DNA of 64,000 nt. Source: Reclinomonas americana ATCC 50394 (taxonomy: Eukaryota). The stretch is from assembly GCA_048213135.1 (NCBI GenBank), contig PS015009.1, forward strand, positions 1,488,001-1,552,000, in the 5' to 3' direction. The position numbers were made by a program, and so were the translations under genes. The notes beneath the pieces were generated by a model. The model saw only the letters and a list, made by a program, of their open reading frames with translations. It was not told the DNA's origin and made no database searches. Below, piece by piece: positions 1-64,000 of this stretch; within the stretch, counting starts at the first letter, position 1; each line of letters opens with the position of its first letter.

Positions 1-15
1 ATTACCGATTGCTAT

Positions 16-585
16 ATGTTGTCTGAAGAAGAACTGGAAAGCTTACAGCGCCGCATTGCCGAGAACAACGATCAGCAGGCATTCGCACAGTTGTACATGG
101 CATATGTGCAGCCATTGCTTCAATTTGCACAAACCATCATCAAAACAAAGGAACTGGCCGAAGAGATCGTATCCGATGTATTTGTCAGGATCTGGCAGAA
201 CAGGCGAAACCTCGCTACTGTAGATAATCTCCGTCTCTATTTATACATCAGCACCAAAAATACCTCGCTCAACTACCTGTCCAGGCATTTCCGCAAGGAA
301 GTGATATCACTCGACGAAATGTCGATGAGCCTCCCCGCCGTTACCTATAACCCCGAACAACTGCTCATAACTTCCGAAGCGGTAAAAAGGATCGAGTTTG
401 AGATCAACCGGCTACCCGCCCGCTGCAAACTCATTTTTAAGCTGGTAAAAGAAGACGGGCTCAAATACAATGATGTGGCACGCCTGCTCAATATTTCTGT
501 AAAAACCATTGATAATCAAATGGCTATAGCCGTTAAAAAAGTTAGTGGCGCCATCAGTTTCGAAATGAAAAAACAGACCCGTTAA
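16..585 (+). CDS. ECF RNA polymerase sigma-70 factor (Bacteroidetes PUL type)
   Basis: Region 2 motif AEEIVSDVFVRIW, region 4 HTH LKYNDVARLLNISVKTIDNQM; precedes FecR and SusC. Confidence 0.93.
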   Translation: MLSEEELESLQRRIAENNDQQAFAQLYMAYVQPLLQFAQTIIKTKELAEEIVSDVFVRIWQNRRNLATVDNLRLYLYISTKNTSLNYLSRHFRKEVISLDEMSMSLPAVTYNPEQLLITSEAVKRIEFEINRLPARCKLIFKLVKEDGLKYNDVARLLNISVKTIDNQMAIAVKKVSGAISFEMKKQTR

Positions 586-674
586 GGTCGCGGCACTGCT
601 AGTCAGCCCTCTCCCAAATTTTTTTTATTTCCTTTTAGTAGATTTTCCGGGTTTATGTGTCCTTCTATACAATA

Positions 675-1832
675 ATGGACAATCACACAGAACGGATATG
701 GACACTGATGGCCCGGAAACTCTCCGGTGAGGCTTCTGCGGAAGAGCTGCAGGAATTGGAGCAATTATTGTGGCAACATCCTGAAGGCAACTATTCGATG
801 GAAGTGATGCAGGACCTGTGGAAAAGCAAACCCGCAGCCGACCGCCAGTATGCGGAGAACGAATACCGCAAACTGGCCCAGAAGCTGATCCAGTCTGGTG
901 ACGGGGAGTTTGAGGACCAGGAAGCCCATTATGTTACTGAAGATGTTCACGGGGAAGCCGTTCACGAAGAGATTACTTATGAAGAACCGGCCCGCAAAAG
1001 AAAATGGATGCCCTGGGCTTTTGCCCTGGGTGCAGTTATAATAGCCGCCTCCGCGTTCCTGTACCAGCAGAATGGGAGCGATAATAAAACAGCCGCGGAA
1101 ATGCCGGCCCGCAACGAGATCAGCACCCGGTACGGGTCTAAAACCAGCCTGGTGCTGCCCGATGGCAGTAAGGTATGGCTGAATGCCGGCAGCAAACTGA
1201 GCTACGACAAAAACTATGGAAATTCCCTTCGTGAAGTAACCCTTGCCGGGGAAGCCTTCTTCGACGTGGTGAAAAACCCATCCCGCCCCTTTATCATCCA
1301 CACCAGCAAAATGGAGGTCCGCGTGCTGGGCACGGCCTTCAATGTAAAATGTTACCCCGACGAAAAGAAGACAGAAACGAGCCTCATCCGCGGCAGTGTG
1401 GAGATCACACTGAAAAACCGCCCGGAAAAGATCGTACTGAAACCGAATGAAAAGATCGTTATTAACGACGACGAACCAGGTGATGAGCAGCCGGTGCAAA
1501 CGACTGCTGCTAAATCCGGTGGTGGTCCTGTGAAGGCAGCCGAACCCATTTTTACCCTCGAACATGTAACCCGCGAACCGGTAAATAACGAGATCATTGA
1601 AACCTCATGGATCGATAACCGGTTGATATTCAATAATGAAACTTTTGAAGAGATTGCCGTTAAAATGGAACGCTGGTATGCCGTTCATATCAGTGTGGAA
1701 AATGAGAAACTGAAGAAAAAGCGCTTTACCGGCACCTTCGAGAATGAAACGATAAGCCAGGCACTCTCGGCCATGCAACTTACCCTGCCCTTTGGGTACT
1801 CGATCAGCAAAGACCAAATCATCATTAAATAA
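675..1832 (+). CDS. FecR-family anti-sigma factor
   Basis: TM helix then FecR motifs LPDGSKVWLNAGSKL, GEAFFDV, VLGTAFNV; ATG at 675 preferred over the GTG at 657. Confidence 0.93.
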   Translation: MDNHTERIWTLMARKLSGEASAEELQELEQLLWQHPEGNYSMEVMQDLWKSKPAADRQYAENEYRKLAQKLIQSGDGEFEDQEAHYVTEDVHGEAVHEEITYEEPARKRKWMPWAFALGAVIIAASAFLYQQNGSDNKTAAEMPARNEISTRYGSKTSLVLPDGSKVWLNAGSKLSYDKNYGNSLREVTLAGEAFFDVVKNPSRPFIIHTSKMEVRVLGTAFNVKCYPDEKKTETSLIRGSVEITLKNRPEKIVLKPNEKIVINDDEPGDEQPVQTTAAKSGGGPVKAAEPIFTLEHVTREPVNNEIIETSWIDNRLIFNNETFEEIAVKMERWYAVHISVENEKLKKKRFTGTFENETISQALSAMQLTLPFGYSISKDQIIIK

Positions 1833-1891
1833 CAAAAACTGCCACACATGAGAAGACCCCCCTACTACAACACAGCTTAAGCCATAAAAAA

Positions 1892-1917
1892 CCGGGAAAT
1901 GTTGGCGCATTCCCCGG
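1892..1917 (+). promoter_or_regulatory. Stem-loop in fecR-susC intergenic region
   Basis: CCGGGAAATG-TTGGCG-CATTCCCCGG imperfect inverted repeat. Confidence 0.4.
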
Positions 1918-1996
1918 CGAGGCTAATAATGGAAAACCTGCAACGTTCGACTGCTGCACAAGTTTCCGCTATTTCATTAACCCAAAAACTAAAAGT

Positions 1997-4900
1997 ATGA
2001 AAAAAACTCCACCCCTGCGTGCTTCCGGCGGGCAGGGCCTTATTAAAGTCATATTGCTTATGAAACTTACGATTGCTTTCATATTGATGACAACATTAAA
2101 CGTATCTGCCAACGTTTTTTCCCAAACCAGAATCACCTTAAAACTGCAATCAGCTGAACTGAAAATGGCGCTGAAGCAGATCGAGAAAAAAAGCAGCTAT
2201 CGTTTCCTCTACAACGACGACGTGGTTTCTTCCAACCGTAAAGTAGATATCAACGCCAACAATACCCTGGTTACCGAAGTGCTGGACAAAATGTTCAGCG
2301 AAGGCGAACTGGGCTACCGGGTACTGAACAATAACCTGGTGGTGATCACCTCTAAAAATGCTGAGGTCAACGACATCCGCGTGTCGGGCCGCGTTACCAA
2401 CAGCGACGGTTCACCCGTTCCCGGCGTAAGCGTTAAAGTGAAAGGCTCATCGGCCGGCACTTCCACAGGTTCGGATGGCTCCTATTCCATCTCTGTTCCC
2501 GATGGCGCTACACTGGTCTTCTCCTCTGTGGGGTACGAATCGGAAGAGATAAAAGTAAGCGGCCGCTCCACCATCGATGTGGTACTGAGGAATTCGGTAA
2601 AACAGATCGAACAGGTGGTGGTAGTGGGTTACGGCTCACAAAGGAAGATAGATGTAACCGGCGCTGTGGGAACGATCAAAGGCGACGAGATCTCCAAACA
2701 ATCTTCGGTTAACGCGGTAAGCGGTCTGCAGGGTAAAGTAGCGGGTGTGCAGATCACCAATAACGGTGCGCCCGGCTCCGCTCCCGATATTAAGATACGT
2801 GGTGTGGGTACCGTTTTCGGAAGCTCCCGTCCTTTATTTGTTGTAGACGGGGTTTGGTTCGATGACATCAGTTTCCTGAACCCGGCGGATATCGATAACA
2901 TGAGTATCCTGAAAGACGCTTCCAGTGAATCCATTTATGGTATACGTGCCGCCAATGGTGTGGTACTCATCACTACCAAAAAAGGAAAAGCCGGCAAAGC
3001 ACAGGTTACTTATAATGGTACTGTTGGCTATCAGAAAGTGACCAACCAGGTAAAAATGGCCAATGCCCGCGAATACACTACGCTGGTAAATGAAAAGGAC
3101 AATGCCCAAACACTTGATCCTGCCAGGTACAATGTTGATGGTACAGACTGGTACCACCAGATACTCCGCAATGCATTTGTGACCAATCACCAGATCTCCG
3201 TATCCGGTGGTGCCGACAGGTCCAACTATAATGTATCCTTCGGTTTCCTGGACCAGGACGGCCTGGTAGAGACCAATAATTATAAAAGGTATACGGCCCG
3301 TCTTCAACATGAAATAGAAGTGGCCAAACCTTTCAAACTGGGTTATACACTTACAGGGGCCTATATCAATTCAAGAGACATCAACGGTGGTATTTTCAGG
3401 CAGATGTACACCGCTTACCCGGTGCTGCCGGTTTATTATGCAGATGGTTCTTATGGCGATGCCGGCGATTACCCGTTGGGTGATGGCGCCAAATACAATC
3501 CGCAGGTTACCATTGATTACTTCGATCAGAACACCAAACAATATCGCCTGACCGGTAATGTGTTCGGCGAACTGAAATTCCTGAAATACTTCACCTTCCG
3601 CTCCAGCATCGGCGGAGAACGCACCGATCAACTGGTAAGGAACTATGCCCCGGTATACAACCTCGGTCCCTCTATGCGTAACGACAGCAGCCTGCTCACA
3701 CTAACGGAAGAGCGTACACGTAACTGGTTGCTGGAAAACACATTGACATTTGAGAAAAGGTTTGGCAAACACAGTGTAAAAGCGCTGGCGGGACAGGGAG
3801 CCCAATCCTATCGTTTTTACAAACGTATCGGCTCAGCTAAAAACCTTCCCAATGGCAGCACCTTCGATTATCTTTCATTGGGTGTGAGCCAGAATTACAG
3901 GGATGTTGACCTGCCCAGCTACCCGCTGTACAGCACCATCGCTTCTTATTTCGGCCGTATCAATTATTCCTTCAATAACAAATACATGCTCACGGCTTCC
4001 ATCCGTGCGGACGGCTCTTCCAAATACGCTGCGCCTAACAAATGGGGATACTTCCCGTCTGTGGGTGTGGGTTGGGTAGTAACGAAGGAAAAATTCATGG
4101 AATCCCAGAAAATATTCGACAACCTGAAACTGAGGGCCAGCTGGGGTAAAGTGGGTAACGCTTCCGTACCGGCCAACCTGTCTGTACAGTCTGTAACGCA
4201 AACACCGCAATTGGTGGCCATTTTTAATGGTCAGACTTACCAGGGCGCCAGCATCGATAAGATCGTTCCACCCACCACATTCTGGGAAAAGAGTGAAGGA
4301 ACCGATGTGGGTGTTGAAGCCACCTTGCTGAAAAACAGGTTAAACGTAGAGATCGGTTATTATAACAGGAAAACGCTCGACGCGATATTTGAAATTCCTA
4401 TCCTGGGATCACTCGGTGTATCCGGTAGTTCCATCATTGGTAACCAGGCCACTTTCCAGAACAGGGGTATGGAATTCCTCGTTAACTGGAAAGACGACCT
4501 GAATAAGAATATCTCCTATTCTGTAAGCGCCAACTTCGCTTTCAATAATAATAAAGTGCTGTCTACCGCAACAGGGGCCAACCCTATTTATGGCGGTGGA
4601 GCCGGCCTGGCCAACGGCTCACTGGCAACACGTACTGTACTCGGACAGCCTATTGGTCATTTCTATGGTTACCAGGTAGGCGGTATCTTCCAGACAGACG
4701 CGGAAGCGGCACCATGGAACGCCAAAGCCGGCGACTTCAGGTATGTTGATCAAAACAATGATAATAAGATTGATGGTTCTGACCGCGTGGTACTGGGTAA
4801 CCCCAATCCTAAGTACTCTTATGGCATCAATACCAACTGGACTTACAAACAATTTGACCTGGCCGTTGACTTCCAGGGTGTGGCCGGTGTGCAGATATAC

Positions 4901-5290
4901 AATGCCAATGTAGGCTGGAGGTATGGTAATGAGAATTTCTCCAAAGATTTTTATGATAACCGCTGGCATGGTGCAGGAACTTCCAATACCTATCCTTCTG
5001 CCAGGATTGGAAGCAGTTACAATGCAGCGCCTAACTCTTTCTTTGTTGAGAATGGCAGCTACTTCCGTATCAGGAATGTGCAGCTGGGCTATGTGGTAAA
5101 TGCAAAACTGCTCACCCGTCTTCACATCAGCAGGCTGAGGGCTTTTGTAAATACACAGAATCCGTTCACCTTCTTCCGTTATAAAGGATTTTCACCAGAG
5201 ATTGGTGGCGGGCCCACCAGTGCAGGTATCGACGCGAATGTATACCCGCTGTCTGCCACTTACAATTTTGGTGTGAATGTTAGTTTTTAA
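1997..5290 (+). CDS. SusC/RagA TonB-dependent transporter with N-terminal STN signalling extension
   Basis: VVVVGYG, LKDASSESIYGIRAANGVVLITTKKG plug motif, terminal Phe; followed by SusD. Confidence 0.96.
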   Translation: MKKTPPLRASGGQGLIKVILLMKLTIAFILMTTLNVSANVFSQTRITLKLQSAELKMALKQIEKKSSYRFLYNDDVVSSNRKVDINANNTLVTEVLDKMFSEGELGYRVLNNNLVVITSKNAEVNDIRVSGRVTNSDGSPVPGVSVKVKGSSAGTSTGSDGSYSISVPDGATLVFSSVGYESEEIKVSGRSTIDVVLRNSVKQIEQVVVVGYGSQRKIDVTGAVGTIKGDEISKQSSVNAVSGLQGKVAGVQITNNGAPGSAPDIKIRGVGTVFGSSRPLFVVDGVWFDDISFLNPADIDNMSILKDASSESIYGIRAANGVVLITTKKGKAGKAQVTYNGTVGYQKVTNQVKMANAREYTTLVNEKDNAQTLDPARYNVDGTDWYHQILRNAFVTNHQISVSGGADRSNYNVSFGFLDQDGLVETNNYKRYTARLQHEIEVAKPFKLGYTLTGAYINSRDINGGIFRQMYTAYPVLPVYYADGSYGDAGDYPLGDGAKYNPQVTIDYFDQNTKQYRLTGNVFGELKFLKYFTFRSSIGGERTDQLVRNYAPVYNLGPSMRNDSSLLTLTEERTRNWLLENTLTFEKRFGKHSVKALAGQGAQSYRFYKRIGSAKNLPNGSTFDYLSLGVSQNYRDVDLPSYPLYSTIASYFGRINYSFNNKYMLTASIRADGSSKYAAPNKWGYFPSVGVGWVVTKEKFMESQKIFDNLKLRASWGKVGNASVPANLSVQSVTQTPQLVAIFNGQTYQGASIDKIVPPTTFWEKSEGTDVGVEATLLKNRLNVEIGYYNRKTLDAIFEIPILGSLGVSGSSIIGNQATFQNRGMEFLVNWKDDLNKNISYSVSANFAFNNNKVLSTATGANPIYGGGAGLANGSLATRTVLGQPIGHFYGYQVGGIFQTDAEAAPWNAKAGDFRYVDQNNDNKIDGSDRVVLGNPNPKYSYGINTNWTYKQFDLAVDFQGVAGVQIYNANVGWRYGNENFSKDFYDNRWHGAGTSNTYPSARIGSSYNAAPNSFFVENGSYFRIRNVQLGYVVNAKLLTRLHISRLRAFVNTQNPFTFFRYKGFSPEIGGGPTSAGIDANVYPLSATYNFGVNVSF

Positions 5291-5308
5291 TATTTAAATC
5301 TTATTACA

Positions 5309-6811
5309 ATGAAACTGAAAACATATTTTAAGAAACCTGTAGCCGTGGCAGTAGCTGGTGCATTGCTGTTTGCTACGAGCTGCAGTAAAAGTTTTGTGGA
5401 TGTGCCGCTGGAGGCTTCTATTCCCGCTGAGCAATTCTGGCGGAACAGCGATGATGCGGCCAAAGCGGTAAATGCCATGTACGCGTACCTGCGTGCCTGG
5501 CCCCAGGTGGCCTTTGCTGCAACAGCAATTGAAAGCCTGGGATCGGACGATACCGAAAAAGGAAGTTCAACCGGTGATGCTTCATTCCTGAATGATTTCG
5601 ATGCTTTCACAGTAGGGCCCTCTTCTGCCAACTCTTCCGGGCAGATTTATGACTTCTGGAAAGCGCAGTACCTGGAGATCAACTATTGTAACCAGATACT
5701 CGATAATGTTCCCACCATCAGTATGGATGTTGCTTTGAGGGACCGTTACCTGGCAGAAGCCAAGTTCATCAGGGCTTATTCTTACTTCAGGCTGGTAAGG
5801 GCTTTCGGCGATGTGCCACTTCGTTTGAAAGTGCCTAAAGATCCCGCTGAATTCAATATTCCAAGAACGCCCAAAGCGGAAGTATATGCCGCAATTGAAA
5901 AAGACCTGTCTGAAGCAGCAGCTGTGCTGCCTCCCTCTTATTCAGGCGGCGATATCGGTCGGGTAACCAAAGGCGCAGCTTTGTCGCTGCACGCCAAAGT
6001 GGCCATGTACCAGAAAAAATGGGCCGATGTGCTGGCGCTCACCAACCAGGTGATGACACTTGGCTATACCCTGTTCCCCGATTATGAAAAACAATTCCGT
6101 ATTGCCAACGAAAACAATTCGGAGTCTGTTTTTGAAATACAGTGTAAATATGTTGCCGGAAACTGCGACATCTCTAATTCCCAGTATTCACAGATACAGG
6201 GTGTAAGGGGGTCTTATGGCGGCGGATGGGGTTTTAACGTACCCACTGCCGACCTGGCCGGTTCATATGAAGCCAACGATCCAAGAAGGGATGCTACTAT
6301 TATTTTCCGCGGAGAAACCACGCCACAGGGGGACGCTATTCCGCTTAGCGGCGACAACCCGCGTTACAACCAGAAATCTTATGTACCGTTTGGTTCTTAT
6401 CCAGGCTCCTGTGCAGAAGGTTCTGAGCAGAACATAAGGGTGATTCGCTATGCTGAAGTTTTACTGATGAATGCTGAAGCGGCTAACGAAATTGGCGGTA
6501 CTTCCAACACCACGCTGGCCTTAAACTCACTCAACGCGGTAAGAACAAGGGCCCGCGGCGCTAACCCGCTGACGGTGCTGCCCCCGGTTACCACTACCGA
6601 CCAGGGCCAGTTACGCGATGCCATCTGGAGAGAAAGAAGGTCTGAACTGGGTATGGAGAACGATCGCTACTTCGACGTGATCCGCCAGGGAAGGGCTTTG
6701 GCATTATTCGGCGGCAAAGGCTGGAAAGCTAATAAAAATGAAGTGTGGCCTATTCCACAGACAGAGATCGATATTTCCGCCGGTACACTGATACAGAACC
6801 AGGGGTACTAA
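5309..6811 (+). CDS. SusD/RagB nutrient-binding lipoprotein
   Basis: Lipobox ATSC, RYAEVLLMNAEA, ERRSELGMEN.RYFDVIR motifs. Confidence 0.95.
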   Translation: MKLKTYFKKPVAVAVAGALLFATSCSKSFVDVPLEASIPAEQFWRNSDDAAKAVNAMYAYLRAWPQVAFAATAIESLGSDDTEKGSSTGDASFLNDFDAFTVGPSSANSSGQIYDFWKAQYLEINYCNQILDNVPTISMDVALRDRYLAEAKFIRAYSYFRLVRAFGDVPLRLKVPKDPAEFNIPRTPKAEVYAAIEKDLSEAAAVLPPSYSGGDIGRVTKGAALSLHAKVAMYQKKWADVLALTNQVMTLGYTLFPDYEKQFRIANENNSESVFEIQCKYVAGNCDISNSQYSQIQGVRGSYGGGWGFNVPTADLAGSYEANDPRRDATIIFRGETTPQGDAIPLSGDNPRYNQKSYVPFGSYPGSCAEGSEQNIRVIRYAEVLLMNAEAANEIGGTSNTTLALNSLNAVRTRARGANPLTVLPPVTTTDQGQLRDAIWRERRSELGMENDRYFDVIRQGRALALFGGKGWKANKNEVWPIPQTEIDISAGTLIQNQGY

Positions 6812-6837
6812 TTTTTTAACACGCTTAAAACAGAAAA

Positions 6838-7731
6838 ATGAAAAAGATAAATATAAAATTGCTTTTCCTCGTTTTGGGAAGTGGACTGCTGGCGACATCC
6901 TGCTATAAAAAATTCGACGAGTCAAGCTACCAGCCACCATTGGATATCGGGGGCTTCAGTAACTCCCGCGAAATCGCACCATCCAACCTTGTAGGTTACT
7001 GGGCTTTCAATGGCAGCCTCATCGACAGTATCACAGGGGCTTCCTGCACCAATTCCGGCTCTTCCTTTACTACAGGTATAAAAGGACAGGGTTACCAGGG
7101 GTCTGCCAATGGCTATGCCACATTTGTACCCGGTACAAGGCTGAAGAACCTCACCAGCTTTACCATTGCTTTCTGGATGGAAGCCAGCGCCAACACCGGC
7201 GCCATTGGTGTCTTCTCACTCGCCAATACCACCGATTTCTGGGGTAACCTTGATATCTACCAGGATAATGGCGGCACCGGCGACCAAACCGTGTTCAAAG
7301 TGCATATCAATAATTCCAATGTACCATGGGCGGGCCAGTTCACCGATTGTAAAGTGACGATCAAAAAATGGATACATGTGGCGGCAACCTATGACGCGGC
7401 AACATCTAAATTCAATATGTACCAGAATGGTGTAGCCATAGGTGTCAACTCCGCCGGAAACCCGGCCAATACCATCGGGCCGGTACTGAATGGCAGCGAT
7501 CCGGGTGCTCCGCCGGTTACGCCTTATGGCCAGTTAAAATTCGTTAATCCCAATGCGATGGTTTTCGGAACCTTCCAGTTCCAGACCAATCCAAGCCTGA
7601 CTACATCTGCCGGCCCCCAGGGCTGGGCAACAGGATTTTCCGGCAGGCTGGATGAATTCAGGATATATGACCGGGCGCTTACCGCCAATGAAGTAAGTTC
7701 CCTGATGCTCCTGGAAGGCAGGGGTAAGTAA
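6838..7731 (+). CDS. LamG/concanavalin-A-like surface glycan-binding lipoprotein
   Basis: Lipobox ATSC, LVGYWAFNG, WIHVAATYD, GRLDEFRIYDRAL. Confidence 0.85.
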   Translation: MKKINIKLLFLVLGSGLLATSCYKKFDESSYQPPLDIGGFSNSREIAPSNLVGYWAFNGSLIDSITGASCTNSGSSFTTGIKGQGYQGSANGYATFVPGTRLKNLTSFTIAFWMEASANTGAIGVFSLANTTDFWGNLDIYQDNGGTGDQTVFKVHINNSNVPWAGQFTDCKVTIKKWIHVAATYDAATSKFNMYQNGVAIGVNSAGNPANTIGPVLNGSDPGAPPVTPYGQLKFVNPNAMVFGTFQFQTNPSLTTSAGPQGWATGFSGRLDEFRIYDRALTANEVSSLMLLEGRGK

Positions 7732-7749
7732 GTTTTCTCATGCAATCGT

Positions 7750-7790
7750 GGGTTGCCGTTCAAAGGGAAATGCGGCAACCCCTTTTTTCT
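7750..7790 (+). terminator. Intrinsic terminator/attenuator inside the PUL
   Basis: GGGTTGCCG...CGGCAACCC stem followed by T-run. Confidence 0.7.
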
Positions 7791-7831
7791 CTTTTACCGC
7801 TTACTGCTTCTGTAACCAGAAAAAATTAACC

Positions 7832-9514
7832 ATGAACACAGGATATACCCGCTTGCTCGTCCTTGCATGGACTTTATTACTGGCTGCCTGCTCCAAAAGT
7901 GACAGCAGCCCCACACCTGTAACCCCAACCCCGCCAACGCCTTCTTCCTTTAGTTTTTCAGCATTGAAGGTAGACGGAGTTTATAACGGATTCATTTACT
8001 ACAACAGCAGTTATAACCCTGTTGTCAAGATTTCCTTCTCCACAAAAATTGATCATGCCAGCGTGGCATCGGCTGTCAGCATCCGCGACAGATCAGGAAC
8101 AACGGTGGCTTATAATACAACGTATGAAAATGGCGACAGCACCATCGTCATCCAACCCGGCAGTAACCTGCAGCCGCTGACACAATACACAGTGCAGGCC
8201 TCTACGGCACTGCGGTCGCAGCAAAGCACGTCGCTGTCTGCCGCCGTAAGTCTTAACATCATTACCAAGATCGATTCTACCGATAAATTTCCTGTCATCT
8301 CCGACAATACCCTGCTTGACCTGGTACAACAACAAACATTCAAATACTTCTGGGACTTTGGTCATCCCGTAAGCGGGCTGGCCAGGGAAAGAAATACTTC
8401 CGGTGATATCGTCACCAGCGGCGGATCGGGTTTTGGCATCATGGCCATCATCACCGGCATCAACCGCAGTTTCATTACAAGGGCACAGGGTTTGACAAGA
8501 CTGCAAACCATGGTGACCTTTCTTAAAAACACGGCACAAAAATTCCACGGTGCCTTCCCGCACTGGCTCAATGGTGCCACAGGAGCAGTGGTTCCTTTCA
8601 GTACCAAGGATAATGGCGCCGACCTGGTGGAAACATCTTACCTGGTGGAAGGCCTGCTGTGCGCAAGACAATATTTCAATGGCGCTGATCCGGCAGAAAC
8701 AGCTCTGCGTGCCGATATCAATACCATCTGGAACGGTGTGGAATGGAGCTGGTTCCGGCAAGGCGGGCAAAATGTATTGTATTGGCACTGGAGTCCTAAT
8801 TACAACTGGGACATGAATATGAAAATACAGGGCTGGAATGAAAGTCTCATCACTTATGTGCTGGCCGCTTCTTCCACCACATCTTCCATACCGGCAGTGG
8901 TTTATACCGATGGCTGGGCACGTAACGGCAATATGCGTAATGGCAACAGTTACTACAGCTATACGTTACCGTTAGGTCCAGCATTGGGAGGCCCGTTGTT
9001 TTTTGAACACTACAGTTTCATGGGCATCAATCCCAACGGACTCAATGACACCTATGCCAATTACCAAACACAGGTGGTTAATCATACGAAGATCAATTAT
9101 ACCTATTGTGTAAGCAACCCACAGCAGTATTTTGGGTACAGTAACCTTTGCTGGGGACTTACCGCAAGTGATATACAAAATGGCTACACGGCCAGTTCAC
9201 CTACAAACGATGTGGGTGTTATCGCTCCGACAGCTGCACTATCATCATTTCCATATACACCAACGGAATCGATGCAGGCACTGAAATTCTTTTACTATAA
9301 ACTCGGCGATAAACTCTGGAAGCAATATGGATTTGTTGACGCCTTCTCACTGAAAGACCAGTGGTTTGCCGACTCTTTCCTGGCTATTGACCAGGGACCT
9401 ATCATTGTGATGATCGAAAATCACCGGAGCGGACTATTGTGGAACCTGTTCACCAGTTGCCCGGAAGTGAAGTCGGGTATGTTGTCGCTCGGATTTACAG
9501 CACCTTATTTATAA
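7832..9514 (+). CDS. GH144-like (glucoamylase-like) beta-1,2-glucanase lipoprotein with Ig-like domain
   Basis: Lipobox LAAC, Ig-like N-region, motifs FWDFGHPVSGLARER, DNGADLVETSYL, YWHWSP, LAIDQGP. Confidence 0.85.
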   Translation: MNTGYTRLLVLAWTLLLAACSKSDSSPTPVTPTPPTPSSFSFSALKVDGVYNGFIYYNSSYNPVVKISFSTKIDHASVASAVSIRDRSGTTVAYNTTYENGDSTIVIQPGSNLQPLTQYTVQASTALRSQQSTSLSAAVSLNIITKIDSTDKFPVISDNTLLDLVQQQTFKYFWDFGHPVSGLARERNTSGDIVTSGGSGFGIMAIITGINRSFITRAQGLTRLQTMVTFLKNTAQKFHGAFPHWLNGATGAVVPFSTKDNGADLVETSYLVEGLLCARQYFNGADPAETALRADINTIWNGVEWSWFRQGGQNVLYWHWSPNYNWDMNMKIQGWNESLITYVLAASSTTSSIPAVVYTDGWARNGNMRNGNSYYSYTLPLGPALGGPLFFEHYSFMGINPNGLNDTYANYQTQVVNHTKINYTYCVSNPQQYFGYSNLCWGLTASDIQNGYTASSPTNDVGVIAPTAALSSFPYTPTESMQALKFFYYKLGDKLWKQYGFVDAFSLKDQWFADSFLAIDQGPIIVMIENHRSGLLWNLFTSCPEVKSGMLSLGFTAPYL

Positions 9515-9538
9515 ACCGTAAACAACCGTTTGCAGCCA

Positions 9539-10894
9539 ATGAAATTCCTGCGGTATAACTTTCTCATTATAGCAGTCCTTTTTTCATGCATGGTTCAGGC
9601 GCAGGTAACACTCGCGCCTGCAACCACTTTTGATGCTAAAAAACGACCCCGCAACCTTTCCGACTCCGCCCTGCTCGACCTGGTGCAACGCCAGACCTTC
9701 CGGTATTTTTGGGAGTTTGCCCACCCTGTGAGCGGACTTTCAAGGGAAAGAAGTAACGAGAACTTTGGCTACGGACACGAAACCGTAACCATTGGCGGTA
9801 CCGGGTTTGGTGTGATGAGCGTGATTGTGGCCGCGGAAAGAAAATGGATCGGCAGGGATACCGCTGCCAGCTTTTTGCGTAAGATGGTGAGCTTTTTACT
9901 GAAAGCAAATGCCTATCATGGCGTTTTCCCGCACTGGATGGATGGCGCTACAGGCAAAACCATTCCCTTCAGCAGGAAAGACGACGGCGCTGACCTGGTA
10001 GAATCATCCTACCTGTTCCAGGGGCTGCTGTGCGCAAGACAATATTTCAATGCCGATAATCCTGTAGAGCGGGAGCTGAGGGGAAGGATCAACGCGTTGT
10101 GGAGAGGCACGGAATGGAACTGGTTTACCCGCGACGGGCAGGAAGTGCTGTACTGGCACTGGAGTCCCAACAACGGCTGGTCGATGAACTTTCCCGTTCG
10201 TGGCTTTAATGAATGCCTCATCATGTATATACTCGCAGCCAGCGGTGAAGACTATCCCGTGCCTGCATCGGTCTACCACCGCGGCTGGGCCGAAAGCAAT
10301 TTCTTCACGAATGGGAAAACATTTTATGGCTATAAACTGCCGCTGGGGTTTGACTATGGCGGCCCGCTTTTCTTTTCCCAATACTCTTTCCTCGGCCTTG
10401 ATCCCACAGGTTTAAAAGATCGTTATGCCGATTATTGGGAACAGAACCAGAATCATACCCTCATCAATCACGCCTATTGCGTGGAGAACCCGAAAAAGTT
10501 CACGGGTTATGGTGATAACTGCTGGGGGCTCACCGCCAGCGATACCTGGAACGGTTATGATGCCCATTCGCCAACCAATGACAATGGCACCATCACCCCA
10601 ACAGCGGCGCTTTCCGCATTTCCTTATACGCCGGAGTATTCCATGAAAGCGCTGAAACATTTTTATTACGACCTAGGTGATAAACTCTGGAGTGAATATG
10701 GTTTTATTGATGCCTTTAACGAAACCAAAAACTGGTATGCGCAAAGTCACCTGGCCATTGACCAGGGCCCCATTATTGTGATGATAGAGAATTACCGCAG
10801 CAAATTATTGTGGCGCCTGTTCATGAGCTGCCCCGAAATAAAAAAAGGATTGCAGAAACTGGGCTTTAAAAGTCCCTACCTGGATAAACCATGA
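9539..10894 (+). CDS. GH144-like endo-beta-1,2-glucanase
   Basis: Paralogue of the preceding gene; FWEFAHPVSGLSRER, DDGADLVESSYL, GGPLFFSQYS, LAIDQGP. Confidence 0.87.
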   Translation: MKFLRYNFLIIAVLFSCMVQAQVTLAPATTFDAKKRPRNLSDSALLDLVQRQTFRYFWEFAHPVSGLSRERSNENFGYGHETVTIGGTGFGVMSVIVAAERKWIGRDTAASFLRKMVSFLLKANAYHGVFPHWMDGATGKTIPFSRKDDGADLVESSYLFQGLLCARQYFNADNPVERELRGRINALWRGTEWNWFTRDGQEVLYWHWSPNNGWSMNFPVRGFNECLIMYILAASGEDYPVPASVYHRGWAESNFFTNGKTFYGYKLPLGFDYGGPLFFSQYSFLGLDPTGLKDRYADYWEQNQNHTLINHAYCVENPKKFTGYGDNCWGLTASDTWNGYDAHSPTNDNGTITPTAALSAFPYTPEYSMKALKHFYYDLGDKLWSEYGFIDAFNETKNWYAQSHLAIDQGPIIVMIENYRSKLLWRLFMSCPEIKKGLQKLGFKSPYLDKP

Positions 10895-11673
10895 TGAGGT
10901 ATTGTTTTTTGATACTTATTGTTTTGACTGCGATGAACGCTTCAGCGCAGAAGGACTCGCTGTATGAAAAACACTGGATCACCGAAAAAAATGACACACT
11001 TCCTTACCGTATCCTTAAACCGGACAATTATAATCCATCAAAAAAATACCCGCTTATCCTATTCCTGCACGGCGCAGGCGAAAGGGGTAACGATAATGAA
11101 GCACAACTGGTACATGGCTCGTCGCTTTTCCTGCAGGACAGCATAAGAGAACAGTTCCCCGCGTTTGTTGTATTTCCGCAGTGCCCGGCGGCCAGCTACT
11201 GGAGCAATGTGAACATTACAACAGACAGCGTTTCCAAAAAAAGAACATTTGAGTTTCATACCGGAGGTGAACCCACCATTGCGATGCAAATGCTGGAGAA
11301 GCTGATCGTGCAACTGAAGAAAGATTATTCCATCGATAAAAAGCGAATGTACGTGGGTGGCTTGTCCATGGGCGGTATGGGTACATTTGAACTGGTAAGA
11401 AGAAACCCATCCCTGTTTGCAGCAGCCTTCCCGATTTGCGGCGGCGCCCACCCTGCCACGGCTCCATTGTTGCTGAAAACCAACTGGTGGATATTTCACG
11501 GGCTGAAGGATGATGTGGTAGATCCTGAGTTCAGCAAAAAAATGGCGGATGCCATTGAAAGAAGAGGTGGACAAATGAGACTGAGTCTTTATCCCAATGC
11601 GAATCACAACAGCTGGGACAGCGCCTTTGCCGAAAAAGGCCTGTTGCCCTGGTTGTTCTCAAACCATAAATAG
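10891..11673 (+). CDS. Secreted alpha/beta-hydrolase (esterase/phospholipase-like)
   Basis: LFLHGAGERG, nucleophile motif GLSMGG, HGLKDDVV, C-terminal His in NHNSW. Confidence 0.85.
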   Translation: MMRYCFLILIVLTAMNASAQKDSLYEKHWITEKNDTLPYRILKPDNYNPSKKYPLILFLHGAGERGNDNEAQLVHGSSLFLQDSIREQFPAFVVFPQCPAASYWSNVNITTDSVSKKRTFEFHTGGEPTIAMQMLEKLIVQLKKDYSIDKKRMYVGGLSMGGMGTFELVRRNPSLFAAAFPICGGAHPATAPLLLKTNWWIFHGLKDDVVDPEFSKKMADAIERRGGQMRLSLYPNANHNSWDSAFAEKGLLPWLFSNHK

Positions 11674-11678
11674 ACATC

Positions 11679-13427
11679 ATGCGTCAACGTATTGCTGTTA
11701 TTGTACTCCTGTTCCTTTCGCTGCAATCATCTGCGCAGCAAAAAACCTATTGCAATCCCGTTAATGTGGATTACGGATATACGCCTTTTCCCAGCTTTGG
11801 TGAATGGGGTAAACACCGGGCTACAGCCGATCCTGTTATCGTGAATTATAAAGGTGATCTCTATCTTTTCAGCACCAACCAGTGGGGATACTGGTACAGC
11901 AGTGATATGCTGAACTGGACATTCAACCCAAAGAAATTCCTGCGGCCCTGGAACGACTCCCGCGACGAACTCTGTGCCCCGGCTGTTGGCGTCATCGGCG
12001 ATACCATGCTTGTATTCGGTTCTACCTATACCAATAAGTTCACCCTGTGGATGAGCACCGATCCCAAAAACAATGTGTGGAAACCACTGGTGGATTCATT
12101 CGAGATCGGTGGCTGGGATCCCGCTTTTTTTACTGATGATGATGGCCGCCTGTACATGTACAACGGCAGCAGCAACCGGTACCCGGTATATGGTGTGGAA
12201 CTTGATCGTAAAACATTCAAACCCATTGGCACGCGTACACCCATGTACCTGCTGCAGGACTGGCGCTATGGCTGGCAGCGATTCGGGGAGAACATGGACA
12301 ATACTTTTTTAGATCCCTTCATTGAAGGCGCCTGGATGACCAAACATAATGGCAAATATTATTTCCAGTATGGCGCTCCCGGAACAGAAATGAGTGGCTA
12401 TGCCGATGGTGTGGTGATAGGCAACAAACCCCTGTTCGATGGTGCGGAAACGCAACCGCAATCCGATCCGCTGAGTTTTAAGGCGGGCGGTTTTTCAAGA
12501 GGAGCAGGCCACGGTTCTACCTTCCAGGATAAATACAATAACTACTGGCATATTTCCACCAGCATCATTTGCGTGAAAAATACCTGGGAAAGAAGGATGG
12601 GCATATGGCCCGCCGGTTTCGACAAAGACGATGTAATGTATTGCAATACCGCTTTCGGTGATTATCCTCACAGGCTCCCTTCCCCGCGAGGGGAAGGACA
12701 GGCCGGGGGATATTTCACGGGCTGGATGCTGCTGAACTATAAAAAACCGGTAATGGTTTCGTCTACCCTTGGCAGTTACTACGCCAACAACGCCGTTGAC
12801 GAAAGCATCAAAACCTACTGGAGCGCCGCAACAGCCAATGCCGGCGAATGGATACAATCCGATCTCGGAAATGTGTCTACAGTAAATGCTGTACAGGTCA
12901 ATTACGCCGACCAGGATGCGGAGTTTGTGGGCAAGCAAACCAATATCTACCATCAATACAAATTGTATTATTCAGTTGACGGAAAGAAGTGGGCCATACT
13001 CGTTGATAAAAGCATCAACAAAAAAGATGTGCCGCACGACTACGTGGAATTAGCCACGCCGATACAAGCCCGCTACATCAAACTGGAAAATATTCATATG
13101 CCTACGGGTAAGTTCGCCATCAGCGGTTTGCGGGTATTCGGTAATGGTAATGGCGCCAGGCCCAAAGCAGTGAAAGACATGTATGTGCTGCGGACAGAAA
13201 AAGATAAACGCAGCGCTTATATCAAATGGAACCCGGTTGATGACGCGTTTGCCTATAACCTGTATTATGGCACAGCGCCGGATAAACTGTACAGCTGCAT
13301 TATGGTACACGATTTCAATGAATACTGGTTCAAAGCCATGGACAGCCAGAAAACGTATTATTTTTCTATTGAAGCGATTAATGAAAACGGCGTTTCTGCA
13401 AGAATGCCGGTAAAAAAAGTGGATTAA
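11679..13427 (+). CDS. GH43 glycoside hydrolase with F5/8 type C (CBM32-like) and FN3 domains
   Basis: ADPVIV, WDPAFFTDDDGRLY, FIEGAW; discoidin-like WIQSDLG...ARYIKL. Confidence 0.82.
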   Translation: MRQRIAVIVLLFLSLQSSAQQKTYCNPVNVDYGYTPFPSFGEWGKHRATADPVIVNYKGDLYLFSTNQWGYWYSSDMLNWTFNPKKFLRPWNDSRDELCAPAVGVIGDTMLVFGSTYTNKFTLWMSTDPKNNVWKPLVDSFEIGGWDPAFFTDDDGRLYMYNGSSNRYPVYGVELDRKTFKPIGTRTPMYLLQDWRYGWQRFGENMDNTFLDPFIEGAWMTKHNGKYYFQYGAPGTEMSGYADGVVIGNKPLFDGAETQPQSDPLSFKAGGFSRGAGHGSTFQDKYNNYWHISTSIICVKNTWERRMGIWPAGFDKDDVMYCNTAFGDYPHRLPSPRGEGQAGGYFTGWMLLNYKKPVMVSSTLGSYYANNAVDESIKTYWSAATANAGEWIQSDLGNVSTVNAVQVNYADQDAEFVGKQTNIYHQYKLYYSVDGKKWAILVDKSINKKDVPHDYVELATPIQARYIKLENIHMPTGKFAISGLRVFGNGNGARPKAVKDMYVLRTEKDKRSAYIKWNPVDDAFAYNLYYGTAPDKLYSCIMVHDFNEYWFKAMDSQKTYYFSIEAINENGVSARMPVKKVD

Positions 13428-13452
13428 CCCTTAACGAAATAAAAACGAACAG

Positions 13453-15732
13453 ATGAAACCAATACTGCGATTAATGATGATTGTTCTTTTCCTGCCGGCA
13501 GTACTGCACGCCCAGGTGAAGGACCCAAAGATGAACAGCTTTATCGATGCACTGATGAAGAAGATGACCCTCGATGAAAAGATAGGGCAGCTGAACCTGC
13601 CCGGATCAGGAGATATTGTTACCGGCCAGGCTTCCAACTCCGATATCGCCAAAAAGATCCGCGAAGGAAAAGTGGGCGGACTGTTCAATATCAAATCGGT
13701 TGACAAAATCCGCGATGTACAAAAAGTGGCCGTGGAGCAAACCCGGCTGAAGATACCCATGATCTTTGGTATGGATGTGATACATGGTTATCAAACCACC
13801 TTTCCCATTCCGCTGGCGCTTTCCTGCACCTGGAATATGAATGCCATTGAGCAAAGCGCACGCATTGCCGCTATTGAAGCCAGCGCCGATGGTATTTGCT
13901 GGACTTTCAGTCCTATGGTGGATGTAGCCCGCGACCCGCGCTGGGGCCGTATTGCTGAAGGTAACGGCGAAGACCCATACCTGGGCTCCATGATCGCCAA
14001 AGCTATGGTGAAAGGTTACCAGGGCAATGACCTGAAAAAGAACAACACCATTATGGCCTGTGTAAAACACTATGCCATGTACGGCGCCGCCGAAGCAGGA
14101 CGAGATTACAATACCACCGACATGAGCCGCATTCGCATGTTCAACGATTACCTGCCGCCTTACAAAGCTGCTGTGGATGCCGGTGCAGGAAGTCTTATGG
14201 CTTCATTCAATGAGGTAGATGGTATTCCTGCAACAGGCAATAAATACCTGATGACAGATGTGCTGCGCAAATTGTGGGGCTTCAAAGGATTTGTAGTAAC
14301 GGATTATACCGGTATCAATGAAATGATCGATCATGGTATGGGTGACCTGCAAACCGTATCCGCCCTGGCTTTGAAAGCAGGGGTACATATGGATATGGTG
14401 GGCGAAGGATTTCTTACCACGTTAAAAAAATCACTGGGTGAAGGAAAAGTAACGCTGAAAGAGATTGACGAAGCCTGCCGTCTCATCCTGGAAGCCAAAT
14501 ACAAACTCGGTTTGTTTGATGATCCCTATAAATATTGTGATGCCAGCAGGGCAAAAACGGAAATATATACACCAGCTCATATTAAAACGGCAAGACAGAT
14601 CGCCACGGAGAGTTTTGTATTGCTGAAAAACCAGGATAACCTGCTGCCGTTGAAAAAATCCGGAACTATTGCACTGATCGGGCCGCTGGCCGATACCAAA
14701 GAAAATATGCCCGGCACCTGGAGTGTGGCTACTGATCTTAAAACAGCCGTCACTGTAAAAGAAGGGTTGCAAAATGCATTGGGCAGCAACGCGAAAGTAT
14801 TGTATGCGAAAGGCTCTAACCTCGATGCCGACAGCGCATTCGAAGACCGGGCTACCATGTTTGGCCGCTCATTACACCGCGACAAACGTACGGCCGACCA
14901 GTTACGTGAAGAAGCCCTGGCTATTGCCGCACAGGCAGATGTTATTGTTGCCGCGCTGGGCGAGTCTTCTGAAATGAGCGGTGAAAGCTCCAGCCGCACC
15001 AACCTCGAAATACCGCAAATACAGAAAGAACTGCTGGCAGCATTGCTTAAAACCGGCAAACCTGTTGTACTGGTATTATTTGCCGGCCGCCCCATGGTAC
15101 TGAAATGGGAACAGCAAAATGTACCCGCCATCCTCAATGTATGGTTCGGTGGATCTGAAGCCGGTAACGCTATTGCCGACGTACTGTTTGGTGATGTGAA
15201 CCCATCAGGAAAACTCTCCACCACTTTCCCGCAGAACGTAGGCCAGGTACCTATTTACTATGCACACAAAAACACAGGCCGCCCATTGGGACAAGGAAAA
15301 TGGTTCGAGAAATTCCGTTCCAATTATTTGGATGTTTCCAATGACCCGCTGTACCCCTTTGGTTACGGGCTGAGTTATACCACGTTCTCTTACGGCGATG
15401 TGAAACTGAGCAGCAACAGCATGTCCATGGCAGGAAATATAACAGCAACAGTGACACTTACCAACAGCGGCAAAACCGATGGTGCGGAAGTAGTGCAGCT
15501 ATACATCCGCGACATGGTGGGCTCTGTAACCCGTCCTGTAAAAGAACTGAAAGGGTTTCAAAAAGTATGGCTGAAAGCCGGTGAAAGCAAAGTAATCAGT
15601 TTCAGGATCACAGCCGAAGACCTGAAATTTTATAACAGCGACCTGAAGTTTGTGGCAGAACCCGGCGACTTCAAAGTATTCATTGGTACCAACAGTCGTG
15701 ATGCGAAAGAAGCGGCCTTCAGGCTGCAATAA
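13453..15732 (+). CDS. bglX: GH3 beta-glucosidase
   Basis: SPMVDVARDPRWGR, CVKHYA, VVTDY nucleophile, LYPFGYGLSY. Confidence 0.93.
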   Translation: MKPILRLMMIVLFLPAVLHAQVKDPKMNSFIDALMKKMTLDEKIGQLNLPGSGDIVTGQASNSDIAKKIREGKVGGLFNIKSVDKIRDVQKVAVEQTRLKIPMIFGMDVIHGYQTTFPIPLALSCTWNMNAIEQSARIAAIEASADGICWTFSPMVDVARDPRWGRIAEGNGEDPYLGSMIAKAMVKGYQGNDLKKNNTIMACVKHYAMYGAAEAGRDYNTTDMSRIRMFNDYLPPYKAAVDAGAGSLMASFNEVDGIPATGNKYLMTDVLRKLWGFKGFVVTDYTGINEMIDHGMGDLQTVSALALKAGVHMDMVGEGFLTTLKKSLGEGKVTLKEIDEACRLILEAKYKLGLFDDPYKYCDASRAKTEIYTPAHIKTARQIATESFVLLKNQDNLLPLKKSGTIALIGPLADTKENMPGTWSVATDLKTAVTVKEGLQNALGSNAKVLYAKGSNLDADSAFEDRATMFGRSLHRDKRTADQLREEALAIAAQADVIVAALGESSEMSGESSSRTNLEIPQIQKELLAALLKTGKPVVLVLFAGRPMVLKWEQQNVPAILNVWFGGSEAGNAIADVLFGDVNPSGKLSTTFPQNVGQVPIYYAHKNTGRPLGQGKWFEKFRSNYLDVSNDPLYPFGYGLSYTTFSYGDVKLSSNSMSMAGNITATVTLTNSGKTDGAEVVQLYIRDMVGSVTRPVKELKGFQKVWLKAGESKVISFRITAEDLKFYNSDLKFVAEPGDFKVFIGTNSRDAKEAAFRLQ

Positions 15733-15745
15733 AAATAAAAGCAAC

Positions 15746-15898
15746 ACTACTCCGCCGGATCTTTTCTTTTCGAAGGATTTCGGCAGTAGTTCCGCCGGGG
15801 TCTTCGCGATAGCGAGACCCCGGTGATTTAATATAACGGCGATGTGTAAACGAAATTTACCCTTTTGTTTCGACCGGGTCTCCGGAACGGGACCCGGG
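15746..15898. repeat. Cluster of three GC-rich palindromes (REP-like) between the GH3 genes
   Basis: Stems at about 15746-15790, 15794-15824 (CCGGGGTCT...AGACCCCGG) and 15874-15898 (CCGGGTCTC...GGGACCCGG). Confidence 0.5.
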
Positions 15899-15941
15899 TG
15901 AGCGCATACCCTCTTGCGGTTTATTATTTAACCTCGTTATT

Positions 15942-18182
15942 ATGACAACAATGCCTGTAAAGAATTTATACCTGGCCCTTTCCGCGGTTTTGCTGATACA
16001 TGTTAACGCATCGGCACAACGTAAAACCGTTTCACAAAGGGTAGACTCTGTGCTGAAGCTGATGACATTGGAAGAAAAAGCAGGTCAGCTGAACCAGTAC
16101 AGCGGCGACTGGTCGCATACCGGGCCTATTACCAAAGACGGCGACAAACCTGCACAGATCCGCAATGGTCAGCTCGGTTCTATGCTCAACGTTATTGGCG
16201 TGCAACACACCCGCGAAGTGCAGGAAATGGCGATGCAATCGAGATTGAAAATCCCGTTGCTTTTCGGGCAGGATGTGATCCATGGTTTCCGCACTACATT
16301 TCCCATACCCCTTGCAGAAGCCGCCAGTTGGGACCTGCCCGCCATTGAACGCAGCGCCCGGGTAGCAGCCGAAGAAGCATCCGCGTCAGGTATTCACTGG
16401 ACTTTCGCTCCTATGGTCGACATAGCCCGCGATGCCCGCTGGGGAAGGGTTATGGAAGGCTCGGGAGAAGATCCCTACCTGGGTTCACTCATCGCGGCAG
16501 CGAGGGTAAAAGGTTTCCAGGGAAAAGGCATCGGCCGTACAGATGCGGTGATGGCCTGTGTAAAACACTTTGCCGCTTACGGCGCCGCCACGGGAGGAAG
16601 AGACTATAATTCAGTGGATATGAGCGAACGCATGCTGTGGTCGGTATACCTGCCGCCTTTCAAAGCCGCTCTTGATGCCGGGGCTTCTTCCATAATGAAC
16701 GCGTTCAACGATCTTAATGGCATACCGGCAACGGGTAACCGCTATTTGCTTCGCGATGTATTGAAAGGACAATGGAATTTTAAAGGCATCGTGGTCAGCG
16801 ACTGGGGATCGGTAAATGGCATGGTTAAACATGGATATGCTGCAGACAATAAAGAAGCCGCACTTGACGCCATTACAGCCGGTTGCGATATGGATATGGA
16901 AAGCCGGTGCTACAAAGATTACCTCGTTCAATTGGTGAAAGAAGGTAAAGTAAATATGAGCCTGGTTGATGACGCGGTGCGAAGGGTACTCACGAAAAAA
17001 TTTGAACTCGGGCTTTTTGATGATCCGTTTAAATTTTGCGATGAAGCCAGGGAAGCTGCACAAAAAAACGTACCCGCCCATCGCGAAGCGGCGAGAGACA
17101 TAGCCCGTAAAAGCATAGTACTGCTGAAGAATGAACAGCAGGTATTACCGATTTCGAAAAAGATAAAAACGATAGCGCTCATTGGTCCGTTCATGAAAGC
17201 GGTGAAAGACAATCTTGGTTTCTGGAGCATGGAATGGCCCGATGATTCCAGCACCATCGTTACCCAGTATGAAGGTATCAGGCAAAGGCTCGATCCTTCC
17301 TCAACGATCCGCTACGCGAAAGGCTGTAATATCAACGATAGCATCCGCACAGGTTTTGCTGAAGCCATAGCCGCGGCGCAACAGGCGGATGTGGTGATCA
17401 TGAGCATCGGCGAGGCCAGGGACATGAGTGGCGAATCCAAAAGCAGGAGCAACATCACCATTCCCGGGGTACAGGAAGAACTGGTGCAAGCCATCATCGC
17501 TACAGGTAAACCCGTTGTGGTAATGATCAATGCCGGTCGCCCACTGGTGTTTAACCGTATTGCGGATGAAGCGCCATCAGTTCTATATACCTGGTGGCTG
17601 GGCAGCCAGGCCGGTAACGCCATTGCCGATGTATTGTTCGGCGATTACAACCCTTCGGGCCGGCTGCCTGTGAGCTTTCCGCGTTCCACCGGGCAAATGC
17701 CTATCTATTATAATCATTTCAATACCGGACATCCGGCGGCCAGCGATAAAGACGTGAACTATGTAACGGGTTACATCGACCTGCAGAACAGCCCGCGTTT
17801 TCCTTTTGGTTACGGGTTGGGTTACAGCGCTTTCGTTTATGGTGATGTGCAGCTCGATAAAAATAGTATGCCTGCCAACAGTTCCATAAAAGCTAATATA
17901 ACGGTAACGAATAGTGGCAAATATGATGGAACAGAAACAGTGCAGTTGTACATCAGGGATATGGCGGCATCAGCAATAAGGCCGGTAAAGGAACTGAAAA
18001 AATTTCAGCAGGTATTTCTTAAAGCGGGAGAAACCAAAACAGTCTCTTTTTCTTTAACAGCGGAGGACCTGAAGTTTTACAATAACCGGCTTCAATATGT
18101 ATATGAGCCCGGAGCGTTTACAATTATGATTGGTCCGAATGCCAGGGACGTAAAGGAAAAGATGTTTCAATTGATCAAATAA
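15942..18182 (+). CDS. Second GH3 beta-glucosidase (BglX-like)
   Basis: APMVDIARDARWGR, CVKHFA, VVSDW, FPFGYGL. Confidence 0.92.
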   Translation: MTTMPVKNLYLALSAVLLIHVNASAQRKTVSQRVDSVLKLMTLEEKAGQLNQYSGDWSHTGPITKDGDKPAQIRNGQLGSMLNVIGVQHTREVQEMAMQSRLKIPLLFGQDVIHGFRTTFPIPLAEAASWDLPAIERSARVAAEEASASGIHWTFAPMVDIARDARWGRVMEGSGEDPYLGSLIAAARVKGFQGKGIGRTDAVMACVKHFAAYGAATGGRDYNSVDMSERMLWSVYLPPFKAALDAGASSIMNAFNDLNGIPATGNRYLLRDVLKGQWNFKGIVVSDWGSVNGMVKHGYAADNKEAALDAITAGCDMDMESRCYKDYLVQLVKEGKVNMSLVDDAVRRVLTKKFELGLFDDPFKFCDEAREAAQKNVPAHREAARDIARKSIVLLKNEQQVLPISKKIKTIALIGPFMKAVKDNLGFWSMEWPDDSSTIVTQYEGIRQRLDPSSTIRYAKGCNINDSIRTGFAEAIAAAQQADVVIMSIGEARDMSGESKSRSNITIPGVQEELVQAIIATGKPVVVMINAGRPLVFNRIADEAPSVLYTWWLGSQAGNAIADVLFGDYNPSGRLPVSFPRSTGQMPIYYNHFNTGHPAASDKDVNYVTGYIDLQNSPRFPFGYGLGYSAFVYGDVQLDKNSMPANSSIKANITVTNSGKYDGTETVQLYIRDMAASAIRPVKELKKFQQVFLKAGETKTVSFSLTAEDLKFYNNRLQYVYEPGAFTIMIGPNARDVKEKMFQLIK

Positions 18183-18204
18183 GTATTTTTGGCAAAACCT
18201 GTCT

Positions 18205-18825
18205 ATGCAACTCAACGGCATCCGTAATATCCTCTTCGACCTCGGCGGCGTATTACTCGATATCGATTATAATAAAACAGAACAGGCCTTCCGCGACCTG
18301 GGCTTTGACAATTTTGATCATATGTACAGCCAGTTCAGGGCAGATGCCCTATTTGAAAAACTGGAGACCGGCCATGTGACCATCGACGACTTTTATACAA
18401 AACTAAAAGAAAGAGCTTCGCGGGAACTGACCGATGAGCAGTTGAACAAGGCCTGGTGCGCCATGATCCTCGACTTCAGGAAGGAAAGCCTGGCTTACCT
18501 CAAAATCTTGTCGCAACACTACCGGGTATACCTGCTCAGCAACACCAATGAGATCCATATTGCCGCGCTGGAAAAGCAATACGCCGAACAACTGGGCGCG
18601 GGCTGGCTCGACGATTATTTTCATAAAGCCTACTATTCCAGCCGTATAGGACTGCGCAAACCCCACAAAGAATGCTATGAATTTGTACTGGCCGATGCTG
18701 GTATCCGGGCGGAAGAAACCCTGTTTATTGACGATTCTTACAATAATATTGAAGCTGCGGCCATCGTGGGCCTCAGCACCCACCTGTTGTTACCCGAAGA
18801 AAGAATTGAAACCCTCGGGCTTTAA
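18205..18825 (+). CDS. HAD-family phosphatase (YihX-like)
   Basis: FDLGGV motif I, LLSNTN, RKP, FIDDS. Confidence 0.9.
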   Translation: MQLNGIRNILFDLGGVLLDIDYNKTEQAFRDLGFDNFDHMYSQFRADALFEKLETGHVTIDDFYTKLKERASRELTDEQLNKAWCAMILDFRKESLAYLKILSQHYRVYLLSNTNEIHIAALEKQYAEQLGAGWLDDYFHKAYYSSRIGLRKPHKECYEFVLADAGIRAEETLFIDDSYNNIEAAAIVGLSTHLLLPEERIETLGL

Positions 18826-18843
18826 ATTGACCCACCGCCCTGT

Positions 18844-19074
18844 TTACTTAACTTCCTCAAAATCAATATAATCCCCGGCCGCCGTTTTGGTGGACTTCTC
18901 TTGCTGCTGTTGCTGGAACTGCTGTTGTTGCTGTTGCTGGCGGTTCATTTGCTGCTGCATTTCACCCACTTTCTGTTTCACCTGCTTGGTGGTTTGGTAC
19001 AGGGGAACGATAAAGTCGAATATCAGCTTGTACAACAGGTACAACAGGAACAGTTCAAAAAGTACTTTTAACAT
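18844..19074 (-). CDS. Small membrane protein with poly-Gln tract (DUF4834-like)
   Basis: N-terminal TM, C-terminal GDYIDFEEVK. Confidence 0.75.
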   Translation of the reverse strand: MLKVLFELFLLYLLYKLIFDFIVPLYQTTKQVKQKVGEMQQQMNRQQQQQQQFQQQQQEKSTKTAAGDYIDFEEVK

Positions 19075-19217
19075 AATACAAAGGTATTTAAGAAGACGAT
19101 TGACCCCTGTTAAAGTTTTACCGCCGGTAAAGACGGGTAAAAGACGCCGGCCGCATCATCAACATTTGGAGAATCTCCCCGTTTGCACTATATTTGCATT
19201 GGAAAAAGACACAAAGC

Positions 19218-19240
19218 AAGGGAACGGAATCGTTCCCTTC
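19218..19240 (+). promoter_or_regulatory. rimP leader hairpin
   Basis: AAGGGAACG-GAAT-CGTTCCCTT stem just upstream of rimP, downstream of a TATATTTG -7 element. Confidence 0.55.
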
Positions 19241-19249
19241 TTCTTTATC

Positions 19250-19714
19250 ATGACCCAGGACACACAAATACAGGCGGTTCGGCAGTTATTGGAGCCATTA
19301 TTGCAGGAAGATATCTTCCTGGTTTCCATGAAAATAAAGCCCACCAATAATTTCAAGATCTACCTCGACGCCGACAACGGCCTGGGTATTGAAAAATGCA
19401 TCCGGATCAACCGGGCATTGTATAAGAAGATTGAGGAAGCAGGCATGTATCCCGAAGGCGATTTCTCCCTTGAAATTTCCAGTCCGGGTATCGGCGAACC
19501 CCTTTTACTGCTGCGCCAGTACCTGAAAAATACAGGCAGGTTTGTAGAAGTAGTGCTGAACGACGGCACCAGACAGGAAGGAAAACTGCTGGCGGCGACA
19601 GACAGCCACATCAGCCTGGAGCAAACGGAGGGCAAGGGGAAAAAAGCAGTGACCAAAGAAACAGAGATCGCGTTCAGCGACATCAAACAAACCACGGTTC
19701 AGATCAAGTTTTAA
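19250..19714 (+). CDS. rimP: Ribosome maturation factor RimP
   Basis: FSLEISSPG motif, position before nusA-infB; ATG at 19250. Confidence 0.93.
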   Translation: MTQDTQIQAVRQLLEPLLQEDIFLVSMKIKPTNNFKIYLDADNGLGIEKCIRINRALYKKIEEAGMYPEGDFSLEISSPGIGEPLLLLRQYLKNTGRFVEVVLNDGTRQEGKLLAATDSHISLEQTEGKGKKAVTKETEIAFSDIKQTTVQIKF

Positions 19715-19772
19715 TTTCAATAACAAAACCCCCACCCCGGCGGGGAAATAAAAGAAGAAGCCGGCGAGGCAT

Positions 19773-21023
19773 ATGGCAAGTATCAACCTAATCGATTCAT
19801 TCCAGGAGTTCAAGGAAGCTGAAAACATTGACCGCCCTACCCTGATGAAGGTGATGGAAGATGTGTTTAAAACGCTTATCCGTAAAAAATACGGCAGCGA
19901 CGAAAGTTTTGACGTTATCGTGAACGACCAGAAGGGTGACCTGGAGATATTCCGTCGCCGTACAATCGTTGAAGACGATGACCTGTACAATACCCTTACG
20001 GAGATCGAATATAAGGATGCCATCAAAATTGAACCCGATTACCAGGTAGGCGAAGAATTATACGAGGAAGTGGACATCCAGAAAGAGTTTGGCCGCAGGG
20101 CGATCCTGGCCGGCAAACAAACCCTGGCCGCCCGTATCAATGACCTGAAAAAGAATATCCTGATCAAAAAATACGAAGACCGCATAGGCGAGATCGTTAG
20201 TGGCGAAGTATACCAGGTGTGGAAGAAAGAAGTGTTGCTGCTCGACGAGGAAGGCAACGAAATGCTGCTGCCCAAATCGGAACAGATACCAACCGACTAT
20301 TTCAAAAAAGGTGAATCGGTAAGAGGTGTGGTGAAAAAAGTAGAACTGAAGAACAGCCAGGCCGTGATCATCCTGTCACGTACCAGCCCTTCCTTCCTCG
20401 AAAAACTCCTCGAGATCGAAGTACCGGAAATATTCGACGGCCTGATTGTAGTGAAAAAGATCGTACGCGACCCGGGCGAAAGGGCCAAGGTAGCGGTAGA
20501 AAGTTACGACGACAGGATCGACCCGGTGGGTGCCTGCGTAGGTATGAAAGGCAGCCGTATCCATGGTATCGTGAGGGAACTGAAGAACGAGAATATCGAC
20601 GTAATTAATTATACCTCCAATACCCAGTTGCTGATCCAGCGTGCCTTAACACCCGCCAAGATCACCAGCATGGACCTGGATATGGAAAATAAACACGCCA
20701 ATGTATTCCTGAAGCCCGACCAGGTATCCCTGGCCATCGGCCGGAGGGGCGTTAACATCAAACTGGCCTGTGAACTCACCGGTTTTGAGATTGATGTGTT
20801 CCGCGATAATGAAGGAGAAGAAGAAGAATTCGATATTGATATGGATGAATTCACCGATGAGATTGAACCATGGATCATCGACGAACTGAAACGTGTAGGT
20901 TGTGATACGGCCCGCTCCGTACTCGACCTTACACCTGAAGAACTGGAACGCCGTACCGACCTGGAAAAAGAAACGATCACCGAAGTAAGGCGCATCCTGC
21001 AGGAAGAATTTGGAAAGGAATAA
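19773..21023 (+). CDS. nusA: Transcription termination factor NusA
   Basis: S1 and KH domains, IDPVGACVGMKGSRI, SLAIGRRGVNIKLA. Confidence 0.97.
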   Translation: MASINLIDSFQEFKEAENIDRPTLMKVMEDVFKTLIRKKYGSDESFDVIVNDQKGDLEIFRRRTIVEDDDLYNTLTEIEYKDAIKIEPDYQVGEELYEEVDIQKEFGRRAILAGKQTLAARINDLKKNILIKKYEDRIGEIVSGEVYQVWKKEVLLLDEEGNEMLLPKSEQIPTDYFKKGESVRGVVKKVELKNSQAVIILSRTSPSFLEKLLEIEVPEIFDGLIVVKKIVRDPGERAKVAVESYDDRIDPVGACVGMKGSRIHGIVRELKNENIDVINYTSNTQLLIQRALTPAKITSMDLDMENKHANVFLKPDQVSLAIGRRGVNIKLACELTGFEIDVFRDNEGEEEEFDIDMDEFTDEIEPWIIDELKRVGCDTARSVLDLTPEELERRTDLEKETITEVRRILQEEFGKE

Positions 21024-21133
21024 CAACAACAGATCGCGACGGGGCGCAGGCCATCGTCACGGTTGGTTTATAACAGAAAAGCTATAAGGCCGCGGCACAG
21101 GCAAATTTGTGACCCGGCAACTAAAACAAACGA

Positions 21134-23974
21134 ATGTCAGAAGTAAACACACCAAGGTTGATGGCGGCCGCCAAAGAGTTTAACATAGGTAAAGATACCC
21201 TGGTAGACTTTCTTGTGTCCAAAGGTTTCTCCAACGACGACCTCAAGCCCAACTCCAAGCTCACGGAATCCATGTACCGCGTATTGCAGTCGGAATTCCA
21301 GCAGGATAAGGTGGCAAAGGAAAAGGCCGAGAAGGTGGAACTGGTAAAATCAGGCGGCAACACAGAGCCTAAAAAGAAAAAGGATGAGGAAGACCTTTCT
21401 TTCAAAAAGAAAGAAGCAGCCAAACCCAAAGAAGAAAAACCGGCTGAAGAAGAAAAACCACCGGTAGAAGAGAAAAAAGAAGAACAACCGGTACCAGTGG
21501 CTGAAGAGAAAACAGAAAAGGTGACCAAGATCGACGCACCCGAACTGGAAGCGCCGAAAGTGATTGATAAGATCGACCTCGACGCGATCGACTCTTCAAC
21601 ACGACCTAAGAAAACAGCACCGAAAAAGAAAGAAGCGGAAAAAACAGAAGAGGAAGTACCTGCGGTAACAGAAAAAGTAACCACTCCCGTAGTCGTTGCA
21701 GAAAAGAAAGAAGAAGCAGTACCTCCTGTAGCTGAAGAGGTGAAGGAAGAAAAACCCGTTATTGAAAATATCCAGGCGGCCAAACTGACCGGCCCCAAGA
21801 TCATGGGTAAGATTGAACTGCCTGTTGAGAATGATACCCGTCCCAAACGTGATAACGACGAAAAACGCAAGCGCAAGCGCATTCCCATGGAAAGGAAAGG
21901 CGGCACAACGCAGGGCGGAACCGGCGGCAATACACAAGGCGGCCAGGGCCAGCAGGGTAATAATATGCAGGGACGCCGCGGCGGTGGAACACAGCAGGGC
22001 GGCGGCCAGGGCAATAACAGGTTCAATAAAGGTGGCGCTCATCATGGCGGCGGCCGCAGGGAAGAAAAAGTTATCGACGCCAAAGAGATACAGGATAAAC
22101 TCCGTGAAACACAGGCCAAGCTGGCCGGTTCCGGCGGCAGGGGTAAGAGCCTGAAAGCCAAATACCGCAAAGCCAAGCGCGATGAACAGGCGGAACTGGC
22201 AGGCATGGAAGGAGATCGTTCCAACAAACTGCAGGTGACCGAATTCATTTCTGTAAGTGAACTCGCCAACCTGATGGACGTAAGCTTCGCCGATGTGATC
22301 AGTAAATGTATGAGCCTCGGTATCATGGTGTCGATCAACCAGCGCCTTGAAGCCGACGTAATTGAACTCGTAGCCAGCGAATTCAACTATGAAGTGGAAT
22401 TCATAGGTGTGGAAGACGCCGCTGAAATGGATGAGGAAGAAGAAGAAGATAATGAAGAAGACCAGCAGCCCCGTGCGCCGATCGTGACCATCATGGGTCA
22501 CGTTGACCACGGTAAAACGTCGCTGCTCGACTATATACGCAATACCAACGTGATCGCCGGTGAGGCCGGTGGTATCACACAGCACATTGGTGCTTATGAA
22601 GTAACCCTGCCCGACGGAAGGCACATCACCTTCCTGGATACACCTGGTCACGAAGCCTTTACGGCGATGAGGGCCCGTGGTGCCAAGGTTACCGATATCG
22701 CCGTGATTGTGGTAGCTGCCGATGACGCGGTGATGCCACAGACCAAAGAAGCCATCTCGCATGCGCAGGCGGCAAACGTACCCATGATCTTTGCCATCAA
22801 CAAAATGGATAAAGACGGGGCCAATCCTGAAAAGATCAAGGAACAGCTTTCCCTCATGAACATCCTGGTGGAAAGCTGGGGCGGTAAATACCAGAGCCAG
22901 GAGATCAGTGCCAAAAAAGGACTGAATATCGACCTGCTGCTGGAAAAGATCCTGCTCGAAACGGATATTCTTGAGCTGAAAGCCAACCCAAACAAGGCAG
23001 CCAGTGGCACCATCATTGAGGCCACCCTCGATAAAGGACGTGGTTATGTAGCCACCATCCTGGTGCAGAATGGTACCCTCAACCAGGGCGATATGATCGT
23101 ATCGGGACAGTATTTCGGTAAGGTGAAAGCGATGTACAACGAACGCAACCAGCGTATCGAAACAGCGCCGCCATCCACACCGGTACTTATCCTGGGCCTT
23201 AACGGAGCACCGCAGGCGGGTGAAACCTTCAAGGTTTATTCCGATGAGGCCGAAGCCAGGGAAACAGCGTACAAGCGCGGACAGATCCTGCGTGAACAGG
23301 GTATGCGTGCCCGTAAGCACATCACGCTGGATGAGATCGGCCGTCGTCTGGCACTGGGTAACTTCAAGGAACTGAACGTGATCATTAAAGGTGATGTGGA
23401 CGGTTCCGTGGAAGCATTGAGTGACAGCTTGCAGAAACTGAGTACCGAAGAGATCGTGGTAAGGGTGATCCACAAAGCGGTGGGCGCCATTACCGAAAGT
23501 GATGTTACGCTGGCCAATGCGTCAGACGCCATCATCATCGGCTTTAACGTACGTCCTTCCCTTCAGGCAGCCAGGCTCGCCGAACAGGAAGCCATCCAGA
23601 TCAAAATGTACTCCATCATCTACAACGCCATTGAAGAGATCAAGAGCGCTATGGAAGGTATGCTGGAGCCCACGGTGGAAGAGAAAATACTCTCTAACGT
23701 GGAAATCCGCGAAGTATACAAATTCGATAAGGCCAGCGTGGCCGGTTGCTTTGTACTGGAAGGTAAAATGGCCAGGAACAACCGCATCCGCCTCATTCGC
23801 GATGGCATCGTGATCTTCACCGGGGAACTCGGCAGCCTGAAACGTTTCAAGGACGATGCCAAGGAAGTGACCTCGGGTATGGAGTGCGGCCTTACCATCA
23901 GGAATTATAACGATATCAAGATCGGCGACATCGTGGAAGCCTTTGAAGAGGTGGAAGTGAAGCGCACACTGTAA
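21134..23974 (+). CDS. infB: Translation initiation factor IF-2
   Basis: [24 protein letters not shown] GTPase motifs. Confidence 0.98.
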
Positions 23975-24063
23975 TACAGCGGTCTAATCTTTTGTTAAAT
24001 ACAAACCGGTAAAGTGCTATTCAACAGATAGCGCTTTATTTTTGAAGATAGTATCATACTTAT

Positions 24064-25443
24064 ATGAAGAAAATTATACTGATCGCGGCTGTTCTCTGTT
24101 CTGCCCTCGCCGGGGTGGCACAGGATTCCCATACCAAAAAAGTGGTGGCCGATAAGATCGCCGCTATTGTGGGCGACAAAGTCATCCTGAAAAGCGATAT
24201 CGACAACAGCATCATCGATATGCAGCGCCAGGGAATGGAAATACCCGACAACGCCAGGTGCCTTACCCTCGAACAGGCCATGGGCATTAAAGCCCTGGTA
24301 CTGCAGGCCGAGAAAGACTCCCTGCCCGTTACCGACGAAGAAGTGGAAACAGACATCGACAACCGTATCCGTGCCTTCATTGGCCAGTATGGAAGTAAGG
24401 ATGAACTGGAAAGGATCGCGGGAAAAACCGTGTACCAATTGAAAGAAGACTTTCGTGAACCCATCCGCGACCAGATGATGGCCAGGGCCATGAGAGGTAA
24501 AGTGGTGGAAAATGTACGCATCACTCCCAATGAAGTGAGGGATTACTTCGAAAAAATACCGAAAGACAGCTTGTTGCTCTATGAAAGTGAGGTGGAGGTG
24601 AGCCAGATCGTCATATTCCCCAAAGCCAGCCGGGATGCGGAAGAATACGTGATAGAACAGCTGAAAGGATACAAGGAACTTATTGAAAGCGGCAAACGTG
24701 ATTTCAAAACAGTTGCCACCATGTACACACAGGACCCGGGCAGTAAAGAGTCGGGCGGTTTGTATGATATCAACAGGAACTCCAAGGAACTCGATCCTAC
24801 CTGGCTTTCCAAAGCATTTTCACTGAAGCCCGGGCAAATATCAGCCCCGTTCAAAACAAGGTTTGGTTATCATATCATCCAGCAGATCAGCCGCGCCGGT
24901 GACGACGCCAGCGTAAGGCATATCCTCCTGATACCGCAGGTGACTTCTTACGAAATGAAAGAAACCAACGATAAGCTGGATTCGATAAGGGCCCTCCTGA
25001 TCGCCGGTACCATGGGTTTTGGCGAAGCGGTAAACAGGTACAGTAATGATGACGCCAGTAAATTCAGCGCCGGACAAATCATGGGCCGCGATGGAAGTAC
25101 TTATGTGACCATCGACCAGCTGGATAAGGACATGGTAGCCATGCTGAAAGACCTGAAAGTGGGCCAGTATTCAAAACCTACCGAATACACCGATGAAAGG
25201 GGCCGTAAAGGTATCCGCGTGGTGTACCTGAAAACTGTAACCGAACCACACCGGGAAAACCTGAAAGACGATTACAACCGTATCGCTCAACGGGCGCTGG
25301 AAGAAAAAAAGAACGATGCACTGGAAACCTGGTTCATGAAAAGGGTATCCAGCTATTATATCAGGATTGACGACGAATTTAAATCCTGCCCGGAAATGGG
25401 GAAATGGGTATCCGCTTCGGCAGCTACCGCAGGTAAAAACTAA
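24064..25443 (+). CDS. surA: SurA-like periplasmic peptidyl-prolyl isomerase
   Basis: Signal peptide, DKIAAIVG, parvulin motifs (PFKTRFGYHIIQ, VRHILL). Confidence 0.85.
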   Translation: MKKIILIAAVLCSALAGVAQDSHTKKVVADKIAAIVGDKVILKSDIDNSIIDMQRQGMEIPDNARCLTLEQAMGIKALVLQAEKDSLPVTDEEVETDIDNRIRAFIGQYGSKDELERIAGKTVYQLKEDFREPIRDQMMARAMRGKVVENVRITPNEVRDYFEKIPKDSLLLYESEVEVSQIVIFPKASRDAEEYVIEQLKGYKELIESGKRDFKTVATMYTQDPGSKESGGLYDINRNSKELDPTWLSKAFSLKPGQISAPFKTRFGYHIIQQISRAGDDASVRHILLIPQVTSYEMKETNDKLDSIRALLIAGTMGFGEAVNRYSNDDASKFSAGQIMGRDGSTYVTIDQLDKDMVAMLKDLKVGQYSKPTEYTDERGRKGIRVVYLKTVTEPHRENLKDDYNRIAQRALEEKKNDALETWFMKRVSSYYIRIDDEFKSCPEMGKWVSASAATAGKN

Positions 25444-25545
25444 ACAAACAGCATTCATCGCATAAAAACGTTCCGGCAGCAAACCGGAACGTTTTATTTT
25501 TGCAGTGCGGTGCAAAGTGTATTGCATTATTAAACAAGGAATATT

Positions 25546-26739
25546 TTGATAGAAAAAAAACAAAAGATCAGCGGCCAGGAGAATGCCATACTGGTGGGGC
25601 TGGTGCATAAAGAACAAACAGAGCAGCAGGTAAACGAATACCTGGACGAGCTGGCTTTCCTGGCCGAGACGGCGGGCGCTCATGCCGTAAAGCGATTTAC
25701 GCAGAAACTGCCCCACCCCGATTCGAAAACCTTTGTAGGTAAGGGTAAACTGGAAGAGATCAAACACTTTATTTTCCTGAAAGGGGACATCAACATGGTG
25801 ATTTTTGATGATGAACTCACTGGTTCGCAGATACAGAACATTGAAAAGGAATTGAATGTAAAAACGATTGACCGAAGCGACCTCATCCTCGACATTTTCG
25901 CCAGCCGGGCCAAAACGGCGCAGGCCAAAACACAGGTGGAACTGGCCCAGTACCAGTATATCCTGCCCCGCCTGCGGGGTATGTGGAAGCACCTGGAAAG
26001 ACAGGGTGGTGGCGTAGGAACCAGGGGCCCCGGTGAAACGGAGATTGAAACGGACCGTCGTATTGTAAAGGATAAGATCAGCCTCTTACGCAAACGCCTG
26101 GCCGAAATAGATAAACAGGCGTTTACACAGCGGAAAGACAGGGGCGAGTTCATCCGCGTAGCGCTCGTAGGCTACACGAACGTGGGCAAATCCACGCTGA
26201 TGAACCTGCTGAGCAAAAGCGATGTGTTTGCAGAGAATAAATTATTCGCGACGCTGGATACCACCACCCGCAAGATCGTGTTAGGGCAGACGCCGTTTCT
26301 GCTGAGCGATACGGTTGGTTTCATCCGTAAGCTGCCGCATCACCTGGTGGAAAGTTTTAAAAGCACACTGGATGAAGTGCGGGAAGCTGATGTACTGTTG
26401 CATGTGGTTGACATCTCCCACCCGCAGTATGAAGACCAGCTCAACGTAGTCAACAAAACACTTGCAGAACTGGGAGCTGCGGAAAAACCCATGATCACCA
26501 TTTTCAACAAAATGGACAAATACGAAACAGAGGCTTTTGACCAGTGGCTGGAACCCGAAGTGAAGGCGGATATCATGAGCGAACTGAAACAACGCTGGCA
26601 GCATGAAACGCAGGGGCACTGTGTTTTTATCTCCGCCACGGAAAGACAGAATATTGAAGCCCTCCGGCAAACCATACTCAATGAAGTAAGGGAAATGTAC
26701 AGGGTAAGGTACCCGTATAAAGCGGAGTTTTTTTATTAA
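25546..26739 (+). CDS. hflX: GTPase HflX
   Basis: GPGETEIETDRR, GYTNVGKST, LFATLD, DTVGFI, NKMD; TTG start. Confidence 0.97.
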   Translation: MIEKKQKISGQENAILVGLVHKEQTEQQVNEYLDELAFLAETAGAHAVKRFTQKLPHPDSKTFVGKGKLEEIKHFIFLKGDINMVIFDDELTGSQIQNIEKELNVKTIDRSDLILDIFASRAKTAQAKTQVELAQYQYILPRLRGMWKHLERQGGGVGTRGPGETEIETDRRIVKDKISLLRKRLAEIDKQAFTQRKDRGEFIRVALVGYTNVGKSTLMNLLSKSDVFAENKLFATLDTTTRKIVLGQTPFLLSDTVGFIRKLPHHLVESFKSTLDEVREADVLLHVVDISHPQYEDQLNVVNKTLAELGAAEKPMITIFNKMDKYETEAFDQWLEPEVKADIMSELKQRWQHETQGHCVFISATERQNIEALRQTILNEVREMYRVRYPYKAEFFY

Positions 26740-26824
26740 GTAAAAAAGTAAAACAAACCTATCAAAAGGAAATTCAAATACACCCGACCTGGTTTTTATT
26801 TTTGAATTTTTATTTCCCCTTATC

Positions 26825-27175
26825 ATGCCTTCCAAAGAATACACCTGGTACAAAATTGCCGATCATGCTGCTGAGTTGCGGCTGGGCCCTAACGGTATGG
26901 CCGAAACGGAAGCCGGGGGTAAGCAGGTATGTATTGTAAAGGCGGGTGATGAATGGCGGGCCTGCGCCCGGAAATGCCCCCATGCCGGGGGTACCATGTC
27001 TGAGGGCTACCTGGACGCCCTGGGACATATTGTCTGCCCCCTGCACCGGTACAAATTCGACCTCCGCAATGGCCGGAATACCAGCGGGGAGGGCTATTTT
27101 CTGAAGACTTACCCTGTGGAGGAGCGGGAAGACGGCATCTACATCGGCATAGCCCGGGAAAGCTTGTTTTTCTGA
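26825..27175 (+). CDS. Rieske [2Fe-2S] ferredoxin
   Basis: CPH...CPLH Rieske ligands. Confidence 0.9.
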   Translation: MPSKEYTWYKIADHAAELRLGPNGMAETEAGGKQVCIVKAGDEWRACARKCPHAGGTMSEGYLDALGHIVCPLHRYKFDLRNGRNTSGEGYFLKTYPVEEREDGIYIGIARESLFF

Positions 27176-27246
27176 CTGAAATAGTTGCCTTTATTTTTTT
27201 TACAGAACCCAAAATCCCCTATTTTTGCAACCCCGTTATGGGAAAT

Positions 27247-27323
27247 TCCTCCTTAGCTCAGTTGGTTAGAGCATCTGACTGTTAATCAGAGGGTCGCTGG
27301 TTCAAGTCCAGCAGGGGGAGCCA
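27247..27323 (+). tRNA. tRNA-Asn (anticodon GTT), CCA encoded
   Basis: Acceptor TCCTCCT/AGGGGGA, D-arm AGCTCAGTTGGTTAGAGC, anticodon arm TCTGA-CTGTTAA-TCAGA, T-arm GCTGG-TTCAAGT-CCAGC. Confidence 0.97.
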
Positions 27324-27324
27324 A

Positions 27325-27365
27325 ATAGGACTTTTCAAGGAAATCTTGTGAAGTCCTATTTTTAT
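27325..27365 (+). terminator. tRNA terminator
   Basis: AATAGGACTT...AAGTCCTATT plus T-run. Confidence 0.75.
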
Positions 27366-27494
27366 TTCGGGTATAGGCTTCTGAGATAGAACTTGTTATC
27401 GCCAAAAATGCATTCGTTCTTCTGGTTAGATATCTGTCTGTCAAGGGAGCTGAAAATCAAGGGTTTCTGGCGATGAGTTGGAAACCCTTTTTTA

Positions 27495-27516
27495 TTTGCA
27501 CGCAGTTTGCACGCAA
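27495..27516 (+). repeat. Tandem TTTGCACGCA repeat, possible integrase arm-type site
   Basis: TTTGCACGCAG TTTGCACGCAA after a hairpin and a tRNA-like fragment. Confidence 0.4.
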
Positions 27517-27600
27517 AAAATCAAAGCCTGATTTCGAATATGATAAAATACTTGTTTATCATATTTTGTAATGTGAGAGAAATAGAATTGAACGTAGTAG

Positions 27601-28935
27601 TTAAAAATAAATATTTGTATTGGGTAAACTACGTTTTAAATCTTCTACATCCTCTCTTCTAATTTTGGAGCATCCTTGCAGATATAACTCTTTAAGTTTC
27701 GTCAAAGATTTTAAAGCACCTAGATTTTCGACGTTGGCGCAACGTGTAAGTGCTAGGAATTCTAAATTTTTTAAATCTTTCAGCGGTTCAATATTAGTTA
27801 GATAGCCACATTCTCCTAAGTTCAATTCTTTTAGTTCAGTTAGGCCCTTTAAACCACGTATATCATTTAAAAAATAGCAGCTATTAAGATTTAAGAACCA
27901 CAGGTGCTTAAGTCCTGCGAGGCCATCTACATTTTTGAGACTTACACAGCGATGTGCATCCAATTGTTCTAATTTGGTGCATTGGTTCAACCCGTCAAGT
28001 GACACCAATTTTGAAACAGATACTGTCAATACCCTAAGTTTATTCAATCTTGTAAGAGCGTCGACATTATACAGGCAATTACACCCCTCCAGATCAAGCA
28101 TTTGCAGATTGGGAAGGTTCTGCAAACCATCTAGATTCCGAAGATTAAATGCTGATTTCATACTAAAAGCCTCCAAAGAGGTTAAAGCCCTCACAGCATC
28201 GATATTTTCCAGTGCGAAACATCCGTCAAGGTTCAGGCCTGTGAGATTTTTCAATTGGCTTATAGCCCTGATATCCGTCAGATGAAAGCTGTTCTTGATT
28301 TTTATTGTTGTTAATGAAGTAACCTTGTTTAAATCACCCAAAGTACTGAGACCCCATTGTCCGCGTTGTTCGAAGGTAGAACGAGGACGTGGATTAAAAG
28401 TGACTAGTAATGCGTCTGGTTGAAGAGTGACGAAATCAGGTAACAAAGCACGAAAGATGCTATCATCTAGTGTTGTAGCAGGGTCGATGATTATCGCCTT
28501 GTCTCTTTCGTTCCAACTAAGACCAAATTCCTCTATATGAGATATTGCAGCTTGCTTCTCTATTAGTTTTTTGTTGGCTGGATTATGAAAGAATTTGTAT
28601 TCATTGATTGGTTTTGGATAGTCAAACAAGGTCGAACTGGTAAGTACAAGACAGAACATCACAAACACAAATAATACTGTATAAGCCATAATCCAGCCGG
28701 CAATTTCCAAGGGTCTTTTACGTGATTTGGTCATCACCGAAAAAATATATAAAAGTATCATTAGCCCAAGCATAGTAAGCACGCTCAACAGTGGGATGTG
28801 GTAATTTTCAATTTTAAGCTGCTTCAGTATAGCGATAGCTGCTCCGAGACCCGCTATTCCAAGTGCATACTTCACTACTGGTACGCTTTTGATAGCTTCT
28901 TTTAGAATTGGGAAAGGGGGTTTAAATTCCATCAA
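27601..28935 (-). CDS. Membrane-anchored leucine-rich repeat protein
   Basis: Three N-terminal hydrophobic helices, then about ten LxxLxxLxLxxCxxL repeats. Confidence 0.85.
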   Translation of the reverse strand: MMEFKPPFPILKEAIKSVPVVKYALGIAGLGAAIAILKQLKIENYHIPLLSVLTMLGLMILLYIFSVMTKSRKRPLEIAGWIMAYTVLFVFVMFCLVLTSSTLFDYPKPINEYKFFHNPANKKLIEKQAAISHIEEFGLSWNERDKAIIIDPATTLDDSIFRALLPDFVTLQPDALLVTFNPRPRSTFEQRGQWGLSTLGDLNKVTSLTTIKIKNSFHLTDIRAISQLKNLTGLNLDGCFALENIDAVRALTSLEAFSMKSAFNLRNLDGLQNLPNLQMLDLEGCNCLYNVDALTRLNKLRVLTVSVSKLVSLDGLNQCTKLEQLDAHRCVSLKNVDGLAGLKHLWFLNLNSCYFLNDIRGLKGLTELKELNLGECGYLTNIEPLKDLKNLEFLALTRCANVENLGALKSLTKLKELYLQGCSKIRREDVEDLKRSLPNTNIYF

Positions 28936-29149
28936 TGTCGTTTAATATTAAAAATAATACTAAATCACAATTGTAGCTGAATTTTTTATATATAAGTCTG
29001 GGTTAGAGCGCATAATTTATTACAGCTCATTTCAGCAATAGCGCACTAACTGGGTGTAAAGAAATGTTTGTTAGCTAAATTTTCCTTACTGATTTACTAT
29101 AATGATATTTATAATAAAATAAGCTCATTTAAATTCAATAAGTCCTCAA

Positions 29150-29310
29150 GCAATAGGTTAGATAATCGTCCATTAAGGGGAGCGAAAAAAATGAATGGCC
29201 TGCAAATCTGCAGGCCATTTTGTTTTGATAAGATAAGCTCAGTTGGTTATAGCATCCTGACCTATTGGCCGGGAGGGTCGCTGGTTCAAGCCTGGCAGGG
29301 GGAGCTGAAA
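29150..29310 (+). repeat. About 160-bp degenerate repeat, copy 1 (copy 2 at about 34160-34320)
   Basis: Shared GGYTAGATAATCGTCC, GGYCTGCA-loop-TGCAGGCC hairpin, TTTTGTTTTGATAA and CATCCTGA. Confidence 0.75.
29236..29305 (+). pseudogene. Degenerate tRNA-Asn copy
   Basis: AGCTCAGTTGGTTATAGCATC...GGGTCGCTGGTTCAAG...GCAGGGGGAGC; 5' acceptor strand lost, anticodon arm replaced. Confidence 0.85.
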
Positions 29311-29529
29311 AAAGGGGATACTTTAATAGTATGACCCTTTGTAATTGCTGACAATACCTGCAACTATTATACGTTTCCCATTTTAAAAACCTTATAATCC
29401 CCCACACTTATGATACTCCCATAATGAAGGCGCATTTTGTATCTGAAATCCCCAAATTTCAAAAGATAATCGAAAAAATCCTCTTTTTTAGTGATTGTAC
29501 ATAGTGTAAACCATATTCATCTTTGTACC

Positions 29530-30804
29530 ATGAAAAAAATATTCCTTGTTCTATTATCTGCAACGACAATCTTTACATCCTGCAAAAAAGACAAAACAGA
29601 TGTAACGCCACCTGTTGTATTGCCCACACTTACTACCACAATAGCTTCTTCCTTATCAACTACAGGAGCGAGTTCGGGGGGCAATATCAGTTCTGAAGGA
29701 TCAGCCACGGTTACCGCAAGAGGCGTGGTTTGGGACATCGCGGCCAATCCTACAGTAGCACTGGCTACTAAAACCATTAATGGGGCAGGGAGCGGTTCAT
29801 TCAGTTCTGTTATTACGGGTTTGGCGGCCAATACCACTTATCATGCACGGGCCTACGCCACCAGCAGCGCGGGAACGGCATACGGTAACGATATAACATT
29901 TACTACAACAGCCGCTAAACTATATGTCTGCGGAACAGAATGGACAACAGCTTTAGGTATGCAGCAGGCAAGGGTTTGGGTAGATGGAACACCAACGATA
30001 TTAAGTGGAAGTATAGAATCATTTGCAACCGGAATGGCAGTAACCAATGCCGGTGATATTTATGTGTCAGGCTCTTCAAAAGTTACACAGTGGAGGGCTA
30101 CCTATTGGAAAAACGGAACTGCCAATTATCTTACGGATGGCACCCGTGAGGCGGGGCTCGGCTCAGTTTTTATAAGTGGCAGCGATGTGTATGTCTGTGG
30201 TGGAGAAAGAAATGCTGCAGGTGTATTTACTGCCAAATACTGGAAAAACGGAACCGAAACAGTACTTGGCAATGGAACGACTGAGTCTGTGGCAAATTCC
30301 ATAGCTATATCTGGTACTGATGTATATGTAGTAGGTTACGAAACAAACGCTGTTGGAAATAAGATACCCAAATACTGGAAAAACGGAACAGCTATTGCCA
30401 TCACCACTACCCCTGGTGTTGCCAATTCCGTCCTTGTTTCGGGCAGCGATGTGTATATAGCAGGAACCGATAACAGTAGTATTGTCGGGCTTTATTGGAA
30501 AAACTCAACCCCGGTAAGCATTCCTGACTGCTCTCTGGCATTCAACAGCTTTCTATCAGGTACTGATTTATATATAGCTGGAACAGATAATAGCGACAAA
30601 CCTGCTTACTGGAAAAACGGAACGAAAACTTCTTTAAGTACTTCTCATGGTGATGGTCTTTCTATCTATGTTTTAGGTCCGGATGTATTTGTAGCTGGCA
30701 CAGGAGCTGACCAAAAATGTAAGTTTTGGAAGAACGGAGTAGAAAATATCCTGTCCACAAGTACCGACTTTCACAACAAAACAACCTGTATCATTTATAA
30801 ATAA
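29530..30804 (+). CDS. Lipoprotein with FN3-like domain and YWKNG-repeat beta-propeller
   Basis: Lipobox FTSC; TYHARAYATSSAGTAYG; repeated DVYV.G...YWKNG. Confidence 0.75.
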   Translation: MKKIFLVLLSATTIFTSCKKDKTDVTPPVVLPTLTTTIASSLSTTGASSGGNISSEGSATVTARGVVWDIAANPTVALATKTINGAGSGSFSSVITGLAANTTYHARAYATSSAGTAYGNDITFTTTAAKLYVCGTEWTTALGMQQARVWVDGTPTILSGSIESFATGMAVTNAGDIYVSGSSKVTQWRATYWKNGTANYLTDGTREAGLGSVFISGSDVYVCGGERNAAGVFTAKYWKNGTETVLGNGTTESVANSIAISGTDVYVVGYETNAVGNKIPKYWKNGTAIAITTTPGVANSVLVSGSDVYIAGTDNSSIVGLYWKNSTPVSIPDCSLAFNSFLSGTDLYIAGTDNSDKPAYWKNGTKTSLSTSHGDGLSIYVLGPDVFVAGTGADQKCKFWKNGVENILSTSTDFHNKTTCIIYK

Positions 30805-31060
30805 TCACAAGCAAAGATTGCGCTTCTATAAAATGGAAAAATTTTATCGAAACCTGCTTATTTCGATTTTCTTGCCATACCCTGTAATGAGTATCATTGC
30901 CAGGCCAATTGTTCAGGTTCGGAATAAACGGGTTTGATCTTGCTAAATTTCTCGTCCACCTGATTTCCAGGCAATTGCAATTTTAATCAATTTATAATAA
31001 CTGCATCTTTCGTCAATAAGGATAGCGAAACGGTCAACAGAAATGTTGGCCTTTTTTATT

Positions 31061-31111
31061 TCCTTTAGCTCAGTTGGTTAGAGTCCCGCATATGCGGGAT
31101 TAATCAAAGGG
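31061..31111 (+). pseudogene. tRNA-Asn 5' fragment interrupted by a palindrome
   Basis: TCCTTTAGCTCAGTTGGTTAGAG + TCCCGCATATGCGGGA + TTAATCAAAGGG, following a terminator at about 31032-31060. Confidence 0.75.
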
Positions 31112-31222
31112 GCTCCTTTTATAAATATCTCAATGATCATGCAACATATATCATATTGCCTTGTCCCTATAATTCAGTTAGTATAGCAATTTTAGTATAG
31201 CCATTAAACCACTGAATTAAAA

Positions 31223-34027
31223 ATGAAAAACATTGTATTGCTTTTTATGTGCACAGCCATATGCACAACAGCCTTTTCGCAGGCAACACTTAAGGGAAAA
31301 TTGATAGACAGTGCGGCAAAAACACCTCTGAGTTTAGCTACCGTAACTGTTTTTAAAGCATCGGATACAGCCGTTATTACTTACAGGTTAAGTAACCCTG
31401 AAGGAGATTTTAAAATCCCCGGGTTGCCATTTGATGTGAACTGCAGGGTTGTAGTTTCGTATAGCGGGTACAGCGGGTTCAGGAAAGAATTTACCGTTAA
31501 AAGCGATCAGCCTGTTTTAGATCTTGGCAATGTTTACATGTCACCCGCTTCGGTAGGAATGCAGGAGGTGGTTGTATATGCAGAACGGCCACCGGTCGTA
31601 ATTAAAAAAGATACCGTTGAATTTAATGCATCTGCTTTTAAAACATTACCCAATGCATTGGTAGAAGACCTGTTAAAAAAATTACCCGGGGTACAGGTAG
31701 ATAAAGATGGAAACATCATGGTTAACGGGAAACCTGTTAACAGAATACTGGTTGATGGCAAAACATTTTTTGGTGATGACCCAAAGATGGCTACACGTAA
31801 TTTGCCATCGCAGGTGATCGATAAAGTGCAGGTAACGGATGATAAAGAAGAGATGCTGCGCAATGGAGATGACAATCCGAATAACGTAGGCAAGGTGATC
31901 AATCTTACACTAAAAAAAGGGATAAAGAAAAGCATGTTCGGTAAGGCCTATGCCGGTGGTGGTGGCGGGCCGCAGGGCGGACGGTATGAGATGGGAGCCA
32001 TAGCCAACATTTTTAGAGATACCCTTCAGGTAAGTATAATGGGCTATTCCAATAACCTTAACCGCCCCGGCTTTAGCGTAACGGATATGCGGCAAACAAT
32101 GGGGCTCAACCGTTCGATCGAAACGATGGGGGGCAACTCTAATAACAACAACAATACCAGTAATTACGGTTCCTCCTTCAGCATTAATGATATCAATTTT
32201 GGAGGAGAATCACGGAACGGCGGTATTACAAAAAGTGATGGCGTAGGTATTAACATCAACCATTCGCCCAATAATAAGCGATCTGTCTACGCTCAATATT
32301 TTTATGGGCGTGTTCATACAGATGTGCAAATGGAGAGCAGGACCGATATCTATAAACAAGATACTGTAATAAGCAATTTTTCAAAACAGCGTTATACCGA
32401 AATCGGAAATTCGCATGTGTTTGGAGCCGGTGCAAATTTAAAACCCGACTCAACCATAAACCTCATCATTGGCCTGAACTATGTGATATCCGGAACCACA
32501 TCTGAAAAAAATGATGCCAGAAGCGGTGTTAATAATTTTACCGGGAACTTAAACAACGGTCTTGTAAATAATACAGGTGATCTGAAGACCAACATGTATA
32601 GCCATAATATAATGTTCACCAAGTTATTCAGAAGTAAAAAAGGGAGACGGTTGAATATTACGCATTACATGGGGTGGAACAAAAGAGACAGGGATGATTA
32701 TACTGATGCTGACATTACATACCAGCAGCCTGTTAGCAAAGATACCGCTTACCAGCAATTGCGTAATGAATGGGTACCAACGTGGACGGCTAACGTATCC
32801 GGTAATTACAGCGAACCACTGGTCAAAAACTTTTTCTTTAGACTGGGTGCACGCTACGATTATGAAAAACTGGATAACAGGGTTGGCACATTTGCAAATG
32901 GTACAAGTAGCCCCATCAAAGATCTGAGCAGCAGGTTTACCAGGGAAAGTAATAAGTATAGTATTTCCGGAGGAATTGAATACAGGTATAAAGGCTTTAC
33001 TTTCCGGCCGGGCATACGTTATCAATCGCAAAAATTTAATAACAATATATATTCATTAAATCAATCCATTACACAGGAGCAGCGCAATATTCTGCCACAG
33101 TTTGATTTTGTATATAAAAAGTTATCACTTTCATATAACCGGGATGTAGTGTTACCTTATTACACCAACCTGATACCGGCATTGAACAACAGCAACCCTT
33201 ATATGACAAGATTGGGAAATCCTAATCTTCAACCGGCATTACAGGACAGGGTTCGGATTACACTGAACACGTATAGCCCTAAAAGTACTTTGGGTGTATG
33301 GTCGTGGTTTGAAGCATCACAATCGAAAAATGTGGTAGTGGATAGCATTACGTTGGATCAGGGAGGGATACAAACAGTATACCCTGTAAATTCAAACGGA
33401 TATAAACGTGTCGCGGCTAATTTTGGATTGTACCAGAATAAAAGGAATGCAAAGAATTTTATGATTCCATGGAATTTTGGTACCTGGACAGAATATGTTG
33501 AAAATTATTTTTACTATAACGGAGTCCGAAGCCGGCAAAACAGATTGAACTGTAATTTCTGGAGTGGCATTGGATTGAATTGGGACGATAAGCTGGAGCT
33601 TAACCAGGAGTACTCCTTTAGTTACCGGTTTGTAAAGAATAGTAACCCTGGTTTTGAAGATATCAGAACATTTGGCCAAACCATCGGCACAGAGGTAATA
33701 GTACGTTATATCAAACACGTAATATTTGATACGAGATTTCGTTTGATCACAAACGACATGTTTGATGATCCGGCATTGAAAAAGATATATCTATGGAATG
33801 CCGCAGTGAATTTTACTTTCTTTAAAGATGAAAGAGCTGTATTGAGAATTAGTGCAAATGACATATTGAACCAGGGGAAAAATGTGTACATGTCACCTAA
33901 TCAGAATACGGCATTCTTTTCCAAGGGGGATGTTCTGGCGCAGTATTTTTTGGCAACATTTAATTATAATCTAAGGCCTGCCGGCGCAAAGAAAACAGCT
34001 GCGGGAGGAAAGTGGTCTTTGTTTTAA
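31223..34027 (+). CDS. Outer-membrane beta-barrel protein (TonB-receptor-like, carboxypeptidase-regulatory N-domain)
   Basis: Signal peptide, KKDTVEFNASAF, EDLLKKLPGVQVD, ILVDGKTFFGDDPK. Confidence 0.85.
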   Translation: MKNIVLLFMCTAICTTAFSQATLKGKLIDSAAKTPLSLATVTVFKASDTAVITYRLSNPEGDFKIPGLPFDVNCRVVVSYSGYSGFRKEFTVKSDQPVLDLGNVYMSPASVGMQEVVVYAERPPVVIKKDTVEFNASAFKTLPNALVEDLLKKLPGVQVDKDGNIMVNGKPVNRILVDGKTFFGDDPKMATRNLPSQVIDKVQVTDDKEEMLRNGDDNPNNVGKVINLTLKKGIKKSMFGKAYAGGGGGPQGGRYEMGAIANIFRDTLQVSIMGYSNNLNRPGFSVTDMRQTMGLNRSIETMGGNSNNNNNTSNYGSSFSINDINFGGESRNGGITKSDGVGININHSPNNKRSVYAQYFYGRVHTDVQMESRTDIYKQDTVISNFSKQRYTEIGNSHVFGAGANLKPDSTINLIIGLNYVISGTTSEKNDARSGVNNFTGNLNNGLVNNTGDLKTNMYSHNIMFTKLFRSKKGRRLNITHYMGWNKRDRDDYTDADITYQQPVSKDTAYQQLRNEWVPTWTANVSGNYSEPLVKNFFFRLGARYDYEKLDNRVGTFANGTSSPIKDLSSRFTRESNKYSISGGIEYRYKGFTFRPGIRYQSQKFNNNIYSLNQSITQEQRNILPQFDFVYKKLSLSYNRDVVLPYYTNLIPALNNSNPYMTRLGNPNLQPALQDRVRITLNTYSPKSTLGVWSWFEASQSKNVVVDSITLDQGGIQTVYPVNSNGYKRVAANFGLYQNKRNAKNFMIPWNFGTWTEYVENYFYYNGVRSRQNRLNCNFWSGIGLNWDDKLELNQEYSFSYRFVKNSNPGFEDIRTFGQTIGTEVIVRYIKHVIFDTRFRLITNDMFDDPALKKIYLWNAAVNFTFFKDERAVLRISANDILNQGKNVYMSPNQNTAFFSKGDVLAQYFLATFNYNLRPAGAKKTAAGGKWSLF

Positions 34028-34159
34028 GCGGTTGGGTGAGAAATAATTGATCAATCCTCCTGTCGTATCAGTGATATTTTTGTAACCCCCAGGCAAAAAA
34101 TGTAAGGCCCTTAGCCTTGGCTCGAGTATCACGAATCAAGGGGTTAAAGGCTCAATTAA

Positions 34160-34320
34160 TTGGCTAGATAATCGTCCCAAAAAAAGGGCTTAAAAAATTG
34201 AAGGTCTGCAGTAATGCAGGCCTTTTTTTGTTTTGATAAAGCTAAGGCCCGGCTGGCTAAGACATCCTGATCCTGGGATTGGAAAAGTCGTTGGGCCGGG
34301 TACAGAAGTGAGCTAAAAGC
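34160..34320 (+). repeat. About 160-bp degenerate repeat, copy 2 (highly decayed tRNA-like unit)
   Basis: GGCTAGATAATCGTCC...GGTCTGCAGTAATGCAGGCC TTTTTTTGTTTTGATAA...CATCCTGA. Confidence 0.7.
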
Positions 34321-34435
34321 TATAGGGTTTTTAACCATGAGTGCGGGATCGTTTTAACTGCATCAGTACGGTCTTTGCCGGTTAAACAGGTACCATTAGT
34401 TATTCATAATATAATTGATCCCGGGCGGGATTGGA

Positions 34436-34501
34436 ATGACCAATGTCATGGATAAGGTTGACCATAATTATGGATCTCTCCCTGTTCAAATACTAGGTTT
34501 G
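34436..34501 (+). promoter_or_regulatory. Tandem CRP/FNR-like boxes plus -7 promoter element
   Basis: ATGACCAATGTCAT (34436-34449), TTGACCATAATTAT (34458-34471), 22 bp, TAGGTTTG (34494-34501). Confidence 0.6.
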
Positions 34502-34533
34502 CTATAAGATCATTCACTATTTAAATATTTTTT

Positions 34534-34809
34534 ATGCAGCCCAAATCATTTTGCCAGAGTTGTACTATGCCTATCGACAATTCCGCAGACAGGGGAACAG
34601 AAAAGGATGGTACAAAAAGTGAGTTGTATTGCAGGTATTGCTTTAAAGATGGCGAATTCACAGACCCGGGAATGACCCTTGAAAAAATGACTACAATCTG
34701 TACAGATGAAATGAAAAAGCAAAATCTCCCGGCCGAAATCCTGGCGCAGTCATTGAAAATGCTCCCTTTGCTTAAGCGATGGAATACAACTAATACGACA
34801 ATAAAATAA
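34534..34809 (+). CDS. Putative zinc-ribbon protein
   Basis: FCQSCTMP...GTEKDGTKSELYCRYCFKDGEF. Confidence 0.85.
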   Translation: MQPKSFCQSCTMPIDNSADRGTEKDGTKSELYCRYCFKDGEFTDPGMTLEKMTTICTDEMKKQNLPAEILAQSLKMLPLLKRWNTTNTTIK

Positions 34810-34923
34810 TCATTTTCAACCGGCACATGTACCAGATGGACTTGCAGGAGAATGCATCATTTGGGTATGGCTATATCGGTAAAATATTTTTATTCTTAAC
34901 TACAAAAAACAAAGGAGGACACC

Positions 34924-35367
34924 ATGAACACATTAACTCTTTCCAAAGGAGGTGGCATGCTTTCACCCGTATTTGAAGACTTTTTCAAGCCCTGGAATGA
35001 ATGGTTTAATAACGGTAACCCAATGAGCCGTGCATTCCTTATGCCTGCTGTAAATATTACAGAGCAAAAGAATGAGTATCATTTATCTCTTGCCGTACCC
35101 GGTCTTAAAAAAGAAGACTTCAAGATTGATATTGATGGCAACATCCTCACCATCAGCAGCGAAAAAGAAGAGTCCAGGGAAGAAAAGGAAAAAAAGTTTA
35201 CCCGTAAGGAATTCAGTTACTCTTCTTTTAGCCGCAGCTTTACCTTGCCGGAAGAAATCAACCGGGAAAAAATTGAAGCCGGCTACGAAGATGGTGTTTT
35301 AAACCTTACCCTGCCGCGTAAAGAAACACCAGGAAAGCATTCTTCGAAACAGGTCGTGGTTAAATAA
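34924..35367 (+). CDS. Hsp20/alpha-crystallin small heat shock protein
   Basis: PAVNI, AVPGLKKEDF, FSYSSFSRSFTLP, YEDGVL. Confidence 0.95.
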   Translation: MNTLTLSKGGGMLSPVFEDFFKPWNEWFNNGNPMSRAFLMPAVNITEQKNEYHLSLAVPGLKKEDFKIDIDGNILTISSEKEESREEKEKKFTRKEFSYSSFSRSFTLPEEINREKIEAGYEDGVLNLTLPRKETPGKHSSKQVVVK

Positions 35368-35386
35368 CCAGGTAAAACAGGGCAGA

Positions 35387-35420
35387 GGCCCCGTCACACT
35401 GCTGGCGGGGCTTGTTTATT
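35387..35420 (+). terminator. Terminator after hsp20
   Basis: GCCCCGTCA...TGGCGGGGC then TTGTTT. Confidence 0.6.
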
Positions 35421-35531
35421 CAGAAGATGGTGCGGAATTGATTAAATCATTAAAAGATGTGAGAGGGATTTGTATTTACAGGAAAATAAAATATACACCC
35501 GCTCTCACCGGAAATTGACAGGAGTCTGACA

Positions 35532-37073
35532 ATGAAAAATAATAGTAAAGTCTTACTGATAATTTTTTGGGGTTTGATGAAAACCGGCATTTCTTATGGG
35601 CAAATAACTCCTGCCGGGTTTGAGCAGTATATCCGGGGCTCCGGGAAAATGTTTAAGGAAGAGCTCCGGGAATTTTATTCAGTATTGTACTATCGCCCGG
35701 CCTGGACAAGAGAACAGGACCTGGGTAACCTGGCGCTGCTGTTAAGGAATATTCAGGATGCGAAAGATATTGCGCTTGAACCCGGGGACTATGACGGAGT
35801 TTTCATTGAATCGGTAATAAAACACAGGAAAGAATTAACGACAGCCGAAGACACCATGGCGGCGGAACTGATCATCAGCTCCGTTGCATTGCGCTTTTAT
35901 ACAGATCTGGCTTCAGGCAATACAAAACCGGCACTTAGCTATACCGGCTTTACTGAATCTGCTGACACCAGAATTATTGACAGCCTTACGAATTATATCA
36001 GGAAAGGGAAGCTGGATCAACTGGCTGCCACCCTGAGCCGTGGCATCTCCGAGATCCCGATCCTGCAGAATAAGTTGCGCTGGATTCTTCTTGTCATGAA
36101 AGATACCGGTTTCAGGGAAGTGACAAATCTTACAGTAAAATCTGCCAGAGATAGCAGGCTGCTATCGCTGAAACTATTTCAGCTGGGACTTTCTGATAGC
36201 GCGGAAAATGACCTGGCCGGCGCATCTTTAAAACAAGCGATCAAAAAAGCGCAGCAAATGTTTGGTCTGCTTGCCGATGGGGTATTAAGGAGCACACTTA
36301 TACAGGAGTTGAATGTGCCGCTTGCAACACGTGTTCAGCAACTTAATTGCAGCATCAATTATTATCGCTGGCTGAATAAGCAGGTGGGCAGCCAGGCTGT
36401 AGTGTCGGTAAATATACCAGCTGCCTATTTGAAAGTTTATCATCGGGACACCGTAATCCTGGAAATGAAAATAGTAGTGGGCAAGCCATCTACACCAACC
36501 CCAACGCTTAGCAGCATAATAACTGAAGTAATATTGTATCCTTATTGGCATGTGCCATTCAGTATCGCTACAAAAGAAATATTGCCATTGATTAAAAAAA
36601 ATCCGGCATATTTAAATACTGCAGGTTTTCAACTGCTGGACAAGAACGGAAAAATCATTTCGCCTTCGTCGGTTAACTGGAAATCCATAAACAGGTCTTA
36701 CTTCCCTTATACGATACGTCAAAGTACCGGTTGTGACAATGCGCTTGGATTATTGAAGCTTAATTTTTACAATCCTTTCGGAGTTTACCTGCACGATACA
36801 CCGAACAAATACTCCTTCTCATTGAATAAAAGATACTTCAGCCATGGATGTATGCGTATGGAAAAGCCCATGGAACTGGGCCATATGATCCTGGGAAATA
36901 ACAGTATCGCTATTGATACCCTTGAACAGAAAGGCTGCCTGCGCAATCAGTCTCCTGTGATAGTACCTGCCCTGAACTGCATACCTGTAGTTGTTTGGTA
37001 CAATCCTGCGGGTACAGATGCACAGGGGCGAGTACTTTTTTATGAAGATATTTATAAAAGGTTCAGGTGGTAA
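35532..37073 (+). CDS. L,D-transpeptidase (YcbB/LdtD-like)
   Basis: VNIPAAYL, VVGKP..PTP, YLHDTP, SHGCMR catalytic motif. Confidence 0.9.
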   Translation: MKNNSKVLLIIFWGLMKTGISYGQITPAGFEQYIRGSGKMFKEELREFYSVLYYRPAWTREQDLGNLALLLRNIQDAKDIALEPGDYDGVFIESVIKHRKELTTAEDTMAAELIISSVALRFYTDLASGNTKPALSYTGFTESADTRIIDSLTNYIRKGKLDQLAATLSRGISEIPILQNKLRWILLVMKDTGFREVTNLTVKSARDSRLLSLKLFQLGLSDSAENDLAGASLKQAIKKAQQMFGLLADGVLRSTLIQELNVPLATRVQQLNCSINYYRWLNKQVGSQAVVSVNIPAAYLKVYHRDTVILEMKIVVGKPSTPTPTLSSIITEVILYPYWHVPFSIATKEILPLIKKNPAYLNTAGFQLLDKNGKIISPSSVNWKSINRSYFPYTIRQSTGCDNALGLLKLNFYNPFGVYLHDTPNKYSFSLNKRYFSHGCMRMEKPMELGHMILGNNSIAIDTLEQKGCLRNQSPVIVPALNCIPVVVWYNPAGTDAQGRVLFYEDIYKRFRW

Positions 37074-37119
37074 TACCGGATCTCTTTACACTGAGGATTA
37101 GTATCCACGTCCAATAAGG

Positions 37120-38050
37120 TTATTGCATCTTTATGTCTTTCATTAGTTTGAGCGTGTCCTCCAGGGTACACAATTCCGTCCCGGGGTGCAAAGTCGCGGC
37201 AGTACCACAGGCAACACCATACTGCAGTGTTTCTTTAAGGCTCATATTACGGGACAAGCCCATTACGATACCGGCTACCATGCTGTCCCCTGCGCCAACG
37301 GTACTTATACACTTTACAGATGGGGGAATCACCCTGTGCGTCTCCGTTTTAGTTACCAGCAGGGCTCCGCTTTCACCCATAGACACTACGAGGATATCGC
37401 AATTCTTGCTCATAATGTAGTTTCTTGCAATCGATTCCACGGTACCTGGATTAATGTTCTCCATTCCTGTAAGTACGGATAACTCGCTAAGATTGGGTTT
37501 TAAAAGATACACACCGGCATCTGCGGCATGCTTAAGGGCTTCGCCTGAAGCATCGACAATGAGCTTTGCCTGCTTGCTTTTAGCAATACGGGCCAGTAAA
37601 GTATAAATGTTGTCCGGTACTCCCGGCGGAAGACTTCCGCTCGCAATAATAAACTCAGGATCATTTTGTTTAAGCACCGCATCAAGGCAGCCCTGCCACT
37701 CTTTTTCTTCCAGCTGGGTACCCGGCATTCCCAGGCGGTATTGTTTACCCGCCAATTCGTCAAAAACAATGATGTTTTCCCTGGTTTCGTTCCTGGTTTC
37801 AATGACGACTGATTCAACCAATTCCTTTTGCATGAGATGACAAAAGTGTTTACCGGTATAACCACCGGCTGGAAATATGGCTACCGGCTCGCCACCCAGT
37901 TTTTTTATAGCTCTTGCCACATTAATACCGCCACCCCCGGGTTCAAGCTTAGGTGTTGAACATTTCAGTTTTTTTTTCTGGGATTAGGCCCGGGACTGAC
38001 GTACTCTTGTCTATACAAGGGCTGAAAGTTATGGTGATGATCGGTCGCAT
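37120..38050 (-). pseudogene. pfkB: PfkB/1-phosphofructokinase-family kinase, frameshifted at an A9 tract (or assembly error)
   Basis: ATG at 38050 gives MRPIITITFSPCIDKS; removing one A at 37969-37977 restores LKCSTPKLEPGGGGINVARA; C-terminal STVGAGDS motif. Confidence 0.85.
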
Positions 38051-38051
38051 C

Positions 38052-38867
38052 TTAGTGTAGTGTCATCACAGGAACATGACTATGAAGGATTAGCTGCTTG
38101 CTATGGCTTTTGAACATGATACGCTCCAGGAGATGATGAGGCTTGGGAAGTACGATCAGTAAGTCAATATTATGCTCATCAATACAATTAAGGATTGCTT
38201 CGCTGGTGTTATCAGACGAAATGAAATGGAACCTTGGGTTGAATTTTTTCAGTATATTTTCCAGCATCCCGGACTCAAAAACAGCTTCGGGATTGAGTGT
38301 ATCTTCTTTCCTGATATTGATTATGTGCAATTCTGCATTAAAGAAGGTCAGCAGCATTTTAACCCCTTCAACCGGTACAGTTTCGGCAACATTTTGCATG
38401 TCGCAGGCCAGCCCTATTTTCCTGATCCCACCGTATTTCGAACCAATAGGCACAGTTATTAATGGCCAGGCTAAATTTTTCATTGCGTTTATGGAGTGCC
38501 TGCCGTAGAGAAAGTGCTCGATCCCGGAGTTGCCATTGGCGCCCATTATCACAGCATATGGCTTCTGTTTTTCACATTCCATTTTTAATTCCTCGAAGAA
38601 GATCCCCATTCTTACCTCTGAGGCTATCTCTACTTTATTGAATGTTTTTGAACAAAGCTGGTCTTTTATCCTGCTCATTTCTGTGGCGGCAGCCTGTTCA
38701 AGCGCATCAAAATTTTCAACTGCAGGAACCTCTAAGTATGTAACCGGGATCTCAAACGTATGAAAAAGGAAAAGACGGGCATTAATGGCAAGAGCAAAGT
38801 CTGCTGCGTAATCTGCGGCACTAGCGGCGGCCTGGGAAAAGTCTGTGGCAAGAAGGATCGTTTTCAT
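38052..38867 (-). CDS. Universal stress protein (tandem Usp)
   Basis: KTILLATDFS, VIMGANG, LILHSHVPVMTL. Confidence 0.92.
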   Translation of the reverse strand: MKTILLATDFSQAAASAADYAADFALAINARLFLFHTFEIPVTYLEVPAVENFDALEQAAATEMSRIKDQLCSKTFNKVEIASEVRMGIFFEELKMECEKQKPYAVIMGANGNSGIEHFLYGRHSINAMKNLAWPLITVPIGSKYGGIRKIGLACDMQNVAETVPVEGVKMLLTFFNAELHIINIRKEDTLNPEAVFESGMLENILKKFNPRFHFISSDNTSEAILNCIDEHNIDLLIVLPKPHHLLERIMFKSHSKQLILHSHVPVMTLH

Positions 38868-38904
38868 CAGAAAATAGTATAAATGATGACGCTGTAATTT
38901 TTGA

Positions 38905-38970
38905 CTAAATTAGACGTATCGGAGAAACCGGGAAATGACAGGGGTCACCCGTCCGGCTGATTTTAAACAA
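38905..38970 (-). promoter_or_regulatory. CRP/FNR-like boxes plus -7 element for usp-pfkB
   Basis: ATGACAGGGGTCAC (38935-38948), degenerate second box 38957-38970, 22 bp to TAATTTAG on minus strand (38905-38912). Confidence 0.55.
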
Positions 38971-39076
38971 CTGCTTCAAACGGGCAGGTTTTATCTGCCA
39001 GATCCGTTCATTGCCTGCGGAAAATGCTCCGGGCCTGGTTGCTGTCGTTAGTAGGATTATAAATAATATTGTACGA

Positions 39077-39499
39077 TCAATGATCAATCTGGTATTCTTT
39101 GCCTGGTGAGGCCTTTATAATGCCGGCCAGCCCAACTATGATTAGTGCAATGCCCATACACCCAAGAATGGCATGGAAGTAGGAAAATGTCCTTATCAAT
39201 ATGATTTGTACGATGATCCAGCCTGTAAGAACAACTCCCTGCAACAGGACAAAAAAAGAATTGCGGTTTGTGTTAAAAAGGACTGCCAGCAGGGTGATTA
39301 TGCCAAATAGACCGTTAAAAATAAAAAGCACCAGGCCCGGAATAAAGAAATCGGTAAAACCGGAATGCTGAAGTAAAGTTATTGATAATCCCAGGCTGCT
39401 TCCGTCGGGGTATATTGTAAGGTTATAACCTCCGTATAATGCTCCAATAGTGTTAAAGAGCAATAATGACAGCGTAAAGATTTTCAAAGCTGGTTTCAT
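39077..39499 (-). CDS. Hypothetical 4-TM membrane protein
   Basis: Hydrophobic ORF, PDGSSLG...FFIPGLVLF. Confidence 0.75.
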   Translation of the reverse strand: MKPALKIFTLSLLLFNTIGALYGGYNLTIYPDGSSLGLSITLLQHSGFTDFFIPGLVLFIFNGLFGIITLLAVLFNTNRNSFFVLLQGVVLTGWIIVQIILIRTFSYFHAILGCMGIALIIVGLAGIIKASPGKEYQIDH

Positions 39500-40296
39500 G
39501 GGCTTGATTTAAGAGTCTTTAAAAATGACTGCAGTAAAAACACACTCACTAATGTAAACGGTATCATCAGGTATATTGCACGAAGACTATTTGCCAATCC
39601 TTTTATTGTTAAAATAACCTGGAGAAAAATAATGGTGAAGTCCATAAAAATAAAAAACACAAGCAACACGGGAGCAAGTATAATGCCGGCCCGTTTCTTT
39701 TTCAGCAGCAAAATGCCAGTAGTAATTATTGCAGGCAATACTATAGAGAGATCGAGGACCTGCACCCCGTTTGTGAACAGCCCGCTTTCCACGAGGCTAT
39801 GAGGTGTGGTGTTTTTCCAGGTTGCCGGGATAATTTCTGACAGCCACACCAGGCAGAACAATAACCCGGTAATGATAAAATAGATTCCTGTATAAAAACG
39901 AACAGTATTGCGAGGCTGGATAAAGCTCTGCCGCCATGAATCAATGATAAAGTAAATAAAGCCGTAAAAGGAGAAGCAGAGGCAGAGACAATAAACAATG
40001 AAAAGCCTGTTAAAGTGAATATCGAAGCAATAAATCGTGAAAGTATAAGCCACATACAACATACATCCGCCCCACATGACTGTAGCCGGCCGGTTGCGCT
40101 TTTGAGCCAGCCAGGCGCTGATGCCTATACACGGAGTCAGTACAAACAGGTTTATGATGTCCTGCCCGGTACTTTGTACCTGCCAGTTGATTTTTTCCGC
40201 GGCATAGAATGACGGGATAAGAAAACCGGAAATGCTGGCTATTGGTAATAAAATGAGAAGCAGGGCTGAAAACAATGGGATGATCTTGTTCTGCAT
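39496..40296 (-). CDS. Hypothetical multi-pass membrane protein
   Basis: About 8 TM helices; overlaps the next gene (ATGA); start placed at MQNKII. Confidence 0.75.
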   Translation of the reverse strand: MQNKIIPLFSALLLILLPIASISGFLIPSFYAAEKINWQVQSTGQDIINLFVLTPCIGISAWLAQKRNRPATVMWGGCMLYVAYTFTIYCFDIHFNRLFIVYCLCLCFSFYGFIYFIIDSWRQSFIQPRNTVRFYTGIYFIITGLLFCLVWLSEIIPATWKNTTPHSLVESGLFTNGVQVLDLSIVLPAIITTGILLLKKKRAGIILAPVLLVFFIFMDFTIIFLQVILTIKGLANSLRAIYLMIPFTLVSVFLLQSFLKTLKSSP

Positions 40297-40321
40297 GTTT
40301 TTTAAGACTGGTAAATATTGA

Positions 40322-40417
40322 CAAAGCAAAAAGATGTGCGTTTGCCTGCTGATGAGAAAGATCATAACGCCGGTTGATCCTGATCAGTGCATATCGTTGC
40401 CGTTGAAACTAAATTTG
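40322..40417. promoter_or_regulatory. Divergent promoter with two CRP/FNR-like boxes
   Basis: ATGAGAAAGATCAT (40352-40365) and TTGATCCTGATCAG (40374-40387); each 22 bp from a -7-like element (TAAATTTG 40410-40417; TTGCTTTG on minus strand 40322-40329). Confidence 0.65.
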
Positions 40418-40439
40418 CAGTATCAAAATCAAAAAGACA

Positions 40440-40907
40440 ATGCCTGAAATAGAAAAGCACAAGTATTCGTTTAGTGTTCAGTTGAACTGGCAGGGCGATC
40501 ACAAAGGTATATTGACAGCACTTGATGTGAGTGATTGTATACATGTTGCCACGCCTCCTGCATTTGCGGGTGATGCAGGGTATGTCTGGAGCCCGGAACA
40601 TTTGTTTTTAGGTGCGTTGAATAGTTGCTTTATGACAACATTTTTAGCTATTGCGGAAAAAAGAAGAGTCGCGTTTTCTCATTTTGAATGCAATACGACC
40701 GGAGAGATCGAACTCTCAGCGGGGCATTTAGTATTTACAAAAATTGACGTGTTCCCTAAAGTATTTGTAAAAAGTGAGGAGCAAAAGCCGTTACTTGAGG
40801 AGGTGTTATTAAAAGCAGGGAAGCATTGCATTGTCGCTAATTCTATAAAAACCGAAGTCAATCACCACGGAGAAGTACTGATAGAGAAACAGCACATTAT
40901 CTTATAA
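40440..40907 (+). CDS. OsmC/Ohr-family protein
   Basis: WSPEHLFLGALNSCFMTTF and KHCIVANSI (two Cys). Confidence 0.9.
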   Translation: MPEIEKHKYSFSVQLNWQGDHKGILTALDVSDCIHVATPPAFAGDAGYVWSPEHLFLGALNSCFMTTFLAIAEKRRVAFSHFECNTTGEIELSAGHLVFTKIDVFPKVFVKSEEQKPLLEEVLLKAGKHCIVANSIKTEVNHHGEVLIEKQHIIL

Positions 40908-40927
40908 TAGTTAAAATAAAAAAGTAT

Positions 40928-41308
40928 ATGCAAACTACGAGTGTAAGTAATATGGGGAATGACCATATTGAATGGAAAAGTAACCTTGGCTTCTGCCAGG
41001 ATGAACTAAAAATTTTTAAAGAGCGCCTTGATGAAGTTGCCGGGAAAAATACCGGCAAAGAAATCATGCAAATGGTGGAACACTTTCAAAATCAATTCCT
41101 GATACATTCAGAAGCCATCGATATTTTACTGCACGATATCAATGAGAACCTGGCACTGGCGGCCTCTGAGGCTGAACAAAGAGCAGGACATATTAGTAAA
41201 GATAAAATCAGTGTACATCACAGCATAGGGGAAAGAGTAGAAAACGAAATGCAGATTTTTAAAGACCTGAAAGGAACCTTTACTGCCTTTTTAAGCAAGG
41301 TGATGTAG
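40928..41308 (+). CDS. Hypothetical helical protein
   Basis: Clean ORF co-oriented with osmC; EHFQNQF motif. Confidence 0.7.
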   Translation: MQTTSVSNMGNDHIEWKSNLGFCQDELKIFKERLDEVAGKNTGKEIMQMVEHFQNQFLIHSEAIDILLHDINENLALAASEAEQRAGHISKDKISVHHSIGERVENEMQIFKDLKGTFTAFLSKVM

Positions 41309-41439
41309 CTACGGAAAGATTGTGCTGAGGGATAAGGGGAGGGTCTGAAATGCGTAAGATCATATGTCTCTGGATAGACTAATTCCGGTTTCAGTGACTT
41401 CATTTAAATACGGACGATACTTTAAATAAACAAATCACG

Positions 41440-41636
41440 AAGGATGTCGTCAAATATCTTGCGGTTGAAAACTCCGTCTTCAAACTTAGTTGCAACTCTT
41501 CCTTCCTCGATGTCATTTCCTGCTGTGCCTGTTCGGTTTTTTGCCCCCACTGGGTGCGGCCGGCCGATTTGCCCAGCAGCCAGCCAATAAGGGCGCCGAC
41601 GGCCAGCCCTGCGATGAGGTATAAGATCATGTCCAT
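41440..41636 (-). pseudogene. Probable RmuC N-terminal remnant
   Basis: TM anchor LIAGLAVGALIGWLL, short coiled coil ending SLKTEF, and NRKIFDD in a shifted frame resembling RmuC EF.NLAN.IF. Confidence 0.4.
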
Positions 41637-41788
41637 AATAGTTGTATTGATAAACAAAGGCCTCCTTTACAGAAGACCTCTATTAGGTGCGTGCAAAATT
41701 AAATGTACTACAAGTTTTGCAGCGGTCTTGCTACAATTTGCTTTAGCTGATGTACAAATCGCGGTTGCGTTGTTGTTATGTAAACCGC

Positions 41789-42124
41789 TTATGCCAGGTC
41801 ATCCACAGCAGCGTTTGGCGCATCGTTTTTTACAGCAGCTATGCCGTTCTCTCTTGCTGCTGGCGATGTATAGCCTTCACTTCTTCCAATAATTTCGCCA
41901 TTACCGGCCTTCAGGTTAAACCGATAGTTATTGGTTTCATCCTTGCGTTCGTACCGGTTGTCGTTGGGCGCATTTTCCTTTACAGAGTCAATACCATTGC
42001 GGCACGATTGTTTTGTGGTGTAACCTTCGCTGCCTAAAATAATTTTGCCATTGCCGGCTTTTAAGCGGAAATAGTATTGTGCGTTGGCGCTGCTTTTAAA
42101 TAGCTCGAATACAGGATTGCTCAT
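41789..42124 (-). CDS. YegP/DUF1508 tandem-repeat protein
   Basis: Two F.LKAGNG.IIG.SEGY repeats. Confidence 0.92.
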   Translation of the reverse strand: MSNPVFELFKSSANAQYYFRLKAGNGKIILGSEGYTTKQSCRNGIDSVKENAPNDNRYERKDETNNYRFNLKAGNGEIIGRSEGYTSPAARENGIAAVKNDAPNAAVDDLA

Positions 42125-42148
42125 AATCGCTTTTTAAATAAAATAGAA

Positions 42149-42355
42149 TTACTGTTTATGACAACTGGTGCTGCAAATTTCGCAACCGTCCACATCATCA
42201 TAATGTTTTTCTGCTTCTTTTACTGCATCCTTACAGTTGGAAAACTCACCTAAATACTTCCTGTTTTCCGAATCGGGGAGATAGCGGCAGTCTTCATGAT
42301 GCACTTCATGGTCGCCATTGCTTTGGGCTTTTTTGTTTACATAATACTTTTTCAT
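42149..42355 (-). CDS. Small Cys/His-rich hypothetical protein
   Basis: YYVNKKAQSNGDHEVH..DC...DGCEIC. Confidence 0.75.
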   Translation of the reverse strand: MKKYYVNKKAQSNGDHEVHHEDCRYLPDSENRKYLGEFSNCKDAVKEAEKHYDDVDGCEICSTSCHKQ

Positions 42356-42377
42356 ATTGATATATTTTTATTGGTTT

Positions 42378-42421
42378 CGAAAATAACGCTTGCCTCACAG
42401 CCTGCTTTACGGTAAACCGTA
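42378..42421 (-). promoter_or_regulatory. TACGG-N4-CCGTA box plus -7 element (copy 1)
   Basis: TACGGTAAACCGTA 42408-42421, 22 bp, TATTTTCG (minus) 42378-42385. Confidence 0.7.
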
Positions 42422-42559
42422 CAACCAACAGCCATTCGCCCAATAATTTTTGTAACTTAAATCGTCATTTCCCTATGGCCCAGGATACCAAAACTGATTA
42501 CACCATTGGAGAAGTTGATGGAGAAATAATGTTGCATAACTTAACACCTAACTATCAAA

Positions 42560-42800
42560 ATGGCGAAGAAAGAACTGCAGGCCCTGGTAGCAGAGCAAAA
42601 GATACTCAACCGCATATATGTTATTCGCAGGCAAAAAGTAATGCTTGACCGTGACCTTGCCGAAATGTATGGCGTGGAAACAAAAGTGTTTAACCAAAGT
42701 GTAAAAAGAAACCTTGAACGTTTTCCCAAAGATTTTATGTTTGCCCTTACTGAAAAAGAATAGGAAAACTTGAGGTCGCAATTTGCGACCTCAAGTTGGG
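42560..42800 (+). pseudogene. ORF6N-domain protein, nonsense-truncated
   Basis: IYVIRRQKVMLDRDLAEMYGVETK.FNQSVKRNLERFP; TAG at 42761 in place of Trp, followed in frame by ENLRSQFATSSW. Confidence 0.85.
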
Positions 42801-42851
42801 TTAGTATTATTCACCCCAGCTTTCGGGAGACCGTTTTCGCTTCTTTACCGC

Positions 42852-44006
42852 TTAAATAGGCCGCAATGCTTTAATGGTATGTTGATAGCTCAAAAAGGCC
42901 TCGGCAAAAGCCTCGGCAAATTCATAGTTGCTGAATTCATATTCTTCGTTAAGCCCCGTGGAGGTTTGCAAAGCAATGTTGCCATAGCGAACGATGGGTA
43001 TTTCGTAATTGTCTTTAAAGCGCTTATCGGGGGTTCCATTCTTATTTACCTTAGCCCACGTGCGGTCTATAATTTTGCTATCGGCAGGTACGGTGCCCGT
43101 TTCAATAAAGCGTGCGGGGGTAAACCTAAACTGCAATTCGTTTAGCCCTATAATAGCAAACTTTTCCTTTGAAGAATAAACGATAATAAAGTTGGGGTAA
43201 AAGTAAATATCGGCCCCATTGCCATTTTGAAAATACAACGGGTTAAAATTTGCTTTAATGTCTGGTATCTCTTTCAACTGAAGATGAACCTCTTTCTTGC
43301 TTACCACTACCGACGCGGCTGACCGGGTAACCACCCTGTTTTGATCGTAAGCGCTTGTTACATCCCAGGTTTTATGGGAGGAACACAGCTTTTTAAAAGA
43401 TTCCACCACGCTGGTATAGCCCTTTAGCAAGTCGTCTTCAAATATAAAGTCGAGCTGTACGGCGCTGTTTTCCATTTGCTCCTGTATTTGGCCGATGGCT
43501 TCTTTTTGGTTAGAGATGTCTTCCTTTATTTTTTGCGCAATGGATCTTTTAATAATGCCGTACAGCAATACATAGCTAACGGTAAGCCGGTTTTTTGACC
43601 TGGCCAGCGATTTTTTTACGTCATGCAGGTCCGTTGCCAGTGTAAGGCGCTGATCGTGTGCGGTAAGAATGGTTTCCTTTACGCCCTGCATATCCTGCGA
43701 GGTTATCTGCTGCGGGTCTGCACTAAAGATATTGTCTGCCGGTAGTGCGGGGTTATACACAGGCAGGGCTTCCGGTTCATCATCGTGTACGGGAACAGCG
43801 CCCGGCGCAGACGGTTTGGTACTGCCGCCCAGCTTTTGACGGCTGTAGATACCCAGGCCCGGGATGCCAGCGTTGAGATAGGTGCCATTTTTACCCATCG
43901 TTATGCTTGCGCCCTTTACACCTATGGAAGTGCTGATGCCGATTTTGCTAAAATTTAAATGTACGCCCGGGATTATTTTTATCCGCCGCCTGTAGCTCCA
44001 TGCCAT
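42852..44006 (-). CDS. DUF4236-domain protein
   Basis: N-terminal RRRIKIIPGVHLNFSKIGISTSIG; C-terminal NKNGTPDKRFKDN. Confidence 0.85.
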   Translation of the reverse strand: MAWSYRRRIKIIPGVHLNFSKIGISTSIGVKGASITMGKNGTYLNAGIPGLGIYSRQKLGGSTKPSAPGAVPVHDDEPEALPVYNPALPADNIFSADPQQITSQDMQGVKETILTAHDQRLTLATDLHDVKKSLARSKNRLTVSYVLLYGIIKRSIAQKIKEDISNQKEAIGQIQEQMENSAVQLDFIFEDDLLKGYTSVVESFKKLCSSHKTWDVTSAYDQNRVVTRSAASVVVSKKEVHLQLKEIPDIKANFNPLYFQNGNGADIYFYPNFIIVYSSKEKFAIIGLNELQFRFTPARFIETGTVPADSKIIDRTWAKVNKNGTPDKRFKDNYEIPIVRYGNIALQTSTGLNEEYEFSNYEFAEAFAEAFLSYQHTIKALRPI

Positions 44007-44064
44007 AAGTTGAATTTTTTAAGTTGACGGCCGATTAACTATGTATTGCCATAGCGGCCGGGGC

Positions 44065-44108
44065 TAAAAATAGTAGCAGCCGGGTGTAAACAATTACGGG
44101 AAACCGTA
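44065..44108 (-). promoter_or_regulatory. TACGG-N4-CCGTA box plus -7 element (copy 2)
   Basis: TACGGGAAACCGTA 44095-44108, 22 bp, TATTTTTA (minus) 44065-44072. Confidence 0.7.
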
Positions 44109-44212
44109 TGCCGGCCAAAGCCATTTACTTACTTGCTATATAGTAATTTGACAAGTACATTTACCAGATATTTGTGTAACTTTCCTTTCCACCAAAACAT
44201 AAAATTTTTCCT

Positions 44213-44632
44213 ATGACGCATACTACCAAAGCTGACCGAAAAGTGCATGAAGGCCGCAACATAAAACGCTTCCGCGAAATGCTGGGCATAAAGCAGGATG
44301 CCCTGGCCATAGAGCTGGGCGACGACTGGAACCAGCAAAAAGTTTCTTTGCTTGAGCAAAAAGAAACCATTGATGCCTCGCTGCTGCAACAAATTTCCGC
44401 GGCATTAAAAATACCGGTGGAGGCGATACAGAATTTTGATGAAGAGCAGGCGGTGAATGTGATTGCAAGCACGTTCAATGACAATGCTCAGGTAGGCGCT
44501 GTAATCAATAATTATAACCCTGTTGACGCAGTTTTAAAACTTCATGAAGAGAAGATGGCGCTGTATGAAAGGATGTTGAAGGAGAAGGAGGAGGTGATGG
44601 TGAGGTTGGAGAGATTAATTGAGAAAAGGTAA
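44213..44632 (+). CDS. XRE-family HTH transcriptional regulator
   Basis: HEGRNIKRFREMLGIKQDALA...QQKVSLLEQKE. Confidence 0.9.
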   Translation: MTHTTKADRKVHEGRNIKRFREMLGIKQDALAIELGDDWNQQKVSLLEQKETIDASLLQQISAALKIPVEAIQNFDEEQAVNVIASTFNDNAQVGAVINNYNPVDAVLKLHEEKMALYERMLKEKEEVMVRLERLIEKR

Positions 44633-44642
44633 AGAGATATTT

Positions 44643-45359
44643 ATGGATTTTTCGCTTACCGGTGGAGTATTAATAATTGGTTCTTTGCTTTGGGATACTC
44701 ATGAGCTTCGCGATAACTGGCGAAACACTTGCTTAGATGTTGAGAAAGGCTTGTATGTGCCTGCACCTATACGATATGGCAGAGTATCTAATGAAAGACA
44801 TTGTACTTTTTCAATGGTCTTTTCTACCGAATGTAATAATGCAATTCAGCAAGGTAAAGCATTCTTTGTGCCATTTAGAAACAACCCTGTAGATTTAAAG
44901 AAGATTAAATTTCATGCAAATGAGTTAATAAAAGTTGAACACAAAAAGGAGACATTGGACTTTGATAGGTATAATTGGTCTTGGGGTACACTAGCAATTG
45001 CTGTAAACCCTACAATTCTAGATAAAGCGTCGGAAAAGTATGATCAAGCCCAATTGTTACTTGACTTTTGGGCTAAGCGTTATGGCAACGGCTTTAACCC
45101 CGATGATTATAAAATTGGGCAAGAAGTGCCAGCCGTAAACAAACAGGGGATTCTTTCATTTCAATGGGTGGATGAACTTAAGGATTTCGATTTTCTAATT
45201 GCAACAGCAACAAAGCCCAATCGTGATGCATACCCTATAGCTAAAAACATTTCAGATAGGATGATTGCAAACGAGTATTCTGAATATTTTGATAAAAATG
45301 TTGAGCATGGTATTACAACCTATCAGGATAACGAAATTACAACTTTTCTTGGTAGATAG
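44643..45359 (+). CDS. Hypothetical protein
   Basis: AT-rich ORF of about 238 aa; GVLIIGSLLWD, PIRYGRVS. Confidence 0.7.
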   Translation: MDFSLTGGVLIIGSLLWDTHELRDNWRNTCLDVEKGLYVPAPIRYGRVSNERHCTFSMVFSTECNNAIQQGKAFFVPFRNNPVDLKKIKFHANELIKVEHKKETLDFDRYNWSWGTLAIAVNPTILDKASEKYDQAQLLLDFWAKRYGNGFNPDDYKIGQEVPAVNKQGILSFQWVDELKDFDFLIATATKPNRDAYPIAKNISDRMIANEYSEYFDKNVEHGITTYQDNEITTFLGR

Positions 45360-45445
45360 ATAATTCATAACCAGTAATTTGCACAGCTAATAATTATTGA
45401 AATAATAAACTCAAAAACAACCGTAATTTTGCGGCTATTTTAACT

Positions 45446-46297
45446 ATGGCTATTCCGAAGCAGAAAGATAAAGCAAGACAATATGCGCCTTCAACCATCA
45501 GAAGGTTAGATACTCTTTCTGGTAATGAATGTGCCCATCCGGAGTGCATTAAGAAGCTGATAGCTGGCGACGGAATATCAATAATCAGCAAAATTTGCCA
45601 TATTGCTGCAGCCAGTAAAGATGGCCCCCGGTTTGATGAATCAATGACAGATGATGATAGAAGAAGTTTTGAAAATCTAATCTTGTTATGCGATGAGCAT
45701 CATGTAATAATTGATAATAAGCAAAATGAAAGTAAATACCCTACCCCATTACTAAAAAAATGGAAGAGTGACCATGAAACAAAAATTAGAGAGTTGACAG
45801 CTTCTAAGAACTTATTGTCCCGCCATCCTTTAGCATTGAATAAAGTAATCAATTCTATTGGAAAAAAAATGGATGAGATTTTGGACTTGCCGGAAGCTAC
45901 TAATGCCCCTAACCCGGATGAAAAAATAGCTCACAATAATGTTATTAGGTATGATTCTATTGTCAGGGAATTTGCAGCATATCAAGGGAAGCTCAATAAA
46001 ATATATGAAGAAATAGAGAAAGAAGGTTCTACCAAAAAGGAGCTTGTATTACACAATATAAAGAGCTTATATTATGACGTCAAAAAAGCATACCCAACTA
46101 TTGACGATGTAAGGAACAATGCAGACAATATATTTGATAAAGTAATTGAAAAAATTTGGGACAGCATGGAGAAAGCCCCAAACAAAATTGATGAGTTTGA
46201 CCAGGAAACTATTGATTTCAGCGTAATGATTGTTGTTGTAGATGCGTTTATGCGGTGTAATATTTTGGAGGAGCCACCTAAAATACAATCAGTATGA
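45446..46297 (+). CDS. Lamassu/ABC-three-component effector: HNH nuclease plus CTD (LmuA-like)
   Basis: SGNECAHPEC, ICHIAAAS..GPRF, NLILLCDEHHVIID; C-terminal DAFMRCNILEEP. Confidence 0.8.
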   Translation: MAIPKQKDKARQYAPSTIRRLDTLSGNECAHPECIKKLIAGDGISIISKICHIAAASKDGPRFDESMTDDDRRSFENLILLCDEHHVIIDNKQNESKYPTPLLKKWKSDHETKIRELTASKNLLSRHPLALNKVINSIGKKMDEILDLPEATNAPNPDEKIAHNNVIRYDSIVREFAAYQGKLNKIYEEIEKEGSTKKELVLHNIKSLYYDVKKAYPTIDDVRNNADNIFDKVIEKIWDSMEKAPNKIDEFDQETIDFSVMIVVVDAFMRCNILEEPPKIQSV

Positions 46298-46527
46298 TAA
46301 TAGATAAAAATGTAAATCCGGAAAGGGATTTGTATTATTTGGGAAGTATGCTCATTGATGTACTTTCACAAAAGAAGAACAAAGAAATTGATTACATAGA
46401 ACTTTATAAGGCATTCAGACAAAAGCAAGAAATTACTATAAATTTATATTCGCTAACTTTAGATTGGTTGTTTATATTAGGTTTGGTAGAGAAAGGCGAA
46501 AAGGGTAAAATTAAAAGATGTTTTTAA
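46294..46527 (+). CDS. ABC-three-component middle component (LmuC-like)
   Basis: 77 aa, overlaps both neighbours, LYYLG...LTLDWLFILGLV. Confidence 0.75.
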   Translation: MIIDKNVNPERDLYYLGSMLIDVLSQKKNKEIDYIELYKAFRQKQEITINLYSLTLDWLFILGLVEKGEKGKIKRCF

Positions 46528-48215
46528 AAGAGCTTACAATAGAAAACAAGGCAGGAGTAATCCGCACCATTGAGTTTCATAAGGGACTTAATTTGATCGT
46601 TGATGAAACTCCTGAAGACAATAAGAGGAGCACTGGCAATAATGTAGGCAAAACTACAGTTCTTCGGCTTGTAGATTTTTGCCTAGGTTCCAGCGGAAAG
46701 AATATTTATCAGGACTCAGAGTTTAAAGAGCGAGAAAATAGCACAATTAAAGATTTTCTAATTGACACAGAAACTACAATCATTTTAGATATTGTAGACG
46801 ATTTAGACTTCCCTACTGAATCTATAGTTATAAAAAAGAATTTTCTGAAGTACGCTAAAAAGACTCAGGAAATAAATGGAGAAAGCATAAAAGACGACAA
46901 AGAGTTTGATTTAAAACTAAAGGAGTTGATATTTAAAACGTCTGTAGAGAAGCCAACTTTTAAGCAAATCATTTCTAAAAATATTAGGGACGAAAAAAAT
47001 AAGCTAACAAATATTGTCAAGGTTCTAAATGCTTATACCAAAACTGAAGAATATGAAGCGTTGTTTCTTTTTTGGTTGGGTATTAATACTGACACTCACA
47101 ATCATAAGGAGTTATTAGGCAAGGAAAAAACACGGGAGGAAAATTTTCAGAAAAGATTAAAAAGAGAAGGAGAACTCTCCTTGATTGAACAGCAATTAGA
47201 ACTGGTTAATTCAAAAATAGAAGAATTACGTCAGGCGAAATTGAACTATAACTTCAACGAGAAATTTGATACTCAGATCAAGGAATTAAATGAAGTAAAA
47301 TTGCGTCTTTCACAACTCTCAACAGAGTTTAGCAGACTAAACATGAGAAGGGATTTGATTTCGGAGAGCAAGGTTGATTTAGAAAAGGAAAAAACAAACA
47401 TTAATGTAAATCAAATTGAGATGCTTTACAAGAAGGCGTCCAAGTTAATTCCGAGCATACAAGTTTCTTTCCAAGAAACAGTGCATTTTCATAATGACTT
47501 GATTAATGAAAAGATAAAATATATAACTAAAGAGTTACCGTCTCTTATTGAACAATTGCAATCTATAAGCAGAGAAGTTACCGGATTAAGAAAAAGAGAA
47601 AAACAATTGTCTGAATTCATAAGTGCGTCGGAGTATAGCGAAGATTATGAGCGTATATTACTTGAATTAAATAGTCTGTTTGAAAAAAAGGGAACTCTTG
47701 AGGAACGGAAACGATATTGGATAACTTCTAATCAAAAATTAGAACGGATTAATAGCGAACTAGAGTCTATAAACTCTGCTATAAACTCAAAAGATAGCTT
47801 GATTCAGAAAAGAGTAACGCTATTCAATAAATATTTTACTAAGATTTCAAGCGAACTATATGGGGAAGAATACTTATTAAGTACGCTGAAAAATGACAAA
47901 GGGTATGATTTGATTGTCACAAATATTGAAGGAAATCCTAGTACAGGAAAAAAGAAGGGGCAAATTGCAGCCTTTGATTTTGCGTATATTCTTTTTGCTG
48001 AAGAAATTGAAATAAAATTTGTTCACTTCATCATGCACGACCAGTTAGAAAACATGCACGATAATCAACTAAGTACAATTTTGGTTAACCTGGCAAACTC
48101 AATTAATTGCCAATTTATTCTACCAATAGTAAGAGATAAAATACCTTCCGATATAGACATTGAAAAATACATAGTATTAAGATTGTCTGAAAGTGATAAA
48201 CTATTTAAAGCATAA
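46518..48215 (+). CDS. SMC-like ABC ATPase, DUF2326 type (LmuB-like)
   Basis: FHKGLNLIV, Walker A GNNVGKTT, long coiled coil, STGKKKG, Walker B FIMHD. Confidence 0.85.
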   Translation: MFLKELTIENKAGVIRTIEFHKGLNLIVDETPEDNKRSTGNNVGKTTVLRLVDFCLGSSGKNIYQDSEFKERENSTIKDFLIDTETTIILDIVDDLDFPTESIVIKKNFLKYAKKTQEINGESIKDDKEFDLKLKELIFKTSVEKPTFKQIISKNIRDEKNKLTNIVKVLNAYTKTEEYEALFLFWLGINTDTHNHKELLGKEKTREENFQKRLKREGELSLIEQQLELVNSKIEELRQAKLNYNFNEKFDTQIKELNEVKLRLSQLSTEFSRLNMRRDLISESKVDLEKEKTNINVNQIEMLYKKASKLIPSIQVSFQETVHFHNDLINEKIKYITKELPSLIEQLQSISREVTGLRKREKQLSEFISASEYSEDYERILLELNSLFEKKGTLEERKRYWITSNQKLERINSELESINSAINSKDSLIQKRVTLFNKYFTKISSELYGEEYLLSTLKNDKGYDLIVTNIEGNPSTGKKKGQIAAFDFAYILFAEEIEIKFVHFIMHDQLENMHDNQLSTILVNLANSINCQFILPIVRDKIPSDIDIEKYIVLRLSESDKLFKA

Positions 48216-48389
48216 GTTTGATTTTTTCTCTTGTAAAACTCAAAAAGTAAATACCCAGCTTCGCCGCTTATTTCCCAAGCCCACCCATCCCCTTGTATTT
48301 TACTGTAAGTACCAGCTGTAGGCACTCGCTTGTACTTTGCTACAGGCTTTTCGCTGCAATTCCTCACGCAAACAAACGTTTTTTTCTAA

Positions 48390-49223
48390 CTACCGCTTCA
48401 AGTGCAGCCATTGTGTTTCCTTATCCCATTGTCCGGGACGTGAGGTGAAAAGAGATGGTTTAAACCAAATGTTATTGAGTAAATTCAACAATCTGTTCGA
48501 TTTCAATAATCCCCCAGTATGTTCAGGTTCGGTTGCAATTGTTATTCCTTGTAACCGTTGAAATATCCATTGCATTAAAGAATTATTGTGGTTGAGCATT
48601 TCTTTAATTTTTTTTTCAGATAAGTAAGTATAATTGCCGCCCCCTCCTCCAACTTGTAAAGGGTTATTCAAAGTGAAAAAATCTAAATCAATATCGAAGT
48701 AAACATTGTTTTCTTCATTGGTTAAAAGACATTGTTCTAAATCCTGATACTTTTTAAATTTTTTTATCGTATGAATGTTGCCACATCTGTCTGTAATAAA
48801 TTCGTCTTCCCAATCACTTTCAAAAGAAGCTTGTCGACAATGCAGATATATGTCCCCAATGATATTTAAATAAGCCGCTGACATTATATGAGTATCATTC
48901 GCGCTTCTCAAATTAGCCCAGGAATATAATGCTACATCCTTATTATTGCTCAGCTCTAATTCTTTTAACCCTGCTTTTTCTTCATCAGTAGGGTAAACCA
49001 AATCCTGATGCCAATCTAAAGTAACCAAGCCTGGCGCATAACTTATACTATCTTCATTCATTAATTTTTGTGTCCATTTATTCCAAAAGAAAAAAGCATA
49101 CCTATGGTCATTAAAAATAGAAATTTCAATACTTTTTCTATCCGCATAAAATGGATGTGAAAGCAATTGACTTAATGAGCCGGGAGGTGTAACGTATTCA
49201 TCGCTGCGAAAATGTAAATCCAT
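48390..49223 (-). CDS. UPF0489-family (arginase/deacetylase-like) protein
   Basis: NDHRYAF, LDWHQDL, FDIDLDFF, ITIATEP. Confidence 0.7.
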   Translation of the reverse strand: MDLHFRSDEYVTPPGSLSQLLSHPFYADRKSIEISIFNDHRYAFFFWNKWTQKLMNEDSISYAPGLVTLDWHQDLVYPTDEEKAGLKELELSNNKDVALYSWANLRSANDTHIMSAAYLNIIGDIYLHCRQASFESDWEDEFITDRCGNIHTIKKFKKYQDLEQCLLTNEENNVYFDIDLDFFTLNNPLQVGGGGGNYTYLSEKKIKEMLNHNNSLMQWIFQRLQGITIATEPEHTGGLLKSNRLLNLLNNIWFKPSLFTSRPGQWDKETQWLHLKR

Positions 49224-49408
49224 TATGAGTAATTATTAATTCTATTTTGATAAGGTATTGTCAAGAAACTCATATCATATAAGTGGTTAGTCCCGCCGCC
49301 CTGGTTCATGGCCTCACGAGTCGGGAGCTCTAAAATTTTGCCTGAGAAGAAATACAACGACTTTCTCTACCAGAAGAAAGACTAAAAATTATAAAATCCT
49401 AACTGTAG

Positions 49409-50635
49409 CTATTTGAGTTTCAAAATATGCTCTTTAGATTTATTGAAAGTTTTCTTTTCCCAATCTGCTTCAGCTTTTTCATAAAATAATCGCTCGTATT
49501 GTTCAGAATCGCCCTGGCTCCCTAATGCAAGCAGACAATGTGAATATGTTGCATACAGCCATTTTAAATCTGAACGATTTTCGTACCCCTCTTCTTTAAA
49601 AACTTGTGATATGATTTCAATAATTGCCTCTCTTGTTTTTCGTGCTTCAATCTTAAAATATGTTTTTTCTTCACTGTCAGTTTCTTCTAAAGCCTTAAAA
49701 TCGCAGCATAATGCATAATTTTCACCAGTATAATAATCAGAATTTATCTGGAAACCTTTTCTATAATGTTTCATAGATCGATTTAGATATTCCATGTCGT
49801 TTTCCAAAAGCCACAAGTTTTTATAAATCGCTCCTGTGATACCTAATGTTTCAGGATCATTAGTGTCCTCTGGTTTCAAGAGATTAATTATTTGCAAAGC
49901 ATCTTGTAATGCGGTTCTTTCGGATGGTTTTTTGCTTTTATAAACAGCAAGGGCCCATTGCTGAATAAAGTAAGATTCATTTTCGACTTTCTCATGAGCC
50001 TTTTTCCACAAGTGCGCTGACTCTACAAAATTGCCCTTAATCATTTCTGATTTTGCGTGTTCCACCAAAGCAAATACATGCTTTTCTTTCTCTGCCAACT
50101 CTTTAATCATTTCCAAATAATCTTCTTTCGAAAGTTTATTTGGGGTTACAGATTTTAAATATTGAAAAAGCGGACTATCCACCTCGCTGGAATCTGTTAC
50201 CCTTTCAATTAATACTTTTAATGCTTTGACACATCTTTCAGCTTCTGTAGCGCCAATATCTTCACCCATGTGAGTGTAATGGAATATTTTATTATGATTG
50301 AGATCAAATGGAATTTTACTTTCATTTTCTTTCAAAATAATTGTAGAAAACGGTCTGGATGCATGACGTATACCTAGTTCATATAATGCATTCGGATTGA
50401 ATGTAGAGATATCAGCAATTACAATATCAGCGTGAATAAGCATTGCATACATACCTTTATCAATTACGCCACTCTCCTGAATTTCATCACCTCTTATACA
50501 TTCATAACCTGCAGCAATAACAGCGGGCTTAATAATGTTTGAGTATGTTTTATCTAAATCTAGGGTTTTACCAGTATCCGGATCAGTTTTTTTGCCATAC
50601 CCCATTATTATAAAACAAATTGGTTTATGTATCAT
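49409..50635 (-). CDS. DUF4071 protein: deoxyribohydrolase-like (ASK1-type) domain plus TPR array
   Basis: CFIIMGYGKK, IRGDEI, IADISTFNPNALYELGIRHA; TPR part DPETLGITGAIYK, YYTGENYA. Confidence 0.8.
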   Translation of the reverse strand: MIHKPICFIIMGYGKKTDPDTGKTLDLDKTYSNIIKPAVIAAGYECIRGDEIQESGVIDKGMYAMLIHADIVIADISTFNPNALYELGIRHASRPFSTIILKENESKIPFDLNHNKIFHYTHMGEDIGATEAERCVKALKVLIERVTDSSEVDSPLFQYLKSVTPNKLSKEDYLEMIKELAEKEKHVFALVEHAKSEMIKGNFVESAHLWKKAHEKVENESYFIQQWALAVYKSKKPSERTALQDALQIINLLKPEDTNDPETLGITGAIYKNLWLLENDMEYLNRSMKHYRKGFQINSDYYTGENYALCCDFKALEETDSEEKTYFKIEARKTREAIIEIISQVFKEEGYENRSDLKWLYATYSHCLLALGSQGDSEQYERLFYEKAEADWEKKTFNKSKEHILKLK

Positions 50636-50637
50636 GA

Positions 50638-51168
50638 TTAATTCTTTAAATTCTCAATAATTGTTTTGCTGTTAAAACCAATCACTCTGTCTGCCTGCTT
50701 ATACAAATCTTTTGGAACAAATGTTTTCCCCCATGGTCTAATTGCAATAATTTCCTTTCCCATTCTATCAGCTATTTCAATTTCTTTTTTTATCCAATAT
50801 CTGTTAGCGTAATCGCCCCCTAGAACTAAAACTTTGCTGCAACCTCGCATTTTATCTTCTATCCCTTTTTCAATCTGTTTCGCAGTAGAAGCATCTACAG
50901 GATTATCCCCTTCTATGCTATGATTGTAGAATTCAAACTTGTAATTCTTAAATTTTTTAATCAGGCTCCAGTAATCAGCATCATTTTTCCAGGAATGACT
51001 AATAAATATCCGTGGCCGAATTTTTGTTTTCTTATCCGGAGGGAATAAGTAATCAAACAGTGCTGACAGGAGGTGATACAATAATACTAGCCCACCAATA
51101 ACGATTATAAACCTAAGCCATTGGGGCATTTCTTCTTGCTGTGGTTGTTGTATGTTGAAAATATTCAT
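50638..51168 (-). CDS. TIR-domain protein (ThsB/DUF1863-like) with N-terminal TM helix
   Basis: TM residues about 18-42, RIFISHSW, WIKKEIEIA. Confidence 0.82.
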   Translation of the reverse strand: MNIFNIQQPQQEEMPQWLRFIIVIGGLVLLYHLLSALFDYLFPPDKKTKIRPRIFISHSWKNDADYWSLIKKFKNYKFEFYNHSIEGDNPVDASTAKQIEKGIEDKMRGCSKVLVLGGDYANRYWIKKEIEIADRMGKEIIAIRPWGKTFVPKDLYKQADRVIGFNSKTIIENLKN

Positions 51169-51177
51169 TTCAGATTT

Positions 51178-51768
51178 TTATTTGGGATATACTCTTGTTT
51201 TTGCAGATATAGGATGCGCTCTTTTATCAAATGCTGCATCTACATATTTATTAGGATCAGCAACAAAATCGTCCCATTTAACAAGAACACAATATCTTTC
51301 ATTTTCGCTCCAAGAACATTTATTATCGTCAGGAATGTAAAAATTGCAACTGAATTCTTTGATGGTTGTGCTATCATTAACTCCAACATAATTGTGACTT
51401 CCACCACAACTAGAACACGTATAGCCACCTTTGTATATCATGCCATACATATCTGGTAGAACTACTCCGAGAATGCCATTCTGTGTATTCCCACCACCAT
51501 GATATAAGGAGGCTTGAAGTTCACGTTTTATATACATCTGCTCTTCTTTCCCTCTGCTCTCAGCGCTGTAAGGGCCAATTAAGTGAATAGTAACAGTGGA
51601 ATCAGAAAGATGGTCTTCCCGAATTCTTTGCATTATGTAATCTTCATCATCCGAATCAATGGCTTCATTCAATGAACAATCAATCATGTCAATATCCAAG
51701 TCATTTTGGATAAAATTTTTGTAGGCAAAATCTTCTGTTTTGCATGAAATAAAACACCTGTGTCCCAT
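51178..51768 (-). CDS. TIR-domain protein (ThsB/DUF1863-like) with CxxC insert
   Basis: CFISCK, LSDSTVTIHLIG, YIKRELQASL, NGILGVVLP, CSSCGGSH. Confidence 0.82.
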   Translation of the reverse strand: MGHRCFISCKTEDFAYKNFIQNDLDIDMIDCSLNEAIDSDDEDYIMQRIREDHLSDSTVTIHLIGPYSAESRGKEEQMYIKRELQASLYHGGGNTQNGILGVVLPDMYGMIYKGGYTCSSCGGSHNYVGVNDSTTIKEFSCNFYIPDDNKCSWSENERYCVLVKWDDFVADPNKYVDAAFDKRAHPISAKTRVYPK

Positions 51769-51803
51769 GTTTATAGTTTTGGCTTTAAATGATATCGCTA
51801 TTT

Positions 51804-52155
51804 CTAATTTAGGTATGCTGAATTGCCTCTTCTTGCCAGCCACATTGTATGCTCCCTTGAAATAGCTTGTTCAGCTTCTTTAACAAATTCATCAAGTTCT
51901 GTATCATCCGTAACTTAAATTTTTGATTGACTCTCCTACTAAAAGAATAAAATGCTTTGAGTTTGCCAGTCGTTCACGAAGTACTCTTTTTATGTATTGC
52001 TCATTACTTGCATATGCAGACAATTCTTTTATGCTATGCGCATCATAAAAGTCGAAATCGACATGATCAAGTGCATTCCATCCTTTCATGAAAGCATAGG
52101 CCCACATATCCTTATCTCCATCGAAAGCAACATAAGTCTTATTCCTATAAGCCAT
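51804..52155 (-). pseudogene. Truncated ThsB-like TIR fused by apparent deletion to an orphan C-terminal gene tail
   Basis: MAYRNKTYVAFDGD...FYDAH...LRERLANSK.FILLVGE stops before the catalytic WE; orphan frame 51804-51914 reads ...EQAISREHTMWLARR. Confidence 0.7.
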
Positions 52156-52165
52156 GTTTTAAAGT

Positions 52166-52699
52166 TTATTTGTTAAGCCAATCCTTGAATTTAATTTTAG
52201 TACTATTAGGATAAAAGATATACCAGTCATTAGAATCTGCAACAGAAAATGAATAGGTACTTTCAATTCTACCATATATTCTACCATATTCTTGATCTGA
52301 CCAGATATTAGGGTCATTTGTCAAGGGGAGGATAGCAACATTTGCATAATTTATAATCCTATCTCCCAATCCTAATTCCCAAGGCATCCATTTAGAGTTT
52401 GTGCTATTAGGTGTAGCTAAAGTGATGAACTTTGTGCATTCCTTTATTCTGTCCCGTAGTTGTTGAGCTACAACATCATTTGTTTTGTCTTCTAATGTTT
52501 CATCGAGATAGTCAATATACACGGGTATGCCCATTCCTTTAAGAAACCTTACAACTCCATCAACATAATTTCTATCCATACGACGATAGGATAAGAAGAT
52601 TTTTTTTTCAAGATAAGTTCTGGTACTTATGCTTTTGTTTAAAGAGCTTGCTTTTGAAAAGGTTCTGCTACTAAGATTATTAAAAGTTAAAAACGCCAT
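52166..52699 (-). CDS. TIR-domain protein (TIR_2-like)
   Basis: IFLSYRRMD, VYIDY, SKWMPWELG with putative catalytic Glu. Confidence 0.87.
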   Translation of the reverse strand: MAFLTFNNLSSRTFSKASSLNKSISTRTYLEKKIFLSYRRMDRNYVDGVVRFLKGMGIPVYIDYLDETLEDKTNDVVAQQLRDRIKECTKFITLATPNSTNSKWMPWELGLGDRIINYANVAILPLTNDPNIWSDQEYGRIYGRIESTYSFSVADSNDWYIFYPNSTKIKFKDWLNK

Positions 52700-52872
52700 A
52701 AGTTAAACTTGTAAAAAATTTTCTCCTAAAAAACTTAGTATGCAATGGTCAATCATCATTCCAGATTAAATAGTATGTCAAAATGTCTTAACATTTTATT
52801 AACTTATTGTTTTATAACAAAATGCGAAGGCCCTTTTTTGTCAGAAAAGTTGAGCCACTGGCGTCTACATTC

Positions 52873-53079
52873 TCAATAACAATACCCACACTCCCGCCGG
52901 TGCTTAGCCTTTGCAGCGCTAATTTTTGTAGTTTCTATTTCGGTAGAGCATTTTCTCAATCCCTGGCAATGGCTGGTTTTGTGATAGGCTTTGGAGTGCG
53001 GGCCATTGCAGAGGTACACCCTGTTGCCGCTGCTGCAGCCCGCAAGGAGTATCATAGCTAAAAGTAGGAGCTTTTGCAT
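52873..53079 (-). CDS. Small Cys-rich lipoprotein
   Basis: Lipobox LAGC, VYLC...YH...C.GL..C...CGYC. Confidence 0.75.
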   Translation of the reverse strand: MQKLLLLAMILLAGCSSGNRVYLCNGPHSKAYHKTSHCQGLRKCSTEIETTKISAAKAKHRRECGYCY

Positions 53080-53121
53080 ATAGTATATAATCAGGTTAGG
53101 TATTTAATAGCCGCCCGCCTG

Positions 53122-54057
53122 TCAGCGGTTTAGAAAAGCCTCTATTTTTTTCCTCGTGTACTCGGGCAGGTCAGTATTCTGGCATTCATAATTTGTTTTA
53201 GCAACGCCCATTTCCTCCAACCATTTTCCCAGGTAGGCCTTTATATAATCTTCGTCGTTTTTGTATTGCTTCGAAGGGCTTATTTCAAGCACCAGCACTT
53301 CCAGGTTTTGCAGGTCTTGCCGGGGGCTGATAAGGCCATAGTCATCTTTTTCGAATGCATCTCGCCAGGAGGGGTTATTGCGGAAGGGCTTTAACAGTTC
53401 AGGCAGTATATAGGTGGTTCTGTTGCCCTGCTTTTCCCTGGAGTCTTTGTGAAACAGGTAGCCATCCGTTAGTATTATTAAGATATTGCGGTAGCTGCCG
53501 GAAGCATCTACACAATACTGTTTTACATCGTTTTTAAAGAACCGCCAAACATCGGAGCCATCCCATTGCTTTTTGCCCTTGTTGTTGGCCAATACGATCT
53601 CGTAAATTTCCTGGGCGCTGTTGGCAAACCTGCTTTCCAGGCTATCGTAGGCTTCCTTTTTTTTCTTGTTGGCGCCCTCGCCGGTATAAGCAGACATATC
53701 GCAGGATAAATTTGTGGCAATGACATTTATCCGGTCATTTTCGGGAGTAGGTGTAAAGAATACTTTCACCCGGCCTTTTGCCTTATAGGCTCCCCGCTTT
53801 TCCATATCTTTTTTAAAAATAGCCGCTACGTTTTTTATGATGGCAATATCCCTTTCATAATGCTGTGGCGAGGCAGGGTTTACCTGCGGGTCTATCCTGT
53901 CGGACAAATCCCAAAGGATATTGATGTTGAGCTGGCGGTCGGTAGCTTTTACAGCAGTTGTATTGCTATCGTCAGCATCCTGTTTTTTTTCTGTTGAATC
54001 CGACGAGCAGGCACTTAAAAAAAGCAGGGCTATAAATAATGGGGCAATTGCTTTCAT
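53122..54057 (-). CDS. Hypothetical lipoprotein (vWA-like)
   Basis: Lipobox LSAC, ILWDLSDR, ILIILTDG (MIDAS-like pieces). Confidence 0.65.
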   Translation of the reverse strand: MKAIAPLFIALLFLSACSSDSTEKKQDADDSNTTAVKATDRQLNINILWDLSDRIDPQVNPASPQHYERDIAIIKNVAAIFKKDMEKRGAYKAKGRVKVFFTPTPENDRINVIATNLSCDMSAYTGEGANKKKKEAYDSLESRFANSAQEIYEIVLANNKGKKQWDGSDVWRFFKNDVKQYCVDASGSYRNILIILTDGYLFHKDSREKQGNRTTYILPELLKPFRNNPSWRDAFEKDDYGLISPRQDLQNLEVLVLEISPSKQYKNDEDYIKAYLGKWLEEMGVAKTNYECQNTDLPEYTRKKIEAFLNR

Positions 54058-54067
54058 GCTATACAAT

Positions 54068-55321
54068 TTAATTGGGGTTTAATACTGATTCAATAGTGGC
54101 TATTTTACCAACCAGGAAGTCTTCATATATTTTGTTGTGCTCGCTGCGGTTGTATTCCCTCCCTTCAGACAGCCAGGCATACCAACCCACCATAAATTGC
54201 GACAGCGCTTCTTTTACTGCCTTGGGCTGCACAATGGTGCCATCAATTACCTGCTTTAGCTTTTTCATTTCCACATTGTTTTTTTCGTTGGCTATTCGTA
54301 GCTCGGTAATGGTATTTTGATACTGGTTTATCTCCTGCTCATGGGTATGTATCTGCTCTCTTTTTGTTTTGATAGTGACCTTCACAATATCGAGCTTGGC
54401 ATGTGCTTCTATCACAAAATCGAACACAAAGCCCCAGATGAGGTACACCACAAACCCGGCAAAAATGACCAGCCAGAAGCCTACGCTGGCAAAGGCTAAG
54501 CCTACCGAAAAATCGGGGATATTGCCAGCCAGGTCATTCTCCTTTTTGATGTTGTATATTTTTTCGGTGATCTCGTAAGCGATAATAGCGTCGAAAATAA
54601 AAGTGATGACGAGTAGGGCTGCTATTTTAAAATATTTGCCGAGACCTTTCCCTTCCTGGAATTTATGGATGAGGTAACCCAGCCCGATAAACACAAAGGG
54701 AATGGTGAGTATAAAAATGAGTTCGGTAACGCCATCTTTCAATGCGTTGCCAATAGCATTGGCATCAAAAATTGCCTTGGTAACCACCACATCATCTGCT
54801 TTAAACTCTTTGAAAAAAGCGGAATAAGAAGCAGAGCTGTAAAAAATAAAAAGATAGATGGAGAGCAGCAGTAAGATAAACACGCCGATATAAAACCCGG
54901 CTTTACCTACATGCACGCCAGTGTACTGCTCCGGGTTCTTTCTTATGTCTGAAATTTCTTTTTGTAGTTCTTCTATCCTGGTTTTCTTAGCAGGTATCAG
55001 CTCTATATCGTACATGCTGATCTGGGATTTTATGCCTTCACTATGGCCCGTTAATTCCTGTAAGGCTACTTTGTAGGGCTTGCGCAGCTCTTCCTGCTTG
55101 TTTCCGTCTCTTTCCATTTCGGCCATATGCTGCTCATACACGGCATCCAGGCATATCCGCAGCCCTTCGGTACGCCCCTTCATCATTCCTGCCTGCACGA
55201 ACCCAAACCGGCGGTACGATACTTTTTCATCTGGCTGTTGCTCCGGGCTTACAGGAGGAGCCGGCTCCGTTTTTTGCGAGAACAAACCAGGTATTTTAAA
55301 TTTTGAAAGATCGAAAGCCAT
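54068..55321 (-). CDS. Membrane protein with four TM helices flanked by coiled coils
   Basis: Hydrophobic core residues about 140-305, heptad-rich flanks. Confidence 0.75.
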   Translation of the reverse strand: MAFDLSKFKIPGLFSQKTEPAPPVSPEQQPDEKVSYRRFGFVQAGMMKGRTEGLRICLDAVYEQHMAEMERDGNKQEELRKPYKVALQELTGHSEGIKSQISMYDIELIPAKKTRIEELQKEISDIRKNPEQYTGVHVGKAGFYIGVFILLLLSIYLFIFYSSASYSAFFKEFKADDVVVTKAIFDANAIGNALKDGVTELIFILTIPFVFIGLGYLIHKFQEGKGLGKYFKIAALLVITFIFDAIIAYEITEKIYNIKKENDLAGNIPDFSVGLAFASVGFWLVIFAGFVVYLIWGFVFDFVIEAHAKLDIVKVTIKTKREQIHTHEQEINQYQNTITELRIANEKNNVEMKKLKQVIDGTIVQPKAVKEALSQFMVGWYAWLSEGREYNRSEHNKIYEDFLVGKIATIESVLNPN

Positions 55322-55325
55322 AAGA

Positions 55326-55727
55326 TTAGTTGTTTTGAGTTACAAAATCGATGAGGTCGGTAGCAGGCATATTATCTTTTGCAGCCTCAATTAATAATTG
55401 CGCTATCAGGGGCGCATTGTTTTCTTCAAATTGAAATTTGCCACAAAGCTTTTCCAGTGTTGTTATTTCATGCGCATGCACCTGTCCGTCGGCCCATATC
55501 ATTTTTGCATAATCGTACAGGTATTCAATTTTTTCACTGAGCGTTTCCGGCAGGTACACTTCTCCGGCTGGGATCGGGTTCAGCAACATAGCGTCTATCT
55601 TTTCCCTGGGAAGGCCCCTTTCTTCCGCCAGCTTGTATAGTACGGCTATTTCTTTTTCATCAAATGCTGAATCGGCCAATGCCATGGAATACAGGTTGAG
55701 GAAATGTAACTGGAGTTCTGATGACAT
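55326..55727 (-). CDS. TerB-family protein
   Basis: MALADSAFDEKE and MIWADGQVHAHE repeats. Confidence 0.85.
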   Translation of the reverse strand: MSSELQLHFLNLYSMALADSAFDEKEIAVLYKLAEERGLPREKIDAMLLNPIPAGEVYLPETLSEKIEYLYDYAKMIWADGQVHAHEITTLEKLCGKFQFEENNAPLIAQLLIEAAKDNMPATDLIDFVTQNN

Positions 55728-55771
55728 AATGTATATAGGTTTATAAGCGTTATAAAATAGGGCTGCTGTAA

Positions 55772-56545
55772 TTATGTTTCGGGAACTACTGCCGGGTCGT
55801 CGGGCGCCGGGCTTTCTGCCTTATCCTCTTTTTTCTTTTTTGCTTTTACTTTGGAGGATTTGAATGGTTTTATGAGCGCCGGGTCCATCTTCTCTTCCAT
55901 GATCTTGTGCACGGCCGCCAGGATGATAGCATTATCACATTTTTCATTGTACCTGGCTTTGATCATCTTTTTAATACCATTCAATACCGCATCGGAACAG
56001 AGGATGCCGGCAATATTGTAAGGATCGGTGGCTTCGCATTTGTTCCAAAGGGGCTTGAACAGGTTTTTAACCACGCTTTCTTTATGCAGGTGCTGTAAGT
56101 GATTGGCTGCATTTTTTAAACCGGCAGCATCGCTCAGGTCTATCGCAAATATTAAGCGGGAGGAGATGGGCTGCTCAAATATGATCTTATAAAACTCAAA
56201 ATTTCTGCCGTTGGTAAGCAGGGCATATTCTATACCTTCATTAGCGCCATAGTTCACCGTTTGCCGCAAATGTTTTTCGGATAGCTGGAAGGAAAGGGCT
56301 TTTACTTCTACCAGGAAATGCCTTGTTTTATTGACCTGTATCACATAATCGGCATAGGTGCCTTTGATCATGTACTCTGTTTTTATTTCCTCCAGCTGCT
56401 TATAGCCCAGCACATCCGATAAAAAACGGTTGATCATGATCCTGGTGCCGGATTCATCCAGCTCTTTGATATTGCCGTCTAAAAATTCTTTCCGGTAAGC
56501 TTTGAGGGCGGTGAGGAGTTTTTGTTGCTTCAATGCTGTAAGCAT
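55772..56545 (-). CDS. Stand-alone HsdR N-terminal (PD-(D/E)XK-like) domain protein
   Basis: DESGTR, LGY, ADY, LVEVKA, QTVNYG, ALLTNG; no helicase domain. Confidence 0.85.
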   Translation of the reverse strand: MLTALKQQKLLTALKAYRKEFLDGNIKELDESGTRIMINRFLSDVLGYKQLEEIKTEYMIKGTYADYVIQVNKTRHFLVEVKALSFQLSEKHLRQTVNYGANEGIEYALLTNGRNFEFYKIIFEQPISSRLIFAIDLSDAAGLKNAANHLQHLHKESVVKNLFKPLWNKCEATDPYNIAGILCSDAVLNGIKKMIKARYNEKCDNAIILAAVHKIMEEKMDPALIKPFKSSKVKAKKKKEDKAESPAPDDPAVVPET

Positions 56546-56581
56546 GGTAGTTAGTTTTGAATGAGCGGATAGCTGTGTTTT

Positions 56582-56625
56582 CAAAACTAGTATGGGGACT
56601 TATCATTTTATTACGGCAAACCGTA
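56582..56625 (-). promoter_or_regulatory. TACGG-N4-CCGTA box plus -7 element (copy 3)
   Basis: TACGGCAAACCGTA 56612-56625, 22 bp, TAGTTTTG (minus) 56582-56589. Confidence 0.75.
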
Positions 56626-56674
56626 AGCAGTGATTTTAACCGGTGTAAGTATCAGTGTGTAGTGCAATTATTCT

Positions 56675-57166
56675 TCAGGGCTTACGCCATTGCCATGGTG
56701 GAGTAGGATTTTCGTCTGCCCAAAGACCGACTTTTCTTTGCCGGGCTATAGTTTCCAGCTCGTCATATGATTTGTCGGTCGAATGCTTTAAAAAATGCCA
56801 GGCAAGGCCAGCCTTAACCAGCGCTTTGTTTACATTTTCATTTTTGCCGGTAATAATGACGGCTATACATCTCTTATACCGGTCAAACTTCCCCTCATTT
56901 TCAACAGTCACCCATTGCCCAAAGCAAATGCCGGAGGTAAATTTTTTTGCTGCTTGCGCAAAAGGCTGGTGCTTTTTAATTTCAGGGCAGTCAATATGTG
57001 CAAGCCTGATGACTACAGTATTTTCCTTATACAAAACCTCGATAGTATCGCCGTCTTTGATTGCAATCACTTTAGCCTGGAATACTTTTGGAAGGTTTAA
57101 CTGCAGCCCCTGCCCTATGGATGAGAAAGCAAGCAGAAAGTATACCACAATGGAGGATAGGTTCAT
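56675..57166 (-). CDS. Thermonuclease (SNase-like), secreted
   Basis: IKDGDTI, IRLAHIDCPE, DRYKR, LVKAGLAW, VGLWAD. Confidence 0.92.
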   Translation of the reverse strand: MNLSSIVVYFLLAFSSIGQGLQLNLPKVFQAKVIAIKDGDTIEVLYKENTVVIRLAHIDCPEIKKHQPFAQAAKKFTSGICFGQWVTVENEGKFDRYKRCIAVIITGKNENVNKALVKAGLAWHFLKHSTDKSYDELETIARQRKVGLWADENPTPPWQWRKP

Positions 57167-57253
57167 TACTGTAAAGATTTCAGGTTGTTGGCATCAAATG
57201 TATAACATCTGGGGCCTGAAAGAAAATGATGTTGCAGCAAAACAGGCAGCAAC

Positions 57254-57919
57254 TTACAATACACCTGCCTCCTTGCAAAATAATACTAACTGCTCATTCT
57301 TCGAAAAGCCAAGTTCTTCCCTGATCTGGTTCAGGCGCTTTTCAATGGTACTTAGACTTGAGGGCCTGATATCGTGTAGCTTGAGGTAGGCTGGTATTTC
57401 ATTTTGCTGGTAACCCTGGGAGAGCAACCGGATAATATTGATATCGAATTCTGTAAACTCGTAGGTATTGGATTGTTTTACGAGCTGTGCCAATGCCCTG
57501 GGATAGTATTGCTCTCCTTTTGACAAGGCATCAAGCGCTGCCTTCAATTCTTTGGCATCATGCCGGGCCTTACGTACATAGGCATCTACTTCATAATTCT
57601 TAAACAACATATCGATAGTAGCGGGACGGTTTTCCGCAGAAAAGATAAGGATCATGATACCGGGCTGCACTTCACGAACTGACCGGATAAGGTCAAACCC
57701 GCCAGCTATTTTTTGGAAACTGCCATCAGCCTCAAAATACAGGTCGGTGATCAGCAGGTCATAAGGCTGGCCTTTTTGCTTAGCCAGCTGTATTTTACTC
57801 AACGCATCATCGCAATAGAATGCATAGTCCACTTCCCTGATGAGTAAATCTTCCATAGTTTTTTGTACAGAAAGATTGGCGATTTCCTGGTCTTCGGCAA
57901 TAATAACTTTATCAATCAT
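57254..57919 (-). CDS. Response regulator (REC plus LuxR-like HTH)
   Basis: IAED, LLITDL, YVRK; C-terminal STIEKRLNQIRE; overlaps kinase stop (ATGA). Confidence 0.9.
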   Translation of the reverse strand: MIDKVIIAEDQEIANLSVQKTMEDLLIREVDYAFYCDDALSKIQLAKQKGQPYDLLITDLYFEADGSFQKIAGGFDLIRSVREVQPGIMILIFSAENRPATIDMLFKNYEVDAYVRKARHDAKELKAALDALSKGEQYYPRALAQLVKQSNTYEFTEFDINIIRLLSQGYQQNEIPAYLKLHDIRPSSLSTIEKRLNQIREELGFSKNEQLVLFCKEAGVL

Positions 57920-59652
57920 ATTTTATTAGATTCCAGTGGAAAGCTGATCGTAATGGATACGCCGTCTTTTTCACTTTTTCCAAAATTAACCTCCCCATGT
58001 ATTGATTTAATACGGCTAACCGTATTATTCAGACCGTTTCCAAATTTGAACCCGGGCTGAAATCCTAAGCCATCATCTTTATATATGATAAAGCTTTTGT
58101 TGTCTTCTTGTTTGAATACGATTGCCACGTTTTTGGCCTGGCTATGTTTTTTCATATTCACCATGATCTCGTTGAGGATCAGTTGCAGCTCATGTTTTTG
58201 AATGCCGGTGACCCTTTTCCAGAAGGTTGAGTTATTACCTACTATAATTACATTAGTTTGACCATCAGCAAAAGCATTCAGCAGATGATGCACTTTATTA
58301 TTATAATCTTCATTATCATTGGGAGCGATCTCTTCATAAGAGATATTGCGTGATTTTTCATACAAGTCCTCGATCTTATTGATGAGTGGCTCCAGTTCAA
58401 TGGTTTTATTGTGTTCCAAACCGTTCATGATGCCATAAAGTCCGTTGGCTACCACATCGTGTATTTTTTGAGAAGTTTTCAATTTGGAGTTGCGTATAGT
58501 ATTTTCGGCCTCCTGTTGTACCCTTTTTCTGCGTTTTTTGTAGCTGATATAAAGCCAGGTGATAATACATGTGGCAATAACAATCAATGCATACATTAAT
58601 AATCGCTGAGTAATAACATGTTGCCGTAAAATCAAATTATTCTCTCTTTCCTGCTGGAAGTCATATATTACCTTAGCAAAGCGATTTTTTGTTGTATTTC
58701 TTGCAAACGTAAGGCTGTCATCAAGTATTTCATGTTCAATATACCATTGATCTTTAACCGGGGAAATTTTACTGAGTTTTATCAATTTATCCATGGCTTC
58801 GAGCCGGTCATCAGGATTTTTATTTTCTGTTGCCCTTTTAAGCATTTTTTGAGCATATATTATTGCCGAGTCGGGGTTTGATCCTTTATAATAGTCTGAC
58901 AGATGCGCATAGCTGGCATTTAATCCTGATGTATCCGTAGTCTCTGCTCGGGTCTTTAAAGCAGACCAGAATTCTGGTAAGGCAGGGTAATTTGGGTTTT
59001 GCAGCCATTTTGTTTTGGCCCTATTGTCGATCACCCTGGCCATAATTAACTGGTCTTCGGGTTTTAATGTGATTATAGAATCGTATACAGCAATAGCATC
59101 ATTGAGTTCCCCTTTTTTTTGAAACGCCGTCGCCTTACCATTCAGCGGTTCATACATGTAGTCTAACCCTTTTAAAACAGTTATTGCTGTACTATAATCA
59201 GTGATGGCTTCATCATAAAGTTTTAAATCCAGGTTCACGTTACCTGATATATTATATGCAGCCCCTAATTCTTCCCGCAGATTTAACTTGAGCGAATCCA
59301 ATGTATTAACTGTTATTCCAGAATCAGGAATGGCTTGTATCAATTGTTTTGCATCGAGCAGGTTTAATGTATGAACTGCATTATTTAGATATTCCTGGGC
59401 TTCATACAGATTACCTGCTCTCCATAGAATTTCCCCCATAAACCTGTAGGCTCTCCCTTTTTTAAAACTATCATCCGGGTTATTTACATAGCGGCTAAAC
59501 ACCTGGAAAGCAGAATCGAATTTTTTATAATAATAGAGGTAATACCCGCGATCATAATCCGTTTGCCTGCCAGTGTTTTTTTTCGATTGTTGATTGCATC
59601 CACAAACTGTAACAAAAACTGCAATGAATAATAATGGACTAAATGTTTTCAA
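57916..59652 (-). CDS. TPR-containing sensor histidine kinase
   Basis: Signal/lipobox VCGC, TPRs, TM, H-box SQKIHDVVANG, N-box NEIMVNMKKHS, DDGLGF, GNGLNN. Confidence 0.9.
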   Translation of the reverse strand: MKTFSPLLFIAVFVTVCGCNQQSKKNTGRQTDYDRGYYLYYYKKFDSAFQVFSRYVNNPDDSFKKGRAYRFMGEILWRAGNLYEAQEYLNNAVHTLNLLDAKQLIQAIPDSGITVNTLDSLKLNLREELGAAYNISGNVNLDLKLYDEAITDYSTAITVLKGLDYMYEPLNGKATAFQKKGELNDAIAVYDSIITLKPEDQLIMARVIDNRAKTKWLQNPNYPALPEFWSALKTRAETTDTSGLNASYAHLSDYYKGSNPDSAIIYAQKMLKRATENKNPDDRLEAMDKLIKLSKISPVKDQWYIEHEILDDSLTFARNTTKNRFAKVIYDFQQERENNLILRQHVITQRLLMYALIVIATCIITWLYISYKKRRKRVQQEAENTIRNSKLKTSQKIHDVVANGLYGIMNGLEHNKTIELEPLINKIEDLYEKSRNISYEEIAPNDNEDYNNKVHHLLNAFADGQTNVIIVGNNSTFWKRVTGIQKHELQLILNEIMVNMKKHSQAKNVAIVFKQEDNKSFIIYKDDGLGFQPGFKFGNGLNNTVSRIKSIHGEVNFGKSEKDGVSITISFPLESNKI

Positions 59653-59750
59653 GAAGTTCTAATTTTCTTAAATATAGAAAAAGAAAAATCGATGTCATAA
59701 TGAAAGTAGTTTCGGTTTATTTAAAAATGATGTTGCACCAGGCATCGAAT

Positions 59751-59782
59751 AAAAAAAGGCTGTCCTATAAGAGACAGCCTTT
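59751..59782 (-). terminator. Terminator between peptide gene and kinase
   Basis: AAAGGCTGTC...GACAGCCTTT stem with T-run on the minus strand. Confidence 0.75.
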
Positions 59783-59793
59783 ACTGTTAATTA

Positions 59794-59955
59794 TTAACCC
59801 CCGGGCGGTGGAGGAGGTGGAGGTGGCAGCTTAGGACCGCCCCCGGTTTCGCCCCCGGTATCGAAATGTTCCAGGTTACAGTCGCCGTGATTTTCTACTG
59901 TATGGTTTGGGTTGGGACATAAGAATGCCCCTAACCAGATAATGAGGATTATCAT
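59794..59955 (-). CDS. Unannotated 53-aa peptide: hydrophobic leader, DTGGETGG core, Pro8 tail
   Basis: MIILIIWLGAFLCPNPNHTVENHGDCNLEHFDTGGETGGGPKLPPPPPPPPGG; ATG after an A-rich leader, double TAA, own terminator. Confidence 0.75.
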   Translation of the reverse strand: MIILIIWLGAFLCPNPNHTVENHGDCNLEHFDTGGETGGGPKLPPPPPPPPGG

Positions 59956-60203
59956 TGTTTAATGATTTAAATTGTTAGAAAAATTTGCTCATACGCGGTC
60001 GCGGACCCGGATGAGACGGTTGTGTAAGCAGCGCTACTTACGTTGGGAAGAAAGCACGTTGATCGCAGTAGGGTTAACAACTTCCCTTGCCGGCTAACCT
60101 TGCCGCGACCTTCGCACTCAGCTGATCAACTGGAATGTTGTCTGTTTTACCAATTGATCGTAATGCAAACATACATTCGGCTAAAAGCCTGATCTGCAAA
60201 CAG

Positions 60204-60310
60204 TTCCAATAATTCCAATGATTCCAATCATTCCGGTTTCCCGTAACGGGTTATTCCGGTTATGCAGTAATTTTCCTGAACTATTCCATTAATTCTATTT
60301 GTTCTATATC
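60204..60310 (+). promoter_or_regulatory. 9-bp-period TTCCAAT repeats, fourth TACGG-like box and -7 element
   Basis: TTCCAAT at 60204/60213/60222; TCCGGTTTCCCGTA 60232-60245, 22 bp, TAATTTTC 60268-60275. Confidence 0.6.
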
Positions 60311-60329
60311 TTGATTGATATAAATACTA

Positions 60330-61308
60330 ATGTTATTTCTATTTAAAGACTACACGGACCTGGTACTAAAAGCTTATGAAGAAAGACGGGATGCCAACCA
60401 GCTTTCTCAATTGCTGATGTACCCAACAACTGCTAATATTAAGCTGGAGTGCATTAATGTTTATAATGAAAGATTTAAAAGAGGAGAACCGGTAGAGGAG
60501 AATACCCTGAGAGCATTTTTTGGTATACTGCCAGAGGGAAAGCATTTCGGCAACCTTATCGAAAAATGCAGCCCGGATAGGTTCAGGCCTATTCAAAACC
60601 TGATCCGGAAGGAAACAAAAAGTCCGGCTTCTGCTAATGTGGAATTACTGGCCTGGTTAATTGATTTTAACCCCAGGCCACTAAGTCGCGCCGAAAAAAT
60701 ATTTGGAAGTACTGATGAAATCGCCGATGCTGACGACCAGGTGCCGGATACGAACCAACCCCCGGTGCTGACAAAGCCGGTATATCTTGAAGCAGGCAAA
60801 ACCCTGGTTCCCGGTATTGAAAATCCCCAAAAACCCTCTCCGAAAAGTCAAGGGAAAAATTTAGAGAACAAGAGATTGAAAATAGCTGCTGCCATTAGTT
60901 TGATGATGGCAATTTTTTTTTGGAGGAATGTATATCAGGAAGCACCAAAAATCTGATGAAATGGCTTTTGGAACATCAAATGCACAATGTATGTATTGGG
61001 CAGGCGATCACTACGAACCCACACCCTGCAACGACAAAGGAAAAGGGTTCCTGTTTCCGCTGGACAAAGAAAAGATGAAGAGTTTTAAAAAGATCACACG
61101 CAAAGACACCATAACGGAATGGTCTATCGGGAAACTATACTACATAAAAAACAATAATGATATTGAGTGCTATACAGAAGGGGGTATTTGTCCTGAATAT
61201 TCTTCCCGGAAATTGAAGATGCTTTCACGTGATATGTATGACAAATACCTGCGTAAAGGAACTCCGGGCAAGGACTCTATAGCTGGAAAAAGCAAAAAGG
61301 TTGAATAG
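60330..61308 (+). pseudogene. Single membrane-anchored protein split by a T9 frameshift (or assembly error)
   Basis: Removing one T at 60913-60921 joins ...AISLMMAIFF to GGMYIRKH...CMYWAGDHYEPTPC: soluble N-domain, TM, Cys-containing C-domain. Confidence 0.7.
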
Positions 61309-61601
61309 CAGATAAACGACCTGTTAGGATGAGGGGTTATGTGAAACTACCCTCCATTGCATGGCCCGGGATTATCACTTTATATGAAGCCGGATGACGT
61401 ATAGACGCTCTCGCGAATCATAGCACACGCCTGTTATTTAGCACATGAGGGCTAATGTTTTCAGGCACACAATATCGTAATAGCGCCCACCTCATCGGGT
61501 AACCGGTTAGCTATTTGCACAATCGGGTTAATGAAAACCCGTAAAAAAACGGTAGTAAAGTCACCAAACCTGCCTTTCATTTGTCTACCTAAACCAACAA
61601 C

Positions 61602-62339
61602 ATGAAGCGATTACTCCTTTTCCTTTTCCCTGTCTTTTTCGCGGAAACGGCCCGGGCGCAGCCTGATACCGCGTTTATTCAAACCTTTACCTCTCTGGAA
61701 GTTCCGCAGGCTTATCATGGTGAATTGATGTACCTGCAGACAGACGGCACCGTCACTAAAAAAAATGCGGATGAAGTAAAACATGATAAAACCTACCTCG
61801 GCTCCTTTCCCGGGCTGGTATCGTCTGTTACTATTTACCAGGTCAATAATGAAGGAGGGCTGACCCTGCTGGGAAATTCCTTATCGGCCAAGGGTTCAAA
61901 ATATATCGTCATTTACGATTACACGCAAACACAGACTATTGAACTGAAAGATGTGGCCAATGCCAATTACCACGCACTCATTGGTGTGAGTGTACGCATG
62001 GTGGCAAGAGTCAACACCAAAAGTGCAAAGATCAATATTGCCAACCTGTACGGACTGGGCATCGCCGCCAGCAGGGATAAAGTTAACGGCTCCCTTGAAG
62101 TAAGGGTGAACGGTATCAACTCCCAGAAAGTCAATGAACTCATTCCCGTAACCGCTGACCTGTCACAGGCTTCTATTGGTACAGCGCTTCAATCCGTAGC
62201 CATGATCAAATCCCATATTTACGATGCGGAAACCGTAATTACACCCCAGTTCCTGGCATGGAGTATTGTGCGGGGGCAGAACAGCCAGAAGCCTGATGTA
62301 AAAGAGCTCTCGGATAAAGTAAGAAGCTTTAAGTTTTAA
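61602..62339 (+). CDS. Secreted hypothetical protein
   Basis: Signal peptide, clean 245-aa ORF. Confidence 0.7.
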   Translation: MKRLLLFLFPVFFAETARAQPDTAFIQTFTSLEVPQAYHGELMYLQTDGTVTKKNADEVKHDKTYLGSFPGLVSSVTIYQVNNEGGLTLLGNSLSAKGSKYIVIYDYTQTQTIELKDVANANYHALIGVSVRMVARVNTKSAKINIANLYGLGIAASRDKVNGSLEVRVNGINSQKVNELIPVTADLSQASIGTALQSVAMIKSHIYDAETVITPQFLAWSIVRGQNSQKPDVKELSDKVRSFKF

Positions 62340-62566
62340 GAAGAAGGTTTTCGGCTGAAAGCCGGAACACAGCTATTTACCGGCAATGTTTTATATTTGC
62401 TATTCGCCCTCATAGGGTGTTTAGGTTTAGGGCTAAAAAAGCCGATGTCCTCCTGTTTCCACAGGAGGGCATTTTTTTAATAGCAGATTCAGCGAAAGTT
62501 CCGCGTTATTTTGGACACATTATATTTTTTCATATCTTGAGTTGATCCTAATCTAAACAACCCTTT

Positions 62567-63088
62567 ATGAAAATTCATTTCCTTCTCTTTGCGCTGTCAG
62601 CCATTCTGATATTAAATGCCTGTTCCAAAAGCGACGACTCCGGCGGAACTGCCAGCGGTAATAATCCATGGGATGGTAAGTATCGTATTGAAGGCACCAT
62701 GACCGATGCGGTAGAACCTACCTATACCTGGGCCGGTAATATTTATGAGTATACACTGGAAACCACTTCGTCCACCCAGGTAAAAGTGATCTCAAAAAAC
62801 CTCGGCATACCCGGTCACCTGATCCTGGTAGGGAGTTCCCTGTCTTATTATTCCCAGTTCGGGCTCATTGTAAACTGGGACCCTTCCACCAATAAGATCA
62901 CCAGTATTACCAATTCTTATGGCCAGCCTTCTCCTAACGGCAGGTCTGCTGTACTCGATCCCTCAGGCGTGAATACCTGGGATCCGGTGACTAAGAACAT
63001 CAAAATAAAATACTGGCTGGACCAGACCGGCGTTACCGGTCACCGCACGTCATTTGACGAGACCTGGGTGTATATCGGTGCGAGGTGA
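62567..63088 (+). CDS. Hypothetical lipoprotein
   Basis: Lipobox LNAC, NPWDGKY, beta-rich body. Confidence 0.7.
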   Translation: MKIHFLLFALSAILILNACSKSDDSGGTASGNNPWDGKYRIEGTMTDAVEPTYTWAGNIYEYTLETTSSTQVKVISKNLGIPGHLILVGSSLSYYSQFGLIVNWDPSTNKITSITNSYGQPSPNGRSAVLDPSGVNTWDPVTKNIKIKYWLDQTGVTGHRTSFDETWVYIGAR

Positions 63089-63496
63089 TGCGTTAAACGG
63101 ATATACATTTCCTCAATTGTTTGCCGGAAGAATGAAACAATACAAAGCCAACTTTGATACAGGAAAATGCCGGTGAAGCCATTCAAACCGGGTGTATTTA
63201 TAATAAATGGCTGTTCCGCTATTGTGAATCATTTAATTATATACTTACCAATAGCAAACATCCGGCAGCGGAGAGGGAAATCATCAATAAATGAACCCGT
63301 TGCCACAGGGAAATTTTTTTAGTCATTAATATGTTAAAAGCCCTCTCGGGCATTTTCAATACAGGAAATAATACTTAATTTATAGAGGAATATTTTACTG
63401 CCAACAGGCCGGGATCCGGGTTGGCGGATAAGATATACTGTACCTGCCCTGTTAAAACGATTTAGATAACAAACCAACAACACACAAAAAACTACT

Positions 63497-64000
63497 ATGA
63501 TGAGAAAAGTTCTACTCTTCTTTATCGCTTTGTCGTTGTTTGTTGTGGCCTCAGCCCAGCAAAATGATGACGCTAAAGCCGTACAGCTGGTGAATGCCAA
63601 CAGCGCAGTCATCGGCCTTTCCAAAGACCAGCTCAGCAATTACAAAGTCAGCGCTACCTATTACAATGCCATAGCCGGTACACAAATGGTATACCTGCTG
63701 CAAACGTACAAGGGTGTGCCGGTATATAACCAGATGCTGGTGCTGGCATTCAAAAGCGGGAAACTCGTTTCTAACCAGGGCGCTTTCATCCCGTCTTTTG
63801 AAACAAAGATCAGTTCGCCATCCGCAACACCATCACTGGTGGCGGCATCTGCGGTAAGGGCCGCGTTTACAGAAGCCGGACTGGCTTCGCCCGGTAATGC
63901 TTTTGCAAAAAGCGTTTCGGAGAATGGCCGCAAAATCGACTTCGGTGTATTAAAAGGCGTGAATGAAAAAGTAACCGCCGAACTGATGTGGGTGCCTGTG
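63497..64000 (+). CDS. Secreted metallopeptidase precursor with FTP propeptide (M36/M4-like), partial
   Basis: Not in ORF track; MMRKVLLFFIALSLF...MVYLLQTYKGVPVYNQML; open to window end, catalytic domain not visible. Confidence 0.65.
   Translation, partial: MMRKVLLFFIALSLFVVASAQQNDDAKAVQLVNANSAVIGLSKDQLSNYKVSATYYNAIAGTQMVYLLQTYKGVPVYNQMLVLAFKSGKLVSNQGAFIPSFETKISSPSATPSLVAASAVRAAFTEAGLASPGNAFAKSVSENGRKIDFGVLKGVNEKVTAELMWVPV

Follow-up and report, generated by a model that had tools for sequence, protein, structure and literature searches.

Type VIII Thoeris systems combine a TIR protein, ThsB, with ThsI, an effector composed of a CMP hydrolase and a TPR domain, and signal through canonical cADPR (10.64898/2025.12.03.692087). 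The same signal is used by type VII systems, in which ThsB is paired with the SLATT effector ThsH, and the TIR proteins of both types convert NAD+ into canonical cADPR on infection (10.64898/2025.12.03.692087). Growth of cells carrying type VII or VIII systems was arrested by cADPR, and the operons block phages; type VIII was tested in E. coli, with systems from Pseudomonas and Yersinia enterocolitica, and is commonest in Pseudomonadota (10.64898/2025.12.03.692087). Islands with multiple ThsB genes and rare operons encoding both ThsH and ThsI are also known, and the TPR domain of ThsI is credited to a prediction by Burroughs and Aravind in 2020 (10.64898/2025.12.03.692087). In the BcTir/Tpr system of Bacillus cereus, signal synthesis was assigned to the effector, BcTpr, and BcTir was held to be inactive through K37 (10.1101/2023.05.26.542521). 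BcTpr alone depleted NAD+ and produced a cADPR isomer, the N82A and E86A substitutions in this protein abolished defence, cADPR was bound with a Kd of 1.9 µM, and a pull-down linked BcTir to BcTpr (10.1101/2023.05.26.542521).

The operon studied here lies at positions 49409-52699 of a 64,000-nt stretch of DNA (the window). We read it, with a probability of about 0.7, as a type VIII Thoeris system that is the remnant of a combined type VII and VIII operon, in a defence island of a probable Bacteroidota chromosome. Three intact ThsB-type TIR genes retaining the catalytic Glu, an intact hydrolase-TPR gene and a deletion scar can all be read in the DNA, and membership of type VIII is supported by architecture, modelled fold and conserved residues. 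An earlier note on this DNA had presented the locus as a new Thoeris variant, but the system it belongs to had already been named and tested in E. coli.

Layout of the locus

All five ORFs are co-directional on the - strand and tightly packed, as first described, with intergenic gaps of 10 nt (TIR-A/TIR-B), 135 nt (TIR-B/TIR-C), 9 nt (TIR-C/TIR-D) and 2 nt (TIR-D/effector). The earlier description of a four-TIR cluster holds for the number of TIR ORFs, but only three are complete, TIR-B being cut before its Glu. ThsB-type TIR genes adjoin a CMP-hydrolase and TPR effector, as in type VIII systems, and the presence of several ThsB-family sensors is also a frequent feature of Thoeris types I-IV. 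Unlike in those types, SIR2-SLOG, TM-macro, SLOG/ThcA and caspase effectors are all missing; searches with Pfam, PADLOC and NCBIfam found no SIR2-SLOG, macro or caspase effector among the 17 proteins encoded at 42.8-56.6 kb, in agreement with the earlier view that the cluster has no canonical Thoeris effector. PADLOC 2.0 and NCBIfam 20.0 gave no match named ThsI among these proteins. The locus probably sits in a low-GC defence island of a Bacteroidota chromosome, the host being suggested by the names attached to homologues. The UPF0489 gene at 48390-49223 was rejected as a member of the operon: it is separated by a 185-nt gap and had 0 blastp matches in 83 homologous loci. Searches for promoters and terminators gave 24 matches, as many as expected by chance (20.6 +/- 4.1), no exact repeat of the tRNA-Asn 3' end of at least 12 nt was found in the window, and no RNA sequencing runs containing the locus were listed.

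The hydrolase-TPR effector

The thsI-like gene (49409..50635, - strand) encodes a 408-aa protein matching TPR-S (PF20308, E 1e-22; 80.8 bits, cut-off 27.6) and MAP3K_TRAF_bd (PF13281, E 5e-11). The latter family also goes by the name DUF4071, which is used in the source annotations of effector homologues. A deoxyribosyltransferase-fold domain of the MilB/CMP-hydrolase type occupies residues 1-160 and TPR-S residues 168-408, in keeping with the deoxyribohydrolase-TPR protein proposed at the outset. In the structural model (pLDDT 86.7), the top fold match of the N-terminal domain is MilB (4OHR; Z 12.5, rmsd 3.4, 137 aligned residues), but deoxyribosyltransferases and a STING TIR domain (12.0) come within 1 Z of it and are effectively level. 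Profile searches of the effector against PDB sequences returned no match to MilB and only weak matches to ASK1 (E 0.012). The effector keeps the motif N80-P81-N82...E86, these four residues being invariant in 72/72 aligned rows and the motif occurring in 118 of the best 120 homologues.

BcTpr is likely to be an orthologue of this protein: it is of similar length (415 vs 408 aa), has a MilB-like N-terminal domain and carries I10, M11, N80, P81, N82 and E86 at the same numbers, as compared by numbering only. Residue 217 is V here and D in BcTpr (D217), again by number, and the register may differ. The window differs from the BcTir/Tpr system in having no BcTir orthologue. TIR-A and TIR-C fall in other clusters than BcTir, TIR-D matches the BcTir structure 8FZ9 only at E 0.086, and TIR-B does not match it. 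Orthologues of BcTir lie beside effector homologues in 3/69 loci (L019, L041 and L082); in L041, the orthologue (8FZ9, E 3e-51) immediately precedes an effector of 56% identity, and the locus also carries orthologues of TIR-A, TIR-C and TIR-D.

These likenesses bear on a mechanism of the BcTir/Tpr type, in which the hydrolase-TPR protein would be the NADase and itself the source of the cADPR isomer, while the TIRs would serve in a complex with it as binding partners or regulators and would not synthesize the signal. The NAD+ loss and isomer production by BcTpr alone, with their dependence on N82 and E86, the cADPR binding and the BcTir-BcTpr pull-down favour such a mechanism (10.1101/2023.05.26.542521), and the same residues, by number, occur in the 408-aa effector. 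We nevertheless consider it rather unlikely here. The TIRs of type VIII systems gave phage-dependent cADPR when expressed alone (10.64898/2025.12.03.692087), and the Glu is kept in 3/3 intact TIRs of the operon, which argues against TIRs as non-synthases. The BcTir/Tpr model also rests on the inactivity of BcTir through K37, yet BcTir E82 (8FZ9) shares the canonical TIR Glu column with 33/33 aligned neighbour TIRs and with ThsB (6LHY), and BcTir therefore looks catalytically intact.

The intact TIR proteins

TIR-A (52166..52699, - strand; 177 aa) carries the PWELG motif and matches PF13676 (E 8.6e-10), as expected of the TIR_2-like protein first proposed, and the PADLOC ThsB model (PDLC00436, E 2.9e-42). 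Homologues of at least 45% identity occur in 3/69 effector loci. TIR-C (51178..51768, - strand; 196 aa) matches PF08937 (E 8.1e-8) and has the CxxC insert previously noticed (C118xxC121), found as CxxC in 10/12 aligned orthologues and as CxC in the other two; together with one further conserved Cys, it is possibly a Zn site. Orthologues of TIR-C occur in 14/69 effector loci. Its start was set at the ATG at 51768, because the 135-nt gap upstream holds SLATT 3' codons and orthologues begin at that ATG; the GTG at 51843, inside the SLATT remnant, was rejected. TIR-D (50638..51168, - strand; 176 aa; PF08937, E 7.1e-17) has a single predicted N-terminal membrane helix (residues 20-38, hydropathy 2.42) followed by a basic linker, matching the membrane-anchored ThsB-like TIR of the earlier note. 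Among 57 TIR-D homologues, the helix is present in 44 and the Glu in all 57. The catalytic Glu is E108 in TIR-A, E83 in TIR-C and E129 in TIR-D. Compared with the tested type VIII systems, the operon stands out by having three intact TIRs from divergent subfamilies, of which TIR-D is membrane-anchored and TIR-C Cys-bearing, and also by its probable Bacteroidota host and deletion scar.

Homologous loci

A TIR gene lies within 4 kb of the effector homologue in 62/67 de-duplicated loci, a recurrent tie between DUF4071-type genes and TIRs whose absence would, according to the earlier note, have refuted its proposal. All 5 loci without such a gene have a flank of <1 kb, and where the flanks extend for at least 2.5 kb on the upstream side and at least 1.5 kb on the downstream side, a TIR is linked in 21/21 loci; an adjacent co-directional TIR was present in 5/5 named plasmid loci inspected. 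The commonest partner TIR of the clade, a protein of 134 aa found in 44/69 loci, is absent from the window. SLATT genes occur within 4 kb in 10/67 loci, and additionally in L085, as in the published operons of types VII and VIII. Of 200 neighbour ORFs, none encoded a macro, SLOG/STALD or caspase domain. One SIR2_2 domain was seen in L059, in a separate gene run. Among 22 distant TPR-S relatives with flanks of about 1.5 kb, a custom HMM detected no TIR and Pfam one (L105); the linkage is therefore not true of the whole DUF4071 family. The close effector clade was present in 1/400 sampled Gammaproteobacteria genomes, that one being the centre of the search, which speaks against the type VIII assignment given the prevalence of that type in Pseudomonadota. 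A GTDB pattern scan with the effector protein alone gave 3 loci.

TIR-B and the lost SLATT effector

TIR-B (51904..52155, - strand) is a pseudogene, the 5' half of a thsB-like gene, as the earlier description of a truncated ThsB-like TIR implied. Its 83-aa ORF (PF08937, E 1.6e-10) consists of 80 genuine codons followed by 3 out-of-frame codons and a stop, covers only positions 1-80 of a 167-position PADLOC model and stops 7 residues short of the catalytic Glu, expected at 87; residues 1-80 are 94% identical to the intact 161-aa proteins P0121 and P0122. At 51914..51916 (- strand), similarity flips from TIR-B to SLATT, about 2 nt (AG) at this junction appearing to fit either side. Beyond it, 36 codons and a stop (51804..51914, - strand) form the 3' remnant of a thsH-like gene for a SLATT_3+SLATT_1 membrane effector, with no start and out of frame with TIR-B. 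The encoded residues are identical at 35/36 positions to the C-terminus of L005:3-773, a SLATT protein matching PF18181 and PF18184, and 82% identical to L073. This remnant, in the 135-nt gap, had been overlooked by the earlier note. Sized from intact relatives, the lost DNA amounts to about 1.02-1.06 kb, comprising the 3' half of TIR-B and about 260-270 SLATT codons. The ancestral locus was a type VII and VIII hybrid: a SLATT gene, the effector kind of type VII, stood between TIR-B and TIR-C, and only 36 of its codons are left. No intact SLATT effector adjoining ThsB is present at the locus and, with only the last 36 codons remaining, there is no functional ThsH here.

The nature of the lost gene bears directly on the possibility that this was a canonical Thoeris system of type I, II or IV whose ThsA went in the deletion, the TPR protein being an accessory. 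The resemblance of TIR-B to ThsB models and to PDB 8V6T (E 1e-14) would fit such a history, but the sequence beyond the junction is the 3' end of SLATT, which makes SLATT (ThsH, type VII), and not ThsA, the effector that was lost. The missing 1 kb or so is wholly filled by the rest of TIR-B and SLATT, if these were adjacent, and the 200 neighbour ORFs hold no ThsA-type domain apart from the single SIR2_2 of L059. That the deleted DNA carried a known ThsA, the case the earlier note had named as fatal to its proposal, was rejected because the remnant is SLATT, and this history is highly improbable.

An assembly error, with the organism having an intact four-TIR operon of types VII and VIII and the deletion being artefactual, is very unlikely. 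In its favour, the source assembly (G000) comprises 108 Mb in 16,441 contigs; one DNA sequencing run, in which the share was small, gave a single contig of 253 nt that matches 50870-51122 exactly but no sequence at the junction, and is thus uninformative on the deletion. However, an intact copy of SLATT or TIR-B was found nowhere else in that assembly, and the junction is internal to a contig of >1.5 Mb, with no long repeat on inspection.

The deletion could alternatively have left a decaying relic, having taken a working TIR-B/SLATT (type VII) pair, with what remains forming no functional circuit. The loss of about 1 kb and the missing 134-aa TIR agree with this, as does the leaning of TIR-C orthologues towards SLATT loci (5/14 vs 6/55; Fisher p 0.04, relatedness ignored). 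The four remaining genes are nevertheless full length with intact catalytic residues, their DNA is still 82% identical to that of L005 across 2.5 kb, and the intergenic DNA ahead of TIR-C is kept; L005 likewise lacks the 134-aa TIR, within its 76-nt downstream flank, and L026 has no TIR other than TIR-C next to its effector. A relic is accordingly quite unlikely.

Proposed mechanism

In a functioning type VIII system, TIR-A, TIR-C and TIR-D would each sense a different phage cue, TIR-D at the inner membrane with its TIR domain in the cytoplasm, as the positive-inside rule predicts, and at least one of the three would make cADPR. This cADPR would bind the TPR-S/hydrolase protein and free the N-glycosidase site at Glu86, which might then cleave a nucleotide of the cell pool, with NAD+ or NMP/dNMP as candidates, arresting the infected cell. 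In the ancestral operon, the same signal would also have driven a second, membrane-breaching SLATT effector, since lost. The earlier proposal that the hydrolase-TPR protein receives a TIR-made, NAD-derived signal matches the published type VIII model.

The relationship of DUF4071 to the N-terminal region of ASK1/MAP3K5, also put forward earlier, is borne out by the model: the TPR region aligns to the ASK1 regulatory region (5ULM) with Z 19.7 over 226 residues, and the whole effector to ASK1 95-525 with Z 14.7 and rmsd 13.2 (Foldseek E 1e-5; PDB 5ULM, 8QGY). Unlike ASK1, the effector has no PH or kinase domain, and identity is 13-15%. The homology is already built into Pfam PF13281 and was reportedly described by Burroughs and Aravind in 2020. 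A more far-reaching proposal, which we regard as unlikely, is that TIR-D represents a conserved membrane-anchored ThsB family sensing phage events at the inner membrane and making cADPR that gates the effector; if true, TIR-D-type cues might include injection of the phage genome or a membrane protein of the phage. On that proposal, the effector being a structural bacterial counterpart of the ASK1 N-terminal regulatory region, its cADPR site would offer a testable lead that a nucleotide-sensing pocket was retained in ASK1. Neither such a family nor the pocket is stated in the two preprints or in literature listings, although Burroughs and Aravind (2020) may cover them.

Significance

The locus adds a probable Bacteroidota, multi-sensor example to type VIII Thoeris and is of modest significance. 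It brings together three separate names, DUF4071/TPR-S proteins, BcTpr and ThsI; a literature search found no paper joining Thoeris and DUF4071. The canonical Glu of BcTir, E82, bears on the conflict between the preprints over which protein makes the signal, and the intact 408-aa protein could serve to find the ThsI substrate. The conserved membrane-anchored ThsB family and the Cys-bearing ThsB are small additions. The operon offers a snapshot of a two-effector system of types VII and VIII shedding one of its effectors, a loss that lends support to the idea that ThsH and ThsI can replace each other in reading a single signal.

Operon structure and setting

The TIR operon (49409–52699) consists of five ORFs, all on the minus strand and separated by gaps of 10, 135, 9 and 2 nt, with a GC content of 34% versus 49% in window 1–27000. 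The first four ORFs, TIR-A (52166–52699), TIR-B (51904–52155), TIR-C (51178–51768) and TIR-D (50638–51168), match TIR/ThsB, and the fifth, encoding the 408-aa effector (49409–50635), matches TPR-S and MAP3K_TRAF_bd (Pfam, PADLOC). An earlier note had described a four-TIR cluster with a DUF4071 partner; all five ORFs are present, with two corrections: TIR-B stops before its conserved Glu, leaving three complete TIRs, and the 135-nt gap holds a SLATT remnant that the note missed. Intact 161-aa proteins share 94% identity with codons 1–80 of TIR-B, and at the junction 51916/51914 the similarity passes to the end of a SLATT_3+SLATT_1 gene. Its final 36 codons agree at 35 positions with those of L005, a locus with a near relative of the operon (82% DNA identity to window 49397–51915). 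The remnant has no start and its frame differs from that of TIR-B. Assuming that TIR-B and the SLATT gene adjoined, about 1.02–1.06 kb of DNA was lost, and neither the missing part of TIR-B nor that of the SLATT gene was found elsewhere in the assembly; that the junction is an assembly error is very unlikely. The ancestral order TIR-A, TIR-B, SLATT, TIR-C, TIR-D, effector is a reconstruction, because the whole order stands in no single intact locus read. No ThsA-type domain was found in 17 window proteins (42.8–56.6 kb), in agreement with the claim that a canonical Thoeris effector is lacking, and the loss of ThsA in the deletion, an objection the note had anticipated, is extremely improbable, the SLATT remnant being there instead.

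Convergent with the operon is a three-gene ABC-3C/Lamassu-like system (45446–48215, plus strand) encoding endonuclease-CTD10 (283 aa), MC6 (77 aa) and a DUF2326 SMC-like protein (565 aa), with PADLOC matches to PDC-M68A/B and LmuB. A UPF0489 gene (48390–49223, minus strand), 185 nt downstream of the effector, gives a weak peptide-arginase match and was not found in the 83 homologous loci searched. The gene run at 53122–56584 (minus strand), encoding HSDR_N_2 nuclease-like, TerB, 417-aa multi-TM coiled-coil and 314-aa probable lipoprotein products, may be another module for stress response or defence. A tRNA-Asn gene (27247–27323, plus strand), where GC steps from 49% to 42%, is a possible island edge; its 3′ end has no exact repeat of at least 12 nt within the window, and the ORF after it (27601–28935) looks, by eye, like a membrane-anchored leucine-rich-repeat protein.

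Effector and TIR proteins

The search retained 1,847 effector homologues out of 5,673 candidates, the top 120 being 56–87% identical and mostly about 400–415 aa long. In the AlphaFold model of the effector (pLDDT 86.7, 51-row alignment), an alpha/beta N-domain is followed by 12 helices towards the C-terminus. When the N-domain alone was compared by structure, MilB took first place (Z 12.5, rmsd 3.4 over 137 aligned positions) in a tie, at most 1 Z apart, with the TIR domain of a STING protein and with deoxyribosyltransferases; sequence profile searches with the effector did not reach MilB. The TPR part resembles the central regulatory region of ASK1 (Z 19.7), and ASK1 is also the top Foldseek match of the whole model (E 1e-5). 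Residues N80, P81, N82 and E86 are invariant (72/72 rows).

A recent preprint (bioRxiv 10.64898/2025.12.03.692087) describes type VII Thoeris, with the SLATT effector ThsH, and type VIII, with ThsI, a CMP hydrolase with TPR. It reports defence against phage, phage-dependent canonical cADPR and demonstrated cADPR toxicity, rare ThsH+ThsI operons and islands containing six or seven ThsB genes; what ThsI acts on and where cADPR binds are given as hypotheses. The Thoeris-like interpretation of the earlier note was right, but it is already published there. In a second preprint (bioRxiv 10.1101/2023.05.26.542521), BcTpr of Bacillus cereus is a 415-aa protein with a MilB-like N-terminus, in which N82A and E86A abolished defence; its I10, M11, N80, P81, N82 and E86 recur, matched by number, in the window effector. 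The cADPR isomer was attributed to BcTpr, with BcTir held inactive through K37, and the effector might likewise make the signal itself. However, alignment of BcTir (PDB 8FZ9) with L041:2995–3405, from a locus where a BcTir orthologue (E 3e-51) adjoins an effector homologue, places BcTir E82 in the canonical TIR Glu column, contrary to K37 as the degenerate catalytic position; this favours the Thoeris model, and an effector-made signal is unlikely.

An alignment that includes 33 TIRs from the neighbourhoods of related loci shows the conserved Glu as E108 in TIR-A, E83 in TIR-C and E129 in TIR-D, and TIR-B ends 7 residues before it. TIR-D has a hydrophobic helix (residues 20–38), found in 44 of 57 homologues, all 57 of which have the Glu. 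That the operon is a non-functional relic is quite unlikely. The CxxC of TIR-C is present in 10/12 aligned orthologues; a frameshift at L002:6387–6984 divides the orthologue there into ORFs of 130 and 78 aa.

Neighbourhoods of effector homologues

The neighbourhood set comprised the best 80 of 520 metagenome matches and three genome loci, collapsed at 90% identity. A co-directional TIR lies within 4 kb in 62 of 67 representatives, upholding the recurrent linkage proposed earlier; at least two TIRs occur in 29, at least three in seven and a SLATT gene in 10. The TIR HMM was derived from these very loci, and the representatives were confirmed independently by Pfam. All 21 long-flank representatives have a TIR, and each of the five TIR-less ones has a flank below 1 kb. 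Two groups excluded from this count both have TIRs, one (L085, not L086) with SLATT, giving 64/69 and 11/69 when included. A TIR also adjoins the effector homologue in 5/5 plasmid records inspected, out of 77. Pfam was also applied to 200 ORFs neighbouring the effector homologues, one from each cluster, all on the same strand, mostly at least 95 aa long and mostly within −3.5/+2.6 kb. It detected no domain of the macro, SLOG/STALD or caspase type, and its single SIR2_2 match falls in a separate run of genes. Twenty-two distant TPR-S relatives, drawn from 401 Bacteroidota-side and 400 Gammaproteobacteria-side genomes, had no TIR in flanks of about 1.5 kb by our HMM and one by Pfam, so the linkage belongs to the ~410-aa clade. 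The picture is not a simple one: the 134-aa TIR that is the usual partner (44/69 loci) is missing from the window operon, and orthologues of TIR-A (3), TIR-B (1) and TIR-D (2) are rare among the 69 loci; TIR-C has 14.

Several loci carry other genes. Genes for 5-hmdU-kinase-helical and Nmad2 precede the TIR/effector genes at L002:1541–6376, L023:1650–3735 and upstream in L079, with thymidylate synthase also in the run of L002 and L079, so that base-modification genes share a run with the TIR/effector genes in these three loci. QueC and 8-oxoguanine-glycosylase-like genes (L056:1525–3789, L069:6141–7920) recall the Cap9/10/11-associated Thoeris operons described in 10.64898/2025.12.03.692087. 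A patatin gene adjoins the effector in L019, L023, L027 and L066. With no TIR nearby, one distant hydrolase-TPR-S relative is fused to DUF4231/SLATT (L112:1417–3513), and others (L091, L094, L096; L088, L089) have abhydrolase-TPR-S or peptidase M3 partners.

Proposed mechanism

Every defining feature tested (gene content, folds, residues) was found, and on sequence and modelled structure the locus would work like type VIII Thoeris. At a probability of roughly 0.7, TIR-A, -C and/or -D would sense infection and make cADPR, unlocking a Glu86 glycosidase that would destroy a nucleotide pool, the SLATT arm of the ancestral operon having gone. The gene content, folds, residues and deletion in this reading are observed here; signal identity and toxicity would carry over from other members, and the substrate and the sensing step are inferred. 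The only leads of some promise here are the membrane-anchored ThsB family represented by TIR-D and the link to ASK1.

Follow-up and report, generated by a model that had tools for sequence, protein, structure and literature searches.

There is, in our judgment, about an even chance that a short, previously overlooked gene encodes a peptide, either exported or anchored in the membrane, that serves in trans as a built-in ligand or feedback modulator for the sensor kinase next to it. The gene lies in the 64-kb window (the whole stretch of DNA analyzed), is under coding selection, follows a structured leader RNA, and keeps its place, across related genomes, directly ahead of a histidine kinase with a periplasmic TPR array.

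The small gene and its neighbors

The genes of the locus are as follows.

60330-61308, plus strand: divergent gene c0, encoding a bitopic membrane protein with homologues across loci
59794-59955, minus strand: small ORF of 53 aa, not annotated before
57916-59652, minus strand: sensor histidine kinase of 578 aa (TPR and HATPase_c Pfam matches, HisKA_3-type H-box)
57254-57919, minus strand: response regulator of 221 aa with REC and a NarL/LuxR-type C-terminal region (Pfam/NCBIfam)
56675-57166, minus strand: SNase (Pfam), cargo behind the regulator
55772-56584, minus strand: HSDR_N_2 protein (Pfam), cargo
55326-55727, minus strand: TerB-domain protein (Pfam), cargo
54068-55321, minus strand: membrane protein of 417 aa, cargo

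The first-pass annotation had proposed a 53-aa ORF with a hydrophobic N-terminus, a DTGGETGG core, and a Pro8 tail, and this reading is confirmed: in the window, a hydrophobic N-terminus ending in C-P leads into a polar His/Asn/Cys segment, the DTGGETGG core, and PKLPPPPPPPPGG, with eight consecutive prolines after the core. All homologues, precursors of 47 to 75 aa, have in common a hydrophobic N-terminus of ∼13 residues and, at the C-terminus, a TGGETGx(I/V/L)PP core, joined by a variable linker of polar and acidic residues. The Pro8 tail is a trait of a single clade (Chitinophaga has IPPRKP and Pedobacter VPPKNP), and neither this tail nor the GG..GG spelling is universal. The N-terminus has no basic n-region; its Cys is absent from some members and, in the window's clade, follows a bulky residue.

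The absence of a comparable small ORF before homologous kinases had been named beforehand as grounds for rejecting the proposed module, and no such absence is seen. Among 80 related loci scanned, 4 had less than 210 nt of upstream DNA and were not testable; at all of the other 76, from Chitinophagia and Sphingobacteriia, a small-ORF homologue stands just upstream of the orthologous TPR kinase on the same strand, 66 of them at a profile E value of ≤0.01 and 10 weaker ones accepted on the same position and motif. The kinases of these loci are 32 to 56% identical. The arrangement recurs in 4/4 further genomes found by peptide profile, where the seed profile matched two of the four peptides and the other two came from A2 profile matches and reading of the ORFs. 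The three genomes searched each hold one strong copy of the peptide gene, one per kinase gene and none elsewhere in the genome. Purifying selection, whose lack had also been named at the outset as a ground for rejection, is evident in a median pN/pS of 0.39 (190 pairs), and 10 of the 12 invariant residues are encoded by 2 to 4 synonymous codons. By these comparisons, the small ORF recurs far beyond what chance would give and is a genuine gene, selected at the level of its protein.

The peptide matched no Pfam or NCBIfam family. Databases contain 204 homologues named “hypothetical” and 341 representative clusters, and one UniRef entry is automatically named “Secreted protein.” The motif is always C-terminal in a stand-alone small protein, and no fusion of it to other domains was found among the family members examined. 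At two loci the gene is whole, with its leader and terminator, but set apart from the kinase, in L009 by an opposite-strand gene and in L017 by 2.7 kb. Its survival at a distance from the kinase suggests a product that works in trans.

The coupling of the kinase to the response regulator, also read from the window at first, holds: the regulator gene overlaps the end of the kinase gene by 4 nt and follows it in 78/81 sources. The regulator matches an RcsB-like NCBIfam model (E = 2e-10), and its Pfam Response_reg score of 24.8 bits falls under the 30.2 cut-off.

The divergent membrane protein was recognized as part of the locus from the start, and this part stands; it is not, however, split as it appears in the window. 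One extra T in the run at 60913-60921 divides c0 into ORFs at 60330-60956 and 60928-61308; three DNA runs have one T fewer and give a single 325-aa ORF, and the alignment of c0 homologues spans both pieces. Thus, c0 is one gene, frameshifted only in this assembly. In its product, a cytoplasmic N-domain of ∼115 aa (ELLAWLIDFxxRP) is joined through an acidic linker to a single TM segment and a conserved periplasmic C-domain (CMYWxGDHYExxxC...) with two near-invariant Cys residues. No Pfam or PADLOC family matched c0, and no fold match was found for it (Foldseek E > 1; best VIA Z 3.8). With a c0 homologue divergently upstream in 76 loci, c0 is, judging from synteny, also a member of the conserved module.

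The cargo behind the regulator is variable. The HSDR_N_2/TerB/417-aa trio recurs in L011, L015, and L034, and other loci carry different cassettes. Position alone links the genes at 54068-57166 to the module, of whose regulon they may be members. The label of a defense island, initially attached to this region, is weak, since it rests solely on domain-level matches; those obtained with PADLOC are themselves weak.

Candidate promoters, leader RNA, and terminator

Upstream and downstream of the small ORF, the following elements were identified.

60283-60296: further degenerate GGAAY pair, adjoining c0
60203-60234, minus strand: four GGAAY direct repeats with 9-nt spacing, just upstream of the candidate peptide promoter box
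60166-60173, minus strand: TATGTTTG box, which fits TAnnTTTG
59956-60160, minus strand: structured 5' leader RNA of ∼190 nt with helices P1 to P5 (covariation and covariance model)
60081-60086, minus strand: invariant GGGAAG in the P3 loop, complementary to invariant CUUCCC at 60045-60050
60024-60041, minus strand: P4 hairpin of the leader
about 59987-60017, minus strand: P5 hairpin, then a U-run at 59979-59983 (folded computationally)
59755-59782, minus strand: intrinsic terminator-like hairpin (12 bp, 4-nt loop) and U-run, 11 nt after the small-ORF stop
59669-59676, minus strand: TATATTTA, a −7-like box 17 nt before the TTG start of the kinase

TAnnTTTG is the Bacteroidota −7 promoter consensus, and the TATGTTTG box, presumed to be the peptide promoter from its match, is kept at ≥90% as TAtnTTtG at the 5' end of the leader alignment (74 sequences). 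The small ORF had been credited with its own −7 promoter; a conserved box exists, but it does not adjoin the ORF, lying ∼210 nt upstream of the ATG behind the long structured leader. The GGAAY array, the only triple match within the 64-kb window (0.04 expected by chance), is presumed to be a transcription-factor operator; at least two repeats with 9-nt spacing occur at the same position and strand in 56/72 loci. The response regulator is the binder that we infer for it.

An alignment of 19 leader sequences has 92.9% of its cells paired, and double changes occur at 21 pairs, against 9.1 ± 2.0 in shuffled alignments (0 of 500 shuffles reach 21); on the covariance-model alignment, which is fitted to the model, they occur at 41/42 pairs. 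The covariance model yields a single match in 74/80 sources, its 3' end always at the peptide ATG. The leader, which is probably pseudoknotted and has no Rfam match, is previously undescribed and is newly recognized here together with the GGAAY array, the conservation of the terminator, the −7-like box of the kinase, and the membership of c0 in the module. Its strong covariation and family-wide conservation, the invariant complementary GGGAAG and CUUCCC, and the terminator-like P5 and U-run just ahead of the ORF would also suit an RNA that is itself the main actor, a riboswitch or a small RNA perhaps released at P5 and the U-run, with the ORF a secondary passenger of a dual-function transcript. 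This is highly improbable given that the ORF is clearly selected at the amino-acid level and never lost and that the leader always ends at the ATG, like a 5' UTR. An RNA as main actor and a functional peptide can both hold.

The terminator noted at first behind the small ORF is borne out by counterparts in 65/74 loci, where a hairpin and U-run begin no more than 26 nt after the stop (3 to 16 nt in most), with AAGGCA(G/A)G as a recurrent sequence of the stem. This proximity to the stop, together with the conservation of the last ∼20 residues, the part that would lie within the ribosome tunnel, fits equally well a cis-acting leader peptide, whose translation would govern the hairpin and thereby read-through into the kinase and regulator, whether by Pro-Pro or poly-Pro stalling, by slow termination after a C-terminal Pro, or by SecM/MifM/VemP-like arrest released by N-terminal membrane insertion. 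The hydrophobic N-terminus and variable linker also suit such a peptide, and in the close clade a long poly-Pro is combined with only 22 to 30 nt from the terminator to the kinase start. A precedent is found in E. coli, where, according to PMC5021804, a PPPPPP site inserted ahead of the pyrL terminator led to more termination when EF-P was missing. However, the long poly-Pro is clade specific, many members having only IPPRKP or VPPKNP; the spacing between the invariant PP and the hairpin is not constant; the gene is intact at the two loci that lack simple co-transcription of the kinase; and the long structured leader would be left without a role. Further, the kinase is preceded at a fixed distance by a −7-like box of its own. 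Among the 41 loci, of the 76, that were examined for it, a TA..TTT[GA] box 18 to 29 nt before the kinase start was found in 12/12 Chitinophaga-like, 12/13 close-clade, and 5/16 Pedobacter-like loci, and a sigma-70-style scan of the window also marks 59698-59671 ahead of the kinase. The TATATTTA box may be the kinase's own promoter element. The terminator might attenuate the kinase, as was supposed at first; from the fixed distance of the box to the start and from the two loci with genes between peptide and kinase, however, a separate promoter for the kinase and regulator is probable as well. On balance, control in cis is improbable.

The periplasmic TPR domain and its candidate ligand

The kinase consists of a signal or anchor (residues 1 to 19), a periplasmic TPR superhelix (20 to 349), a TM segment predicted by hydropathy (350 to 370) followed by KKRRKR, and a catalytic part matching the NCBIfam LiaS/NarQ/NarX class. 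As the TPR Pfam matches fall between hydrophobic residues 1 to 19 and the TM segment with KKRRKR, the array is extracytoplasmic, in agreement with the initial reading. The kinase has more than 1,000 homologues. Its periplasmic domain is conserved almost as well (0.54) as the catalytic core (0.59) and carries invariant Asn, Arg, Tyr, and Asp residues. The structural model of the domain is a superhelix (pLDDT 90, pTM 0.83) with LGN TPR-peptide complexes as top fold matches (E = 2e-7) and Rap-Phr also among the matches (rank 47, E = 5e-5, TMq 0.61), and thus models as an LGN/Rap-like peptide-binding superhelix. Fold matches of TPR domains are generic.

Co-folding of the TPR domain (residues 20 to 349) with the peptide (residues 14 to 53), suggested earlier as a check, gave 0.48 (runs of 0.45, 0.48, and 0.51) against 0.00 for the best control, which passes a mark reached by 51/78 solved complexes and 2/108 mismatched pairs but lies in the band up to 0.60, where most passes prove wrong unless the pairing was already likely. 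At least 46% of contacts were common to the runs, and the peptide fold is uncertain (partner pLDDT 47 to 49); the models thus lend weak support to docking. The peptide-TPR covariation anticipated earlier did not emerge: loci with variant motifs showed no significant excess of changes at conserved periplasmic over cytoplasmic positions (one-sided Mann-Whitney p = 0.14).

This null result would suit a peptide that is an output of the system and not its input, a regulated product that the kinase does not sense (a small envelope or stress protein, or the partner of the c0 periplasmic domain), with the TPR domain sensing something else. A regulated promoter with its repeat array serves the peptide gene, in a region common to the divergent c0; the downstream cargo varies as a regulon would; and c0, with its conserved periplasmic domain and two near-invariant Cys residues, is retained in the module no less strictly than the peptide. 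We nevertheless regard this as unlikely, in view of the unusually conserved sensor domain alongside an invariant peptide motif, the weak co-fold pass with zero-scoring controls, and the single peptide gene per kinase gene.

The original proposal of a peptide-signaling module survives as a conserved gene tied to c0 and to a TPR kinase and regulator, with a TPR model of the peptide-binding kind; strict quorum sensing is not supported. A diffusible autoinducing pheromone, processed from the precursor, released, and read by the TPR kinase as cell density, would accord with the gene order and the direct repeats before the promoter, as in Firmicutes three-component systems, with a hydrophobic N-terminus and conserved C-terminal part like those of Phr/SHP-type propeptides, and with the binding of such peptides by RRNPP TPR domains. 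Yet the core motif hardly changes between the two classes, leaving no strain or species specificity (no pherotype divergence); the neighborhoods of the loci compared have no conserved ABC exporter, C39 peptidase, or other processing gene; and the outer membrane separates the periplasm from the medium. Because of the invariant motif and the lack of a conserved exporter nearby, we give a free quorum pheromone little credence.

For the in-trans ligand, the points counted in favor were the strict co-occurrence, the protein-level selection, the intact gene at separated loci, the kinase-side box, the conserved periplasmic TPR domain, the co-fold pass, the lack of fusions, the “Secreted protein” name, and the family-wide repeats and leader. 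Counted against it were, besides the fit to a cis-acting peptide, the N-terminus without a basic n-region, the weak co-fold band, the null correlated deviation, the generic TPR matches, and the c0 periplasmic domain, which could be the peptide's partner instead.

Related systems and a proposed mechanism

Small accessory proteins of sensor kinases are known from MgrB-PhoQ, CpxP-CpxA, and LiaF/LiaI-LiaS. In these systems, as proposed for the window, a small membrane or periplasmic protein beside or controlled by a two-component system provides sensor-side feedback. The layouts are also similar: cpxP-cpxRA has a divergent gene and a common regulatory region, and liaIH-liaGFSR has a regulated promoter, a small gene, and a terminator, followed by the kinase and regulator, the window kinase being of the LiaS/NarX class in its catalytic part as well. 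In contrast, the window peptide shows no sequence relationship to these proteins (no Pfam/NCBIfam match) and is conserved in a C-terminal Gly/Glu/Thr-Pro motif, not in a TM helix or folded domain; the sensor domain takes the form of a TPR superhelix, the peptide gene follows a long structured leader RNA, and the phylum is Bacteroidota.

RRNPP receptors (Rap, NprR, PlcR, PrgX, and Rgg) are cytoplasmic one-component regulators that bind an imported peptide. They share with the window a TPR receptor gene adjoining a small propeptide gene conserved at its C-terminal part, and Rap-Phr is among the fold matches; the window TPR domain, however, lies in the periplasm as part of a histidine kinase, its peptide motif has not diversified between species, and the host is Gram negative. 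The three-component peptide pheromone systems of Firmicutes (ComC/D/E, PlnA/B/C/D, and AgrD/C/A) likewise have the order peptide, kinase, regulator and direct repeats upstream of the peptide promoter, but the window kinase is of the two-TM HisKA_3 type, not polytopic HPK10, its regulator is NarL/LuxR-like, not LytTR, and the usual double-glycine leader and a dedicated exporter nearby are missing. Regulatory leader and arrest peptides (pyrL, mgtL/mgtP, SecM, MifM, and VemP) resemble the window in a short ORF ending just before an RNA hairpin and in a Pro-rich or conserved C-terminal stretch, and SecM, MifM, and VemP also in the hydrophobic N-terminus; they differ in that the window kinase and regulator probably have their own promoter, poly-Pro is not universal, and the peptide gene survives separation from the kinase.

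In the mechanism proposed here, the small ORF would encode a protein partner devoted to the two-component system beside it. The hydrophobic N-terminus of the 47- to 75-aa pre-peptide would carry it into or across the inner membrane, where the invariant TGGETGx(I/V/L)PP and Pro-rich tail would dock in trans with the TPR superhelix, inside its concave channel, and set kinase activity, as a built-in ligand or feedback modulator and not a strain-specific pheromone. The peptide gene would form its own tightly controlled transcription unit, consisting of the GGAAY operator, TAnnTTTG promoter, leader, ORF, and terminator, and the response regulator would probably bind the GGAAY repeats, closing a feedback loop. 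The ∼190-nt, probably pseudoknotted leader may attenuate transcription at the P5 hairpin and U-run in response to some signal that it senses, and the kinase and regulator would probably draw on an additional promoter. Since each of the relatives compared has the gene ahead of the same TPR kinase, the peptide is the best candidate yet for the signal sensed by a widespread class of Bacteroidota TPR kinases.

A small protein gene upstream of the TPR kinase gene

The first-pass annotation of this locus described an overlooked 53-codon ORF, a hairpin, genes for a histidine kinase and a response regulator, and a divergent gene, and this description is accurate, with all of these elements present. 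In the order of the peptide strand, the locus is composed as follows.

Elements of the locus, beginning with the first element on the peptide strand
60203-60234, minus strand: four-fold GGAAY repeat
60166-60173, minus strand: TATGTTTG box, of the TAnnTTTG type
~200 nt between the box and the small ORF, minus strand: no credible ORF
59955-59794, minus strand: small ORF of 53 codons, MIILIIWLGAFLCPNPNHTVENHGDCNLEHFDTGGETGGGPKLPPPPPPPPGG
59782-59755, minus strand: 12-bp hairpin and U-run, 11 nt past the stop codon
59676-59669, minus strand: TATATTTA box, before the kinase gene
57916-59652, minus strand: kinase, 578 aa, TTG start at 59652, with TPR and HATPase_c Pfam matches
57254-57919, minus strand: response regulator, 221 aa, with a 4-nt overlap with the end of the kinase gene
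60330-61308, plus strand: divergent gene, starting at 60330, on the strand opposite to the peptide

The kinase has more than 1,000 homologs (1,081 at an E value of ≤0.001 among the candidates scored). The best 80 of 527 kinase relatives, obtained with their flanks from a scan of one genome per species, were used as the locus set, which spans Ferruginibacter-like Chitinophagaceae, Chitinophaga, Niabella, Pedobacter, Mucilaginibacter, and Sphingobacterium. A profile built from the 33 first examples of the small ORF identified it in 76 of the 80 loci; the other 4 have <210 nt of upstream DNA and hence fall outside the test. Thus, every locus with enough upstream DNA (76/76) possesses a comparable small ORF, as the first-pass annotation had anticipated for homologous kinases. 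The profile matches include 66 with E values of ≤0.01 and 10 weaker ones that occupy the same position and in which the motif is visible by eye. The small ORF lies on the kinase strand in 74 loci, ending about 45 to 220 nt ahead of the kinase start, and is located 1.0 and 2.7 kb upstream of the kinase in two loci, L009 and L017, respectively. Whole genomes contain a single strong profile copy each (3/3). A profile search of an even sample across the phylum detected the peptide in 5 of 301 genomes, and in the 4 genomes that were new in this sample, the peptide gene is again flanked by the divergent gene on its upstream side and by the kinase on its downstream side. When all ORFs of the 80 loci were clustered, a fixed core emerged that consists of the divergent gene (76 loci), the peptide, the kinase (81/81 sources), and the regulator (78/81), with the order peptide, kinase, regulator retained in 76 loci.

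The small ORF evolves as a protein-coding gene. Among the 20 closest sequences, the median pN/pS is 0.39, with pS near saturation (0.68), and 10 of the 12 invariant residues of the peptide are encoded by two to four different codons. In the DNA run X3, from a strain that is 95 to 99% identical, 40 differences were listed, none within the ORF and 10 within the spacer at 59626-59783, and 24 more exist beyond those listed. Neither Pfam nor NCBIfam has a family for the peptide. A search with the single 53-aa sequence gave no match, a blank that reflects a limit of sensitivity, because the profile later recovered 204 family members from public protein sets (E ≤ 0.01), labeled “hypothetical” where they are named. 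The family comprises 341 clusters at 50% identity. In the public members, the conserved motif is always C-terminal, and the longer database “proteins” of the family result from starts called too far upstream, through the leader that precedes the ORF. One metagenomic protein (P0325, 114 aa) carries the C-terminal motif (VDTSGDQSHFPPGPFG...) three times in tandem after one N-terminal hydrophobic segment. Together with the leader data below, these results establish that the module has four parts and that it includes a translated small protein and a structured leader.

Family-wide, the peptide starts with Met and ~13 hydrophobic residues, ending with (C/S/N)-P, which are followed by a polar Asn/Thr/Ser/His stretch, extended in Pedobacter into an acidic, Asp/Pro/Gly-rich linker, and by the core (D)TGGE(T/G)Gx(I/V/L)PP with a short Pro/Lys-rich end. 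The Cys that follows the hydrophobic residues, a second Cys, His residues, and long poly-Pro are features of individual clades only. The Pro8 tail described in the first-pass annotation is therefore not general, the C termini being IPPRKP in Chitinophaga and VPPKNP in Pedobacter. Because poly-Pro, Cys, and His are clade features, models built on Pro8, lipidation, or metal binding are weakened. Two candidate classes were rejected: a universal lipoprotein, given that S, N, or T replaces the Cys in Pedobacter-type members and that the preceding residue is F or L in the clade of the window, and a double-glycine leader, given that the GG pairs sit inside the conserved C-terminal core and do not terminate an amphipathic leader. 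The N terminus is hydrophobic but lacks a basic n-region, and the export signal is putative.

The distribution of the motif bears on the earlier reading of the peptide as a quorum pheromone. The order of peptide, kinase, and regulator that inspired this reading stands; however, the motif is nearly invariant across two classes, which argues against a pheromone that bears specificity, and a true diffusible pheromone appears rather improbable. Near-invariance fits a partner that is itself conserved, namely, the TPR groove or, if the peptide acted in cis, the ribosome.

The divergent gene and the variable cargo

The divergent gene, c0, encodes a bitopic protein: a conserved N-domain in the cytoplasm is joined by an acidic linker to a single TM segment, beyond which lies a conserved periplasmic C-domain. 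The structural model has a pLDDT of 80.7, with both domains above 90. No family for c0 was found in Pfam, PADLOC, or NCBIfam; Foldseek returned nothing below E = 1, and the best VIA-align Z score was 3.8, with helix-turn-helix types (POU-specific, HicB, MuB-N, and XRE) among the top matches, all far below a meaningful level. In the window, an extra T in a homopolymer run (60913-60921) splits c0 into two ORFs. Because three independent DNA runs from other samples contain one T fewer and restore a single 325-aa ORF, the split reflects an assembly error or, alternatively, a variant length of the homopolymer in the strain.

The genes located 3′ of the regulator vary. In the window and in the related loci L011, L015, and L034, this cargo consists of HSDR_N_2, TerB, and a 417-aa membrane protein; elsewhere, the same place is taken by an HNH-like protein with DUF4407, by DUF4236, or by SNase. 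The trio of the window lies within 54068-57166 on the minus strand, and its 417-aa protein is multi-TM with coiled-coil-like stretches. Such swappable cargo behind a conserved sensor core suggests that the cargo is the regulon of the sensor. The label “defence island” attached to this region is not established, as PADLOC gives domain-level matches only (an REase-like N-domain, an SNase domain, and a weak TerB-type match). Beyond c0, a protein of ~90 to 100 aa with a signal-like N terminus and a C-terminal Cys-rich DUF5763 motif is often encoded (at 2029-2322 on the minus strand in L013, with equivalents in about a dozen close loci); in other loci, small DUF5763-like ORFs lie 3′ of the regulator.

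The leader RNA and the transcription units

The spacer between c0 and the peptide gene is near-constant in length (about 350 to 377 nt in most loci). On the peptide strand, it contains GGAAY repeats between positions −340 and −250 relative to the ATG, of which at least two are spaced by exactly 9 nt in 56 of 72 loci. It also contains the TAnnTTTG box, which is conserved at ≥90%. The triple GGAAY match occurs once in the window; a search of the 64 kb for a regulon detected no further arrays, and one-mismatch doublets (13 versus 6.3 expected) are all chance-like outside the locus.

The sequence between the box and the ATG is conserved far beyond what is seen in a spacer, and RNAalifold predicts five helices (P1 to P5) in it. 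Among 19 sequences, 92.9% of the cells pair, and 21 pairs show double changes, compared to 9.1 ± 2.0 in shuffles (0/500); sliding the helix partners lowers pairing to 28 to 45%. A covariance model built on the leader sequences was run against 80 sources (784 kb, including the whole window; L019, L024, L040, L055, and L066 were left out) and produced exactly one match in 74 of them, always with its end at the peptide ATG, and no match at any other place; the six loci with no leader match are L032, L063, L065, L073, L077, and L082. In the resulting alignment, which is fitted to the model, 41 of 42 pairs show double changes, in 438 cells versus 130 ± 10 in shuffles. This ~190-nt covarying leader (59956-60174, minus strand, in the window) is found across Chitinophagia and Sphingobacteriia.

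Within the leader, GGGAAG in the P3 loop and a downstream CUUCCC are each at least 90% invariant and mutually complementary, which suggests a pseudoknot. In most close sequences, P5 extends to an 11-bp GC-rich hairpin that is followed by AAUUUUUU; because of this AAUUUUUU run, P5 could possibly act as an attenuator right before the ORF. Rfam 15 has no relevant match to the leader at E ≤ 1 in the window segment 59000-61500, where the sole match is a plus-strand ylbH-leader over the terminator and the ORF end (18 bits; gathering score, 50; E = 0.83), and no match at the gathering score in 12 related loci. The leader is a candidate for a new class of regulatory RNA, judging from covariation and conservation; a reading of the entire module centered on the RNA is very improbable. 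Other explanations of the conservation were also considered. A second ORF in the leader (a 37-aa frame, “MLT.LRST.FLPNVRSASYK”) was dismissed, as all three codon positions are invariant and the RNA helices account for the conservation. The palindrome GTAAG.AGCGCT.CTTAC is less likely to be a DNA operator than an RNA hairpin, since two sequences change to a U-G pair and do not change symmetrically.

Past the stop codon of the peptide, a hairpin with a U-run begins within 26 nt in 65 of 74 loci, mostly at 3 to 16 nt. The terminator stem (AAGGCAG/AAGGCAAG ... CTGCCTT, often AAGGCA(G/A)G) keeps its sequence even between distant genera, an uncommon trait among intrinsic terminators, and may have a second role. 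The end of the ORF is positioned so that a ribosome there would overlap the hairpin, as in arrest or attenuation leaders, and for the poly-Pro clade, a leader or arrest peptide acting in cis is plausible. In E. coli missing EF-P, a PPPPPP site before the pyrL terminator causes more termination (PMC5021804). An arrest leader, however, entails obligatory cotranscription of the kinase with the peptide, and this is not what the arrangement of the loci suggests. The terminator and the kinase start are 7 to 120 nt apart, and a TA..TTT[GA] box is present 18 to 29 nt before the kinase start in 29 of the 41 loci examined (12/12 Chitinophaga-like, 12/13 close, and 5/16 Pedobacter-like loci). Furthermore, a Sel1-like repeat gene is inserted on the opposite strand between the peptide and the kinase in L009 (3296-3781, minus strand), and 2.7 kb with three ORFs separate the two genes in L017 (1175-4001); in both loci, the peptide, the leader, and the terminator are intact. 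The kinase-proximal box and the intact peptide gene in L009 and L017 suggest two transcription units and a product that probably acts in trans, and we assign a cis-acting leader or arrest peptide a low probability. Read-through from the peptide unit into the kinase is possible. One run labeled RNA-Seq covers just 59204-59478, within the kinase gene, and probably consists of DNA; it carries no information for or against expression.

The TPR kinase and its relation to known systems

The kinase has TPR Pfam matches in the first 200 residues and HATPase_c at the end; family matches relate its catalytic part to LiaS/NarQ/NarX and the regulator to RcsB. The residues typical of the HisKA_3/NarL class are all present (invariant H398-D399, N499, D526xG528xG530, and G538-L541). 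In the regulator, the receiver domain scores 24.8 against a Pfam cutoff of 30.2, and the Pfam search gave no GerE match. Hydropathy reveals only two hydrophobic segments in the kinase, at residues 1 to 19 and 350 to 370, the second followed by KKRRKR; because these segments flank residues 20 to 349, this region is extracytoplasmic (periplasmic). It is nearly as conserved as the catalytic core, with a mean frequency of the commonest residue of 0.54 versus 0.59 in 79 kinases. Conservation reaches ≥95% at 22 of its positions, and polar or aromatic residues occupy many of these, including D46, S47, D61, N81, N171, N210, W216, R235, S247, Y248, Y254, Y255, D312, and S313. The domain is modeled with confidence as a TPR superhelix (pLDDT, 90; pTM, 0.83). 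The best matches among solved folds are LGN/Pins TPR domains with extended partner peptides in the channel (E = 2e-7), and the pLS20 Rap-Phr* complex ranks 47th (E = 5e-5; TMq, 0.61; rmsd, 4.5); both are generic TPR likenesses.

Cofolding of TPR residues 20 to 349 with peptide residues 14 to 53, without alignments, scored 0.45, 0.48, and 0.51 compared to 0.00 in all three controls, with partner pLDDT values of 47 to 49 and at least 46% of the contacts common to the runs. Of the solved complexes, 51 of 78 reach the pass mark, as do 2 of 108 mismatched pairs, and passes at ≤0.60 are wrong more often than right unless the guess is likely beforehand. With a score of 0.48 against a best control of 0.00, the binding of the peptide by the TPR domain proposed earlier is rated as weakly supported. 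In a test for correlated deviation of peptide and TPR domain, loci with variant motifs showed no significant excess of changes at conserved periplasmic positions (P = 0.14). The three peptides that deviate most (L075, L041, and L042) accompany the kinases with the most periplasmic and almost no cytoplasmic deviations. On balance, there is about an even chance that the peptide, once exported or anchored, serves as a built-in ligand or feedback modulator of the TPR domain by way of its C-terminal motif. Under this scheme, the peptide would be exported or become anchored in the membrane, the motif would then engage the TPR domain of the kinase, and the repeat array and the leader would set the amount of peptide made. 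That the peptide is instead the output of the system, or a partner of c0, is unlikely.

The module resembles several known systems in part. The RRNPP receptor is a cytoplasmic TPR regulator, whereas the TPR region of the kinase is periplasmic and fused to a HisKA_3/HATPase core. RRNPP propeptides are encoded next to the receptor and have an N-terminal export signal and a C-terminal mature peptide; the small ORF, a candidate propeptide gene, lies next to the kinase gene and encodes a hydrophobic N terminus without a basic n-region and a conserved C-terminal motif. RRNPP systems import the mature peptide via an oligopeptide permease, and a periplasmic receptor would need no import. With the Agr/Com/Pln systems, the locus shares the order of peptide, histidine kinase, and response regulator. 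However, those systems employ a polytopic HPK10 kinase and a LytTR regulator, in contrast to the LiaS/NarQ/NarX-like kinase with two hydrophobic segments and the RcsB/NarL-type regulator found here, and their double-glycine leader is absent from the peptide, whose GG pairs belong to the C-terminal core. The conserved gene clusters in the 4-kb flanks on both sides of the 80 loci include none for an ABC exporter, a C39 peptidase, or AgrB-type processing. Small-protein modulators of kinases (MgrB/CpxP/LiaF-like) bind the sensor side, a mode to which the cofolding and deviation results above are relevant, and their genes are controlled by the cognate regulator; the peptide gene has the conserved GGAAY array upstream of its promoter as a putative operator. 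Conceptually, the module brings together established ideas (a small accessory protein of a kinase, TPR peptide recognition, and the peptide-kinase-regulator order), and it is without the defining features of the RRNPP or Agr/Com/Pln systems. No report of the motif or of such a module was found in the literature searched, which excluded most subscription journals; the peptide family and the leader RNA are undescribed in the literature and databases covered.

Sensor histidine kinases with TPR repeats are very common in Bacteroidota, and we know of no such kinase in this phylum with a known signal. One large orthologous group of these kinases (>1,000 database members) carries a dedicated small protein gene and a structured RNA, with no exception in the loci examined, and both are unannotated or “hypothetical,” without a Pfam, NCBIfam, or Rfam model. 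The module bears on what TPR kinases sense and on how peptide-type signaling might cross a periplasm, and the leader is of interest in its own right as a candidate regulatory RNA class. Tentatively, and with more doubt than conviction, we envisage a self-contained circuit of Gram-negative Bacteroidota in which a riboswitch-like, pseudoknotted leader would gate the synthesis of an exported peptide, the periplasmic TPR kinase would recognize the invariant TGGETGx(I/V/L)PP tail as its cognate ligand, and the phosphorylated regulator, acting on the GGAAY array, would close an autoinduction or feedback loop. If this is true, the large class of TPR sensor kinases of the phylum would gain its first defined ligand, and RRNPP-type peptide sensing its first extracytoplasmic counterpart.
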